A stretch of DNA of 64,000 nt from an uncultured Planctomycetota bacterium (GCA_963849325.1 CAWKHF010000012.1:992001-1056000); one strand, 5' to 3'; counted from the stretch's first letter, positions 1 to 64,000 are shown. The notes: generated by a model from the sequence alone, not told the origin. Translations and numbers: made by a program.

Positions 1-309
1 TTCGGCGCGGACAATCCGGATAGCGAAACGATCCTGGTGGACTTCGAGGGCGGCCTTCGACAGTACGAGCCGGGCGTCGCGGGGGCCGAAGGTGCGGCCA
101 AGCCCGCCAAGATCAGTGATACCTCCGGCGTCGAGGTGCTGATGATCTCGCCCGACGGCAAGCTGCTGGCGCGCAACAGCGCCACCGACAGCGGCGACGA
201 GGAACGCAAGGGCCGTCGAGAGTCCGTGCGCCAGCGCATCGAGCAGGTTAAGTCCGGGAAAGCCGGCGGCCCCGCCGGCGGAGCCGGCGGACTCGACGTT
301 CCGCGCTGA
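1..309 (+). CDS. Hypothetical protein, C-terminal part (gene starts before the window)
   Basis: Open frame from base 1 to TGA at 307-309 with typical GC3 bias and a Gly-rich tail. Confidence 0.7.
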   Translation, partial: FGADNPDSETILVDFEGGLRQYEPGVAGAEGAAKPAKISDTSGVEVLMISPDGKLLARNSATDSGDEERKGRRESVRQRIEQVKSGKAGGPAGGAGGLDVPR

Positions 310-336
310 CGACTACGGAGCGCGTCAATCTTTCTT

Positions 337-391
337 TCCGAGCCTGAAGCGTAAGCGAAGAGCATCTCTTCGCTTATGCTTCAGGCTCGGA
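337..391. repeat. REP-like palindrome, family A (GAGCCTGAAGCGTxAGCGAAG)
   Basis: TCCGAGCCTGAAGCGTAAGCGAAGAG-cat-CTCTTCGCTTATGCTTCAGGCTCGGA; near-identical arms at 2805 and 15635. Confidence 0.9.
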
Positions 392-535
392 GGCGTTTTG
401 TCTGCAAGCGTCCTCCGGGACAATCGTCTCGACTTTTCCCCACCGATTGATTACGAGTGCGCTCCCGGAACATTCCTCGCGATGGCGATGCGCTTCGGAC
501 GCCGTGGCCTGGGGGAACGAAAGGGGATCTCGGCG

Positions 536-1801
536 ATGAGGCAAGTCGTAGTCGGTTCGGTGGCGGTCCTGCTGGCCGGTTCAACCCTGGCCTTCGCCCA
601 GGCCGAAGGAGAGACGCCGCCGGTCTCCTCGGCAGTCCCCCTCCATGCCCCGGGACCATCGCCGCTGATATTGCCTCCGCAGCCAACGCCGCCTGCTCCG
701 ATGTCGTGGTTTTCCTTCGATCCCGTTCTCGACGGCTTCGCCACGCGCTTCTGGGTCAGCGCCGATTATCTGCTGTGGTTCATCAAGGACGCCCGGGTTC
801 CTGCCCTCGTCACGACAGGTTCACTGACGGATGCGGTTCCCGGCGCTCTCGGTCAGCCGGGGTCGCAGACACTCTTCGGCGGCGACCCCAATTACGGCGT
901 CCGCTCCGGCGGACGCTTCGGCGCCGGATTCTGGCTGACGCCCGATCAGACGTTTGGCGTGGACGGCAGCTTCTTCTTTCTCGGCGGCGACCGCATCCAT
1001 TTCGACGCCGCCTCGAACGGTTCGCAGGTGTTGACCCGACCGTTTTTCAACGTCAACAGCAACCGGGAAGACGCCTCCATCGTGGCCTTCCCCGGCGAAC
1101 AAGCCGGCAGCGTCGCGGCGTCGTTATCGAGTTTCCTGTGGGGCGCGGAGGCGAACGGCCGCGGCATGTTATTCCGCGGTCCCTCCTACCAGCTGAGCCT
1201 GCTTGGCGGCTTCCGCTTTCTCAGCCTGACGGAAGGGCTGCGCATGCGGGAGAAGGATGACCTCTTTCCAACCTTCGTCGATCCGGCTGCCTGGCTCACG
1301 ATCAACGATCGCTTCCATACCAGCAACCAGTTTTACGGCGGTCAGATCGGCACGGATTTTCGCTGGAACCGAGGCCGATTCTTCGTGGACGTTCTCGGCA
1401 AGGTCGCCCTGGGCGTTTCGGTTGAGAACGCCTCCATCAACGGCTGGTCCTGTTACAGCTACGCCAACGGCCCCAGCGGCAGCATCCCCATGGGACAGCT
1501 GGCCATGCCGTCCAACATGGGTCGTTGCGGTCAGGACCAGTTCGCCGTGGTGCCCGAGTTCGGTCTCAACCTCGGCTACGCCCTCACGCGCCATCTCCGC
1601 CTGACGTTCGGCTACACGTTCCTGTACTGGAGCAGCGTCTTTCGTCCGGGCGATCAGATCGACCGGGCCGCCAACCCGACCGAGGTGCCGGCCCTGCTCG
1701 GTCTCCGTCCCATGTCCGGCCCGGCTCGGCCCAACTTCACTTTCAACGCCACCGATTTTTGGGCGCAGGGACTCAACTTCGGTCTACAGTTCCGCTACTG
1801 A
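536..1801 (+). CDS. Planctomycete BBP7-family outer-membrane beta-barrel protein
   Basis: Signal peptide, Pro-rich linker, [10 protein letters not shown] start motif, [10 protein letters not shown]-terminal [14 protein letters not shown] beta-signal. Confidence 0.85.
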
Positions 1802-2706
1802 GATTTCGCGGGCGTGGAGCCGTTCTTCTTGGCCTCTTCCTTGGGCTTGTCCGTTCGCCACAACCAGCGCAGCGATTCGGGCAGAATGGCGCCGCCGTGT
1901 TTGCCGTTGTGTCCGCCGTCGCCATATTCAAACCGATAGTCGTAGCCGGCGAACTTCAGCGCCGCCGCCATCTGCTGGTTCGCCAGCGGCCAGTTACCGT
2001 GTTGATTGTCCAGGTCGTGCGAGCCATCTTGCAGGAAGACGCGGATCGGTTTGCGTTCCGTCTTGCGGATCAGGGCCGGATAGACGTGTCCGCCGTGGAT
2101 GTTCGTGAAGCTGCCGACGTGGCTGAGTACCTTGCCGAACAGGTCCGGCCGTTCCCAAGCGGCGGTGAAGGCGCAGATGCCGCCCGAGCTGATGCCGCAG
2201 ATCGCTCGCCCGGCCGCGTCCTTGCGCAGGTTGTACTCCTTGGCCACCTCCGGCAGGATCTCCTTCTCCAGGAAGCGGACATACTGGTCCGACAGCGTGT
2301 CGTACTCAAAGCTGCGGTTGCTGCGGGCCGCCTTGTCCTTGCCATTTGCTGGCATCGTCCCCGGATTGATGAAGATGCCAATCGTCACCGGCATCTCTTT
2401 TTTGTGGATGAGATTGTCGAAGACGATCGGCACGCGGAACTGCCCCTTGGGATTGACGTAGCCAACGCCGTCCTGGAAGACCATGACGCAGGCCGGCTGT
2501 TTCGGATCGTACTGGGCCGGAACGTAAACCCAGTAATCGCGCACCGTGCCGGGAAAGATGGTGCTGGTCCAGGAATGCTTGGTGACCTTGCCGTGCGGAA
2601 CGTCCGGCCGTTCCTGCGAGTCGGGTCCGAGTTGGTAATCGTCGGCGCCCCGGAGCAGAGGGACGCATAACAACAGAGAAGTGACGGCAACGAGGCAGCG
2701 CGACAT
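1795..2706 (-). CDS. Secreted alpha/beta-hydrolase (enterochelin-esterase/Fes-like esterase)
   Basis: Signal peptide; [23 protein letters not shown] nucleophile elbow, GGHNG His motif. Confidence 0.85.
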
Positions 2707-2804
2707 GGACGGTCCTTTCGTGGTCCGGAGCGGGAGATCAACACGGCCGAGGGCAAAAAGCAGACTAACATGAGGCGGGGGCGCAAGCAAGCAAACCGTT
2801 GACG

Positions 2805-2860
2805 ATCCGAGCCTGAAGCGTCAGCGAAGAGATCTCTTCGCTGACGCTTCAGGCTCGGAT
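2805..2860. repeat. Perfect 56-bp palindrome, family A
   Basis: ATCCGAGCCTGAAGCGTCAGCGAAGAGA|TCTCTTCGCTGACGCTTCAGGCTCGGAT immediately after the permease stop codon. Confidence 0.95.
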
Positions 2861-2861
2861 T

Positions 2862-4220
2862 TTATTCGTGGCGCAGCGCCTCGATGGGATCGAGCATGGC
2901 GGCGCGGTAGGCCGGATACAGGCCAAACGCCACGCCGACGCCGACGGAGACATCAGCGACAGGAAGATCGACGGCACGTGGATCTTGGCCGGCAGGTGCG
3001 CGCTCCACAACCACTGCGACATCGCCGGCACCACGAAGACGACGACCAGGCCCGATGATCGTGCCCAGCAGGCCGCCGAGCGTCGTCTGCACCACGGCCT
3101 CGATGAGGAACTGCATGGTGATGTCGCGGCGCTTGGCGCCCAGGGCGCGGCGGATGCCGATCTCGCGCGTCCGCTCCGTCACCGTCGCCAGCATGATGTT
3201 CATGATGCCGATGCCGCCGACCACCAGCGAGATGCTGGCGATCATCACCAGCAGGCCGGTGAAGCGGCTCTTCTCGCGCTCGGCCGCCTCCAGCTTGTCC
3301 AGCGGCACCGTCACCAGCCAGTCCGGTTTGATCGTGCCGCGACAGGATCGACTTGATCAACTCGCCGGTCGGCCGCACCTTGTCGATGTCGCTGACCGTC
3401 AGCGTGACCTGGCTGAGCTCCACCTGCTCGCGCTGCAGCGAGCCGGCCTGGCGGATAGATGATGGTTTCGCCGAAGCGGGCGTTGCAGGTCGAGAGCGGG
3501 ATGTAGACGTCGTTGTTGAAGTCCTCGGCGGCTGGAGCCGCCGGTATCGCCCATCGGCGTGCGGTTGCGCAGGACGCCGACGACGACGTACAGATACTTG
3601 TCGACGCCGACGGTCTTGCCGAGCGGGTCCTCGAAGGGGAACAGCGCCTGGGCGACGTTGGCAGCCGAGCACGACGACGTTGCGCACCTTGGTCGTCGTC
3701 CTCGTCGCGGAGGAAGCGGCCCAGGGCCATCGGCAGCTCGTTGACCTGGGCGTAGCCGGCGTCGTGCCGACGGCGCGGCCGTTGAAGACACGCTGCAAGG
3801 CGGCGGATCTCCTGCGGGAAGATGCGCATGGGCACCATGCGCGTCACCGTGCCGCCCTCCTCCAGGACGGCGAAGCGCTCGTAGTCGCCCTGCGTCAGGC
3901 CGTAGATCGCCACGCGCGATCGGCTGCCGGTCGCCGAGTTCTCCGGCGGCTTGACGCTGCGGACGATGATGTTGGTCGCGCCCAGCTTGCGGATGTCGTC
4001 GAGGGCGTCCTGCATGCTGCCCTCGCCGAAGGCCATCAGGGCGATGACCGCTCCGGTGCCGATGATGATGCCCAGCACCGACAGGAAGGCGCGCAGCTTG
4101 TGCAGCCACAGGCTGCGCAGGGCCAACGCCAGGCTGCGCCGGCCCTTGTCCCAGTACAGCATCGGACCGCAGGACCAGTCCGACGACCAGGACAGCCAGG
4201 ACCGTATAAAGAAGGTACAT
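2862..4220 (-). CDS. MacB/FtsX-type ABC transporter permease (several frameshifts)
   Basis: [49 protein letters not shown] and [20 protein letters not shown] spread over different frames. Confidence 0.9.
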
Positions 4221-4251
4221 GCGGGTCGCTCAACGAAGGTTCGGAAACGAC

Positions 4252-5024
4252 TCACAGGCCGGCGGGATGGGCCGACGAAGCCGTTGCCGTAAAGTCGGCA
4301 TCCGCCTGGGCGAGATTGGCGCCGACGTGGCGGTGTTGGTTGCAGACTCGTCCGACTCGATGTGGCCGTCGCGCATGCGGATAACGCGCTTGGCCCAGGC
4401 GGCGATGTCGTTCTCGTGCGTGACCATGATGATGGTCTTGCCGGTCTTGTTCACTTGCTGGAGCCGTTCCATGATCTCGTCGCTGGTCTTGGAGTCGAGG
4501 TTGCCGGTCGGCTCGTCGGCGAGGATGACGTGCGGGTCGTTGACCAGGGCGCGGGCGATGGCGACGCGCTGCTGCTGGCCGCCGGACAGCTGCATGGGCC
4601 GATGGTCGAGGCGATCGCCCAGGCCGACCAGCGTCGCCAGGTGGATGCACCATTCGCGCGTCGCTTCGGTCAGCTTGATGCCCTGGTAGAGCAGCGGGAT
4701 CTCGATGTTCTCGACCACCGTGTACTGCGGCAGCAGGTTGTACGACTGGAAGATGAAGCCGAGGTAGCGGCTGCGGATCTCGGAGAGCTGGTCGTCGTCC
4801 ATCCGCGAGACGTCCTCGTCGCCGAGGAAGTAATGGCCGCTGGTGGGCCGGTCGAGGCAGCCGAGCAGGTTGAGCAGCGTCGATTTGCCGGAGCCGGACG
4901 GCCCCATGAGGGCGACGAAATCGCCCTCCTCGACCGTCAGCGACACGCCGCGCAGGGCTTGCACGGTGACGGATTCGAGGTAATAGTTTTTGACCAGGTC
5001 GAGGATGCGGACGACGTCGGCCAT
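4252..5024 (-). CDS. ABC transporter ATP-binding protein (MacB/LolD-like); 3' end approximate
   Basis: Walker [24 protein letters not shown], Walker [13 protein letters not shown]-loop VTHE. Confidence 0.92.
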
Positions 5025-5073
5025 GTCTTCGGTTCTTTCCGGGAGAGGGATCAGCCGTTTGCGCAGCCCATCG

Positions 5074-5128
5074 GAGCCGCGACCGTCAAGGAGCGGAGAT
5101 TCTCCCCGCTCCCTGACGGTCGCGGCTC
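5074..5128. repeat. REP-like palindrome, family B (GAGCCGCGACCGTxAGGGAGCGG)
   Basis: GAGCCGCGACCGTCAAGGAGCGG...CCGCTCCCTGACGGTCGCGGCTC between the adaptor and ATPase genes. Confidence 0.9.
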
Positions 5129-5139
5129 GGTTCTTGCCG

Positions 5140-7153
5140 CTAGACCCCTTGCTTGCCGCTGGGCCGTCCACCAGCCGGCCTCGCGCCGCCGGGTGCTCCA
5201 GCCGGCGCGCCGTCTGGCGAAGCACCGTCCGGCATTCCGCCCTTACCTTTGCCGCCCTTACCCTTGCCTTTGCCGCCACCGGGGGCCTCTCGCCGCCCTG
5301 GCTGCTGCGGGCCGGCAGGTTGCCGAACTCCATCCGCTCCTTCTCGGACAGCAGCACGACCGGGTTGAGGACGACCACGTCGCCCTCGTTCAACCCCTCC
5401 TTGACCTCGACCATCTTCTCGTTGCTCAAGCCGAGCCGGATCTCGCGCATGCGCGGTCCCTCGGGCGTCATGACGAAGCACTTGCGCTTCTCGCCCATCT
5501 CCACCGAACCCATCACCGCTTGCAGCGGTAGGGCCAGCACCGGTTCCTTCTGGCTGTCCACGAAGATGGTCACCTCCGCGTCCATACCGGGCTTGACCCC
5601 ATCGAGCGACTCATCGATGGAGATGTACGTCTGGTAGACCTTGACGTCGGAACCAAAGAGGTCCGTCTGCGAGGCGACGGTCGCCACCGATTTGACGTGG
5701 GCCTTGAGCGGACGGTCGGAGAAGGCGTTGACGCGCACCTGGGCCTCCTGACCGCGGGTGACCAATTTCGATTCTGCTCGGCGGTGATCGACGATGAATT
5801 GGGTGCGGAAGTCGGTCTGGAAGGCGGCGGCGCTGGAGATGGCCCCGAGCAGGTCCGGCTGCAGAGACAGGCCGAACTCGACTGCGGTGCTGAAGCCAGT
5901 CTCCCGGCGAACGTCGCCGCGGACGCGCGAAACCATGGACTCGTGGACGCGGGAATTGGCGACCATGTGCGACAGGTCGGGGATGGTCATCAGTTTTTGC
6001 CCCTCATCCACCGCCTCGCCCTGGGCGATGATCTTTTGCTTGCCGATGCCCCAACGGGCGCGTTCCTCGATCCAGTAGACCAACATGCCCGATTTGGGAG
6101 CCCGGATGATGCACTTGTCGATTTCCTTCTCCAGATCGCGTTGCTGGTCCAGAGCCTTATCGTAAGCGAGTTGGGTCGTTTTCCGCAACACATCGGCCTT
6201 GATCCGCTTAGCCTCGGCCTGGAGGGTGGAGCGAGCCAACTTCCGTTTCGCTTCCTCGACCTTGCCCTTGAGATCGACGTTGTTCCGCTCCAGCGTGAGC
6301 CGGTCGAGAACATCGACTTGTTTCTCGAAATTATCCAGGGTGATTTGCGCCTGAGCAGACGGGCGTGATCGGCTTCGGCCTGGGCTGTGGTGACGTACTG
6401 CCGTCCCGGCCGCGACATGCGCTCCGACCAGCCGGCCCGTTCTTCCCACATCTGCAGGTCCGACTTGGCCATGGTCCGCTTGCCGAACGAGGTCCGTCCT
6501 CGTTTGTAGATACAGACCCTCCACGTATTCTTGCAACATGATCTGGGCGACTTCCAGCAATACCTTCTGGGTTTCGATGTCGCCCATGGCCTCGCTCAGG
6601 TCGATCTTGTACTGCTCTTCCGCTTGCAACCAGGCGCCCTTGGCATTCTCCACGATGATCTGCTGAGAGGTGAGCAGGTCTTGCAAGCCGGAGTCGTCCA
6701 GGCGGACGACAACGTCGCCCTTGCTAACGATGGCACCGTTATCGGTCACCCAGCGGATGTTCGTGGCCGAAGCGCCGGTGGCGCGGGCCTTGACGGTGCA
6801 GGTGATCTCGTTGTTATCAGCCGACTCCAGGGTGCCGCGATCGACGATGGTGACCTGCAATTTTTCGCGCTTGATCGCGTGCAGGATCAGGTCGGGGCGA
6901 TGCCCTTGTTGTGGGCGAAGAAATACCAGCCGCCGAAGCTGGCGCCTCCCGCGACGGCCAGGACCAGCAAGGCGATCAGCCCTTTACTTCGCCGCTTCCA
7001 TCCCTTGCTCTTGCTGGGCAGACGGCTCGGGGCGGGGCTGGGGGAGAGGTTCGGGGCGAGGGGCGGGGAGTTGTTCGGGGGGGCTGGCGAGCCGTTGCTC
7101 TCCGGCGGATTGGCGGTTGTCAGCGGTGTTGTTGACAGATGTTGCGGCGTCAT
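5140..7153 (-). CDS. HlyD/MacA-type periplasmic adaptor subunit (frameshifted)
   Basis: N-terminal TM GLIALLVLAVAGG, VTIVDRGTLES, coiled coil, IIRAPKSG, VKPGMDAEV, GLNEGDVVVL, Gly/Lys-rich tail ending at 5140. Confidence 0.85.
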
Positions 7154-9982
7154 CAATCCAGACTCCACGGTTGTCCAGCGGCATCACACCCATGTCACGG
7201 TAGAGATCCATGCGATCGATCACATAGGTTATCCAGGTATTATACAGATCATTCTGCGATCGCAATAGAGAACCCTGGGTAGATAAAAGCTGGGTGGTGA
7301 GGGCGGCCGGGTCGCCGACCCGCGGTCGATCAGCCACCGGGCCGACCAACCCCTGGATGTCCGCGCCCGGCGGCGCCTGCGGCTGGTTGAACGCCTGCAA
7401 GGCCTGATCGACCTGCATGTACGCCAGCTCGATCTGCCGCTTCTGGATGCGCTGGAAGTTGTTGGCCAAGGCCCGCACCTGACGCAGATCGAAGCGGACG
7501 TTGAAGATCAACTGGTCCTCGTAGGCCATCAAATTGCGGCGAAGCTGCTGGAAAGCGACGAGGGTGCCGCGGTAGGCGTTGCGCTGATTGATGCGGACCA
7601 GGGGCGGCGTGGCGATGAAGATCAGCTCGTGACGGGTCCGCGACCCACCGAGGGCGAAGGGATTGCCGCCCAAGGCCGGCGATTGCGCGTCGAGGTGATA
7701 GTCCACGTCGAAGGTGCCCATCAGGGCGTTGGCGGCGACACGGATCTTGCGCCAGGCATCCGTCTGCTGCGCCCGCACGTTCATGAGGTCCACGCGGTAG
7801 TTCATGGTGGTCCGCTCCACCGCCAGCAGGGCCTCGGTCTCCGGCGCTGAGCAGGTCCACGCCCTCGGCGCGCACGGCCGGCAGAGCGGGCCACATCTCC
7901 TTGATGCCCTGCTGGCGCTCGATGAAGGCTTTATCGACGACGGCGAGGAGGTAACGATAAACCCGACGGAATTCCTCGTTGGCCCGCAACTGCCGTTCCA
8001 CGGGGTTCTTGATCGAACTCCAAGGCTCCGTCTCGTAGACACTCAGGAAGTACTCCAACCGTCCCAGGTCCGACTCCATGTAAATCTCATCCAGGCGGCG
8101 CAGGTCGGCCTCCGGCAGAGGCTCGCCCGGATTTTTCGCCCGCTTGATGCGCAGGGACTCGCGCTCCTTCTCCAGTTCCTTCAGCCGGGCGTCGAGCGTC
8201 TTGAGCCGGTCGTCCAAGCCCTGACCTCTGCCGAGGTTTTCCCAGTAAATCCAGCTTTTCAGGGTGCGCTCGCGCGTCCGCGTGCCACGCATCAGCGGCG
8301 TTCGATCCAGCAAGCGGTGCAGCCGATCCCGCAATTGCCGTGCATCGGTCGAACGACCGTAGAGCAGACCGTTGTAGACTACGCGCTCGAAGTCGATGGA
8401 CAGCTTTTCGTAGCCTTCGATCAGGTTAATCATCGGCTGCAACGGGCCGGGGTCCAACTCGATTGGCACCGTCAAAGGCAGACCGAGTTGCTGTTTGAGC
8501 TGATCGAGCGAGACGCGATAGCTGACGTGCTGGCCCAGCACGGTTTCGATGCTGGCCAGCAGTTGCTGCTCGATCTGGCCTTTCTGCACCTGGTTGACGA
8601 GACCGCCTTCGAGGAACACCTCGAACAGGCGGAGGAACCGTTGCAGGTTCTGAATGTTCTTGTAGTAGTTGACGAGGTTGGCGCGCTCCTGGATGGCCGA
8701 GAGATAGCCCTGTGGGGTGACGAACACGCCCGCGCCGAGGTTCGGCGCCAGGGCGGCCGTCGTGCCCACCTGGACCGTCGCCGCGTTGGTGGCCGTCAGC
8801 GAGGGAAGGATCGGCCCGCCGGCCGGGATGGTGGGTCCGGCCTGCTGTACCGTGCTGGGGTTGATGGCGACCACGCCGGCGCCGACGCCGGGGATGAAGC
8901 CGGTGGACTGCCCGGCCGCGAAGAAGACGAAGAACTCCTGACGACGGCGGTAGAAATCGCGGATGGCGTAGAGCAGATCGCGTTCGGCCTGCGTCAGGGG
9001 TTCCAGGGCGACGGCGCGGCCGCCGCCGGCCAGGAACGGCTGAACGATGTCCAGCGACACGTTGGAGGCGCTGGTCAGGCCGGGCGCCGGTGCCTCCGCC
9101 CAGGTTGTACACCGTTTGGTTGGCGAAATTCAAAAGCAGCAAGGCGCCGGTGGAGAACAGCTTGGTGAAGCCGGTCGTGCTGTTGGCGATCCAGCGGTTG
9201 GTCTGGCCGTCCACCGATTGGGCGCCGCTGCGCTCGCGGATCACCTGTTCGGTGACGAACGGCTGGGCGATGAAGGCGAAGCGCTCGGCCGTCACGGTCA
9301 GGGCCGTCAGGTACAGCTGCTCGCGGATGGTCTGGAACTCGCGGCTGTTGAAGAAGCCCAACTCGGTGACCTGCTCCATGGTCAGCAGGAACGGCTTGAA
9401 CTTCTGGTACTGGCTGGTCTGGCCCGCTTCGGGCAGGGCGGCGGTGCCCGTGACCGCCGAATTCAGCTCGCGCTCGATCTGATCGTTGACCTCGGCAGCA
9501 CGCTGGGCGAAGGTCTTGTTCTCGCCGGGCAGCAGCGGCTCTTCGCCCAGGTCTTCTTCCGCTTCCTCCTTCGCCTTCAACTCCGCATCTCTTCGCGTGC
9601 GGTTTTCGACGTCCCACTTGCGCATCAACTCCAGATAGCCGGTGCCCTGCCAGTTCTTGTAACCCTTGAGCAACGGCCTCTGCGGATGCGGCGACAGATC
9701 CCAGGCGGCGGGGTCATCCGGCGGCATGGGCGGACGATCCGGGTCGGTCGGGTCGGCGAAACGCGACAGTGGATGCGGGTACACGTAGAAGTCCTGTAGC
9801 TTCCACCAACCGGGATAGCGGTCCTTCTGAGCGAGGACGAGGTCCGCGTCGGCGTCAGCCCGTCTCCGGAAGAAACGCCGCGTACAACCGCTCAGGGGCG
9901 TGAGCAAACCAAGGACCAGCAAACTCAACAAGATCGTCCAACGGAGCCGGCCCGCTTCATGCTGTCGAAGGAAAGTCATCAT
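6984..9982 (-). CDS. Planctomycete TolC-family outer-membrane lipoprotein (frameshifted)
   Basis: Lipobox LSGC; NSREFQTIREQLYLTAL, NYRVDLMNVRAQQTDAWRKI, RMDLYRDMG; first gene of the efflux operon. Confidence 0.8.
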
Positions 9983-10180
9983 AAACAGCCCGTGCTCATG
10001 CCCGCGAATACGGAGTAACCGATAGCTTCCTTATCGGCGGCAAGGTTTGACTGGCTTTACACGAAAAAAAGGGGAGAGAGCAAATATGAGAGAATAATCA
10101 TGAGGAAGTCTTGCGCGAGGATTCGGGACATGCGTGGCGAGCGAAGTTGAGGAAGAAAATGAAGGACCGTCACGAATATA

Positions 10181-13628
<3,448 letters not shown>

Positions 13629-13777
13629 GTGCAAGCCCCCCGTTCTCTTACGGTCGCGGCTCGGTTCGCTTGCGCTAAGCCGCAAGCGGCCGCGAAGGAA
13701 AAAAGTGTATGAAATCATCCTGGCTCACGGCACTGTAAAGAGGAGACGAGTCCGGGACAGCCGAGGAAAGGAGTCTT

Positions 13778-15559
13778 ATGGCGACCCCTCCCGCGGGCAG
13801 CTTCCTCCGTCAATTACGCCGGTTGGCGCTCCGCCCGCACGACGCCGCCCTGACGGACGGCCAATTATTGCGTTCCTTTCTCAACCGCCGCGACGAGGCG
13901 GCTTTCGAGGCGCTGGTGCGGCGTCACGGGCCGATGGTCCGCGGCGTCTGTCGCCGTGTCTTGCGGAACGTCCATGATGCCGACGACGCCTTCCAAGCTG
14001 TCTTTCTGGTCCTTCTCCGCAAAGCGCCCGCTCTGGCCACGCGCGAGGTTGTCGGCGACTGGCTGCATGGAGTAGCCTACCGCACGGCCCTGAAAGCACG
14101 CGCCGCCGAAGCTCGCCGCCGGGTGAAGGAAAGGCAGACGCCTCGGCGCGAAGCGATCAAGGAAGAAAGTTGGCCGGAATGGCGGACGCTGCTCGATCAG
14201 GAGGTCGGTCGGCTGCCCGAAAAGTACCGTCTTCCCGTGGTGCTGTGCGACCTGCAAGGCCGCACGCGCAACGAGGCGGCCCGTCAACTCGGCTGGCCGG
14301 AGGGCACGCTGTCGGGCCGACTGGCGCGGGCGCGGACGATGCTGGCTCGTCGGTTGACGCGCCGCGGGATGACACTGCCAGCTGGCGCCCTGTCGGTCGT
14401 GCTGACGCGGGAAGCGGCGGCCCATCTTCCCATCTCCCTGGTTGATTCCACGTGCAAGGCCGCGATGTCGTTCGCAGCCGGTCACGCGGCGGCCGTGCCC
14501 GCCACGGTCGCCGCCCTTACGGAAGGAGTCGTGAGAGCCATGTTTCTGAGCAAGCTGAAGACCCTCTCGGTGCTCCTGGCGTCGGCCCTCGTCCTCGCGG
14601 CCGGGGTCGGCGCGTGGCGGCACACCGCGGCCGCCGGACAGACCGAGGAACGGCGAGAAGAAAAGCCCCTCCCCGTGCCGCGCGATCGTCCCAAAGTCCC
14701 CGGAATTGTCCCCGCGGTTCGCCACTTCCAAATCGATCTGCGCCTCCTACGCGAGAAGGACGGGCAACGGAAGTTGTTGGCATCTCCGCGACTGCTGGCG
14801 CGGGAGGGTAAACAGGCATCGTTCGCAACCGGCGAACCTTATTCGATCCAGGTCGGAAGGGAGAAGTATGAAGAGGTCGTCATGGGACCGGCCGTCCAAG
14901 TGCTGGTCCGTTCGGAAGAGGGACGCAGGGTCCGCCTGGACATGACGATGAGTCAACCGATACGCGGCCTCTTCGACGCGGATGTGACTGTGGAAACGAA
15001 GTCCGTCCGCGTCCTTCGCTCGCTCGAACTTGGCGAGCCGGTTGCCGTCAAGCTCAAGACGGGCGACAAGGATCAGAATGTTCTGGAAGTGACGGCAGCC
15101 ATTCGTGAGGTGGAGAAAGACACCGACGCCAACACGATTGCGGCGGCCGAAAATGATCTGAAGATGGCTGAGTTCTATCGCCGCAGCGGCCATCTCGATT
15201 CGTCGCGCTTCTACTACGAGCTAATCCGCCGGCGCTATCCCGACACCATCTACGCCGAGCGAGCCAGGGAGCGCCTGGCCGAGTTGAAAGAGCAACCGGA
15301 GAAACCCGCCGAGGCCCAAGGAAAGGAGCCGCCCCGAGTCGGGCAAATCTTCGTCCGGGGCAATGCCAAGACCCCGCAAGATGTCATCTTGAAACGATTC
15401 CCCCTTTTCCCCGGTCAGGTCTTGATCGCTTCCGACCTCCGCGACGCCGAGCGCAACCTTTCTCGGCTCAAGGGTCTCAAGAGCGCCAAGGTTGGCGTGA
15501 TGAGTGGGCAAGAAGACTCCGTGTTCAAGGACATCGAGATCATCGTGGAAGAAAAGTAA
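13778..15559 (+). CDS. ECF sigma-70 factor with transmembrane helix and long extracytoplasmic extension
   Basis: DEAAFEALVRRHGPMV, DADDAFQAVFLVL, LPEKYRLPVVLCDLQG..EAARQLGWPEGT; TM LSVLLASALVLAAGVGAW; RBS AAGGAG. Confidence 0.92.
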   Translation: MATPPAGSFLRQLRRLALRPHDAALTDGQLLRSFLNRRDEAAFEALVRRHGPMVRGVCRRVLRNVHDADDAFQAVFLVLLRKAPALATREVVGDWLHGVAYRTALKARAAEARRRVKERQTPRREAIKEESWPEWRTLLDQEVGRLPEKYRLPVVLCDLQGRTRNEAARQLGWPEGTLSGRLARARTMLARRLTRRGMTLPAGALSVVLTREAAAHLPISLVDSTCKAAMSFAAGHAAAVPATVAALTEGVVRAMFLSKLKTLSVLLASALVLAAGVGAWRHTAAAGQTEERREEKPLPVPRDRPKVPGIVPAVRHFQIDLRLLREKDGQRKLLASPRLLAREGKQASFATGEPYSIQVGREKYEEVVMGPAVQVLVRSEEGRRVRLDMTMSQPIRGLFDADVTVETKSVRVLRSLELGEPVAVKLKTGDKDQNVLEVTAAIREVEKDTDANTIAAAENDLKMAEFYRRSGHLDSSRFYYELIRRRYPDTIYAERARERLAELKEQPEKPAEAQGKEPPRVGQIFVRGNAKTPQDVILKRFPLFPGQVLIASDLRDAERNLSRLKGLKSAKVGVMSGQEDSVFKDIEIIVEEK

Positions 15560-15634
15560 TACCATTCTCGCGCCCGCCGAACACGCAGCCCCCGGCTCGC
15601 CAAGGGCAGCGTACTACAACCTCCAGGGGTCTTT

Positions 15635-15691
15635 ATCGGAGCCTGAAGCGTTAGCGAAGGAAAGCCCTTCGCTAACGCTTCAGGCTCCGAT
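15635..15691. repeat. REP-like palindrome, family A
   Basis: ATCGGAGCCTGAAGCGTTAGCGAAGG...CCTTCGCTAACGCTTCAGGCTCCGAT. Confidence 0.92.
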
Positions 15692-15784
15692 TTATACGCT
15701 CTCCGTCCGCACACTTTTCGGGGCACCCTCGCCACGGGTCCATAGAATAACCGGTGATCCCCTTCACCTCCGAGGAGCCTCACC

Positions 15785-17689
15785 GTGGCCAAGAAGAAAC
15801 CCAACCGCAAGGACAGTCGCTCGCGTCGCCGCCCGCCGAGCACGTCCGGCGCGGCATTCGAGATCCCGGACCCGCGAATGCTGGAGCCCCTGCTGCGGAA
15901 GCTAATGGGCGGCATGGCGGGCGAGGCTGAGGCGGATACGCCGGCCGGCCGGGCGCGGCAACTGCTGGAGGAGGCTTACCAACAGCCCTCTTCGGAGGAG
16001 CGCATCGAGTTGGCCCGGCGGGCGCTGACCGTCGATCCGGATTGTGCCGACGCCTACGTCCTGCTGGCCGAGCATGCCTCCCATCGCAAGGAGGTCGCGG
16101 CGCTCTACGAAAAGGCCATGACGGCGGCCGAGCGAACGCTGGGACCGGAGATCTTCCGCGAAGCGGCCGGAGACTTCTGGGGCATCCTCGAAACGCGGCC
16201 GTACATGCGGGCACGACTGGGCCTGGCTCATGCCCTGTGGACCTCGGGCCGGCAGGAGGAGGCCGTCAACCACGCCTGGGACATGCTGCGCCTCAACCCC
16301 GGCGATAACCAGGGCGTTCGCTACACCCTCGCCGGTTGGCTGCTCAACCTCGACCGCGACGACGACCTGGCCCGCTTGCTGGACCAGTACGAGGACGAGG
16401 GGTCGGCGACGTGGGCGTACACCCTCGCCCTGCTCGCCTTCCGTCGCCACGGCGACACGCCCGAAAACCGCAAGCTGCTCAAGGACGCGAAGAAGACCAA
16501 CAAGCACGTCCCCGACTATCTGCTGGGTCAGAAGCGCCTCCCCGACCGTCCGCCCGCGTCCTACTCGCCGGGCGCGGCGAGTGAGGCGATCGAATACGCC
16601 GGCAGCTTCCTGGCGCCGTGGCGGCTCACGGCCGGCGCGCTGGACTGGCTGCGCGAGACGACAAGCACGCGGAAGAAACGGACGACCACTCCGCGAGGAC
16701 CGACGCCGCTGCTCGTGGCGCGGCTGAAACGTCTGCCGCGGCGCAGCGACACCTGGCAGGCCGATTGCCGTCCGCTGCCGACGTTCATCAAGGACGGAAG
16801 CGGCCCGCCCGTGCGGCCGTGGATCATTCTGGTCGTCAGCGTCGGGCAAGAACTCATCCTGGGCCAGCGACTCATCGAAGAACAGCCCACCTCCGAGCAA
16901 CTGTGGGACGCGCTGGCGGAAGCCATGCAAAAGCCCCTCATGGGCGACAAGCAGCGGCCCTCCGAACTGCAGGTACGCGCCGGCGTCGGCTGGGAAGACT
17001 TGCATTCGACGCTCGAAGACCTTGGCATCCGCCCGGTGACGGAAGAAACGCTGCGACCGATCGACACCATCGTCGGCCACCTGGCGCAGTCGGTGGGCGG
17101 CGAGCCGCCGGGCCTCGTGGAGGTCCCCGGCGTGACGCTGGAACAGATAGGCCGGTTTTACGAGGCGGCCGCCGAGTTCTACCAGCAGGCGCCGTGGCGC
17201 CGACTCGGTTACGAGAACGCCGTCCGCATCGAGTGCCCGGCGATCGAGGGTGGTCCCTGGTTCGCCGTCCTCATGGGACAGTCCGGTCTGACGATGGGCG
17301 TGGCCCTCTATGAAGACCTGAACCTCCTGAAGCGCCTGTGGGCCGACGACCTTTCCGACGAGGAAAACGCCGAGCTGAGTGTGGCGACGACCGTCACGTT
17401 TGGCGATGCGGACGAAATCCCCCTGACGGAGTTGGAGGCAGGCCGGCAGCACGGCTGGCGCGTAGCCCGCCCGGACGCCTACCCGTCGATTTTCCACAAG
17501 GATCGCGGCCTGTCGATGCGTCCGCCCACGACGCAGGAGCTGGAGTTGGCGGAGGCGTGCCTGCGCGCCCTGCCCGGTTTCGTCAAGCGGCGCCGCCAGG
17601 ACGACACCACGCCGGAGGACATCACCGTGCCCACGGCGGTGGGGGAGCGGACCCTGACGCTATCGTGGGTGCAGACGGAAGGAACGTAA
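15785..17689 (+). CDS. TPR-containing protein (ST7-like N-terminus) with a C-terminal region of unknown function
   Basis: PDCADAYVLLAE, FWGILETRPYMRAR, LRLNPGDNQGVRY; GTG start with GAGGAG RBS. Confidence 0.8.
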   Translation: MAKKKPNRKDSRSRRRPPSTSGAAFEIPDPRMLEPLLRKLMGGMAGEAEADTPAGRARQLLEEAYQQPSSEERIELARRALTVDPDCADAYVLLAEHASHRKEVAALYEKAMTAAERTLGPEIFREAAGDFWGILETRPYMRARLGLAHALWTSGRQEEAVNHAWDMLRLNPGDNQGVRYTLAGWLLNLDRDDDLARLLDQYEDEGSATWAYTLALLAFRRHGDTPENRKLLKDAKKTNKHVPDYLLGQKRLPDRPPASYSPGAASEAIEYAGSFLAPWRLTAGALDWLRETTSTRKKRTTTPRGPTPLLVARLKRLPRRSDTWQADCRPLPTFIKDGSGPPVRPWIILVVSVGQELILGQRLIEEQPTSEQLWDALAEAMQKPLMGDKQRPSELQVRAGVGWEDLHSTLEDLGIRPVTEETLRPIDTIVGHLAQSVGGEPPGLVEVPGVTLEQIGRFYEAAAEFYQQAPWRRLGYENAVRIECPAIEGGPWFAVLMGQSGLTMGVALYEDLNLLKRLWADDLSDEENAELSVATTVTFGDADEIPLTELEAGRQHGWRVARPDAYPSIFHKDRGLSMRPPTTQELELAEACLRALPGFVKRRRQDDTTPEDITVPTAVGERTLTLSWVQTEGT

Positions 17690-17699
17690 AGGTGCCGTC

Positions 17700-19691
17700 A
17701 TGACGATCCCTGCCTGCTCGGCGAGGTCCATCCTCGTCGTTTGTTTGCTCGTGGGTCTGTCCCCCGCGACGTGCGAGGCGAAAGAATCGCCGGCCGAATG
17801 GACGAAGGCCGAGCGTCAACCACCGCCGACAGCGGCGGAAACCCGCGCTTTCATGAAACGCCTGCTCCAGTACGTCCACGACCACCATCTCAAGAAGGAC
17901 GATAAGTCGGAACAGCGTGGCATGGTCTACGAATACTTCGACACCACTCGCGCCGGTTCGTTCGATCAGTGGGTGCAGGGCGAAGCGCTGGACACGATGC
18001 ACGACGGCGCCTGGCTGGCCGCCGCGATGGTCAACGCCTACCGCGCGACCGGCGAGGCCGCTTACAAGGAGTTCCTCATCCGCTGGCAGCTGCCATTCTA
18101 TGGCAAGATGCTCAATCACAGCGACCGGCTCTTCTCCGCCAAGCGTAATGACGGCCGGCCGGGAGCGCACCACTTCGACCGCGAACACGCCTTCCAAGAA
18201 GGAGAAAAAGGTTTCGTGCCCTACTGGTGGGACGACGGCGCCTCGGTCAGTCTCGAACGCCGGCGCGAGCGGAACGCGCTGGGTCCGTTCGCCTGCACCG
18301 ACCGGCTCGCCGGCAAGCCCAACGCCAAGTTTCTCCTCGACGGCTACTCGCACGGCTCCTCCAATCACATGGCCCAGGATCTTGGCGTCATGCTGGAGCT
18401 GGCTTGGCTGCTGTTGCGTGACGCGAAGGAACCCGCCGAGAAGAAGCTCGCCGCGGAAATGGCCGAGGCCGCGAAGAACCTGCACGAGTGCCGCATGCGC
18501 CACCACGGTCCCATCCCCATGTGCGACGCCCCCGCCGCCCTCGCCCTCGGCGATGCCGCCCTCCTGAAGTTCGTCCCCGATGCAAACAACGCCGCGAAGC
18601 TCGACAATCACTATTCCCGTGCCCTGTACGATTTCAAACCCGGCCAGCGGCAGGCGTTCCCCGGTTTCGCCGACGAACAGGAGTATCATTATTACTTCGG
18701 CATCGCCCGTCACGGCGGACAATTGCCGCGCCCGCTCGCCTTCCGCATGATCTATGATGCCTACACGGAACCTCTGCTTTATCGCTATTACTCCGATGAT
18801 GCTGATGTGCCGGCGGGGATCAATCGCTTCGATCTGCACCTCTATTTCGCCGTGGACGGCCGGCTGCTCGATTATCGCTCTGATCGCAAGGGACCGGGTG
18901 GCAAGCCGCGACCCATCGGCTCGCGCATGGGTCCGCAAAACATGATCTGCTGCGGCTGGGCGTTGCAAGCGCTGCGGGCCTATCCGGGCATCTGGGAGGA
19001 ACGCTGCCGCCGCGATTTCTCCAAGGACGTGCGCGTGTACCTCGATGATCGGCTGCCGGGCGGCTCCCTCGACACCGCGCCGGCGGCGACCCTGCAGCTT
19101 GGTCCCGCGAAGCTGGATTTGCTCGGTACACGGAACGCCCTGCGCATCAAGGGGCAGGTCCAGGGCGACGCTGTCACCCTCCAGCTATTCAGCCGGCCCG
19201 ACGGCCAGGGTAGTCACGCCGTCGTGAGTCTGCGCAAAGACAGGATCAATCAGGCCGTCAACGACCGCGGCGAAACGCTGCACGCCCGGATCGACATCAC
19301 TCCTACGGACGACGGCTTCCGGTTCGAGCTAGAGCTGCCTTACGGCGTCGTCAAGGGGCAGAAGTTCTGGGCCAACGGCATCGAGCACGGCCGGTATTCC
19401 GTGCAGGCGGGAGAGGAGCGGCGGAATTTCTACCTCGCCAGTCCCGAGAAGCAGGTGAAGGCGCGGCTGGAGCACGAATTGGCCGGCGGTCTGCGCACCT
19501 GGGAGGCGATTTTCAACCAGTTCGGTTACATTCCGACCGGGATCGGGGCCGGCGCGGACTGGGACCGTTTCTCCGACAGCGGCGGTTATGCTCACCTGCT
19601 CGGCGCGGCGGCGCAGTGGCTGTTCGTGCTGGACGGCAAGAGAGATTGGCAACAGCATGGCATTCCGGCGCTGCGCCCATCCGGCAAGTAA
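17700..19691 (+). CDS. Secreted hypothetical protein (probably helical-toroid, glycoside-hydrolase-like)
   Basis: 663-aa intact ORF with signal peptide and strong codon bias; fold is a guess. Confidence 0.7.
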   Translation: MTIPACSARSILVVCLLVGLSPATCEAKESPAEWTKAERQPPPTAAETRAFMKRLLQYVHDHHLKKDDKSEQRGMVYEYFDTTRAGSFDQWVQGEALDTMHDGAWLAAAMVNAYRATGEAAYKEFLIRWQLPFYGKMLNHSDRLFSAKRNDGRPGAHHFDREHAFQEGEKGFVPYWWDDGASVSLERRRERNALGPFACTDRLAGKPNAKFLLDGYSHGSSNHMAQDLGVMLELAWLLLRDAKEPAEKKLAAEMAEAAKNLHECRMRHHGPIPMCDAPAALALGDAALLKFVPDANNAAKLDNHYSRALYDFKPGQRQAFPGFADEQEYHYYFGIARHGGQLPRPLAFRMIYDAYTEPLLYRYYSDDADVPAGINRFDLHLYFAVDGRLLDYRSDRKGPGGKPRPIGSRMGPQNMICCGWALQALRAYPGIWEERCRRDFSKDVRVYLDDRLPGGSLDTAPAATLQLGPAKLDLLGTRNALRIKGQVQGDAVTLQLFSRPDGQGSHAVVSLRKDRINQAVNDRGETLHARIDITPTDDGFRFELELPYGVVKGQKFWANGIEHGRYSVQAGEERRNFYLASPEKQVKARLEHELAGGLRTWEAIFNQFGYIPTGIGAGADWDRFSDSGGYAHLLGAAAQWLFVLDGKRDWQQHGIPALRPSGK

Positions 19692-19809
19692 GATCCTCCA
19701 CCACGGATAACACGGATAACACGGATAAGAAAAGCAGAGAGACAACGGTCCATCCACTATCGGTATTTTCCTATCCGTTTTATCCGTGTTATCCGTGGTG
19801 GAGGATCTT
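19690..19809. repeat. Fold-back element built from tandem CACGGATAA nonamers (family E)
   Basis: AAGATCCTCCACCACGGATAACACGGATAA...TTATCCGTGTTATCCGTGGTGGAGGATCTT between convergent genes. Confidence 0.9.
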
Positions 19810-19840
19810 TCTTGACGGAGTAATATTTGGGACGGTCCCA

Positions 19841-20344
19841 TCACTCCGTGATGCCCGGAGAGGTTACGTCCAGTTCGCCGGAGCGGTGGAGGAAGACGAA
19901 TGGTTGATTGCCAATGCGAATCTCGTCGCCGGACTGGAGAGGAGTAGGGCCGGACAGGCGGGCGCCGTTGAGGTACGTCCCGTTCTTCGACGCCGTGTCG
20001 TGCAGCTCGCAGCGGTTGTTGACGTGAACCAGGATGGCACAGTGACGGCGCGACGCATGGGCGTCCTCGACCACCACGTCGTTGTCGCCGGATCGACCGA
20101 GTGTGTTGACACCGACCGAAAGAGGATAGAGGAAATCTCCGTCCAGCAGCCAGCACGTAAACGTGCTTTCGGCCGTACCATCTTGCCTGGGGATGAGGGT
20201 GTGTCCGAAGGAGCGCGAATCGCCGTCGCGGCCGGCGCCGATCGTTTGACAGCCGCGACCGCGCAGCAAGTCGTCCCGGGCGCGGCGATACTCCTGGCGC
20301 CGCGCCGGCTCCAGATGCACACTATTCAGGCGAGGGTCGGCCAT
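19841..20344 (-). CDS. FHA domain-containing protein
   Basis: GVNTLGRSGDND, ASRRHC, DTASKNGTYLNG, LQSGDEIRIG. Confidence 0.9.
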   Translation of the reverse strand: MADPRLNSVHLEPARRQEYRRARDDLLRGRGCQTIGAGRDGDSRSFGHTLIPRQDGTAESTFTCWLLDGDFLYPLSVGVNTLGRSGDNDVVVEDAHASRRHCAILVHVNNRCELHDTASKNGTYLNGARLSGPTPLQSGDEIRIGNQPFVFLHRSGELDVTSPGITE

Positions 20345-20396
20345 GACGGAGGTTGCCTGGACGATTCGAGAAGAGTTTTCGCGTACTCTCCCTCCA

Positions 20397-20424
20397 ATGC
20401 TAGTCCGATCTCTCCCGCCGTCAA
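20397..20424 (-). promoter_or_regulatory. Candidate sigma70 promoter of the FHA gene
   Basis: TTGACG-16 nt-TAGCAT on the minus strand, preceded by a long pyrimidine/T-rich tract. Confidence 0.45.
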
Positions 20425-20497
20425 CAAAAAAAGAAGAGAAAGAGCGAAAAGAGAGATAAGAAAGAGTGCCGCCGGCCGCAAGGAGAGAAAAGGCCCC

Positions 20498-20980
20498 CTA
20501 CGAGGTCGAGGAGATGTCGAGGATCTCGTAGCGCAGATTGCCGCGCGGCACCTTGATGATGGCGATGTCGCCGCACTTCTTGCCGAGCAGACCCTGGCCG
20601 CGCGGGCTGGTGGTGAGGATCTTGTTGTTGTCGTAATCTTCCTCGCCGGGACCGACCAGATCGTAAACCTCTTCCTCGCCGGAGTCGAGATCCTTGATGC
20701 GCACGCGCGTGCCGAAGACGACGGTATCGGAGGGCAGGCTGCTGCGATCGACGATGTAGGCGCGGGCCAGCTTGTCCTTGAGAGCATCAATGCGCGCTTG
20801 CAACATGCCCTGGTCCTCGCGGGCAGCGTGGTACTCGGCGTTCTCGCTGAGGTCGCCCATCTCGCGGGCGGTGGCGATGCGCTTGGCGACCTCCAACATC
20901 TCCACGTGCTGCATGCGGTCCAGGTCGGCCTTGAGCTTCTCGTAGCCTTCTCTCGTCATCGGGACGCGATCGTTCGGCAT
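20498..20980 (-). CDS. greA: Transcription elongation factor GreA
   Basis: PMTREGYEKL, GDLSENAEYHAA, SPRGQGLLGK. Confidence 0.95.
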   Translation of the reverse strand: MPNDRVPMTREGYEKLKADLDRMQHVEMLEVAKRIATAREMGDLSENAEYHAAREDQGMLQARIDALKDKLARAYIVDRSSLPSDTVVFGTRVRIKDLDSGEEEVYDLVGPGEEDYDNNKILTTSPRGQGLLGKKCGDIAIIKVPRGNLRYEILDISSTS

Positions 20981-21091
20981 GGCCATTCGTTCCTGTTCAA
21001 AAGGCGTCCAGTCACGGGGCACGACGCGCCCCAACGACACAGAAATATCTTGGCTCTCCGCCTTCGGCTTGTAAAGGTCGATTCGCCGTCC

Positions 21092-22175
21092 TCACGGCGT
21101 CCAATCCATCTGCGGCGTGACTGTCAGGCAGAACTCCGCCAGCAGCCGAGCGGCGCGGTCGAGGTCATCAAGGCAGACTACCTCAACCGGGCTGTGCATG
21201 TAGCGATTGGGAATGCTGACCAGGGCGGTCGCCACGCCCTCGCGGCAAAGCTGGATGGCGTTGGCGTCGGTGCCGGTGGCGCGCGGCGCTCCACGCACCT
21301 GTACCGGGATGTCATGTTGTTTGGCCGTCTCCTCCAAGCGCTCCAGCACGCGCGGATTGATGTTCGGTCCACGGAAGAGCACGGGACCATTGCCCAGGCG
21401 CACGTCGCCCAGCTGTTTCTTGTCGTTGCCCGGCGTGTCGGTGGCGTGGGTCACGTCCACGGCGATGCCCACCGTTGGGTGAATGCCGTAACTGCTGGTG
21501 TGCGCCCCGCGCAGGCCGATCTCTTCCTGCACAGTGGACACGCAGAAGACGGCGGCGTGCAGCGGTTGGCCGTGCAGCAGCCGCAGTGCCTCCATCACCG
21601 TCCACAGGCCAACCTTGTCGTCCATGCCGGGAGAGACGGCCAGCCCGTTCCGCAGCGGTCGATAACCCAGGGCGAACGTCACCGGATCGCCGGACGTCAC
21701 CAATTCCTCGGCCTCCTTGCGATCGCGGACGCCGATGTCCACCCAGACCTCGGTGAAAGGCCGGCACCTTGTTGCGCTCCTCGCTGGTCATCAGGTGCGG
21801 CGCCCGACGGGACACGACGCCGGCGACCGCTCCCTGGCGCGTCCACACGGTCAGGTTCTGGCCGAGCAGGATCTGCATGTCCCAGCCGCCGATCGGCTGC
21901 ACGTACAGGAAACCGTTGTCGTCGATGTGCTGCACCATCAGGCCGATCTGATCGCAATGGCCGGCCAGCATGATGCGCGGCGGCCGATCGCCCGTCGCGG
22001 CGTGCTCGCCACTGGGATGGCGGATGGCCAGGACGTTGCCGTGACGGTCGGTGCGCACCTCGTCGGCGTAGTCGCGCGCCCAGGCACGCACCACGTCCTG
22101 CACAGGCCGTTCGTAGCCGGAAGGACTGGGGGTTTCGAGAAGTTGTTGAAGGAAGGCGTGGGAGTGCTCGTGCAT
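21092..22175 (-). CDS. M42-family metallopeptidase (one frameshift near 21760)
   Basis: PSPSGYE, LAGHCDQIG, DDKVG, TVQEEIG, GTDA, PNRYMHSPVE. Confidence 0.9.
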
Positions 22176-22200
22176 TCCGGAATGATCTCCTGAAGTTTCG

Positions 22201-22231
22201 CCGCTTGCGCTCAGCGCTAAGCCGCCAGCGG
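22201..22231. repeat. Short family-C hairpin
   Basis: CCGCTTGCGCTCAGCGCTAAGCCGCCAGCGG resembles 13667-13688. Confidence 0.5.
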
Positions 22232-22340
22232 CCATTCGCGTTCATTGTATCTCGCCATCTCCAGTCCGTCTTTTTCCTTTACCGCCTCTTCGGGTATATT
22301 GCCGAGAGAGGTCGGACCCACACCCTTAGGCTAACCCACC

Positions 22341-24172
22341 ATGTTCCTCTTGACCTTCGACTTCGACGTGGTCGTCGTCGGCGCCGGCCACGCCGGCATC
22401 GAGGCGGCCCTGGCCGCCGCCCGGCTCGGCCTGCGCACCGCGCTGTTGACCATGAACGCCGACGCCGTGGCGCAGATGAGCTGCAACCCGGCCATCGGCG
22501 GCGTCGCCAAGGGCCAGATCGTCCGCGAGATCGACGCCCTCGGCGGCGAGATGGGCAAGGTGATCGACGCCAGCGCCATCCAGTTTCGCATGCTCAACCG
22601 CACCAAGGGGCCGGCCATGCACTCGCCGCGCGCCCAGGCGGACAAGAAGCTGTACCAGTTCACCATGAAGCACCGCGTCGAGGCGCAGCCGAACCTGACG
22701 CTGCGCCAGGAGATGGTCGAAGGACTGGTACTGACGAAGCAGGCGGCGACGGAAGCGGCGTACCGCGTGGACGGCGTCGTCGCCCGCGGCGAGACGCTCT
22801 ATCGCGCCAAGGCGGTGGTGCTGACGACCGGCACCTTCCTCAAGGCGATCATGCACACCGGCGAGGCCAAGACGCGCGGCGGCCGCGCCGGCGACGGCAC
22901 CGCCGAGGCGCTCAGCGACAGCCTCGCCGGCTGCGGTTTCGAGCTGGCCCGCTTCAAGACCGGCACCCCCTGCCGCCTCAACGGCCGGACCATCGACTTC
23001 GTCCAGACGCGAGCGCCAGCCCGGCGACGACGAGCCGCGGCCGTTCAGCTTCGCCACCGAGCGCATCACCCAGCCGCAGATGGATTGCCACATCACCTAC
23101 ACCAACGAGGCCGTCCACGACCTCATCCGCGCCAACCTGCACCGGGCGCCGATGTACTCCGGCCAGATCCACGGCCGCGGGCCGCGCTACTGTCCCTCCG
23201 TCGAGGACAAGGTCGTCCGCTTCGCCGACAAGGACCGCCACCAGATCTTCCTCGAACCGGAAGGCCGCAACACTCTGGAGTATTACTGCAACGGCATCAG
23301 CACCAGCCTGCCCAAGGACGTGCAGCAGGGGATGCTCCGCCTCATCCCCGGCCTGGAGAACGCCGAGGTGCTGCGCTGGGGCTACGCCGTCGAGTACGAC
23401 TACGCCCCGCCGACGCAGCTGCAGCCGACGCTGGAGACGAAGCCCGTCGCCGGCCTGTACTTCGCCGGCCAGATCAACGGCACGACCGGCTACGAGGAGG
23501 CCGCCGCCCAGGGACTGATGGCCGGCATCAACGCCGCCCTGAAGATCAAGGGCGAACCGCCGCTGGTCCTCGACCGCAGCCAGGCGTACATCGGCGTCCT
23601 CATCGACGACCTCGTGACCAAGGGCGTCGATGAGCCGTACCGCATGTTCACCAGCCGGGCCGAGTACCGCCTGCTGCTGCGGCACGACAACGCCGACCGC
23701 CGCCTGACGCCGCTGGGCCGCCGCGTCGGCCTGGTAACGGACGAGGCCTGGGACCGCTTGCAGCGCAAGGAGTCGCCATCGCCGACGCTGACGGATTACC
23801 TTGCAGGGCCATCGGCACGGCGACGCCACGCTGGAACAGTGGCTGCGCCGCACCGAAGTCGATTGGCCGCGAATCGTCGCCATGGAGCCAGGCGTGCAAG
23901 CACTGGGTACGCCGCTCGACGCTCTGGAACAGGTGGTGCTGGAGGCGAAGTATTCCGGCTACATCCACCGGCAGGCGGAGCAGGTCGAGCGGTTTCAGCG
24001 GCTGGAGTCGCGGCCGATCCCGGCCCACTTCGATTACGCGGCCGTGCCGCAGCTCCGTGCCGAGGCCCGCGAGAAGCTCGGCCGCGTTCGTCCCGCGAAT
24101 CTCGGCCAGGCCAGCCGCATCAGCGGCATCAGTCCGGCCGACCTGGCGGTCCTGCTGATCTATCTGGATTGA
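22341..24172 (+). CDS. mnmG: tRNA uridine 5-carboxymethylaminomethyl modification enzyme (two frameshifts)
   Basis: [79 protein letters not shown]. Confidence 0.96.
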
Positions 24173-24433
24173 CAGGTGGTCGAGGTCTTGCGGTCTCGGA
24201 CCTGGCCGGAGCCGGCAATCTGGAGAAGAGGACGCAATGGGCGAGCCTTGGCGCTCCGATAAAGAGAGAGAAGCAAATGCGAGAACCAAAGAGAGAAGGG
24301 CTGGATAAAGTAGTGGGATCGTGGAATAATAGCAGAAAGGAGAACTTTTACCGTCTGCGTAGGATTTGCGTGTTGTGCGGAGGAAGTACGGGTAATCTAA
24401 GGGGTTAGAGCGAAGGCTGAGGGACGATTCGCG

Positions 24434-24461
24434 TTGACACGCTTCACAAGTTGGTTATAAT
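24434..24461 (+). promoter_or_regulatory. Consensus sigma70 promoter
   Basis: TTGACA (24434-24439), 16 nt, TATAAT (24456-24461): perfect hexamers in a high-GC genome. Confidence 0.85.
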
Positions 24462-24467
24462 CGCGGT

Positions 24468-24785
24468 TGTTGGCAAGATTGGCAATCCCCCTCCGGACTG
24501 AATCGGCACCAATCGTACGCGGGGTGGCTCAAGGCCACGGGTTCACACCTTGAGGAAACGGGCGCCGAGTCTATCGTTCGCTGACGCAAGTCGGCGGACG
24601 GTTGAACCAATCAACCACGACTACCGAGAACAACGCGCTGGCGGATCCGGCACGGACCGTGGCGTTGCTTGACGGATGGGCAAGAGGCAGATCAGGGATG
24701 ATACCGGCCTCTGGGCCTCTACGGAAAGAGGCCCGGGACTCCACTCGTGCGACTGGCCATGCGCCAGTAAGGGATGGATGAACGC
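24468..24785 (+). ncRNA. Putative structured 5' leader RNA / ncRNA of unknown family
   Basis: At least seven stems including an 11-bp stem with two G-U pairs and a GCAA loop, an AUCA-GGGA-UGAU hairpin and a candidate pseudoknot; no sizeable ORF on this strand. Confidence 0.55.
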
Positions 24786-25370
24786 ATGAAAACTGTTTTC
24801 ACGACCGGCGAAGCCGCCAAAATCTGCAAGGTCAGTCAGCAGACCATCATCCGTTGCTTCGACAACGGACAGCTCAAGGGCTTCCGCGTGCCCGGCTCGC
24901 GCTTCCGGCGCATCCCGCGCGAGGCTCTGTACAAGTTCATGAAGGACAACGGCATCCCGACCGACGCCCTGGAGAGCGGCAAGCGCAAGGTGCTGCTCGT
25001 GGACGACGACGCCGAGTTGGTCGATCTGATGACCAAGGTCCTCGACGAGGACGGCCGTTTCGAGGTGCGCATCGCCTCCAACGGCTTCGACGCCGGCATG
25101 ATGGTCAAGGAGTATCGTCCCGACATCATCGTCCTGGACGTGATGCTGCCGGACATCAACGGCAAGGAAGTCTGCCACCGCGTCCGCGCCGACACGACCC
25201 TGGAAGACGTGCGCATCCTGTGCATCACCGGCATGATCGAGGAAGACAAGATCCAGGAACTGCGCCTGGCCGGCGCCGACAAGTTCCTGCACAAGCCGTT
25301 CGACATCGAAGAGCTGATCGACGAGATGTGCGCGTTGCTGGAGATCGAGCCGGCCTCGACGCCGGCCTAG
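24786..25370 (+). CDS. Response regulator with N-terminal excisionase/MerR-like HTH and C-terminal receiver domain
   Basis: MKTVFTTGEAAKICKVSQQTIIRCFD..GSRFRRIPR; receiver VLLVDDD, IVLDVMLP, CITG, FLHKPF. Confidence 0.92.
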   Translation: MKTVFTTGEAAKICKVSQQTIIRCFDNGQLKGFRVPGSRFRRIPREALYKFMKDNGIPTDALESGKRKVLLVDDDAELVDLMTKVLDEDGRFEVRIASNGFDAGMMVKEYRPDIIVLDVMLPDINGKEVCHRVRADTTLEDVRILCITGMIEEDKIQELRLAGADKFLHKPFDIEELIDEMCALLEIEPASTPA

Positions 25371-25386
25371 AAGCGATTTCCTGACC

Positions 25387-25451
25387 CTGAGCGGGGGGGC
25401 GTCAGCCCCCTGAGCGGATCGAACCTCAGGGGGCTGACGCCCCCCGCTCAG
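25387..25451. repeat. Nested palindrome (GGGGGCGTCAGCCCCC family)
   Basis: CTGAGCGGGGGGGCGTCAGCCCCCTGAG...CTCAGGGGGCTGACGCCCCCCGCTCAG. Confidence 0.85.
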
Positions 25452-25458
25452 AGTTCCC

Positions 25459-27240
25459 TTGTCACCATGCCAGGAGAGAACTGTGAGGGAGACAGCCGAA
25501 CGGGCGAGTTCGGCCCGGGCGGAGGCCGTGCTGCGCCTGGGCTGGCTTTCGCCGAGTGCCGCGTCCCTGGCTGTCCTCGGTCGGCCGCCGTCGGCCGCGA
25601 CCTGGTCGGCCATCCGCCGCGATCCCGGCGCGGTGCTGCTGGTGGTTCGCCGCGGTGAAGCTCCGTGGCCGGGACGAAGTTCCTCCGCCCCGTCGCCTGC
25701 CTTCTACACCTCCGCCTTCGAGCAAGCCGCGCTGATCGACGACGCCCTGCGTCTGCTCGATTCGTCCGACGGCTTCGTGGATTGGAACCGTCCCTCGGTC
25801 CAGCCGGTCTACGACGCTTGCCTGACCTTCGCTCGTTTGGCGCAGCGCCTGGCCGAGCGTACCGGCCGATGCGATCCGGAAGCGGCGTGGACGTGCGGTC
25901 TGCTGGCCCCGCTGGGCTGGTTGGCCATGTGTGCCATCGATCCGGAGTCCGTGTCGGCGTGCCTGGCCGACCCCGGCCTGCGCGGTGATCCCGCCGAGAC
26001 GCAGCGCCGTCATTGGGGCATCGATCAGGCCGCCATCGCTCGGCGCCTGGCCCGGCGCTGGCGCCTGCCCGCCTGGGCGACCGCCGCCGCCGAGCACCTT
26101 CACCTTCCGGCGCGCCTGGCGCAGAGCTTTCGCGCCGACCCCGTCCTATTCCCGCTGACGCGCCTGGCCGTCGAGGAAGCCCGCAAGCAGGGCGTGGACC
26201 TCGGGCTGGGCGGCGGCGCCTTCCACGCCGAGGATCGCAGTGCCCTGTTGATACCGGAGGGACAGGATCTCGGCGGCAGCCCGGTTGAGCCGGCCACCCT
26301 CCAGGTTTGGCAGGAGCCGCGCGGCGTCCCGCTGCTCCGCGAACTGCTGGAGTTGGCCGCCGAGAACCGCCGTCTCCGCGAGCAACCCTTGCACGATCAC
26401 CTCGAACAGGAGATCGACGCCCTGCACCGCGCCCTGGAGGAGCAGGTACACGGCGAGTCGCAGCGCTTGCAGACGGGCAAGCTGAGCGCCCTCGCCGAGT
26501 TCGCCGCCGGCGCCGGCCACGAGATCAACAATCCGCTGGCCGTCATCTCCGGCCAGGCCCAGTACCTGCTCAGCCACGAGAGCGATTGGTTCCACGACGA
26601 TGCCGAAGGGGCGCCGCGCAAGGCGCTGGAGGCGATCGTCGCGCAGACACGGCGCATCCACGGCATCCTGCGCGATCTGATGCAATTCGCCAAGCCGGCG
26701 CCGGCGTCTCCGGGCTGGCTCGACCTGCCGGCGCTCCTGGGCGAGGTGGCCGCCGGCCTGGGCGAGTTGGCGGCGCAGCGTCGCGTCCGCATCGAAGTGG
26801 CGGTGCAGCCCGACCGACTGCCGATCTACGCTGACGCCGTTCAGGTCCGCGCCGCCCTGTCCTGTCTGCTCCGCAACGCCATCGAGGCGGCGCCGGCCGA
26901 CGGCTGGGCGCGCCTGGTGCTGCGCCGGCCGGCCGAAGGCGAGCCGGTCGAGGTCGCCGTCGAGGACAATGGACCTGGACCTGAGCTGGCCCAGCGACCG
27001 CACCTGTTCGACCCGTTCTACTCCGGCCGTACCGCCGGACGCGGGCGCGGACTGGGACTGCCCATCGCCTGGCGCTTGGCCCATTTGCAGGGCGGCGACG
27101 TCCGCCTCGACCCGCCGCGCCGCCACGAACCGACGCGCTTTGTCCTGACCTTGCCGCGCCTGACCCTGCCTGACAGCGAGGTTTCCGACCCCGCCCTCCT
27201 ATCTCTCTCGTGTACCGCCAACGGCCGGCACGCTGGCTGA
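25459..27240 (+). CDS. HDOD-domain cytoplasmic sensor histidine kinase (start uncertain)
   Basis: HDOD-like IRRDPGAVLL, AWTCGLLAPLGW, RRWRLP; HisKA AGAGHEINNPL, LLRNAIEA, VEDNGPG, FDPFYSG, GRGLGL. Confidence 0.88.
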   Translation: MSPCQERTVRETAERASSARAEAVLRLGWLSPSAASLAVLGRPPSAATWSAIRRDPGAVLLVVRRGEAPWPGRSSSAPSPAFYTSAFEQAALIDDALRLLDSSDGFVDWNRPSVQPVYDACLTFARLAQRLAERTGRCDPEAAWTCGLLAPLGWLAMCAIDPESVSACLADPGLRGDPAETQRRHWGIDQAAIARRLARRWRLPAWATAAAEHLHLPARLAQSFRADPVLFPLTRLAVEEARKQGVDLGLGGGAFHAEDRSALLIPEGQDLGGSPVEPATLQVWQEPRGVPLLRELLELAAENRRLREQPLHDHLEQEIDALHRALEEQVHGESQRLQTGKLSALAEFAAGAGHEINNPLAVISGQAQYLLSHESDWFHDDAEGAPRKALEAIVAQTRRIHGILRDLMQFAKPAPASPGWLDLPALLGEVAAGLGELAAQRRVRIEVAVQPDRLPIYADAVQVRAALSCLLRNAIEAAPADGWARLVLRRPAEGEPVEVAVEDNGPGPELAQRPHLFDPFYSGRTAGRGRGLGLPIAWRLAHLQGGDVRLDPPRRHEPTRFVLTLPRLTLPDSEVSDPALLSLSCTANGRHAG

Positions 27241-27358
27241 AACCCCGGATGGGCTTGATCGTCCGGCGGCCGCGATGGTATAGCGATCCTCGAACCGGAG
27301 GCCCGAACCGCGCCGCACCTCGTTCGGCGCATCCGGCAATACTTGAACAGAGGAGAGC

Positions 27359-28252
27359 ATGTTCATGGATGCGAACGACGCTGCCGCGGCCCGATGCGGG
27401 GCGCCTCCGGCGGAGCGCCTCGAACGGGGCGAAGTCCTGTTCTACCCTACGGCTCCGTTCCCTCTTCCCGAAGGCGCCGACCTGGACTTTCTGCTGCATC
27501 AGGAGCTGGGGAGCCTGGCCCACAAGAACATCAGCTACAATCCCGCCAACGGCAAGGTCAACGGCTTCGTTCGCCGCGGTGCCGAACAGGTCGAGCAGCT
27601 CCGGGCCATCTTCGCTCGCTTCTCGACGTCGGCGACGAGCTGGTTGGCGAGTGTGCTGCCCTACAGCTCGGGTTGGCAGCTGGATCGCTGTAGCTTTCGG
27701 CCGCAGGAGGAGGCGACGCGGCGGCTGCGGCCGACCGCGCGCAACGATCTCTTGCACGTCGATGCCTTCCCCAACCGTCCCTCGCGCGGCAACCGCATCC
27801 TGCGCATCTTCGCCAACATCAACCCGCGCGAGCCGCGCATCTGGGTGACGTCGGACCCCTTCGCCAAGCTGCTCAAGCGTTTCGGCGCCGCCGCCGGCCT
27901 TCCGGGCCGCAACGGCCCGCGCTGGCTGGAGCACCTCGGTCAGAGCGTGCTGGCGATGTTCCGTCCCGGCAAGGGCCGCCGCTCGGAATACGACCTGTTC
28001 ATGCTGCGCTTCCACGACTACCTCAAGAGGAATGAGGAATTCCAGGAGCGCGGTCCGAAATATCTGCACACGTTCCCGCCCGGCTCGGTCTGGGTCGCCA
28101 TGACGGACACGTGCAGCCATTCCGTGCTGCGTGGCCGCTACGCCCTGGAGCATTCGTACTTCATCTCTCCGGCCGTCCTCGCTCTGCCGGAAGAATCGCC
28201 GCCGGTGCTGCTGAAAAAAGCCTGCGCTACCGACCTGCGGCGCACGGCATGA
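27359..28252 (+). CDS. Kdo hydroxylase family protein (KdoO-like Fe dioxygenase)
   Basis: HKNISY, NDLLHVDAFP, RILRIFANINP, YDLFMLRFHDYLK, FPPGSVW..TD..SH. Confidence 0.85.
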   Translation: MFMDANDAAAARCGAPPAERLERGEVLFYPTAPFPLPEGADLDFLLHQELGSLAHKNISYNPANGKVNGFVRRGAEQVEQLRAIFARFSTSATSWLASVLPYSSGWQLDRCSFRPQEEATRRLRPTARNDLLHVDAFPNRPSRGNRILRIFANINPREPRIWVTSDPFAKLLKRFGAAAGLPGRNGPRWLEHLGQSVLAMFRPGKGRRSEYDLFMLRFHDYLKRNEEFQERGPKYLHTFPPGSVWVAMTDTCSHSVLRGRYALEHSYFISPAVLALPEESPPVLLKKACATDLRRTA

Positions 28253-28266
28253 TGAGGGGGCCGCCT

Positions 28267-28329
28267 GTTTAGCCGCGACGCGCAGCGGAGCGCGGGAGTC
28301 CCGCGCTCCGCTGCGCGTCGCGGCTAAAC
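28267..28329. repeat. REP-like palindrome, family D (GTTTAGCCGCGACGCGCAGCGGAGCGCG)
   Basis: Perfect arms; identical arms at 38789, 41289, 58649 and 62170. Confidence 0.95.
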
Positions 28330-28344
28330 GAAAGAAACCGATCC

Positions 28345-29697
28345 ATGAATTCCCTCCGTCCCTGGCCCCTCCTCGGTATTATTCTCGCGCTTCTGGCGGG
28401 GGCTGGCCTGCGCCTGGCCTGGCCGGAGGACATCGAGTACAAGGCGGACGAAGCCTGGACCTTCGAGCACAGCCGCGACACGGACCTGCCCTGGCTGGGC
28501 ATGCCGTCGAGCGTGAACATCCCCAACCCCGGCATGAGCCTGTGGGTGTTCGTGCTGCTGCAACGCCTTTCCGGCGCGGCGGACCCGCCGGCCCTGGCGC
28601 GGGCGGTGCAGCTCACCAACGTCGCGGCGCTAGTGCTGCTCGTCGTCTTCGCCATTCGGCACGTCCCGCGCGGCGAGCGCGAGCCGTGGTTGTGGGCCGC
28701 CGCCCTGGTGGCGGTCAATCCGCTGGCGGTCCTGTTCCACCGCAAGATCTGGCCCCCGTGCGTGCTGCCCGTGTTGACGCTGGCGATGCTATACGGCTGG
28801 TGGTATCGCGGACGGCGCGGCCCGGCGTTCTTGTGGGGACTTGTTGGCGTCTGCCTGGGACAGATCCACATGGCCGGCTTCTTTTTCGCCGGCGGTTTCG
28901 CGCTGTGGGCGCTGCTGTTCGACCGGCCCTGGCGTGGCCGCGTCGCCTGGCCGGGCTGGCTGCTGGGCAGCCTGCTGGGATCGTTGCCGATGCTGCCGTG
29001 GATTGTCCACCTCGTCGCTCATCCGGTCGAACAGTCCATCAATCCGCATCGCTGGGTCCACGCCTGCGAACTGAAATTCTGGATTCGCTGGTTTACCGAA
29101 TCGTTCGGGCTGGGTATTGACTACACGTTTGGTCCCTGTTTCGGCGAGTTCCAGGGGTATCCCCTCCTCTTGGGCCGGCCGACTTATCTCGTCGGCCTGC
29201 TGCATGGGATCCTCGTCGGCCTCGCGCTGTTACTCGTGGTCCGTGCGGTCATCCTGCTGGGACGACTGCGCGGCCGATGGCGCGAGCACTGGATCGGCCG
29301 TGGTTCGCCGAGCGCCTTCACGCAGAACGCGGCCCTGTGGGGCTTCGGTCTGCTCCTGACGCTGTCGAGCTTCTCGATCCACCGGCATTACATGATCGTG
29401 CTGTTTCCTCTCGAATTTCTGTGGGTCGCCCGGCTTGCCCTGGCCCCGTCCGGCGATCGCCCGCAAACCGTCCGCCTGGGCCGCGCCGCCCTGGCGGTTT
29501 TGTGGACCGCGCAGCTCCTCCTTTCCGCCAACATGCTCCACTACATCCACGTCCACCAGGACCTTTCCGGCACCGAGTACGGCGTCCCTTACGGCGCTGG
29601 GAGACAGACGAAACCGCTCGGAGCCCGCAGCGTCAGCGAGGGGGACTTTCCCTCGCTGACGCTGCGGGCTCCGAGGAAAACATTTTTTCACAGATGA
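28345..29697 (+). CDS. Polytopic membrane protein, GT-C/ArnT-like glycosyltransferase
   Basis: DIEYKADE after the first TM, SSVNIPNPG, LFHRKIW, QIHM; about 10 hydrophobic segments. Confidence 0.7.
   Translation: MNSLRPWPLLGIILALLAGAGLRLAWPEDIEYKADEAWTFEHSRDTDLPWLGMPSSVNIPNPGMSLWVFVLLQRLSGAADPPALARAVQLTNVAALVLLVVFAIRHVPRGEREPWLWAAALVAVNPLAVLFHRKIWPPCVLPVLTLAMLYGWWYRGRRGPAFLWGLVGVCLGQIHMAGFFFAGGFALWALLFDRPWRGRVAWPGWLLGSLLGSLPMLPWIVHLVAHPVEQSINPHRWVHACELKFWIRWFTESFGLGIDYTFGPCFGEFQGYPLLLGRPTYLVGLLHGILVGLALLLVVRAVILLGRLRGRWREHWIGRGSPSAFTQNAALWGFGLLLTLSSFSIHRHYMIVLFPLEFLWVARLALAPSGDRPQTVRLGRAALAVLWTAQLLLSANMLHYIHVHQDLSGTEYGVPYGAGRQTKPLGARSVSEGDFPSLTLRAPRKTFFHR
29617..29675. repeat. Family-A-related palindrome within the 3' end of the GT-C gene
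   Basis: CTCGGAGCCCGCAGCGTCAGCGAGGG...CCCTCGCTGACGCTGCGGGCTCCGAG. Confidence 0.9.
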
Positions 29698-29823
29698 TGT
29701 CGCGCTGCCGAAAATGCCGATACTTATGGTTGGACGGGCCGCGGTAACAAGGAGCGGTCGGAAGCGGTGAGCCAGGAAGGCTCCCCGAGCCGTTCCGTGG
29801 CTCCCTCGGAAAGGATGACGAGA

Positions 29824-30144
29824 ATGCGAAAGTCCAGCCGTTTCTTGTGGCTGCACGGTGCGATGGTCCTGTCGGCGGTGATCGGCTGCAAATCGAACTC
29901 GTGCTGTTCGGGCAACAATTGCGGCACGCCGACGGGTGGTTCGCCGGCCGTCGCCGGCGTCCCCTACAACGGCACTACGACGATGTACCAGGGCGGTACG
30001 GCCGTGCCCTACGGCAACACGTCGGGCAGTCAGTCGTACATGCCGCCGTCGTCGTCGATGGCCGCCCCGCCGACGGGCGCGACGTCGTTCGCGCCGCCGA
30101 CGACCTCCACGACCACCTATCCCAATCTGGGTGGCCCGCATTGA
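29824..30144 (+). CDS. Small Cys-rich, Pro/Thr/Gly-rich putative lipoprotein
   Basis: MRKSSRFLWLHGAMVLSAVIG-C lipobox followed by KSNSCCSGNNCG. Confidence 0.65.
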   Translation: MRKSSRFLWLHGAMVLSAVIGCKSNSCCSGNNCGTPTGGSPAVAGVPYNGTTTMYQGGTAVPYGNTSGSQSYMPPSSSMAAPPTGATSFAPPTTSTTTYPNLGGPH

Positions 30145-30169
30145 GGCCGAGTCGCGCAAGGGATTCCCT

Positions 30170-30221
30170 ACTAGCCCGGAGCGCCAGCGACGGAGACCCG
30201 TCGCTGGCGCTCCGGGCTAGT
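30170..30221. repeat. Family-A-related palindrome
   Basis: ACTAGCCCGGAGCGCCAGCGACGG-agac-CCGTCGCTGGCGCTCCGGGCTAGT. Confidence 0.9.
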
Positions 30222-30309
30222 CTTGCCGTCTCCCTACGGGGATATGGTATGATTCCTCCGCTTGCCCGCTGGGACAAGGAATAACCGCCGACTTCGGAGG
30301 AGGATTATC

Positions 30310-30591
30310 ATGGCCAAGAAAACGACCTGCCCCATCAGCCGCACCGACTTCCGGGCCAAGGCCAAACCCATCACCGTGACCATCGCCAACGTGCCGCAGA
30401 TGGCCGAGGTCAAGGAGTTCTCGACCGGCTCGCTCGGCTGGTATCTCAACGGCCGTACCACCATCGAGATCGAGGGCCAGCACGTTCCGGTCCTCATCAA
30501 CGCCAGCCTGGTCATCGTCGGCAGCAAGGAATTGCCGGCCGATCCGGCGGTCGGCGGCGCCTCCGCGCCCACGTCCGAGGACGTGGCCTGA
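30310..30591 (+). CDS. Small conserved hypothetical protein (KEFSTGSLGW motif)
   Basis: Strong RBS GGAGGAGG, extended -10 TGGTATGAT at about 30245, high codon bias. Confidence 0.85.
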   Translation: MAKKTTCPISRTDFRAKAKPITVTIANVPQMAEVKEFSTGSLGWYLNGRTTIEIEGQHVPVLINASLVIVGSKELPADPAVGGASAPTSEDVA

Positions 30592-30696
30592 GACACGTTC
30601 CCGCGGGATGGTGGGTCATTTGGGCGATTCCTTGCTGAGGGCGCTGATGTGAGGGAGAACCTTTCCCCGTGTGGTCTGGAGATAGCACAGGTCTAA

Positions 30697-30808
30697 GAGA
30701 CTGTCCCACAAGGGTGTGGCGGCACGTTTCCAACGTGCCGGAAGACCGGAAAATCCAACAAATCGGCACGTTGGAAACGTGCCGCCACAGCCCTTATGGG
30801 ACAGTCTC
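30697..30808. mobile_element. 112-bp MITE-like element with TAA target-site duplication
   Basis: Termini GAGACTGTCCCA...TGGGACAGTCTC flanked by TAA at 30694-30696 and 30809-30811; internal palindrome GTGGCGGCACGTTTCCAACGTGCCG. Confidence 0.7.
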
Positions 30809-30969
30809 TAAGCGACACGACCGCTTTGACAAGGTTCGGATGCAAGGCAGACAAGCCGCCTTACCTCGTGGAGCGCCGCGGCGATGGGAAGATGTCGGTC
30901 GTCTTCCACTCCACCAGGCGTACTTCCACATTCTTCGACCTCCTCGTCGAGGAGGAAGGGCGGTCTCGC

Positions 30970-31455
30970 TTACAGAGAGGCCAGCAGCTCCTTGACCTTT
31001 CGCTCGATCTGATCGCGCACGGCGCGATACTGCTCGGGCGGCATCTCCTTGGGATCGGGAATGTCCCATTCCTCGCGTCGCCGGGCCGGGATGGAAGCGC
31101 AAGCCTCGTCGCCGCAGCCCATGCCGATGACGACGTCGAACTCCTTGACCGGAAGGTCCGCCACCGATTTCGAGCGGTGCCGCGTCAAGTCGTAGCCGAC
31201 CTCGCGCATGAATTCGACGGCGCGCGGGTTGAGCCGGCCCGACGGCCGCGAGCCGGCGCTGTACGCCTCGATCCGCTCACTGCCGTGGATGTGCGCGAAC
31301 GCCTCGGCCATCTGACTGCGATTGCTGTTTTCGATGCAGACAAACAGGATGCGCTTGGGCACTGGTGCGGCGGATGGGGAGGTTGCACACCCCATTATCA
31401 ACGAGAAGCAGATAAATGGGATGCGCTTTAGCGCGAAGGAGACGGATGGGTTCAT
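30970..31455 (-). CDS. arsC: Arsenate reductase (LMW-PTPase fold, thioredoxin-type)
   Basis: ILFVCIENSNRSQMAEAF (CX5R), AYSAGS, GMGCGDEAC, WDIPDP; ATGA-coupled to the aquaporin gene. Confidence 0.85.
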   Translation of the reverse strand: MNPSVSFALKRIPFICFSLIMGCATSPSAAPVPKRILFVCIENSNRSQMAEAFAHIHGSERIEAYSAGSRPSGRLNPRAVEFMREVGYDLTRHRSKSVADLPVKEFDVVIGMGCGDEACASIPARRREEWDIPDPKEMPPEQYRAVRDQIERKVKELLASL

Positions 31456-32124
31456 GAGCGTGTTTCCTTGGCGGAAGGCTGGGGGAAAGGTTCAAGAAAG
31501 CACCAGCCGAGCGGTACGGCCAACACAGCACCGGCGACGGGAGCGATTAGGTAAATCCACAGACTCTCGACGTTTCCGCTCACCAGCGCCGGCGCCAGCG
31601 AACGCGCCGGATTCATCGAGGCGCCGCACACCGGCCCGGCGAACAGCGCTTCCAGGGCGATGACGGCGCCGACGGCGACGCCGGCCATGATGCCTTTCTC
31701 CTTCGCTCCCGTGGAAACCGCCAGGATCACCACCATGAGCAGCAGCGTCAGAATCAGCTCCAACACGAAGGACTGCCAGGCCGGTCCGGCTGGCGGCGTG
31801 GCGCCGAGCGTCGCATGTTCCCAAAAGAGCAGCCGCAGCAGAGCGCTGGCCAGCAGAGCGCCGGCACACTGGCTGACGATGTACGGCACCACCCGGCGAA
31901 GCGGGAAGCGTCCGGCCGCGGCGAAGCCCAGCGTCACGGCGGGGTTGATGTGCTGCGCCGGACACGTCGCCCAGCGCGTAAATCAGGGCCAGCACGATCA
32001 GGCCGAACGTCAACGAAATGCCGACGTGGGTGACGTGGCCGCGGACGTTGTTGACGACGATGGCCGCCGTGCCCGCGAACACCAGGGCGAACGTGCCGAA
32101 CAATTCCGCCATGAGTTTCCGCAT
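31452..32124 (-). CDS. MIP-family aquaporin, likely arsenite channel (frameshift near 31955)
   Basis: AELFGTFALVFAGT, SGAH-NPA split by the frameshift, second GASMNPARS; directly upstream of arsC. Confidence 0.88.
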
Positions 32125-32177
32125 ACGGTCTCTCTCGCCAACCAGGGTGTCCTTCACGACGATGCGAGCGGACCAAT

Positions 32178-32201
32178 CCGAGCCGCGACCGTCAGGGAGC
32201 G
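32178..32201. repeat. Single arm of family B
   Basis: CCGAGCCGCGACCGTCAGGGAGCG, identical to the 56207 arm. Confidence 0.8.
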
Positions 32202-32215
32202 AACAAAAATGCCAT

Positions 32216-32322
32216 TTGACCACGGATAACACGGATAACACGGATAAAACAAAAGAAGCGTGCGGGTTTTCTTTATCCGTGTCATCCGTGTTATCCGTGT
32301 TATCCGTGTTATCCGTGGTCAA
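32216..32322. repeat. Family-E nonamer fold-back element
   Basis: TTGACCACGGATAACACGGATAACACGGATAA...TTATCCGTGTTATCCGTGGTCAA. Confidence 0.9.
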
Positions 32323-32483
32323 GTTGCATTTAGTTAGTGGCCTTTACGGTTGCGGCTCGGTTTGGTCTAAGGGATGGTCCATCGATCGTCCAGGGTCGCG
32401 CGACGGTCCTCTTGCGGTTCAACGCCGACATGCTTACCATGCCTCCGGCGACCGAGGCTTTCCGCTTTCTTCCGGGAGAGAGA

Positions 32484-33596
32484 ATGGTGTTACGATCCTT
32501 CAGTATGCTCGTGGTCTTTTCGCTGCTTGGCGCCGCGACCGGCAGTGCTCGCGCCGAGAAGATGGAATGGATAAGGGTCGGCAAGGACAAGCGTTCCTTT
32601 GTGCTCGCCTCATCGGGACGGCCGTTCGTGCCCTGGGGTTTCAATTACGACCGCGACGCGCGCGGCCGATTGCTCGAGGATTATTGGCTCGACGAATGGC
32701 GGAAGGTCGAGAGGGACTTCGCCGCCATGAAAAAGCTCGGGGCCAACGTCGTGCGCATTCATCTCCAACTGGGCCGCTTCCTGGATGGCGCGGACAGGAC
32801 GAACGACCCGGCGCTGGAGCAGCTGGAACGCCTCGTGAAATTGGCGGAACGCAGCGGCCTGTACCTGGACCTGACGGGCCTGGGCTGTTACCACAAGAAG
32901 GACGTGCCCGCCTGGTACGACGCCCTGGCCGAGAAGGATCGCTGGGCGGCGCAGGCCCATTTCTGGCAGGCCGTCGCCGGTCGCTGCGCCGACAGTCCGG
33001 CCGTCTTCTGCTACGACCTGATGAACGAGCCGGTCGTACCCGGCGGACGGCGCGAGGGCCACGACTGGCTGGGGCCGGCGTTCGCCGGCAAGCATTATGT
33101 CCAGTTCATCGCGCTCGATCAGGACGAACGACCGAGGGCCGACATCGCCCGCCAGTGGGTGAAAACGCTGACGGCGGCCATCCGCAAGGTGGACCGCCGC
33201 CATCTCGTCACGGTGGGCCTGGTGGACTGGAGCCTCGACCGTCCCGGCCGTTTGTACTCCGGCTTCGACCCGGCAAAGGTCGAGGCCGACCTCGATTTTA
33301 TCAGCGTCCACATCTATCCCAAAAAGGGGAAGATCGGCGAAGCGCTGGAAACGCTGGCCGGCTTCGCCGTCGGCAAGCCCGTGCTGATCGAGGAGACGTT
33401 CCCGCTGAGCTGCTCGATCGAAGAACTGGCGGAGTTTTTCGACGGCTCGAAGAAGACCGCCGCCGGCTGGTTGGGGTTTTACTGGGGTCAGTCGGCGGAA
33501 GATCTGAGCCGTTCGGAAGCAATCGGCGACATATTGACGCGGCAATGGCTGGAATTCTTCGAGAAGCGAAGACCGTCTGTTACTCCCGGCCGATGA
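32484..33596 (+). CDS. Secreted clan GH-A (GH5/cellulase-like) glycoside hydrolase
   Basis: Signal peptide; [22 protein letters not shown] (acid/base), SVHIYP, PVLIEET (nucleophile). Confidence 0.85.
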
Positions 33597-34533
33597 GGAC
33601 GCCCGTGAGGAACACGAGCAGGCCGCCGATGACGACTTGAAAGATCGCCGATGTCCACGGCGTATCCATGAAGCGATGGCGTATCCAGGAGATGGCCGCC
33701 AGCTCCACGATCACGACGCCGATGGCCACGCTGGTGGCCCAGAAAAAAGCGCTGGATACCGTGTCGGGTACCAGGTAGGGCAGCGAGTGTCCCAGGCCGC
33801 CCAGGGCCGTCATGAGTCCGCAGATCAGGCCGCGCACCCACGGCCGACCGCGGCCGGTCAGGCTGCCGTCGTCGGACAGCGCCTCGGCGAAGCCCATGCT
33901 GATGCCGGCGCCGAGACTGGCGGCCAGGCCGACCAGGAACGTCTCCTTGTTTTGCCGCGTGGCGAACGCCGCCGCGAACAGCGGCGCCAGCGTCGAAACC
34001 GAGCCGTCCATCAACCCCGCCAATCCCGGCTGCACCACTTGCAGCACGAACTCGCGCTTCGCGCCGCCGCCTCGGTGTCCACGTCTTCGGCGACCATGCC
34101 CTCGGCGATGCGCTCGTGCTTGCGCTCCTCTTCGGCCAGATCGCCCAGCAGTTGACGCACGCCGGCATCCGTCGCCTGGCGGGCGGCTTTTTCGTAGAAG
34201 CGTTTAGTTTCCAGTTCCATCAAGGCGGCCTGCTTGCGCACCGCGTCCAGGCCCAGCGGCCGCACCAGCCACACCGGCTTGCGACTGACGAAGCCCTTGA
34301 CATCGTGACGGCGCAGCAGCGGGATGTGTTCGCCGAAGCGCTGGCGATACAGATCCAGCAAGCGATGACGATGGCCGTCCTCCTCGGCGCAGCCGGCGAA
34401 ATTCCTCGGCCCGAGCGGGATGGCTCGTCTTCAGGCCGTCGGCGAAATCGTCGTAGATACGGGCGTCTTCCTCTTCGAGAGAGATGGCCAGGGCCAGGAT
34501 CTCCTGCTCGCTGAGGCTCTTGAAGCTGCGCAT
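33580..34533 (-). CDS. mbfA: Rubrerythrin-like/VIT1 membrane-bound iron exporter (frameshifted)
   Basis: [60 protein letters not shown]. Confidence 0.88.
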
Positions 34534-34645
34534 GATGGTTGCTCCCCACGAGTTTCCTTCCATCTTAGGGCGGACGGTTGCAGTCGTGGCGTCCATTCTC
34601 CATAATCATCCGCATGACCCCTGATCCCTTGCACGAGGACACCCC

Positions 34646-35881
<1,236 letters not shown>

Positions 35882-35982
35882 AGCCGTCCTTGACGGTCGG
35901 CCGGCATGGCGGGTGACGGCCTTGCGTCTCTATAATGAAAGGGAAGAGAGTAACGAATCCTCCGACACGAGCACTCACACGC

Positions 35983-37365
35983 ATGGCCTCCGCACTTCCC
36001 CGCGAGCGAGCGCCGGTCGCTTCCTCCCCGTGGGAGTTGGCCGCCGAGACCATCGCCGTCAAGATTCGCTGGTTCGGCCTGCTGGTCGGCTACGTCCTGG
36101 TCAATCTCCGCGATCACGGCGGCGCCCGACAGGCCGTTCTCAACGCCATCCTCACCGTCGGCGTCGCCTACACCCTGCTCGACACCTATTTCAGCGTGCG
36201 CGGCCGAGTCTTCCTCGGCCGCGCTCCCTTGGGCATCTCGCTGATGGAAGCACTGTTCATCGGCCTGCTCTGCTATTTCGACACCGGACTCGACAGCCCA
36301 TTCCGCTACTACTACTTCCTGTCGCTCATCTGCTGCGCCATTCGCCACGCCTCGGACGTCACCTACGCCACCTGTGCCCTGCACTGTCTCAGCTACGGCG
36401 TACTGTACCTGGCCCTGCCGCCGGAGGGGCAGCGCGTCATTGCCTTCACGTTGACGCTGGTGATCCTCGGCTGGGTAACGTGGGCGAGCAATGCCATGGC
36501 GCTGCTCTTGAAGCGCGTCGGCGACTACCTGGGCCAGCTCAACCGGGCGCTCGAAGAGAACAAGGCGGAGTTGGAGGCGCGCATCGCCGAGCGGACGCGC
36601 GAATTGCAGGAGGCGCAGGCGCACGTGCTGCACCAGGAGAAGATGGCCGCTTTCGGACTGCTCGCCGCCGGCATCGCCCATGAGGTCGGCAATCCGTTGA
36701 CGTCGATCAGCTCGATGGTACAGGTCCTCCAGCGCCGCGGCGGCGACCCGTACACGCTGGACAAGCTGGCCCTAGTCAGCGGCCAGCTGCAGCGCATCCG
36801 CACCACGCTGCGCGAATTGATCGAGTTCAGCCGGCCGGCCAGCAGTGAGCGGACGCGCGTGTCGCTGGACGAAGTGCTCGACGAAGCCTTGAACATCGCC
36901 AAGTATTACAAACGGATGCGCGGCCGCGTCTCCTCGCCGGCGTTGCCGCCGGACCTACCGCCATTGTTCGCTGTCCGGGATCAGCTGGTGCAGGTCTTTC
37001 TCAACCTCGTCCTCAACGCCATCGATGCCGCCGGCCGTGATGGCCGGATTGAATTGCACGTGCAGCGGCGGCCGGATGGCGTCGAGGTCCATGTGTGCGA
37101 CAGCGGCAGTGGCATCGCCCCGGAGCACGCGGCCCGGCTGTTCCAGCCGTACTTCACCACGAAAAAGCACGGCACCGGCCTGGGACTGTTCGTGACGCGC
37201 CAGCTCGTCACTGAGCACGGCGGCACCGTGACGTTCGAGTCGCACGCCGGCGCGGGTACGACCTTCCGCGTCTTCCTGCCCCTGGTCGATCAGCCGGAGC
37301 CGGCACCCGACGAGGGCGTGATGGCTGTCACCGCCGGCCGGAATGGAGAGAAAGGTACATGGTAG
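35983..37365 (+). CDS. Membrane sensor histidine kinase
   Basis: About five TM segments, AGIAHEVGNPL, NLVLNAIDA, DSGSGI, FQPYFTTK, GTGLGL. Confidence 0.92.
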   Translation: MASALPRERAPVASSPWELAAETIAVKIRWFGLLVGYVLVNLRDHGGARQAVLNAILTVGVAYTLLDTYFSVRGRVFLGRAPLGISLMEALFIGLLCYFDTGLDSPFRYYYFLSLICCAIRHASDVTYATCALHCLSYGVLYLALPPEGQRVIAFTLTLVILGWVTWASNAMALLLKRVGDYLGQLNRALEENKAELEARIAERTRELQEAQAHVLHQEKMAAFGLLAAGIAHEVGNPLTSISSMVQVLQRRGGDPYTLDKLALVSGQLQRIRTTLRELIEFSRPASSERTRVSLDEVLDEALNIAKYYKRMRGRVSSPALPPDLPPLFAVRDQLVQVFLNLVLNAIDAAGRDGRIELHVQRRPDGVEVHVCDSGSGIAPEHAARLFQPYFTTKKHGTGLGLFVTRQLVTEHGGTVTFESHAGAGTTFRVFLPLVDQPEPAPDEGVMAVTAGRNGEKGTW

Positions 37366-38795
37366 AGACACGTACCAGGGGCGAGGGACGAGAGAAGAGG
37401 TCTCTTCACTCGCCACTCGCCACTCGCCACTCGCCACTCGTCGGTGCGGAAGCGGCCATCCTCATCGTGGACGATGAATTGCTGATCCGCGAGACGCTGG
37501 CCGAGTATCTCGGGCAAGAGGGTTTCGCCGTCGTCACCAGCGCGTCCGGCGAGGACGCGCTGGAGCGCGCCGCCCAGCAGCGATTCGACATCGTGCTGTG
37601 CGACGTCCATCTGCCGGGGCTGGACGGCCTGGAGTTGCTCGACCGTTTGCGGTGCATCAGCCCTGAGACGTTCGTGCTCCTCATCACCGCTTACGCAACC
37701 GTCGAGAACGCGGTCGAGGCGTTCCAGCGCGGCGCGCACGACTACCTAATGAAGCCGATTCTGCTCGATGAGGTGCTGAGCAAGATCCGCCGTCTGCTGG
37801 CCCACCGGGCGCTGTACCTCGAAAACCAGTGGCTGCGCCGCGAGCTGAACCTCGATCGCCGGCCGGACAGCGAGCACATTATCGGCAAAAGTGCCGGCAT
37901 GGCCCGGGTGTTCGAGATGGTGCGCAAGGTGGCACCGACGCGCTCAACAGTGCTGATCGTCGGCGAGAGCGGCACCGGCAAGGAGTTGATCGCCCGCGCC
38001 ATCCACGCCGGAGGTATTGAGGGCGATTCCCCTTTTATCGCTCTTAATTGTGCCGCCATCCCGCCGGACCTGCTGGAGAACCAGTTGTTCGGCCATCGCA
38101 AGGGTGCTTTCACGGGGGCCGACCGCGATCAGGCGGGCGTGTTCGTCCACGCCGGCGACGGCACCGTGTTCCTCGACGAAATCGGCGAAATGCCGCTGGC
38201 CACCCAGGCCAAGTTGTTGCGGGCCATCGAACAGAAGGAAATCCTGCCGGTCGGGGCCAATGAGCCGATCCGCGTCGAGGCGCGCGTCCTGGCGGCGACG
38301 AACAAGGAGCTGATGAAGGAAGTCGAGTCCGGCCGCTTCCGCGAAGACCTGTATTATCGGCTCAACGTCGTGTGCATTCCCATCCCGCCGCTGCGCCAGC
38401 GCCGCGAGGACATTCCCGATCTCGTCGAGTTTCTGCTGGCCCGTCACGCGCGGACATTGGGCAAGCGCATCCGCGGCGTGACGCACGAGGCGATGCAGCG
38501 GCTGATGGCCTGCCGCTGGCGCGGCAACGTCCGCGAACTGGACAACGCGCTGCAACGAGCGGTGATTCTCGGCGAAGGGCCGCTCATCACACCGGCCGAC
38601 CTGCCGCCGGACCTGGCTCCGGTGGAGGGCGATCCGGCCCTGGTGGACGATCTCGGCGAGGCCGTCAAGCGCTTCGAGAAGCAGCACATCGAACGCATCC
38701 TGCGACAGACGCCGGACAAGAAGGAGGCGGCGCGACGGCTGGGCATGGGACTTAGCTCACTCTACCGCCGCATCGCCGAGTTGGGCATCGTTTAG
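37359..38795 (+). CDS. NtrC/AtoC-type sigma54-dependent response regulator
   Basis: Receiver ILIVDDE..LCD..MKP; GESGTGKE, GAFTGA, FLDEIGE, WRGNVREL, C-terminal HTH. Confidence 0.93.
   Translation: MVETRTRGEGREKRSLHSPLATRHSPLVGAEAAILIVDDELLIRETLAEYLGQEGFAVVTSASGEDALERAAQQRFDIVLCDVHLPGLDGLELLDRLRCISPETFVLLITAYATVENAVEAFQRGAHDYLMKPILLDEVLSKIRRLLAHRALYLENQWLRRELNLDRRPDSEHIIGKSAGMARVFEMVRKVAPTRSTVLIVGESGTGKELIARAIHAGGIEGDSPFIALNCAAIPPDLLENQLFGHRKGAFTGADRDQAGVFVHAGDGTVFLDEIGEMPLATQAKLLRAIEQKEILPVGANEPIRVEARVLAATNKELMKEVESGRFREDLYYRLNVVCIPIPPLRQRREDIPDLVEFLLARHARTLGKRIRGVTHEAMQRLMACRWRGNVRELDNALQRAVILGEGPLITPADLPPDLAPVEGDPALVDDLGEAVKRFEKQHIERILRQTPDKKEAARRLGMGLSSLYRRIAELGIV
37407..37440. repeat. 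Heptamer tandem repeat (CACTCGC)x~5
   Basis: CACTCGC four times plus CACTCG, preceded by a purine-rich, partly complementary tract at 37377-37399. Confidence 0.9.
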
Positions 38796-38817
38796 CCGCG
38801 ACGCGCAGCGGAGCGCG
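38789..38817. repeat. Single arm of family D overlapping the regulator stop codon
   Basis: CGTTTAGCCGCGACGCGCAGCGGAGCGCG; TAG at 38793-38795 is the stop. Confidence 0.9.
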
Positions 38818-38871
38818 TTGCCTGTCAAACGCAATCCCTGCCGGTCGCCGTTTTTCGCCGGCCGGGTCCAT

Positions 38872-40257
38872 TCACGCCGCTCCTTTCTTCTTCGGCTCCC
38901 TCTTGGGCAGGCTGCCGCTGGGCACCCGTTCCTTCCAGGCGGCGTGCGCCTTGGCGCGTTCGGCCTCGGAGCCGGCCGGGTCGTAGGGGACGCGCAGGTC
39001 CTCCGGCAGCAGGCGCGACAGGTGCCACCAGGCCAGATGGCGAATGGCCAGATCCTCGTGCCGCAGATAGGCGATGAGCGTTTCGTAAGTATCCGGATCG
39101 TCGGCGGCGAAGGCACTGTGAAGGAGCTGCAACACCGTCGCCGCCCGCGCCCGCGAATAATGGAGTTGGTCCTGGAGGAACTGATACAGCCGCTGGTCCT
39201 GTCCGGCCGCGTCGCCGATCCAGTGCCGCAGGGCCAGCACAGCGGCGTTGCGGACGTTGGCCTGCTTGGGATCGCCCAGGGTCTGCACGACGCGGTCAAT
39301 GTCATTGATGGCGGCCAGGCCGAAGACGGCGAACTCGGCCATCGCTCTGGTCCGTTCGCCGTCGCGCTCATTCTCCGCGGCGGCCAGCACGTCGGCCAGC
39401 GCCGTTCGCGGCTCTCGGTCCTTCACCCGGTCGCGGTACTTGTCGATCGCCACGAAAAAAGGCGAGGCTTTCGCCGCTGCCTTGGCGTGGAGGTCGGCCC
39501 ACTCCGGGATGCGGTCGCGGCGCTCCGGCACCTCGGCGGGTCCGTTGTCGCTGTCCCAGTGGAAATAGGCGCGGCCGGGCGGCGCCGACAGCGAATGCTC
39601 CGTGCCGCCGGCCTTCACATCGACCTGTCCCTTGACGATGAGGAAGCTCAGTGTCCGCGCCGGCACGTCCTGCGGCCGCGGCGCGGCGGTGAAGGGGACG
39701 CCGCGCGGCCAGAAGCCGTACAGCGCCAGACACACGGCATCTCCCGGCTCGGCCAGCGTCAACCGAAATGCCGCCCCCTCGACGCGCACCCAGACGCGGG
39801 CCGCTCCTTTCTCCTTGCGATTGGTGACGATCGCGCGACCGCGGTGGAGCGTGAAGTCGAGGTCGAACGCCCGGCTGTCGTGCAGGAGGACGGCACTCTG
39901 CAATCCCGAGAACCCGGTCGTCCCCGGCAGGTTGCCCCACAGGGTCAGCCCGACGGTCTTCGGCCGCGTCTCCACGTCGGCCCGTAATCCCGGCAGGGAG
40001 AGCAGCAGGTCGCGGCTGAAAACGTCGTCCGACGCGCCGAGCGTCCGCCACGGCTGACCCGGCCGTTCGTTGACCAGCAGACCGCCCGCCGGTGACAGAC
40101 ACTTCCCCAGCGGCACGCGCGGCTCCCAACTGACCGGCCGTGTGCCCAGCTCCTGGGACCGCACGGCGGGACCGGCTGCCAGCAGCACACCGATCAGCAG
40201 CGGCCGGACGTACCGAGGTAGACCGCGAAGGAGGACGCAGGTTCTTCGCTCGTTCAT
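38872..40257 (-). CDS. Secreted hypothetical protein (beta-rich N-terminus, HEAT-like helical C-terminus)
   Basis: Intact ORF with signal-like LLIGVLLAAGPAVRS. Confidence 0.65.
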   Translation of the reverse strand: MNERRTCVLLRGLPRYVRPLLIGVLLAAGPAVRSQELGTRPVSWEPRVPLGKCLSPAGGLLVNERPGQPWRTLGASDDVFSRDLLLSLPGLRADVETRPKTVGLTLWGNLPGTTGFSGLQSAVLLHDSRAFDLDFTLHRGRAIVTNRKEKGAARVWVRVEGAAFRLTLAEPGDAVCLALYGFWPRGVPFTAAPRPQDVPARTLSFLIVKGQVDVKAGGTEHSLSAPPGRAYFHWDSDNGPAEVPERRDRIPEWADLHAKAAAKASPFFVAIDKYRDRVKDREPRTALADVLAAAENERDGERTRAMAEFAVFGLAAINDIDRVVQTLGDPKQANVRNAAVLALRHWIGDAAGQDQRLYQFLQDQLHYSRARAATVLQLLHSAFAADDPDTYETLIAYLRHEDLAIRHLAWWHLSRLLPEDLRVPYDPAGSEAERAKAHAAWKERVPSGSLPKREPKKKGAA

Positions 40258-40395
40258 GGCTGCTCTCGCGCTTTCAGATCGGAGGAGGACGCCGCCGTCG
40301 CGGCGAACCACGCTGGCGACCGCGACGGGACGGCGACATTGTAACATGAGGACCGCACCCCACGCCGAACAGTTTTTCGAGATGGACGGCGCGAA

Positions 40396-41265
40396 TTAGA
40401 AATCGTTGCCGTTGACGATGTAGCCGTCACTGGCGAAGTACAGGTTCAGTAGCGGGAAGTTGGCCGGCACCGGCTTGCTGCAATTCTGCTGGCTGGGATC
40501 GTTGGCGAGGGAGTTCTTCAGGAAGTGAACCGAGGCGTCGCAGAAGGCGAAGTTGGCCCCGCCCGGATGATAGCTCGACCAGGCAAAGTGCGTGCAGTTC
40601 CCATCGGCGCCGCCGGCGAACGGCGTCCCGATCGGCCAGGTGGGCCGGCCGATGACGCTCTCGACGCCGCTGAGCGCACTATGGGCCGTGTCACGCCCCG
40701 CCCACACTGCCCCGACCTGGCTCTGCATGTCGCGCTCGCCGATCAGGATAGTGTTGCTGGTCCCGTCGGTGATCGTGGACATCGGATACCCCACGCCGCC
40801 ATCGCTGATTTGCTCGCTGACGACGTAGTTGCTCTTGGCGTATCCGCCGAAGTAGGTGTTGAGGTTCCCGCCGGGATCCGAAGGACAGCTGAAGACGGAG
40901 ACCCTCAAGAGGGTGTTGGGCGTCGTACCGGACAGGGTGGTCCCATTCGGGTTGATGTTGTTGAAAAGGTTCTGCTGCTCGACATACGGTAGCAGCCAGA
41001 CCGACCAGCCATAGTTCGAGGGCTTGGCGAACGCTGGGGGAAAGGCCTGGTTGCTGTCGTGGTAGCTGTGCATGGCCAGGCCGAGTTGATGCAGGTTGTT
41101 CTGGCACTGACTGCGTGCGGCGGCTTCGCGCACCTTCTGCACGGCCGGCAGCAACAGGCCGATCAGCACCGCGAGGATGGCGATGACCACCAGCAGTTCG
41201 ATCAGCGTGAAGCCGCGGCGACAGAGCGATGTCGTCCGGCAGGGCGTGTGGTCGTCTCGGGTCAT
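40396..41265 (-). CDS. DUF1559 prepilin-type N-terminal methylation domain protein
   Basis: GFTLIELLVVIAILAVLIGLLLPAVQKVREAAARSQCQNNL, ITDGTSNT, SYHPGGANFAFCDASV. Confidence 0.95.
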   Translation of the reverse strand: MTRDDHTPCRTTSLCRRGFTLIELLVVIAILAVLIGLLLPAVQKVREAAARSQCQNNLHQLGLAMHSYHDSNQAFPPAFAKPSNYGWSVWLLPYVEQQNLFNNINPNGTTLSGTTPNTLLRVSVFSCPSDPGGNLNTYFGGYAKSNYVVSEQISDGGVGYPMSTITDGTSNTILIGERDMQSQVGAVWAGRDTAHSALSGVESVIGRPTWPIGTPFAGGADGNCTHFAWSSYHPGGANFAFCDASVHFLKNSLANDPSQQNCSKPVPANFPLLNLYFASDGYIVNGNDF

Positions 41266-41288
41266 TGCCTGGATGCTGTGAGTAACTT

Positions 41289-41357
41289 CGTTTAGCCGCG
41301 ACGCGCAGCGGAGCGCGGGCGTCTCGCCCGCGCTCCGCTGCGCGTCGCGGCCAAACG
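41289..41357. repeat. REP-like palindrome, family D
   Basis: CGTTTAGCCGCGACGCGCAGCGGAGCGCGGGCG...CGCCCGCGCTCCGCTGCGCGTCGCGGCCAAACG. Confidence 0.93.
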
Positions 41358-41370
41358 GAGAAGTCCTTGG

Positions 41371-42741
41371 TCAGCTGCTCAACCCCTCCACCTCCCAGCC
41401 CTTGCGGTAACGGCGGCGGACATGCTGGTTGGCCTCCTCGACGTTCTTCACCTGCAGCTGGGCCGCGTCCCATTCCAGCGTCGTTTTGGGGAAGCGCGTC
41501 GCCAGACAGCCCAGTAGCACCGTTTCGGTCAGCGGGCCGGAGTAGGCGAACGGGGCCGACGTTTTGCCGTTGCCGCGGCACGCCTCGACGAACTGCAAGT
41601 AATGATTGGCTCCCGCCGGCGTTGGGCAGCTTGTAATCCGCGAACTTGTCGGCCGGCAGCAGCACCGGCGTCGGCGATGTACGGCGAATACAGCACGCCG
41701 TCCGTGCCGATGTAGATGGAACCCTGATCGTGCAACTTCCGGCCGCCGAGCAGCGCCTGCACCTCGGCCGGCGGTCGATTGTCGCCGTTGTACCAGTGCA
41801 GCGTCAGCGTCTTCGTCGTGTACGTCGTGCCGGGGAAAGTGTACTTGACGTGTACGTTGAGGCTCCAGTTGTCGGCGTTGGGCGTCTCGTCCTCTTCCGA
41901 GCGCACCGACCGTTGGCGCCGTCAGGGCCAGCGAGCCGTACACGGGATCGAGGATGTGGCAACCCATGTCGCCGAACGTGCCGGTGCCGAAATCGAGGCG
42001 CTTGCGCCAGTTGCCGGGATGATAATAACCGCCGCCGATGAAGGGCCGCTCGGCGGCCACGCCCAGCCAGTCGTTCCAGTTGAAACCTTCCGGCACCGGG
42101 ATCGCTGCGGTCGGGCCGTGGGTTCTTGTCGCCCCAGCCCTTGCCGCTCCAGCTATGGACCTCCTTCACCTTGCCGATCGCGCCGGCCTGGATGGTCGGC
42201 CACGACTTGCCGGTGCACCGAGTCCGAGTGGATCTGGATGCCCATCTGCGTGACCAGCTTTTTCTCGTCGGCCACTCGTCGCAGTTGTCGCGCCTCGTAG
42301 ATGGTCTGCGTCAGCGGCTTCTGCGTGTAGACGTGCAGGCCCTGCTGCATCGCCCGCATGGTGATGGGGGCGTGCATGTGGTCCGGCGTGGACACGTTCA
42401 CCGAGTTGAGGTTTTTCTCCTTGTCCAGCAGCTCGCGCCAGTCCTGGTAGATTTTCACGTCGGGGAACTTCTTCTTGACCTCGGCCGTGCGGTTGAGGTC
42501 CACGTCGGCCACTGCGACGAGCTTGATGCGCTTGTGCGTCTCAACCCGTTTCGACTCCTCGACGTTGATGCCGGTTAGCGAGTAGATGTCGGACAGGCCA
42601 TGCCGTTGGCGCCGAAGCTGGCGTGGTAGAGGGTCTCGCTCGGGGCGGCGCGGCGTGAGCGCGGAACACGAAGGGGGCGGCCAGTCCGGCGGCCGCGACC
42701 CGCTTCAAGGCGGCGCGGCGAGTGATGCGCGAAGTCGTCAT
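41371..42741 (-). CDS. Tat-exported Gfo/Idh/MocA oxidoreductase (several frameshifts)
   Basis: ITRRAALK Tat motif, STPDHMHA, YTQKPL, TQMGIQIHS, DFGTGTFGDMGCHI, RYRKGWEV. Confidence 0.88.
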
Positions 42742-42762
42742 GGAATCGCTCCTCGTGGTTTC

Positions 42763-42865
42763 TTCTCCCCTCTCCCCCGCTTCGGGGGAGAGGGGTTGGG
42801 GGTGAGGGGGAGGAGGCATCCCCTCACCCCCAACCCCTCTCCTCCAAGCGGGGAGAGGGGGAGAA
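42763..42865. repeat. Nested palindrome (CCCCTCACCCCCAACCCCTCTCC family)
   Basis: TTCTCCCCTCTCCCCCGCTTCGGGGGAGAGGGGTTGGGGGTGAGGGG...CCCCTCACCCCCAACCCCTCTCC...GGGGAGAGGGGGAGAA. Confidence 0.9.
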
Positions 42866-42869
42866 AGGA

Positions 42870-44232
42870 TTATTTCTTCTCCAGGCGCTTGATCTGGATG
42901 TTGCGGAAGGCCACTGGATCGTTGTGGCCGGCGAAACCGAAGTGACCGCTCGTGCGGTCCTTGCCCGGATGCGTGCTGTTGGCCATGTACTCCGTCACCT
43001 TGCTCAGATCGCAATCGAGGATGACGGTGCCGTTCAGCTCGACCTTGATCGTCGGTCCCTTGACCGTCACTTCCTGATAGTTCCATTCGCCGATCGGCCG
43101 CTGATAGCCGCGCGTGAGCGGCCACCATGCCGTAGGCCGAGCCGTGGGCCTGCCGCGGATCGATGCCCTTGTAGGCGTCGTCCAGCACTTGCAGCTCGCA
43201 CATGCCGACGTAGGCGGTGTCGCCGTTGCCGGGGTAGCGGATGGCCAGGCCGTTGTTGCCGCTCTTGGGCAGCTTGAACTCCAGCCGGGCGACGAAATCG
43301 CCGTATTCCTCCTTGGTGTAGATGGTGCCGCCCTTGCCGCGGCTTGCACAGGATGGCCCCGTCCTTGACCTCGATAGTTGTCGATCGGCCCGGCCCAGCC
43401 GTCGAAGTCCTTGCCGTTGAAAACGTCCTCGAAGCCCTTCCGAGTCGCTGAATTCGCGCAGCAGTTTGTTGGCCTCGTCCGCAGGGGATCTCGCGGACGT
43501 AGATGTTGCGCCAGCGGATCTCGCTGCCGTGCGTTTGCAGCTGGATCGGACCTTTCCTCAACAGCGGCATCTTGCGGTTCCAGTAGTTCTCCAGGCGGGC
43601 GTTGTTGACGACGAGCTTGCCGTTGAGATACACCGTGGTCCGTTCGCCGAGTTGGAGGATGCGGAAATGAGTTCCATTCGCCGAACGGCTTGTCGGCCAG
43701 GACGAGCGGATCTTTGCCGGGCGAGCCGGGGCTGTTGTTCCACAGCCCGCCGCTGCCCTTGTCGGCGCCGAGGTTCCACTTGCCGCCTTCCTTGGTGTAG
43801 TCCCAGATTTGCACCTGCGGCGTCGCCCGCAGATAGATGCCGCTGTCGCCCTTGGGATACATCTTGTAATCGATCAGCAACTCGATGTCGCCGTAGTCCT
43901 TGTCGGTGGTCAGGTAGGCGCCCTTGCCGTCGTTGACGATCTCGCCCTTCTCGACCTTCCAGTGCGTCTTGATCTCCTCGTTCCACTTGTCGATCTGGGC
44001 CTTGCGCTCGTCCTCGGACATGGCCGCCAGCTTGTAGGGATCGAAGTGTCGGCATCGCCGTGCCAGCCGGTGAAATCCTTGCCGTTGAACAGGGCGGTGA
44101 ACCCCTTCGGCGCTTGCGTCGGACTACGGCGATTTGTCGGCAGCGCTTGTCTGTCGGCGGCTGCACCGCGGAGGCGAGGAGGACAGAACGGTGAAGGCGA
44201 ACAGGTGGGTGTGGAGGAGAGTATGTTGGCAT
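42870..44232 (-). CDS. Tandem DUF1080 (3-keto-disaccharide hydrolase-like) protein (frameshifted, start approximate)
   Basis: Two copies of (L/V)FNGKDFxGW; GDSGIYLR, GPIQLQTHG..WRNI; GHFGFAGHNDPVAFRNI. Confidence 0.88.
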
Positions 44233-44372
44233 CGGCAAATCCTGCGGACGGAGGGAGGGTAGCGGCGTTCGGACGAGCGGCGGCAGCAGGGTGACATCCC
44301 CTTCTCGCCCGAACCGCCGACAATCATATGCGGAGCAGAGGCGACATCCGCCAGTGTTTTGCGCATCGACCG

Positions 44373-45227
44373 TCAGCGCCGTGGCGGCCCATTTCTCCTT
44401 CATGAAGCGCAGTCCCTTGCGTGTACACTTCCTCGGCGGCGGGGAACAGGTCGCGCCACACCTTCGTGGCGGCGGCCAGGTCCGGCAGCGCACGGCCGAA
44501 CGCCTCGATCACCATCCAGCCGTCGTAGCCGACCTGCCGCAAGGCGCGGAACGTCTCGTCCCAGGCGACGTGGCCGGTGCCCGGCGTGCCGCGGTCGTTC
44601 TCGCTGATGTGGACGTGGACGAAGCTGTCGGCGATGCTGGTGATGACGGCGGCGGCGTGCTTCTCCTCGATGTTGGCGTGGAAGGTGTCGTACATCATGC
44701 GGAAGTGCGGATGATCGACGGCCTTGACCAGGGCGCGGGCGTCGGCGGCGGTCGTCAGGAAATAGCACTCGAAGCGATTGAGGTACTCGATGGCCAGCAT
44801 GACCTTCGCCTTCTTGCGCCTCCTCGGCGGCCTGGCGCAGCACCTCGACGGCCCGCTTCTTCTCGTCGGCGGTCGGGCCGGCGCCGGAGAAGACGCCGAG
44901 CGGCGAGTGATAGGGCCCGCACAGGATTCTCGCCGCCGAGCGTGGCCGTCATCTCGATGGCCCATTTCATGTGATCGAGGCCCGCTTGCCGCAGTCCCGG
45001 GTCGGGGCTGATGGGATTGGCGGCCTGCGTGGCAGCAACAGACGGTCGTGCAGCCCAGGCCGTGGTTGTCCAGCTCCTTGCGGATGGATCTTGTAGTGGG
45101 TGGCGTCGCCGGCGAAGAGGGGCAGTTCGACGCCGTCGTAGCCGGCCTTCTTGAGCTTGGCGAACAGCGGGAAGTGTTCCTCGGTGACGTGCGTGGTCCA
45201 GAGGAGCAGGTTCATGCCGGTTTTCAT
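44373..45227 (-). CDS. TIM-barrel sugar epimerase (D-tagatose/psicose 3-epimerase-like; frameshifted, 3' end approximate)
   Basis: GYDGVELP, EYLNRFECY, YDTFHANIEE, HVHISENDRGTPG, IEAFG. Confidence 0.88.
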
Positions 45228-45355
45228 CGGATGTGCGTCTCCGTGGCGAGAAAGTCGGTGCGTTGACGGAATGTCGAGTATTGTCCGGCAGGCGTTCTTG
45301 CTTGGCAAGCATGCTTTTGGGGATTACCATCGGGGCATCGTTTCGGCCTCTCGAC

Positions 45356-45664
45356 TCACCGTCGGCCGCGACAACCCGGACCTGTCTTCGCCTCTTGTTT
45401 TTCGGTGATGTGGCCGCCCTTCTCCTTCAGGGCGGAAACCCGCTCGGCGTTGATCTGGAGGTACTGCTCCCACGCGCCGGGAACATTCGTGTCATGGAAA
45501 ATGGCCTCCACCGGGCATTCGGGAACACAGGCCTCGCAATCGATGCACTCTCCCGGATCAATGTAAAGTTGCTGCTCATCTTGGTAGAAGCACTCACAGG
45601 GGCAGACGACCACGCAGTCCGTGTACTTGCAGCCGCGGCACGGCTCGCAAACGACGTAGGTCAT
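45356..45664 (-). CDS. 7Fe (FdxA-type) ferredoxin
   Basis: MTYVVCEPCRGCKYTDCVVVCP, CIDCEACVPECPVEAI. Confidence 0.93.
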   Translation of the reverse strand: MTYVVCEPCRGCKYTDCVVVCPCECFYQDEQQLYIDPGECIDCEACVPECPVEAIFHDTNVPGAWEQYLQINAERVSALKEKGGHITEKQEAKTGPGCRGRR

Positions 45665-45707
45665 GGGGTCTCCTTTTCATCAGGGTATTCGGAACGCCCC
45701 CCTCCTT

Positions 45708-45723
45708 TGCGAGCCGCATGCCG
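45708..45723 (-). promoter_or_regulatory. Candidate sigma54 (-24/-12) promoter of the ferredoxin gene
   Basis: CGGCATGCGGCTCGCA = GG-N10-GC about 45 nt upstream of the ATG; two deviations from consensus. Confidence 0.5.
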
Positions 45724-45822
45724 CGTTGCTCGCCGCCTCACACTTGTGCTCGAACCTCTGTGGGTGAATCCAGTTGCGTCGATCCGGCGCCGACATCGCC
45801 GAGGGCGTGAAGCGGACAAGGC

Positions 45823-45857
45823 CGACCAAATGTGGTCACTTCGACCAAGAGAAGTCA
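45823..45857. promoter_or_regulatory. Tandem candidate enhancer (UAS) sites
   Basis: CGACCAAATGTGGTCA and CGACCAAGAGAAGTCA, 19-bp period, 100-135 bp upstream of the sigma54 motif. Confidence 0.4.
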
Positions 45858-45911
45858 CGCGGAGAGGGCCGAGAAGCGAGGGGCTGACGAGGGGACCATC
45901 GGCCCATCCGA

Positions 45912-47003
45912 TCATTCCGAACGGGGCGAAGAAGTGCGTCGAACGATCTGATGCTTGCGCATCTTTCCGTACAGCGTAGTGGGCCGCAATCCCAGGGCTG
46001 CGGCGGCGCCGCCCGGCCCGTATATCTTGCCCTGGCAGCGTTCTAGCGCGTCCAGGATGGCACGCCGCTCCACCTCGGCCAGGCCCGAACGAAGTCTGCC
46101 CGGAGACCGCCGTCCCTCGCTTTGGTCGGAGCCAGTTCGGATCGACCTCCAAGGTGTCGCCGTCGGTGACGATCATGGCCCGTTCGACAAAGTTCTCCAA
46201 CTCGCGCACGTTCCCCGGCCAGGGATACTCCATCAGGAGGGTCCGTGTCGCGGGACTGACGGTCGTAACGGTCTTGCCCATCCGCCGGCCGAAGGAGTGC
46301 AGGAAGTGCCGGACCAGGTCGAAGATGTCTTCGCGGCGGTCGCGGAGCGGTGGGACATGAATGGGAAACACGTTCAGGCGAAAGAACAGGTCGGCTCGAA
46401 AGCGCCCCTCGCTCATGGCGACTGTCAGGTCTCGATGCGTGGCCGCGATGAAGCGCACGTCCACGGGCAGAGACTTGGTGTCGCCAACTCGTTCGATGGC
46501 GCGCTCCTGCAAGACTCGCAGGAGCATCACCTGGACCTGCGGCGGCAATTCACCGACTTCATCGAGAAAGATTGTCCCCTGATTCGCCAGCTCCAAGCGG
46601 CCGATGCGGCGGCGCACGCCCCGGTGAAGGCTCCAGGCTCGTGCCCGAATAACTCGCTGGCGATGACACCTGGGGCCAGGGCGGCGCAGTTGACGGCCAC
46701 CAGGAGACGATCTCGGCGGGAGCTGAGTTGGTGGATGGCACGGGCGACTAATTCTTTCCCCGTGCCGGTTTCGCCGCAGACCAGGACCGTGCTGTCCGTG
46801 CGGGCAACCTGCTGGACGGCGAGACGAACGGCCTTCATCGGTCGGCTCTCGCCGGTCAGCAAGCGGAGGTCGCGCTCCGCCCGAGACTCGTCGCGCAGGT
46901 AGGCCGTTTCGTGACGGAGCCGCTCCAGTTCCGTCACGCGCGCTTCGAGCTCGGCGATGCGCGCGTCGCGTTCTCGGCACCCGTCGCACAGAGGCACTTG
47001 CAT
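45912..47003 (-). CDS. FhlA-like sigma54 enhancer-binding protein lacking a sensory domain (frameshifted)
   Basis: [60 protein letters not shown]. Confidence 0.88.
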
Positions 47004-47139
47004 GCTCCCATGCTAGCAACTCCTCCCGCGGCCACGCTGCGCCGGATGCCTCGACGGAACGCGCTCCCCCACATGGGCGCAAAGATACGCCAACGCGCGT
47101 GAACACCAAGGGACGAGTGCTTTCGGCCCGCCTTGACGG

Positions 47140-47290
47140 CGAGCGGCCAAGGGCTACTCGCTGTTCCGCGAGAACAACGGAAGGCCCATCGCCCGCCTCG
47201 CCCGACCGGCAAGAGCGATCGGGCCGAGGTCATGTGGAGGAGCCATCGCGACAAGTGTGACCAGATCGGCGAGAACGTCACGTCGATTGC
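47140..47290 (+). pseudogene. Gene fragment without a start
   Basis: Protein-like text AKGYSLFRENNGRPIARL / RPTGKSDRAEVMWRSHRDK across one frameshift, with coding-like codon bias. Confidence 0.35.
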
Positions 47291-47377
47291 TCGGCTAGAC
47301 CCTATTCGGGTAGGATGAATAAGACAGGGATGGGGGATTGAGGGAGTCGGCCTCAGGGATGGCAGGGAGCCAATGCG

Positions 47378-47707
47378 GTGGCGGAACGGATCCCCGACGA
47401 AGCGGTGGTGGTTCGAGGCGGGCGCAATCTCCCCGCCGACGTGCGACGCGGAATCCAAACCCATCCCAGTGGTGTAACGGGCATATCCGTCGAATGCGCG
47501 GAGGGGATAGCCGTGGCGGAACTGGCAGCCGCCATCCCCCACGGTCAGATGGGAGTAACGACCGTGGGGGCGATTCGAGCGGCAGGTGGAGACGTGGTGC
47601 GAACCTCCGGCCGCAGTCCGCATCACGCCACCTTGATTGGACTGAGTCCCGAAGAGGCGAGCCGCTTGTTGACGCCGACCATTCCCAATCCCGCCAAGAC
47701 GCCCTGA
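47378..47707 (+). CDS. Small hypothetical protein, candidate toxin domain
   Basis: GTG start with GGGAG RBS; VVRGG, GISV, HGQMGVTTVG, HHATL, PTIPNP. Confidence 0.7.
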   Translation: MAERIPDEAVVVRGGRNLPADVRRGIQTHPSGVTGISVECAEGIAVAELAAAIPHGQMGVTTVGAIRAAGGDVVRTSGRSPHHATLIGLSPEEASRLLTPTIPNPAKTP

Positions 47708-47723
47708 CGAAAGGAGAGTCAGC

Positions 47724-48044
47724 ATGGGTACGCCGAAAATCTACGCGGACTTCCACAATGCCGATTCTCAGGGCCGCCTGCGGTTGAATTGCATGGGCAC
47801 CGTGGAGGATCTGGCACGACAGAAGCTCGAATTGCGCGACGGCTTGCTCCTGACCTTGTACACGGACGACCTGGACGACCGGGGGCAACTGGATGAACTG
47901 CTCGTCGAGGGTGTCGTGTCCTTCGCGGAAGAAGAACACTGCTGGGTCGCGGCCATCGATTGGTCCGCGATCCGTCACGCCTCGGATGGTCAGGTTCTCA
48001 GGGCCAACGGAGCCTCAGGTTCCTCCTCCGCATCATCCGTCTGA
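47724..48044 (+). CDS. Small acidic hypothetical protein, candidate immunity/antitoxin
   Basis: Strong RBS AAGGAG; IYADFHNAD..GRLRL..GT, WVAAIDW; starts 16 nt after the upstream gene. Confidence 0.75.
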   Translation: MGTPKIYADFHNADSQGRLRLNCMGTVEDLARQKLELRDGLLLTLYTDDLDDRGQLDELLVEGVVSFAEEEHCWVAAIDWSAIRHASDGQVLRANGASGSSSASSV

Positions 48045-48146
48045 GCGGCCAACAGTTAAACATTGATGTGGACGAATATTCCATCGCCCAACCGGATCGT
48101 ATCCTCGGCATCCTGATGCACTGTTGCGGCCAGACGGGATGATTTT

Positions 48147-49010
48147 ATGGAACAGATCAACGCGCGTTCCATCTTCAGCCCGGCGACCGGCTTCATCCGT
48201 CGCGGCGGCTTCGACTGGACGTGCAACCCCTATGTCGGATGCACCTATGGCTGCATCTATTGTTATGCGATGTTCCTGCCGCAGAATCGCCGGCCGCGCG
48301 AGGACTGGGGCAAGTGGTTTCAAGCGAAGATCAACGCCCTGGAACTGGCCCGCAAGCAGGCGCCGAAGGTCGCCGGCCAGGCCGTCTACCTCTCCAGCGT
48401 CACCGATCCGTACCTGCCGGCCGAGCGCGGCCTGGGCCTGACGCGCGGCATCCTCGAAGCCTTGGTTCCCTATCAACCGCGTCTCTTGGTCCAGACGCGC
48501 GGTCCTCTGGTGGTGCGCGATCTCGACGTGCTGAGGCGCTTCCGTTCGCTCCGTGTGAATGTGTCGATCCCGACCGACAGCGAGGAAGTGCGCCGAGCGT
48601 TCGAGCCGAAGGCGCCGCCGCTGGAGCGACGCTGGCAGGCGCTGGCCGAGGTGAAAGCGGCCGGCGTGGCGACCGGCATTTGCGTGACGCCGATGCTGCC
48701 ACTGGCGGACCCCGAAGCGTTCGTCCGGCGCATCGTCGAGTTCGCGCCGGACGTGCTGGTGACACAGCACTTCCACGATTCGGGCGGCGGCTTCGGCGCC
48801 GACACCGGCGCGGCGGCTCGGCAACTGCTTGCGGAGTGCCACTGGAGTGAGGAGAACTACCGGCGCTGCGTCGAGATGCTGCGGCGACAGCGGCAAGTTT
48901 ACGAGGCGGAAGCCGGCTTCTTCCCGCCCGGTGCGCGCGAAGCGAGCATTGATTATTCCTCGCCCCAATCCCACACTTCGCGGCTCGACCAGACGCGAAG
49001 CATCTCCTGA
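48147..49010 (+). CDS. Radical SAM protein, spore-photoproduct-lyase-like family
   Basis: NPYVGCTYGCIYCYA (CxxxCxxC), SSVTDPY, FEPKAP. Confidence 0.9.
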   Translation: MEQINARSIFSPATGFIRRGGFDWTCNPYVGCTYGCIYCYAMFLPQNRRPREDWGKWFQAKINALELARKQAPKVAGQAVYLSSVTDPYLPAERGLGLTRGILEALVPYQPRLLVQTRGPLVVRDLDVLRRFRSLRVNVSIPTDSEEVRRAFEPKAPPLERRWQALAEVKAAGVATGICVTPMLPLADPEAFVRRIVEFAPDVLVTQHFHDSGGGFGADTGAAARQLLAECHWSEENYRRCVEMLRRQRQVYEAEAGFFPPGAREASIDYSSPQSHTSRLDQTRSIS

Positions 49011-50158
49011 TATTTCCTGGCATCGACGGCCACGTCCAGATAAACGTGTCGATCGCGGCGAGTAAAACGGAACCGCCCGACTTCGGCTTGATCAACGTCC
49101 GGACCCAGGGCGGCGGATTGGGCTGCCGGCACCTGCTCCCAGCGACTGGCTTCTTCAAGGAAATGAGCCAAGCGAACGCGGGCTTCCTCGGCGGAGCCGA
49201 AGGCCAGCACGCAAGGGGCGCGGTTGCCCCAAATTTCCGTGCGCCGCTCCGGATGGCCCAGCAAGAAAAGATACTCCAGGCCAAGAGGAATTTCGGCGGG
49301 GACCAGCCAGTTGGGGACCGGTTCCGGGGCCTCGCGGGGCGTGCGCGCGAAATGCCGTTTCCACTGCGTCCGAAAGAGATCGTCCACGTCCACGGTAATG
49401 TCCGGGGCCACGGCCATGCGGAACTTGTCGCCGGTGCCGTGCGTCGCGGCGAGGCGGTAATCCGCACCTGTTAACTCGAAGATTTCTACTGTCTCGACTT
49501 CCGGATCGAGCAACCAGAGGTGCGGTACGCCCGCGCGGCGATAGAGGTTTCGTCGCATGCCGCGATCGACCTCGCGGGTCGCCGGCGACAGGACTTCCGC
49601 AATCAGGTCCGGTATGCCGTGGAAATAGTCGTCGAGCAGACACTTCTCCGGATCGATCCGGAAATAAAATTGGTCGGGCGCGACGTTCGTTGTTTCCGAA
49701 AGGGAAATGTCCACACGCCCCGAGTGAATTCCTCCGTGGCGCTGGCACACGTCGCCCAGCAAACTCCACAGGTTGATTTGAACGTCGTAATGCCGTTGAC
49801 GATCCTCCCAGCCCGTTTCCTGCCCGATCGGCTGCCCACTCCAGAGATCGCGCCGCCAGAAGGAACGGTCAAACGTCAGGAAGGCGTCGAAGTCGAAGGG
49901 GACCCGCAAATCGATGGGCAGGGGATAGAGGGTTAGCTGAAAGCCTTGCACTTCCGTGCGCCATTGCTTCGGGGCCTTGTGGATGGCCGGAGTTGTTCGG
50001 ACTCCCTTCCAATGGCGGAGCGTATCGCTCCACTCCGCGAAATGGGCCTCGGCTTGCTCCCGGCTACGGAACGGAAAGGCGCAGCGCGAGCGGCCGTCGA
50101 TGAGTTCCAGCTTGTTGTTCGGGACGCCGAAAAGCAGAGCGTATTCCAATCCCCACAT
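48953..50158 (-). CDS. Extended Uma2 (DUF820) family endonuclease
   Basis: ELIDG, VAPD, PDLIAEVLSP, YRRAGVPHLWLLDPE. Confidence 0.8.
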   Translation of the reverse strand: MWGLEYALLFGVPNNKLELIDGRSRCAFPFRSREQAEAHFAEWSDTLRHWKGVRTTPAIHKAPKQWRTEVQGFQLTLYPLPIDLRVPFDFDAFLTFDRSFWRRDLWSGQPIGQETGWEDRQRHYDVQINLWSLLGDVCQRHGGIHSGRVDISLSETTNVAPDQFYFRIDPEKCLLDDYFHGIPDLIAEVLSPATREVDRGMRRNLYRRAGVPHLWLLDPEVETVEIFELTGADYRLAATHGTGDKFRMAVAPDITVDVDDLFRTQWKRHFARTPREAPEPVPNWLVPAEIPLGLEYLFLLGHPERRTEIWGNRAPCVLAFGSAEEARVRLAHFLEEASRWEQVPAAQSAALGPDVDQAEVGRFRFTRRDRHVYLDVAVDARKYQEMLRVWSSREVWDWGEE

Positions 50159-50282
50159 GCGACGATCCTCCTTCACCTTGCCCCGCTCCAATGCCTGGAG
50201 CGGGCGGCATCGCTTGTCATCCCTGTCGTACGCTAACCCATTTTTGCTCGTGCGCTGATTCCACCCGTATTGGGGGAGATGC

Positions 50283-50867
50283 TCAGTTGCCCTGCTCCAC
50301 GCCAGGCGGCGGCAGAGTGAAGTCGCCGACGCGGCTGCGGAAACCAGGGATCACGTCCTCGCCGCTGATCTCGTCGTTTTCCCGGAGAATGGTGCCCGTC
50401 TCGGCCGCGCGGTGGATTTTAACCGTTCGCTGCTCGGGGTTGACCACCCAGACAAGAGGGACGCCCGCATCGAGAAACTCGCGCACCTTTTCGTCGGTCT
50501 CATAGGTAGTATCGTTGGGCGATACCACCTCGACGGCGAGATCGGGCGCGATCGGGCCATGTCCTTCCGTGGTCGCTTGCGCCAGCGATAACCGATGGAG
50601 ACGAATGAAAGAAACGTCCGGTTTGCGAATTCTGTCCGGGAGCGCCGGGAAGCACCGGTAGCTCGTCCCTTCGGGAAAGACCCAGCCCAGCCGTTTATCC
50701 CGACAAAACAGATCGAGCATACGGAAAATAACCCCCGCGACGTAGCTGGACCAAATGCTCGTCTTGCGCTCCACCAAGCGGCCATCGACCAACTCATAAA
50801 GCTTGCCGTCCGGCATGGTCAGCAAGTCTTCCGGGGTGTAGCGTTTTTCGCTGGCAACGGTAATCAT
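50283..50867 (-). CDS. Uma2 (DUF820) family endonuclease
   Basis: YELVDG, RKPDVSF, PDLAVEVVSPND, AGVPLVWVVNP. Confidence 0.92.
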   Translation of the reverse strand: MITVASEKRYTPEDLLTMPDGKLYELVDGRLVERKTSIWSSYVAGVIFRMLDLFCRDKRLGWVFPEGTSYRCFPALPDRIRKPDVSFIRLHRLSLAQATTEGHGPIAPDLAVEVVSPNDTTYETDEKVREFLDAGVPLVWVVNPEQRTVKIHRAAETGTILRENDEISGEDVIPGFRSRVGDFTLPPPGVEQGN

Positions 50868-50890
50868 GTCATCCGCCTTTCCGGGAAATC

Positions 50891-52034
50891 TTACATCTCC
50901 TTCACTCGAATCCACTTTTGATCGGCCGCCGACTGGAGAATCGCATCGAGTACCAGCTGCGTGCGGTAAGCATCGCGGAAGTCCGGCATCGCCGGCTTGC
51001 CCGTCTCGATCCCCTTGAGGAAATCGGCCACCTGATGCACGAAACTGTGTTCGTAGCCGATCTGCAAACCTGGCACCCACCAGTTGCCCATGTACGGATG
51101 ATCGCTGTCGCTGACGTGAATCGAGCGCCAGCCGCGGACGACGCCCTGGTCGCGGTGGTCAAAGTATTGCAGTCGATGAAGGTCGTGCAAGTCCCAGAAG
51201 ATCGACGCATGTTCGCCGTTGATCTCGAAGGTGTACAGCGCCTTGTGGCCGCGAGCGTAACGGGTGGACTCGAACGAGGCCAGCGAGCCGTTGTGGAAAC
51301 GGCCCATGAAAATGGCGGCGTCATCGATGCCGACCTTCTCGACCTTGCCCGTCAGGTTGTGCTTGCGCTCCTTGACGAACGTCTCGGTCATGGCGTTGAC
51401 GCTGTCGAGCTGGCCGTTGAGCCACAGGGCCGTGTCGATGCAGTGGGCGAGCAGATCGCCGGTGACGCCGCTGCCGGCGGCGGCCACGTCCAGGCGCCAC
51501 AGCGCCTGCGCCGCCCTGCGGCAGTTCGGGGTTGATCGTCCAGTCTTGCAGGAACTTGGCGCGATAGTGGAAGATACGGCCGAGCCGGCCGTCGTCGATC
51601 AGCTGCTTCGCCAACGTCACCGCCGGTACGCGGCGATAGTTGTACCACACCATGTTCGGCACTTTGGCCTTTTCGACCGCCTCGACCATTTGCAGCCCTT
51701 CGGGTCCGGTCATGGCCAGGGGCTTTTCGCACAGGATCATCTTGCCCGCCTTCGCGGCGGCGACGGCGATCTCGGCGTGCGTGTTGTTGGGCGTGCAGAT
51801 GTCGATGACGTCGATGTCCTTGCGTTCGATCAGCTTTCGCCAGTCGGTTTCGACCGATTCATAGCCCCAGGTGTCGGCGAACGTCTTGGCCTTGTCGGCG
51901 CTGCGGGCGCAGATGGCCTTGAGGATGGGCCGATGTTGCAGGTCGAAAAAGTGGTTGACCGTGGCGTAGGCGTTGGAGTGGGCCTTCCCCATGAAGCCGT
52001 AGCCGATCATGCCGACGTTCAGCGGTTTGGTCAT
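50891..52034 (-). CDS. Gfo/Idh/MocA oxidoreductase (frameshift near 51510)
   Basis: [49 protein letters not shown]. Confidence 0.92.
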
Positions 52035-52966
52035 CGTGATGGTCCCTGATGCTTGTTGGTTTTGGATGGCGATTCTCGGGCGGCGGCGAAGTGATCGTAA
52101 ACCTCCTTCGCCACGCGGGCGCACAGCCGATTGCCGGCGTTGTCCGCGAGCCAGCGCCGGTCCTTGTTGTTGGTCGTCAGCACGCACACGGCGACGATGC
52201 CGCCGGGCGTGTGGATCAGGCCGGCGTCGGTGCGCGTGTCGCTGGTGGAGCCATCCTTGTGGGCCACGAACACACCCGCCGGCAGCAGATGCTTGAATTT
52301 GTCCTTGTCGGCGTTCTTGCTCAGGTGATGAAGCATCATCTGCTTGAAGACTGGACAATTACGCTCTCCGATCTGCAATTCTTCCAGCAGCCCCACCATC
52401 TCGCGGGCCGTGGTCGAGCCGAGTCCGTAGCGGCGCGTGCGAACCGGATCGACGGACGTGGTCGAGCCGCGATACACCTTGGCGTTGATCCGGGTATTGG
52501 GGAAGCCCCACGCCTCCATGCGCTTATTGACGGCGGCGATGCCGGTGTGATCGAGTACGAGGTTGGTCGCCGTGTTGTCCGAGAAGGCGATCATCAGCCG
52601 CGCCGCGTCGCGCAGCGAGAAGTCGGCGCCGTCGCTGAAGTGCTCCGTGAGGATGCCGCTGCCGGGTACCTTGTCGGCGGCGCGGAGCGTGACGCGGTCG
52701 GTCAGCTTGAGCTTGTCCTCCTGGACCTGCTGATACAGCTCAATTAACACGGCGACCTTGATGAGGCTGGCCGTCGGCATGACCTCGTCGGCACGGAGAT
52801 AGTAGCTTTCGCCGGTCTCCAGGTTCTTAACGGCGAGGGCGACCTTTCCCTTGTGTGCCTCGGCCAGCGGGGCCAAGCGCGCCTCCAAGGAAGAAGACTC
52901 ACCACACAGACACAGAGGACACAGAGAAACCAGCAAGGCAAAAGCCAGCGCCCATCGAGCGATCAT
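52031..52966 (-). CDS. Class A beta-lactamase-like serine hydrolase (secreted)
   Basis: PTASLIK (SxxK), FSDNTATN (SDN), AHKDG (KTG variant). Confidence 0.88.
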
Positions 52967-53021
52967 TGCAGAACATCCTTTCTCTTCTTCTTTCTTCTCG
53001 GTGCTTTCTGTGTCTTTGTGG
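52902..53021. repeat. Fold-back element, family F (CACA(A/G)AG(G)ACACA(A/G)AG)
   Basis: CCACACAGACACAGAGGACACAGAGAA...TTCTCGGTGCTTTCTGTGTCTTTGTGG; related to 54121-54193. Confidence 0.75.
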
Positions 53022-53049
53022 CTAAAGGCACGCATCCAATACCATTTTG

Positions 53050-53132
53050 ACCACGGATAACACGGATTACACGGATAAAACAAAAGAAGTCTTCTGGTTG
53101 TCTTTATCCGTGTTATCCGTGTTATCCGTGGT
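53050..53132. repeat. Family-E nonamer fold-back element
   Basis: ACCACGGATAACACGGATTACACGGATAAA...TTTATCCGTGTTATCCGTGTTATCCGTGGT. Confidence 0.9.
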
Positions 53133-53168
53133 TCCAAGTGCATTTGGTTCGTGGCCCTTCGTCATTCT

Positions 53169-54097
53169 TCACGAGGCATATTTTTTGCGCATCTTGTCGA
53201 GGAACTGCTTGCTGTCGGCGGTCACGTCCCAGGCGTTGGGCCAGAAGCACAGATCGACGCACCACCAATCGTTGGGCACGCCCGCATCGTTCAGCGCCGG
53301 CAGCAGCTTGTCGAAGTCCAGCGCGCCGGTGCCGAACGGGTTGTGCGTGCTCGTCTTGTGCTCGTTGAGCGAGCCGTCCGAGTCGATCAGGTGGACGTGG
53401 GTTATCTTGCCCTTGAGCTTGTCCAGCAGCTCCAGCGCGCCGCCGGGCAGCGTCTCCTTGCCGCCCGGCTGGTTGGCGCCGACGGCGGCGCACATGTGGG
53501 CGTGGCAGGTGTCGTAGAGCACGCCGAAGTTCGCGTTGCCCTTGGCCCGCACGCCCTCGACGATTTGCAGCACTTCCGACGGCTTGTTGAACACGAAGCC
53601 CGGCTCGAACTCCCAGGTGATGTCTCATGCCGTGGTCGGCCGCGATCTTGCTGCACTTGTCCCAGACGTTGATGAGCCGCTCCATGCCGACCTTCGGGTC
53701 CATCTTCGACGTCTGGAAGAAGTCGGGCGGCTCGACGGTATCGACGCGGATGGTCTTGATGCCCAGGTCGGAGGCGAAGACGGTGTAGCCGAGGAACGCC
53801 GCCATGTAGGGCAGCGGGTTCTCGTCGAGGATCGACGGCCCCGGCTTCTTGAAGCTCCACAGGTCGACGGCGATGCCGGAGAACTCCAGGCCGTGGTCGG
53901 CGACTTCCTTTTTCAGCGCCTGCCGCGATCGCCTTGGTCGGGTGCGAGAACGGCGTCGGGTGGACGCCGAAGCTGCCCAGTTCGACGCCGTCGTAGCCGA
54001 GGTGTTGCAGCTTGTGCAGGATCTCGTGGAAGTCGTTGGTCGGCTTCTCCTGGTTGAAGATGTACGCCCAGCTGCCGATCGAAAGTTTCTTCTTCAT
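53169..54097 (-). CDS. Sugar phosphate isomerase/epimerase, xylose-isomerase-like TIM barrel (frameshifted)
   Basis: SIGSWAY, GYDGVELG, WEFEPGF, LYDTCHAH, HVHLIDSD, PFGTG. Confidence 0.85.
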
Positions 54098-54120
54098 GTG
54101 AAAAGTCCTCCAAAACCAAT

Positions 54121-54193
54121 TCACCACAAAGACACAAAGGACACAAAGAAGAATTCTTATGTATTCTTCATGTCCTTTGTGTCTTTGTGGTGA
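54121..54193. repeat. Fold-back element, family F
   Basis: TCACCACAAAGACACAAAGGACA...TGTCCTTTGTGTCTTTGTGGTGA, 23-bp perfect arms. Confidence 0.92.
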
Positions 54194-54202
54194 CTTTACC
54201 TC

Positions 54203-55478
54203 TTATGGTCGCCGACATTCGGCGCGTCCGGGTTCGTGTCCGGTCCGAAGTAGCGCAGCGTGACCAGCGGCTCGAGGCCGGTGTTCTCGAAGACGACGCC
54301 CTGCCGGGCGGCGTCGTGCGGTGACGAAAACCTCGTCCTCGGTCAGTTCGCCGAAGCGGATCATGGCCGGCGTCTGCAACGGCAGCTTGCCGATGCGGCC
54401 GCTGCCCTGCACGGCGATGAGGCCGTACGCGCCGTTGTCCTTGATCGTCACCTTGACGCCGGGATCGACCGTCAGTTCCTTGGCCGTGAACAGCTGCTCG
54501 CCGTCCACCTTGCCGTAGACGATCCAGCGATCGACGTAGCCTTCCGTGCGCCGTGTCGGCCACGGGGATCGGTTCGAGATAATGGCTATCCTTGAAGTTC
54601 GGATTGACGTTGCCCTCCCAGTCGAGCTGCTCGACGAGGTAATCGAGATCGTGGTGCTTGTCCTTGGGCATGTCCTTGACGAGCAGGCTCCAGGGCACCG
54701 GCCGGCCCTCGACCATGCGACTGGTACATGGCGAACACGTCGGAACCCCATTGCGGCTCGTAGGTGACCAGCGAGCCGGGCGCGTGCAGGACGCAGGGCG
54801 GCACCAGCCAGCCGGTGCCCGGTTGCAGGCGGTACGCCTTGGTGTAATTGAGGATGCACGTTGTCGCCCTCGTTCCAGCGCTCCAGACAGCGGCGAATGT
54901 CGTCCTTGGTCGTGCCGGGTTCCAGGCCGAAGAAGGTGTAGGGGAAGTTGTTGCCGACGGCGTTGAGCTGGGGTGGAAAATAATACGACTCCGGTTTACC
55001 CTGCTGGCCGACCTTGGCGGCCTGGGCGTTGTTCTGGTGCATGTGGTGCGGGATCGGCCCCAGGTTGTCGAAGAACTTGCTGTAGACGGGCCAGCGCTGA
55101 TAGCGGTCCCAGATGGGTCCGCCCGACGAGCTTCGCTCCCTCCGAGGCGACGGCGTCGCGGAGCGTGAAGGCCCGCTTGCCCTCGTGGACGACGTAGCTC
55201 AGACCCTCGTCGGTCGGGGCGCCCTCGTTGGCCGCGTGCGTCGTGGAGGCGAACCAGCGTTCGTCGATGCCGCCGCGATGGGCGCCGAGGGCGTACACGT
55301 CTTGCGGCGCCAGCTTGATGCGCCGGCCCGGCATCAGGAAGGAACGCGGCACCCAGGTCGGGGCCAGTCGCAACAACCCTTCGCCGGACTCCAAGGCGCG
55401 CCGGACCAGCGCGGCGTCCGCCGTGTCCGGGGCGGCCTGTTGTTTCGTCTTCGTTGGGGTGGAACTTTTCTTCGCCAT
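54203..55478 (-). CDS. Cupin-fold protein, mannose-6-phosphate-isomerase-like (frameshifted)
   Basis: LAPTWVPR, RGGIDERW, KFFDNLGPIPHHMHQ, GKPESYYFP, VLHAPGSL.TYEPQ. Confidence 0.75.
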
Positions 55479-55711
55479 GAGGGGTAAACTCCCTGGAGGT
55501 CGAGGACAGCAGCCGGATTACGGTATCGGCAACGAGGGACTGCCTCTCGCCTCCGCCGTGGCCTGATTAAAGAGCGCCGCGCCGCGACTGGCAAGGACAA
55601 ACTGGCCGCTCCCTCGAGACTTTTCGCGGAAATGTCGCCGCCGAGGAAAGAAACCGCCGTCCCAAACGAACTAGACAGAGGAGAGCAACGTCGAATACTC
55701 AGGAACAGGGT

Positions 55712-64000: not shown

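Follow-up and report, generated by a model that had tools for sequence, protein, structure and literature searches.

Comparison of orthologous leaders indicates that positions 24676 to 24791 on the + strand of the 64,000-nucleotide stretch of DNA analyzed here (the window) are a structured cis-regulatory RNA, with helices that are kept by compensating changes. This 3′ module of ~115 nt comprises three hairpins (SL1, SL2 and SL3), a linker, the ribosome-binding site and the start codon of a gene for a regulator with a helix-turn-helix (HTH) and a receiver domain. Because the SL1 motif resembles a published docking consensus, we lean slightly toward reading the leader as a putative CsrA-controlled translation element. 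An earlier note on this DNA had proposed an undescribed cis-regulatory RNA or small RNA encoded by this strand, in front of the regulator; covariation and the lack of an Rfam match uphold the cis-acting form of the proposal. To our knowledge, few regulatory RNAs have been described from Planctomycetota, and this leader offers a concrete target: single-copy, order-wide, supported by covariation and placed ahead of a highly conserved regulator. If CsrA binds, the unusually large CsrA families of the relatives studied, with up to 14 matches per genome, would be linked to a central signaling module; otherwise the leader would hold an orphan structured RNA.

The host genome is from the Gemmataceae and spans 8.16 Mb in 14 contigs at 84.7% completeness; the public records closest to the window are from Gemmataceae and Gemmatales. 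The leader sits within a 614-bp intergenic gap, which runs from the end of mnmG at 24172 to the regulator ATG at 24786. The regulator gene (24786..25370, + strand) encodes 194 aa with an HTH_17 DNA-binding domain (PF12728) and a receiver domain (PF00072), and no NCBIfam model gives the protein a name. An alternative in-frame ATG lies upstream at 24774, and its frame is not kept in relatives as judged from their sequences. Downstream on the same strand, an HDOD-HisKA-HATPase histidine kinase (25459..27240; PF08668, PF00512, PF02518) is the likely partner of the regulator. Orthologues of the regulator with 74–100% identity occur in 38 of 41 related genomes from three families, and the three genomes that have none are each 64–80% complete. 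Our leader set combined 30 loci from related genomes with 80 from public contigs (80 of the 534 relatives reported) and yielded 97 distinct leaders. Records of Zavarzinella formosa and Gemmata algarum, cultured relatives with the module, are among these loci. Leader length across orthologues ranges from 144 to 545 nt.

The promoter (24426..24461, + strand) begins with GATTCGCG, which adjoins the −35 hexamer and is conserved in a stack of 85 distinct promoters, followed by TTGACA at 24434-24439, a 16-bp spacer and TATAAT at 24456-24461, for a score of 12/12. This perfect TTGACA-16-TATAAT promoter and all of the stems that the earlier note had listed, whose positions are given below, were borne out. 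A scan of 23900-25600 found three promoter-like sites where 0.2 are expected; the other + strand site lies farther upstream and none lies nearer the ATG, in keeping with the long leader that had been claimed. Among relatives, a match of at least 10/12 with a 16-bp spacer lies 147–378 nt 5′ of the ATG in 30/30 related-genome loci, and the match and spacer recur in 98/110 fetched loci, duplicates counted, where one of the 12 loci lacking a match has just 101 nt of upstream sequence. As the promoter is kept in these loci, the long leader and strong promoter are ancestral for the regulator gene. We infer that transcription starts near 24468, which would give a leader of ~318 nt. About 25 bp 5′ of the −35 lies a DNA box, GTTAGAGC (24404..24411, + strand), which recurs as (A)GTTA(G/C)AGC when 85 distinct promoter regions are aligned on the −35 hexamer and is possibly an activator or UP-type site, a putative assignment.

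Immediately downstream of the inferred start is a direct repeat, TTGGCAAGA / TTGGCAA (24470..24485, + strand), at about +3 to +18 of the transcript. In the promoter-anchored stack, its consensus is GG-Y-AAG-N3-GG-Y-AA at a fixed distance from the −10 hexamer. The repeat is the only noncoding double repeat of the GG-N-AAG-N3 type in the intergenic DNA of this genome, in which AAGATTGGCAA occurs 7 times and a TGGNAA double repeat 4 times. Proteins with an HTH domain of this kind can bind direct repeats head to tail (cf. BldC), and for this reason we suggest that the repeat may serve, as DNA, as an operator bound by the regulator. A sigma-54 reading of the TGGCA repeat was rejected by eye, with a spacing two bases short of the sigma-54 consensus. 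The repeat is followed by a C/U-rich tract, TCCCCCTCC (24486..24494, + strand), with moderately conserved "c...cc" columns. A role for this tract as an anti-ribosome-site strand was also rejected, as its pairing with the ribosome-binding site is inconsistent across leaders.

BLAST against other leaders resolves three zones: the promoter together with about 30 bases at the start of the transcript, then a middle that varies, and finally ~110–140 nt at the 3′ end. The variable middle (24495..24675, + strand) carries lineage-specific hairpins at 24503-24568, 24575-24600, 24600-24616 and 24631-24667. The stems listed here, all on the + strand, are TCGGCACC at 24503-24510 with GGCGCCGA at 24561-24568 (7/8 pairs, with one A.C mismatch), an 11-bp GCAA-closed stem at 24575-24600, GTTGA at 24601-24605 with TCAAC at 24611-24615, and CAACGC at 24631-24636 with GCGTTG at 24662-24667. 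Three further + strand stems fall within the 3′ module: AGAGGC at 24683-24688 with GCCTCT at 24707-24712, enclosing AUCA-GGGA-UGAU; GGGCCTCT at 24713-24720 with AGAGGCCC at 24727-24734; and ACTGGC at 24752-24757 with GCCAGT at 24763-24768. The minimum-free-energy fold contains most of the listed stems. Positions 24530-24677, with four of these stems, have no alignment in 6 of 9 same-genus loci (L003, L004, L006, L007, L009, L010). We take the stems from 24503 to 24667 as genuine here, though specific to the lineage.

Folding energy is mostly unremarkable and is not strand-specific. The leader has z = −1.92 on the + strand, with 7/100 shuffles as good, and z = −2.66 on the − strand; over 85 leaders, median z values for the first 70 nt, the middle and the last 115 nt are −0.18, −1.03 and −1.02, respectively. 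The case for structure comes from comparison instead, and it concerns part of the leader. The earlier note had described a single structured RNA of ~320 nt, a view that holds for the last ~115 nt but not for the whole, as beyond that stretch only the ~30-nt 5′ end is conserved. In the same way, covariation among orthologues supports the 3′ stems (24676-24791) order-wide, whereas the 5′ and middle stems lie in sequence that is unalignable even among several genomes of the genus. The alternative folds that had been read into two copies each of AGAGGC and GCCTCT are not supported, since the duplicates are missing in 10 other genus leaders that were aligned (L002 keeps part), and the outer AGAGGC/GCCTCT pairing fails in the other genera checked by eye.

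RNAalifold on a plain MAFFT alignment recovered the SL2 base helix only, because the variable hairpins misalign, and we therefore built R1, a 15-pair covariance model from a MAFFT alignment of 82 leaders. R1 has a single match in the 8.16-Mb host genome, at 24676-24791 on the + strand with 98.9 bits. It was found in 89/97 distinct orthologous loci (435 kb searched), invariably abutting the ATG and once per genome; one locus with an insertion gave two R1 matches. A search of 150 other genomes of the phylum gave 0 matches under strict filters, with 24 candidates scored per genome. In the fitted alignment, which favors its own structure, 88.6% of cells pair against 76.3% when shuffled, double-change cells number 179 against 60.6±10.2, and the covariation score is 0.427 against 0.204. 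None of 500 shuffles reached any observed value, a count that overstates significance and is not a probability because the sequences are related. Controls in which the partner columns were slid by one to three retain that relatedness, and their covariation score is at most 0.16 against 0.427. Given the bias of the fitted alignment, the count was redone on the structure-blind MAFFT alignment, where pairing is 82.8% against 74.1% in shuffles, the number of double-change cells is 129 (shuffles, 52.4±8.2) and the covariation score 0.350 (shuffles, 0.202). Changes on both sides are seen at 14/15 R1 pairs, and a mutual-information scan for additional pairs returned the modeled helices as its top pairs.

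The fitted alignment also speaks to the strand. Cells pair at 88.6% when read as the + strand and at 81.6% when read as the − strand, and G-U cells number 134 while A.C cells number 42, an excess which argues that the + strand is the pairing one. The earlier note had taken G-U pairs and GNRA loops together as marks of RNA selection on this strand; the G-U part stands, but the GNRA reading of GGGA does not, as the motif that is kept in SL1 is CA-N-GGA-N-G. We found no Rfam family at gathering score in the 64-kb window and 0 matches in 20 orthologous loci, which agrees with the earlier failure to recognize a known class; at E up to 10, region 24150-24850 gave two chance-level matches only. No + strand terminator-like site was found in 23900-25600. 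The suggestion of a separate small RNA is disfavored by this result, by SL3 adjoining the ribosome-binding site, and by one RNA-library contig (24670-24811) that runs into the gene.

SL1 (24690..24703, + strand) is a short stem that displays UCAGGGAUGA at 24692-24701, with the core CAGGGAUG at 24693-24700, and in this genome it gains the outer stem 24683-24688 / 24707-24712. With no pre-selection, the core CANGGANG lies 80–115 nt 5′ of the ATG in 87/97 leaders, and 81 matches fall at 90–102 nt; shuffled leaders average 1.2, with 4 at most. The full 10-mer (A/U)CANGGANG(U/A) is present in 75/97 leaders. Several of the ten leaders without the core in range have the motif farther upstream, following insertions, or have a one-letter variant. 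In a sister family, where the orthologue has 73–76% identity, the promoter lies 154–338 nt upstream in 6/6 loci and the core is present in 2/6. Variation in SL1 is confined to the N positions: N1, the first loop letter, is A in 28, G in 27, C in 20 and U in 5 (n = 80), and N2 is U in 31, C in 27, A in 18 and G in 4, with the motif flanked by U in 74/80 and by A in 70/80. A G at N2 would create the usual Shine-Dalgarno core, and as G is the rarest letter there, a decoy ribosome site seems to be disfavored. The SL1 stem covaries, with 2.59 consecutive pairs compared with 1.83 after permutation of the arms (null maximum 2.23, 1000 permutations), and it is short, averaging 2.6 pairs beyond the closing C-G and only 2 in this genome.

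The 10-mer (A/U)CANGGANG(U/A) corresponds to the RsmE/CsrA docking consensus as given in PMC6849547 and PMC4353343, both crediting Schubert 2007 and Lapouge 2008. SL1 thus provides what is expected of a CsrA/Rsm leader at the sequence level, a consensus site presented in a hairpin loop. Leaders of the genus have an additional A-N-GGA between an extra covarying hairpin and SL1, and over whole leaders GGA occurs 667 times against 494±20 expected and ANGGA 274 times against 107±10. We also considered a leader peptide or upstream ORF, given an ATG within SL1. This candidate was ruled out because the ATG is not conserved, being ACG, AAG or AGG in most relatives (N2 = U in 31/80), and because SL2 lengths fall in all three mod-3 classes (41/32/17).

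SL2 (24707..24741, + strand) is a long hairpin with the stem 24713-24720 / 24727-24734 and the apical loop ACGGAA at 24721-24726. One hairpin is predicted here in 88/90 aligned matches with a median z of −2.8, and its sequence and length (24–115 nt) vary freely while the shape is kept. The base of the stem shows double changes at all five base pairs, and the predicted apical loop holds GGA in 44/90 matches, typically as (A/U)CGGA. SL3 (24752..24768, + strand) is a 6-bp hairpin, ACUGGC / GCCAGU, that abuts the ribosome-binding site and has double changes at 6/6 pairs; for example, columns 211/265 are UA in 33, CG in 32 and GC in 6. The ribosome-binding region that follows, AAGGGAUGGAU (24769..24779, + strand), has two GGA triplets. 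GGA lies within −20..−3 in 84/97 leaders and ANGGA in 42/97; for a rough gene set of this genome the corresponding figures are 40% and 13%. A second GGA at the ribosome-binding site is thus present, as in a CsrA leader, a putative mark that is weak since ribosome-binding sites often carry GGA. Across leaders, the ribosome-binding site has no consistent intrinsic pairing partner.

Between SL2 and SL3 is the conserved, single-stranded linker CCACUCGUGCG (24741..24751, + strand), whose UCGUGCG could base-pair with CGCAUGA around the start codon (24783-24789). In register, 83.4% of the linker-start codon cells pair, against 24–50% when slid. Covariation in this helix is not above that of shuffles, and the AUG itself cannot covary; the predicted probability of the helix exceeds 0.5 in 21% of 89 sequences. 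We regard the helix as a candidate OFF helix. Pairing of the linker with codons 5–7 was rejected, as it is weak and the Gemmata group has lost it.

The CsrA family (PF02599) scores above cut-off in 41/41 related genomes; this genome contains 9 matches, and the count in relatives reaches 14. Among the paralogues here, one of 77 aa clears the cut-offs of both NCBIfam CsrA equivalog models and matches CsrA/RsmE chains of solved structure, the RsmE-RNA complex 2jpp among them, with E around 1e-13. A csrA-family gene in the same genome is the third feature expected of a CsrA/Rsm leader, after the loop site and the second GGA; at the level of sequence the element has all three, and it belongs to no Rfam family. 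In our literature search, which covered sources other than subscription journals and supplements, no study of a CsrA target in Planctomycetota was among the papers listed, and no CsrA paper was returned for Gemmataceae.

We propose that a strong housekeeping-type promoter would produce a regulator mRNA with a long leader, the last ~115 nt of which would fold into three hairpins directly 5′ of the ribosome-binding site. SL1 would display UCA-N-GGA-N-GA, SL2 would often display (A/U)CGGA, and a further GGA would be offered in the ribosome-binding region. A CsrA-family dimer could then dock with the SL1 loop plus one further GGA, either that of the ribosome-binding site or that of the SL2 loop, and the folding of SL2 and SL3 would reduce the distance between the two sites. 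In this way CsrA would tune the frequency of translation initiation on the regulator message; repression is the commonest outcome of a layout of this kind. Separately, the regulator may bind the direct repeat at 24470-24485 as an operator.

Several observations count against CsrA. In sequence, ~85 nt separate the SL1 GGA from the GGA of the ribosome-binding site, whereas bridging by a single CsrA dimer has usually been shown over shorter spacings, and the single-dimer idea therefore needs SL2 and SL3 to be folded. The SL1 stem is short, and the core is present in just 2/6 sister-family loci. The flagellin leader is a classic CsrA target in other phyla, and in this genome it is without the full CsrA consensus. 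FliW was not found in this genome, which is 84.7% complete. A scan for sponge RNAs gave 75 clusters (at least 3 cores within 250 nt), 12 of them mainly noncoding, and none was judged Csr/Rsm-like. In addition, CsrA does not explain the conserved linker.

We also considered other explanations. The hairpins could serve another partner or purpose, such as pairing of a small RNA with the linker or the GGA loops, recognition by some other RNA-binding protein, or shielding of an abundant message from RNases. CsrA does not account for two conserved pieces, the linker CACUCGUGCG and the AGAGGC stretch that precedes SL1, the module has a single copy in the genome and hence is not regulon-wide, and the coding sequence is abundant in soil RNA libraries, suggesting a stable or abundant message. 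However, a different partner would not predict that SL1 matches the CsrA consensus exactly and varies at the N positions only; no candidate small RNA was identified, and we consider such a partner unlikely. Conservation could also reflect DNA sites only (operators), with the RNA folds being incidental. A 5′ direct repeat that is held at a fixed distance from the −10 and has no folding signal is what this explanation predicts, and it is viable just for 24470-24485. Across the module, the compensating changes at 14/15 pairs preserve pairing over sequence, G-U exceeds A.C (134 against 42) and SL2 keeps its shape while its sequence changes, which makes an account by DNA sites very improbable.

The module could also be a self-contained sensor, a small-molecule riboswitch or a thermometer, that refolds at the start site without CsrA. 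A long, conserved and covarying leader ahead of a signaling gene is suggestive of such a device, and the complementarity of UCGUGCG in the linker to CGCAUGA could form an OFF state. Yet the linker-start helix is without covariation, folding energy is unremarkable, and SL2 is free in sequence and in length (24–115 nt). Neither the window nor 20 orthologous loci have an Rfam match, there is no terminator, and the partner of the ribosome-binding site is inconsistent. The conserved letters lie in hairpin loops and the linker rather than in a multi-helix junction. For a ligand riboswitch, hinted at in the earlier note, we found no support: the conserved loop letters fit the docking site of a protein, and sequestration of the ribosome-binding site is inconsistent. 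We judge a self-contained sensor to be quite improbable. Since the leader has neither a terminator nor a ribosome-binding site that is consistently masked, a factor acting in trans explains it better than a switch contained in the RNA would, and CsrA control is the reading we carry forward.

With that reading in mind, the element can be set beside known systems. Leaders repressed by CsrA/RsmA/RsmE, as described in PMC6849547 (the cfcR leader) and PMC4353343 (leaders searched by consensus), likewise have the GGA site (A/U)CANGGANG(U/A) on a short hairpin. They are also alike in having more GGA at the ribosome-binding site and canonical csrA genes in the genome. The best putative site here differs in lying ~95 nt 5′ of the start, two hairpins before the ribosome-binding site, and the host is a member of the Planctomycetota with 9 CsrA-family matches. 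Moreover, the whole module is kept, linker and SL3 included, which exceeds the need of two docking sites. The sponge RNAs CsrB, CsrC, RsmX, RsmY and RsmZ similarly have several GGA-loop hairpins on one RNA, whereas this element has no Rfam match, is contiguous with a coding sequence, has no terminator and offers 2–3 loop sites. Riboswitches ahead of signaling genes, among which cyclic-dinucleotide classes had been suggested earlier, share the long conserved 5′ leader and covarying helices; in contrast to them, the present leader has no Rfam match, conserved junction core, terminator or consistent masking of the ribosome site.

CsrA is reportedly engaged in feedback on the BarA-UvrY / GacS-GacA two-component system. 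If CsrA controls the regulator studied here, the likeness would be that expression of a two-component regulator is under CsrA; the regulator here, however, is of the HTH_17-receiver type, and we found no CsrA-antagonist RNA. As a long shot, we speculate that Gemmatales have a Gac/Rsm-like circuit assembled from unrelated parts. A CsrA paralogue, one of many, would be reserved for this single-copy leader and would gate translation of the ultra-conserved master regulator, which would shut its own promoter via the +3..+18 repeat and perhaps drive a CsrA antagonist, and a linker-start OFF state would be resolved by CsrA or a ligand. This would amount to a composite protein-and-structure switch, of a kind that is not described.

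The soil RNA data are in the form of contigs from which no start, end or strand can be read, and parts of the leader that they leave uncovered carry no meaning. The regulator coding sequence of relatives is represented by 807–1514 contigs per run in four soil RNA libraries. Contigs also cover the leader at 24545-24770 and 24628-24771, and the one at 24670-24811 joins the module to the coding sequence. Cover of 24420-24463 extends to the promoter letters, and read-through transcription or DNA carry-over is therefore possible.

Across the host genome, hairpin-presented cores (stem of at least 2) upstream of rough gene calls number 106 in sense and 55 in antisense, a roughly twofold difference that is confounded by ordinary ribosome-binding sites and by the crude gene caller. 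One csrA paralogue carries a hairpin-presented core at its own ribosome-binding site.

An orthologue of the regulator, the HTH_17-receiver protein encoded at window positions 24786-25370 (+), was found in 38 of 41 related genomes from three families, with 74-100% amino-acid identity. Its coding sequence recruited ~800-1500 contigs per library in four soil RNA libraries, and no NCBIfam model names the protein. We suggest a possible role for it as a core regulator in this group of bacteria. A paralogous HTH-receiver gene, with 36% identity, lies ~7 kb ahead of the window start (G000:C12:984259-984816, where G000 is the window's own genome); it represents a second, separate family that is found in nearly all relatives. 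Directly 3′ of the regulator stop codon, and before the histidine kinase gene, is a long inverted repeat (25384-25454), with arms of 21 nt each (25394-25414 and 25425-25445) that are 100% complementary and an extension pairing 25384-25398 with 25440-25454. The repeat has no T-run; possible identities are a processing site, a hairpin resembling a terminator, or a repeat element.

On the 5′ side, two conserved DNA boxes flank the promoter and are common to most of the 85 promoter regions compared: GTTAGAGC (24404-24411), ~25 bp 5′ of the -35 element, and GATTCGCG (24426-24433), which adjoins it. Further upstream is mnmG/gidA (22341-24172, +), where coding matches are spread across three reading frames and therefore indicate two frameshifts. 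The segments, all on the + strand, cover GIDA profile positions 1-205 (22341-~23000), positions 233-390 (23080-23760) and the C-terminal domains (23801-24172). Either mnmG is a pseudogene or the assembly, which comprises 14 contigs and is 84.7% complete, carries indel errors there. If the frameshifts are assembly errors, single-base indels are possible elsewhere in the window, including the leader.

Model bacteria typically have a single csrA gene. Compared with this, the CsrA family appears to be greatly expanded here, with nine matches in G000 (for example L133:207-437, L134:188-385 and L135:203-400, all on the - strand) and 1-14 in relatives. In the csrA paralogue at locus L135, a CA-N-GGA-N-G hairpin spans the gene's own ribosome-binding site. 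Elsewhere in G000, a motif scan detected ACACGGAT(A/G) units, both tandem and inverted, in intergenic runs (G000:C13:47172-47360 and G000:C6:20287-20452); these resemble an array of clustered protein-binding sites more than they do CsrA sites.
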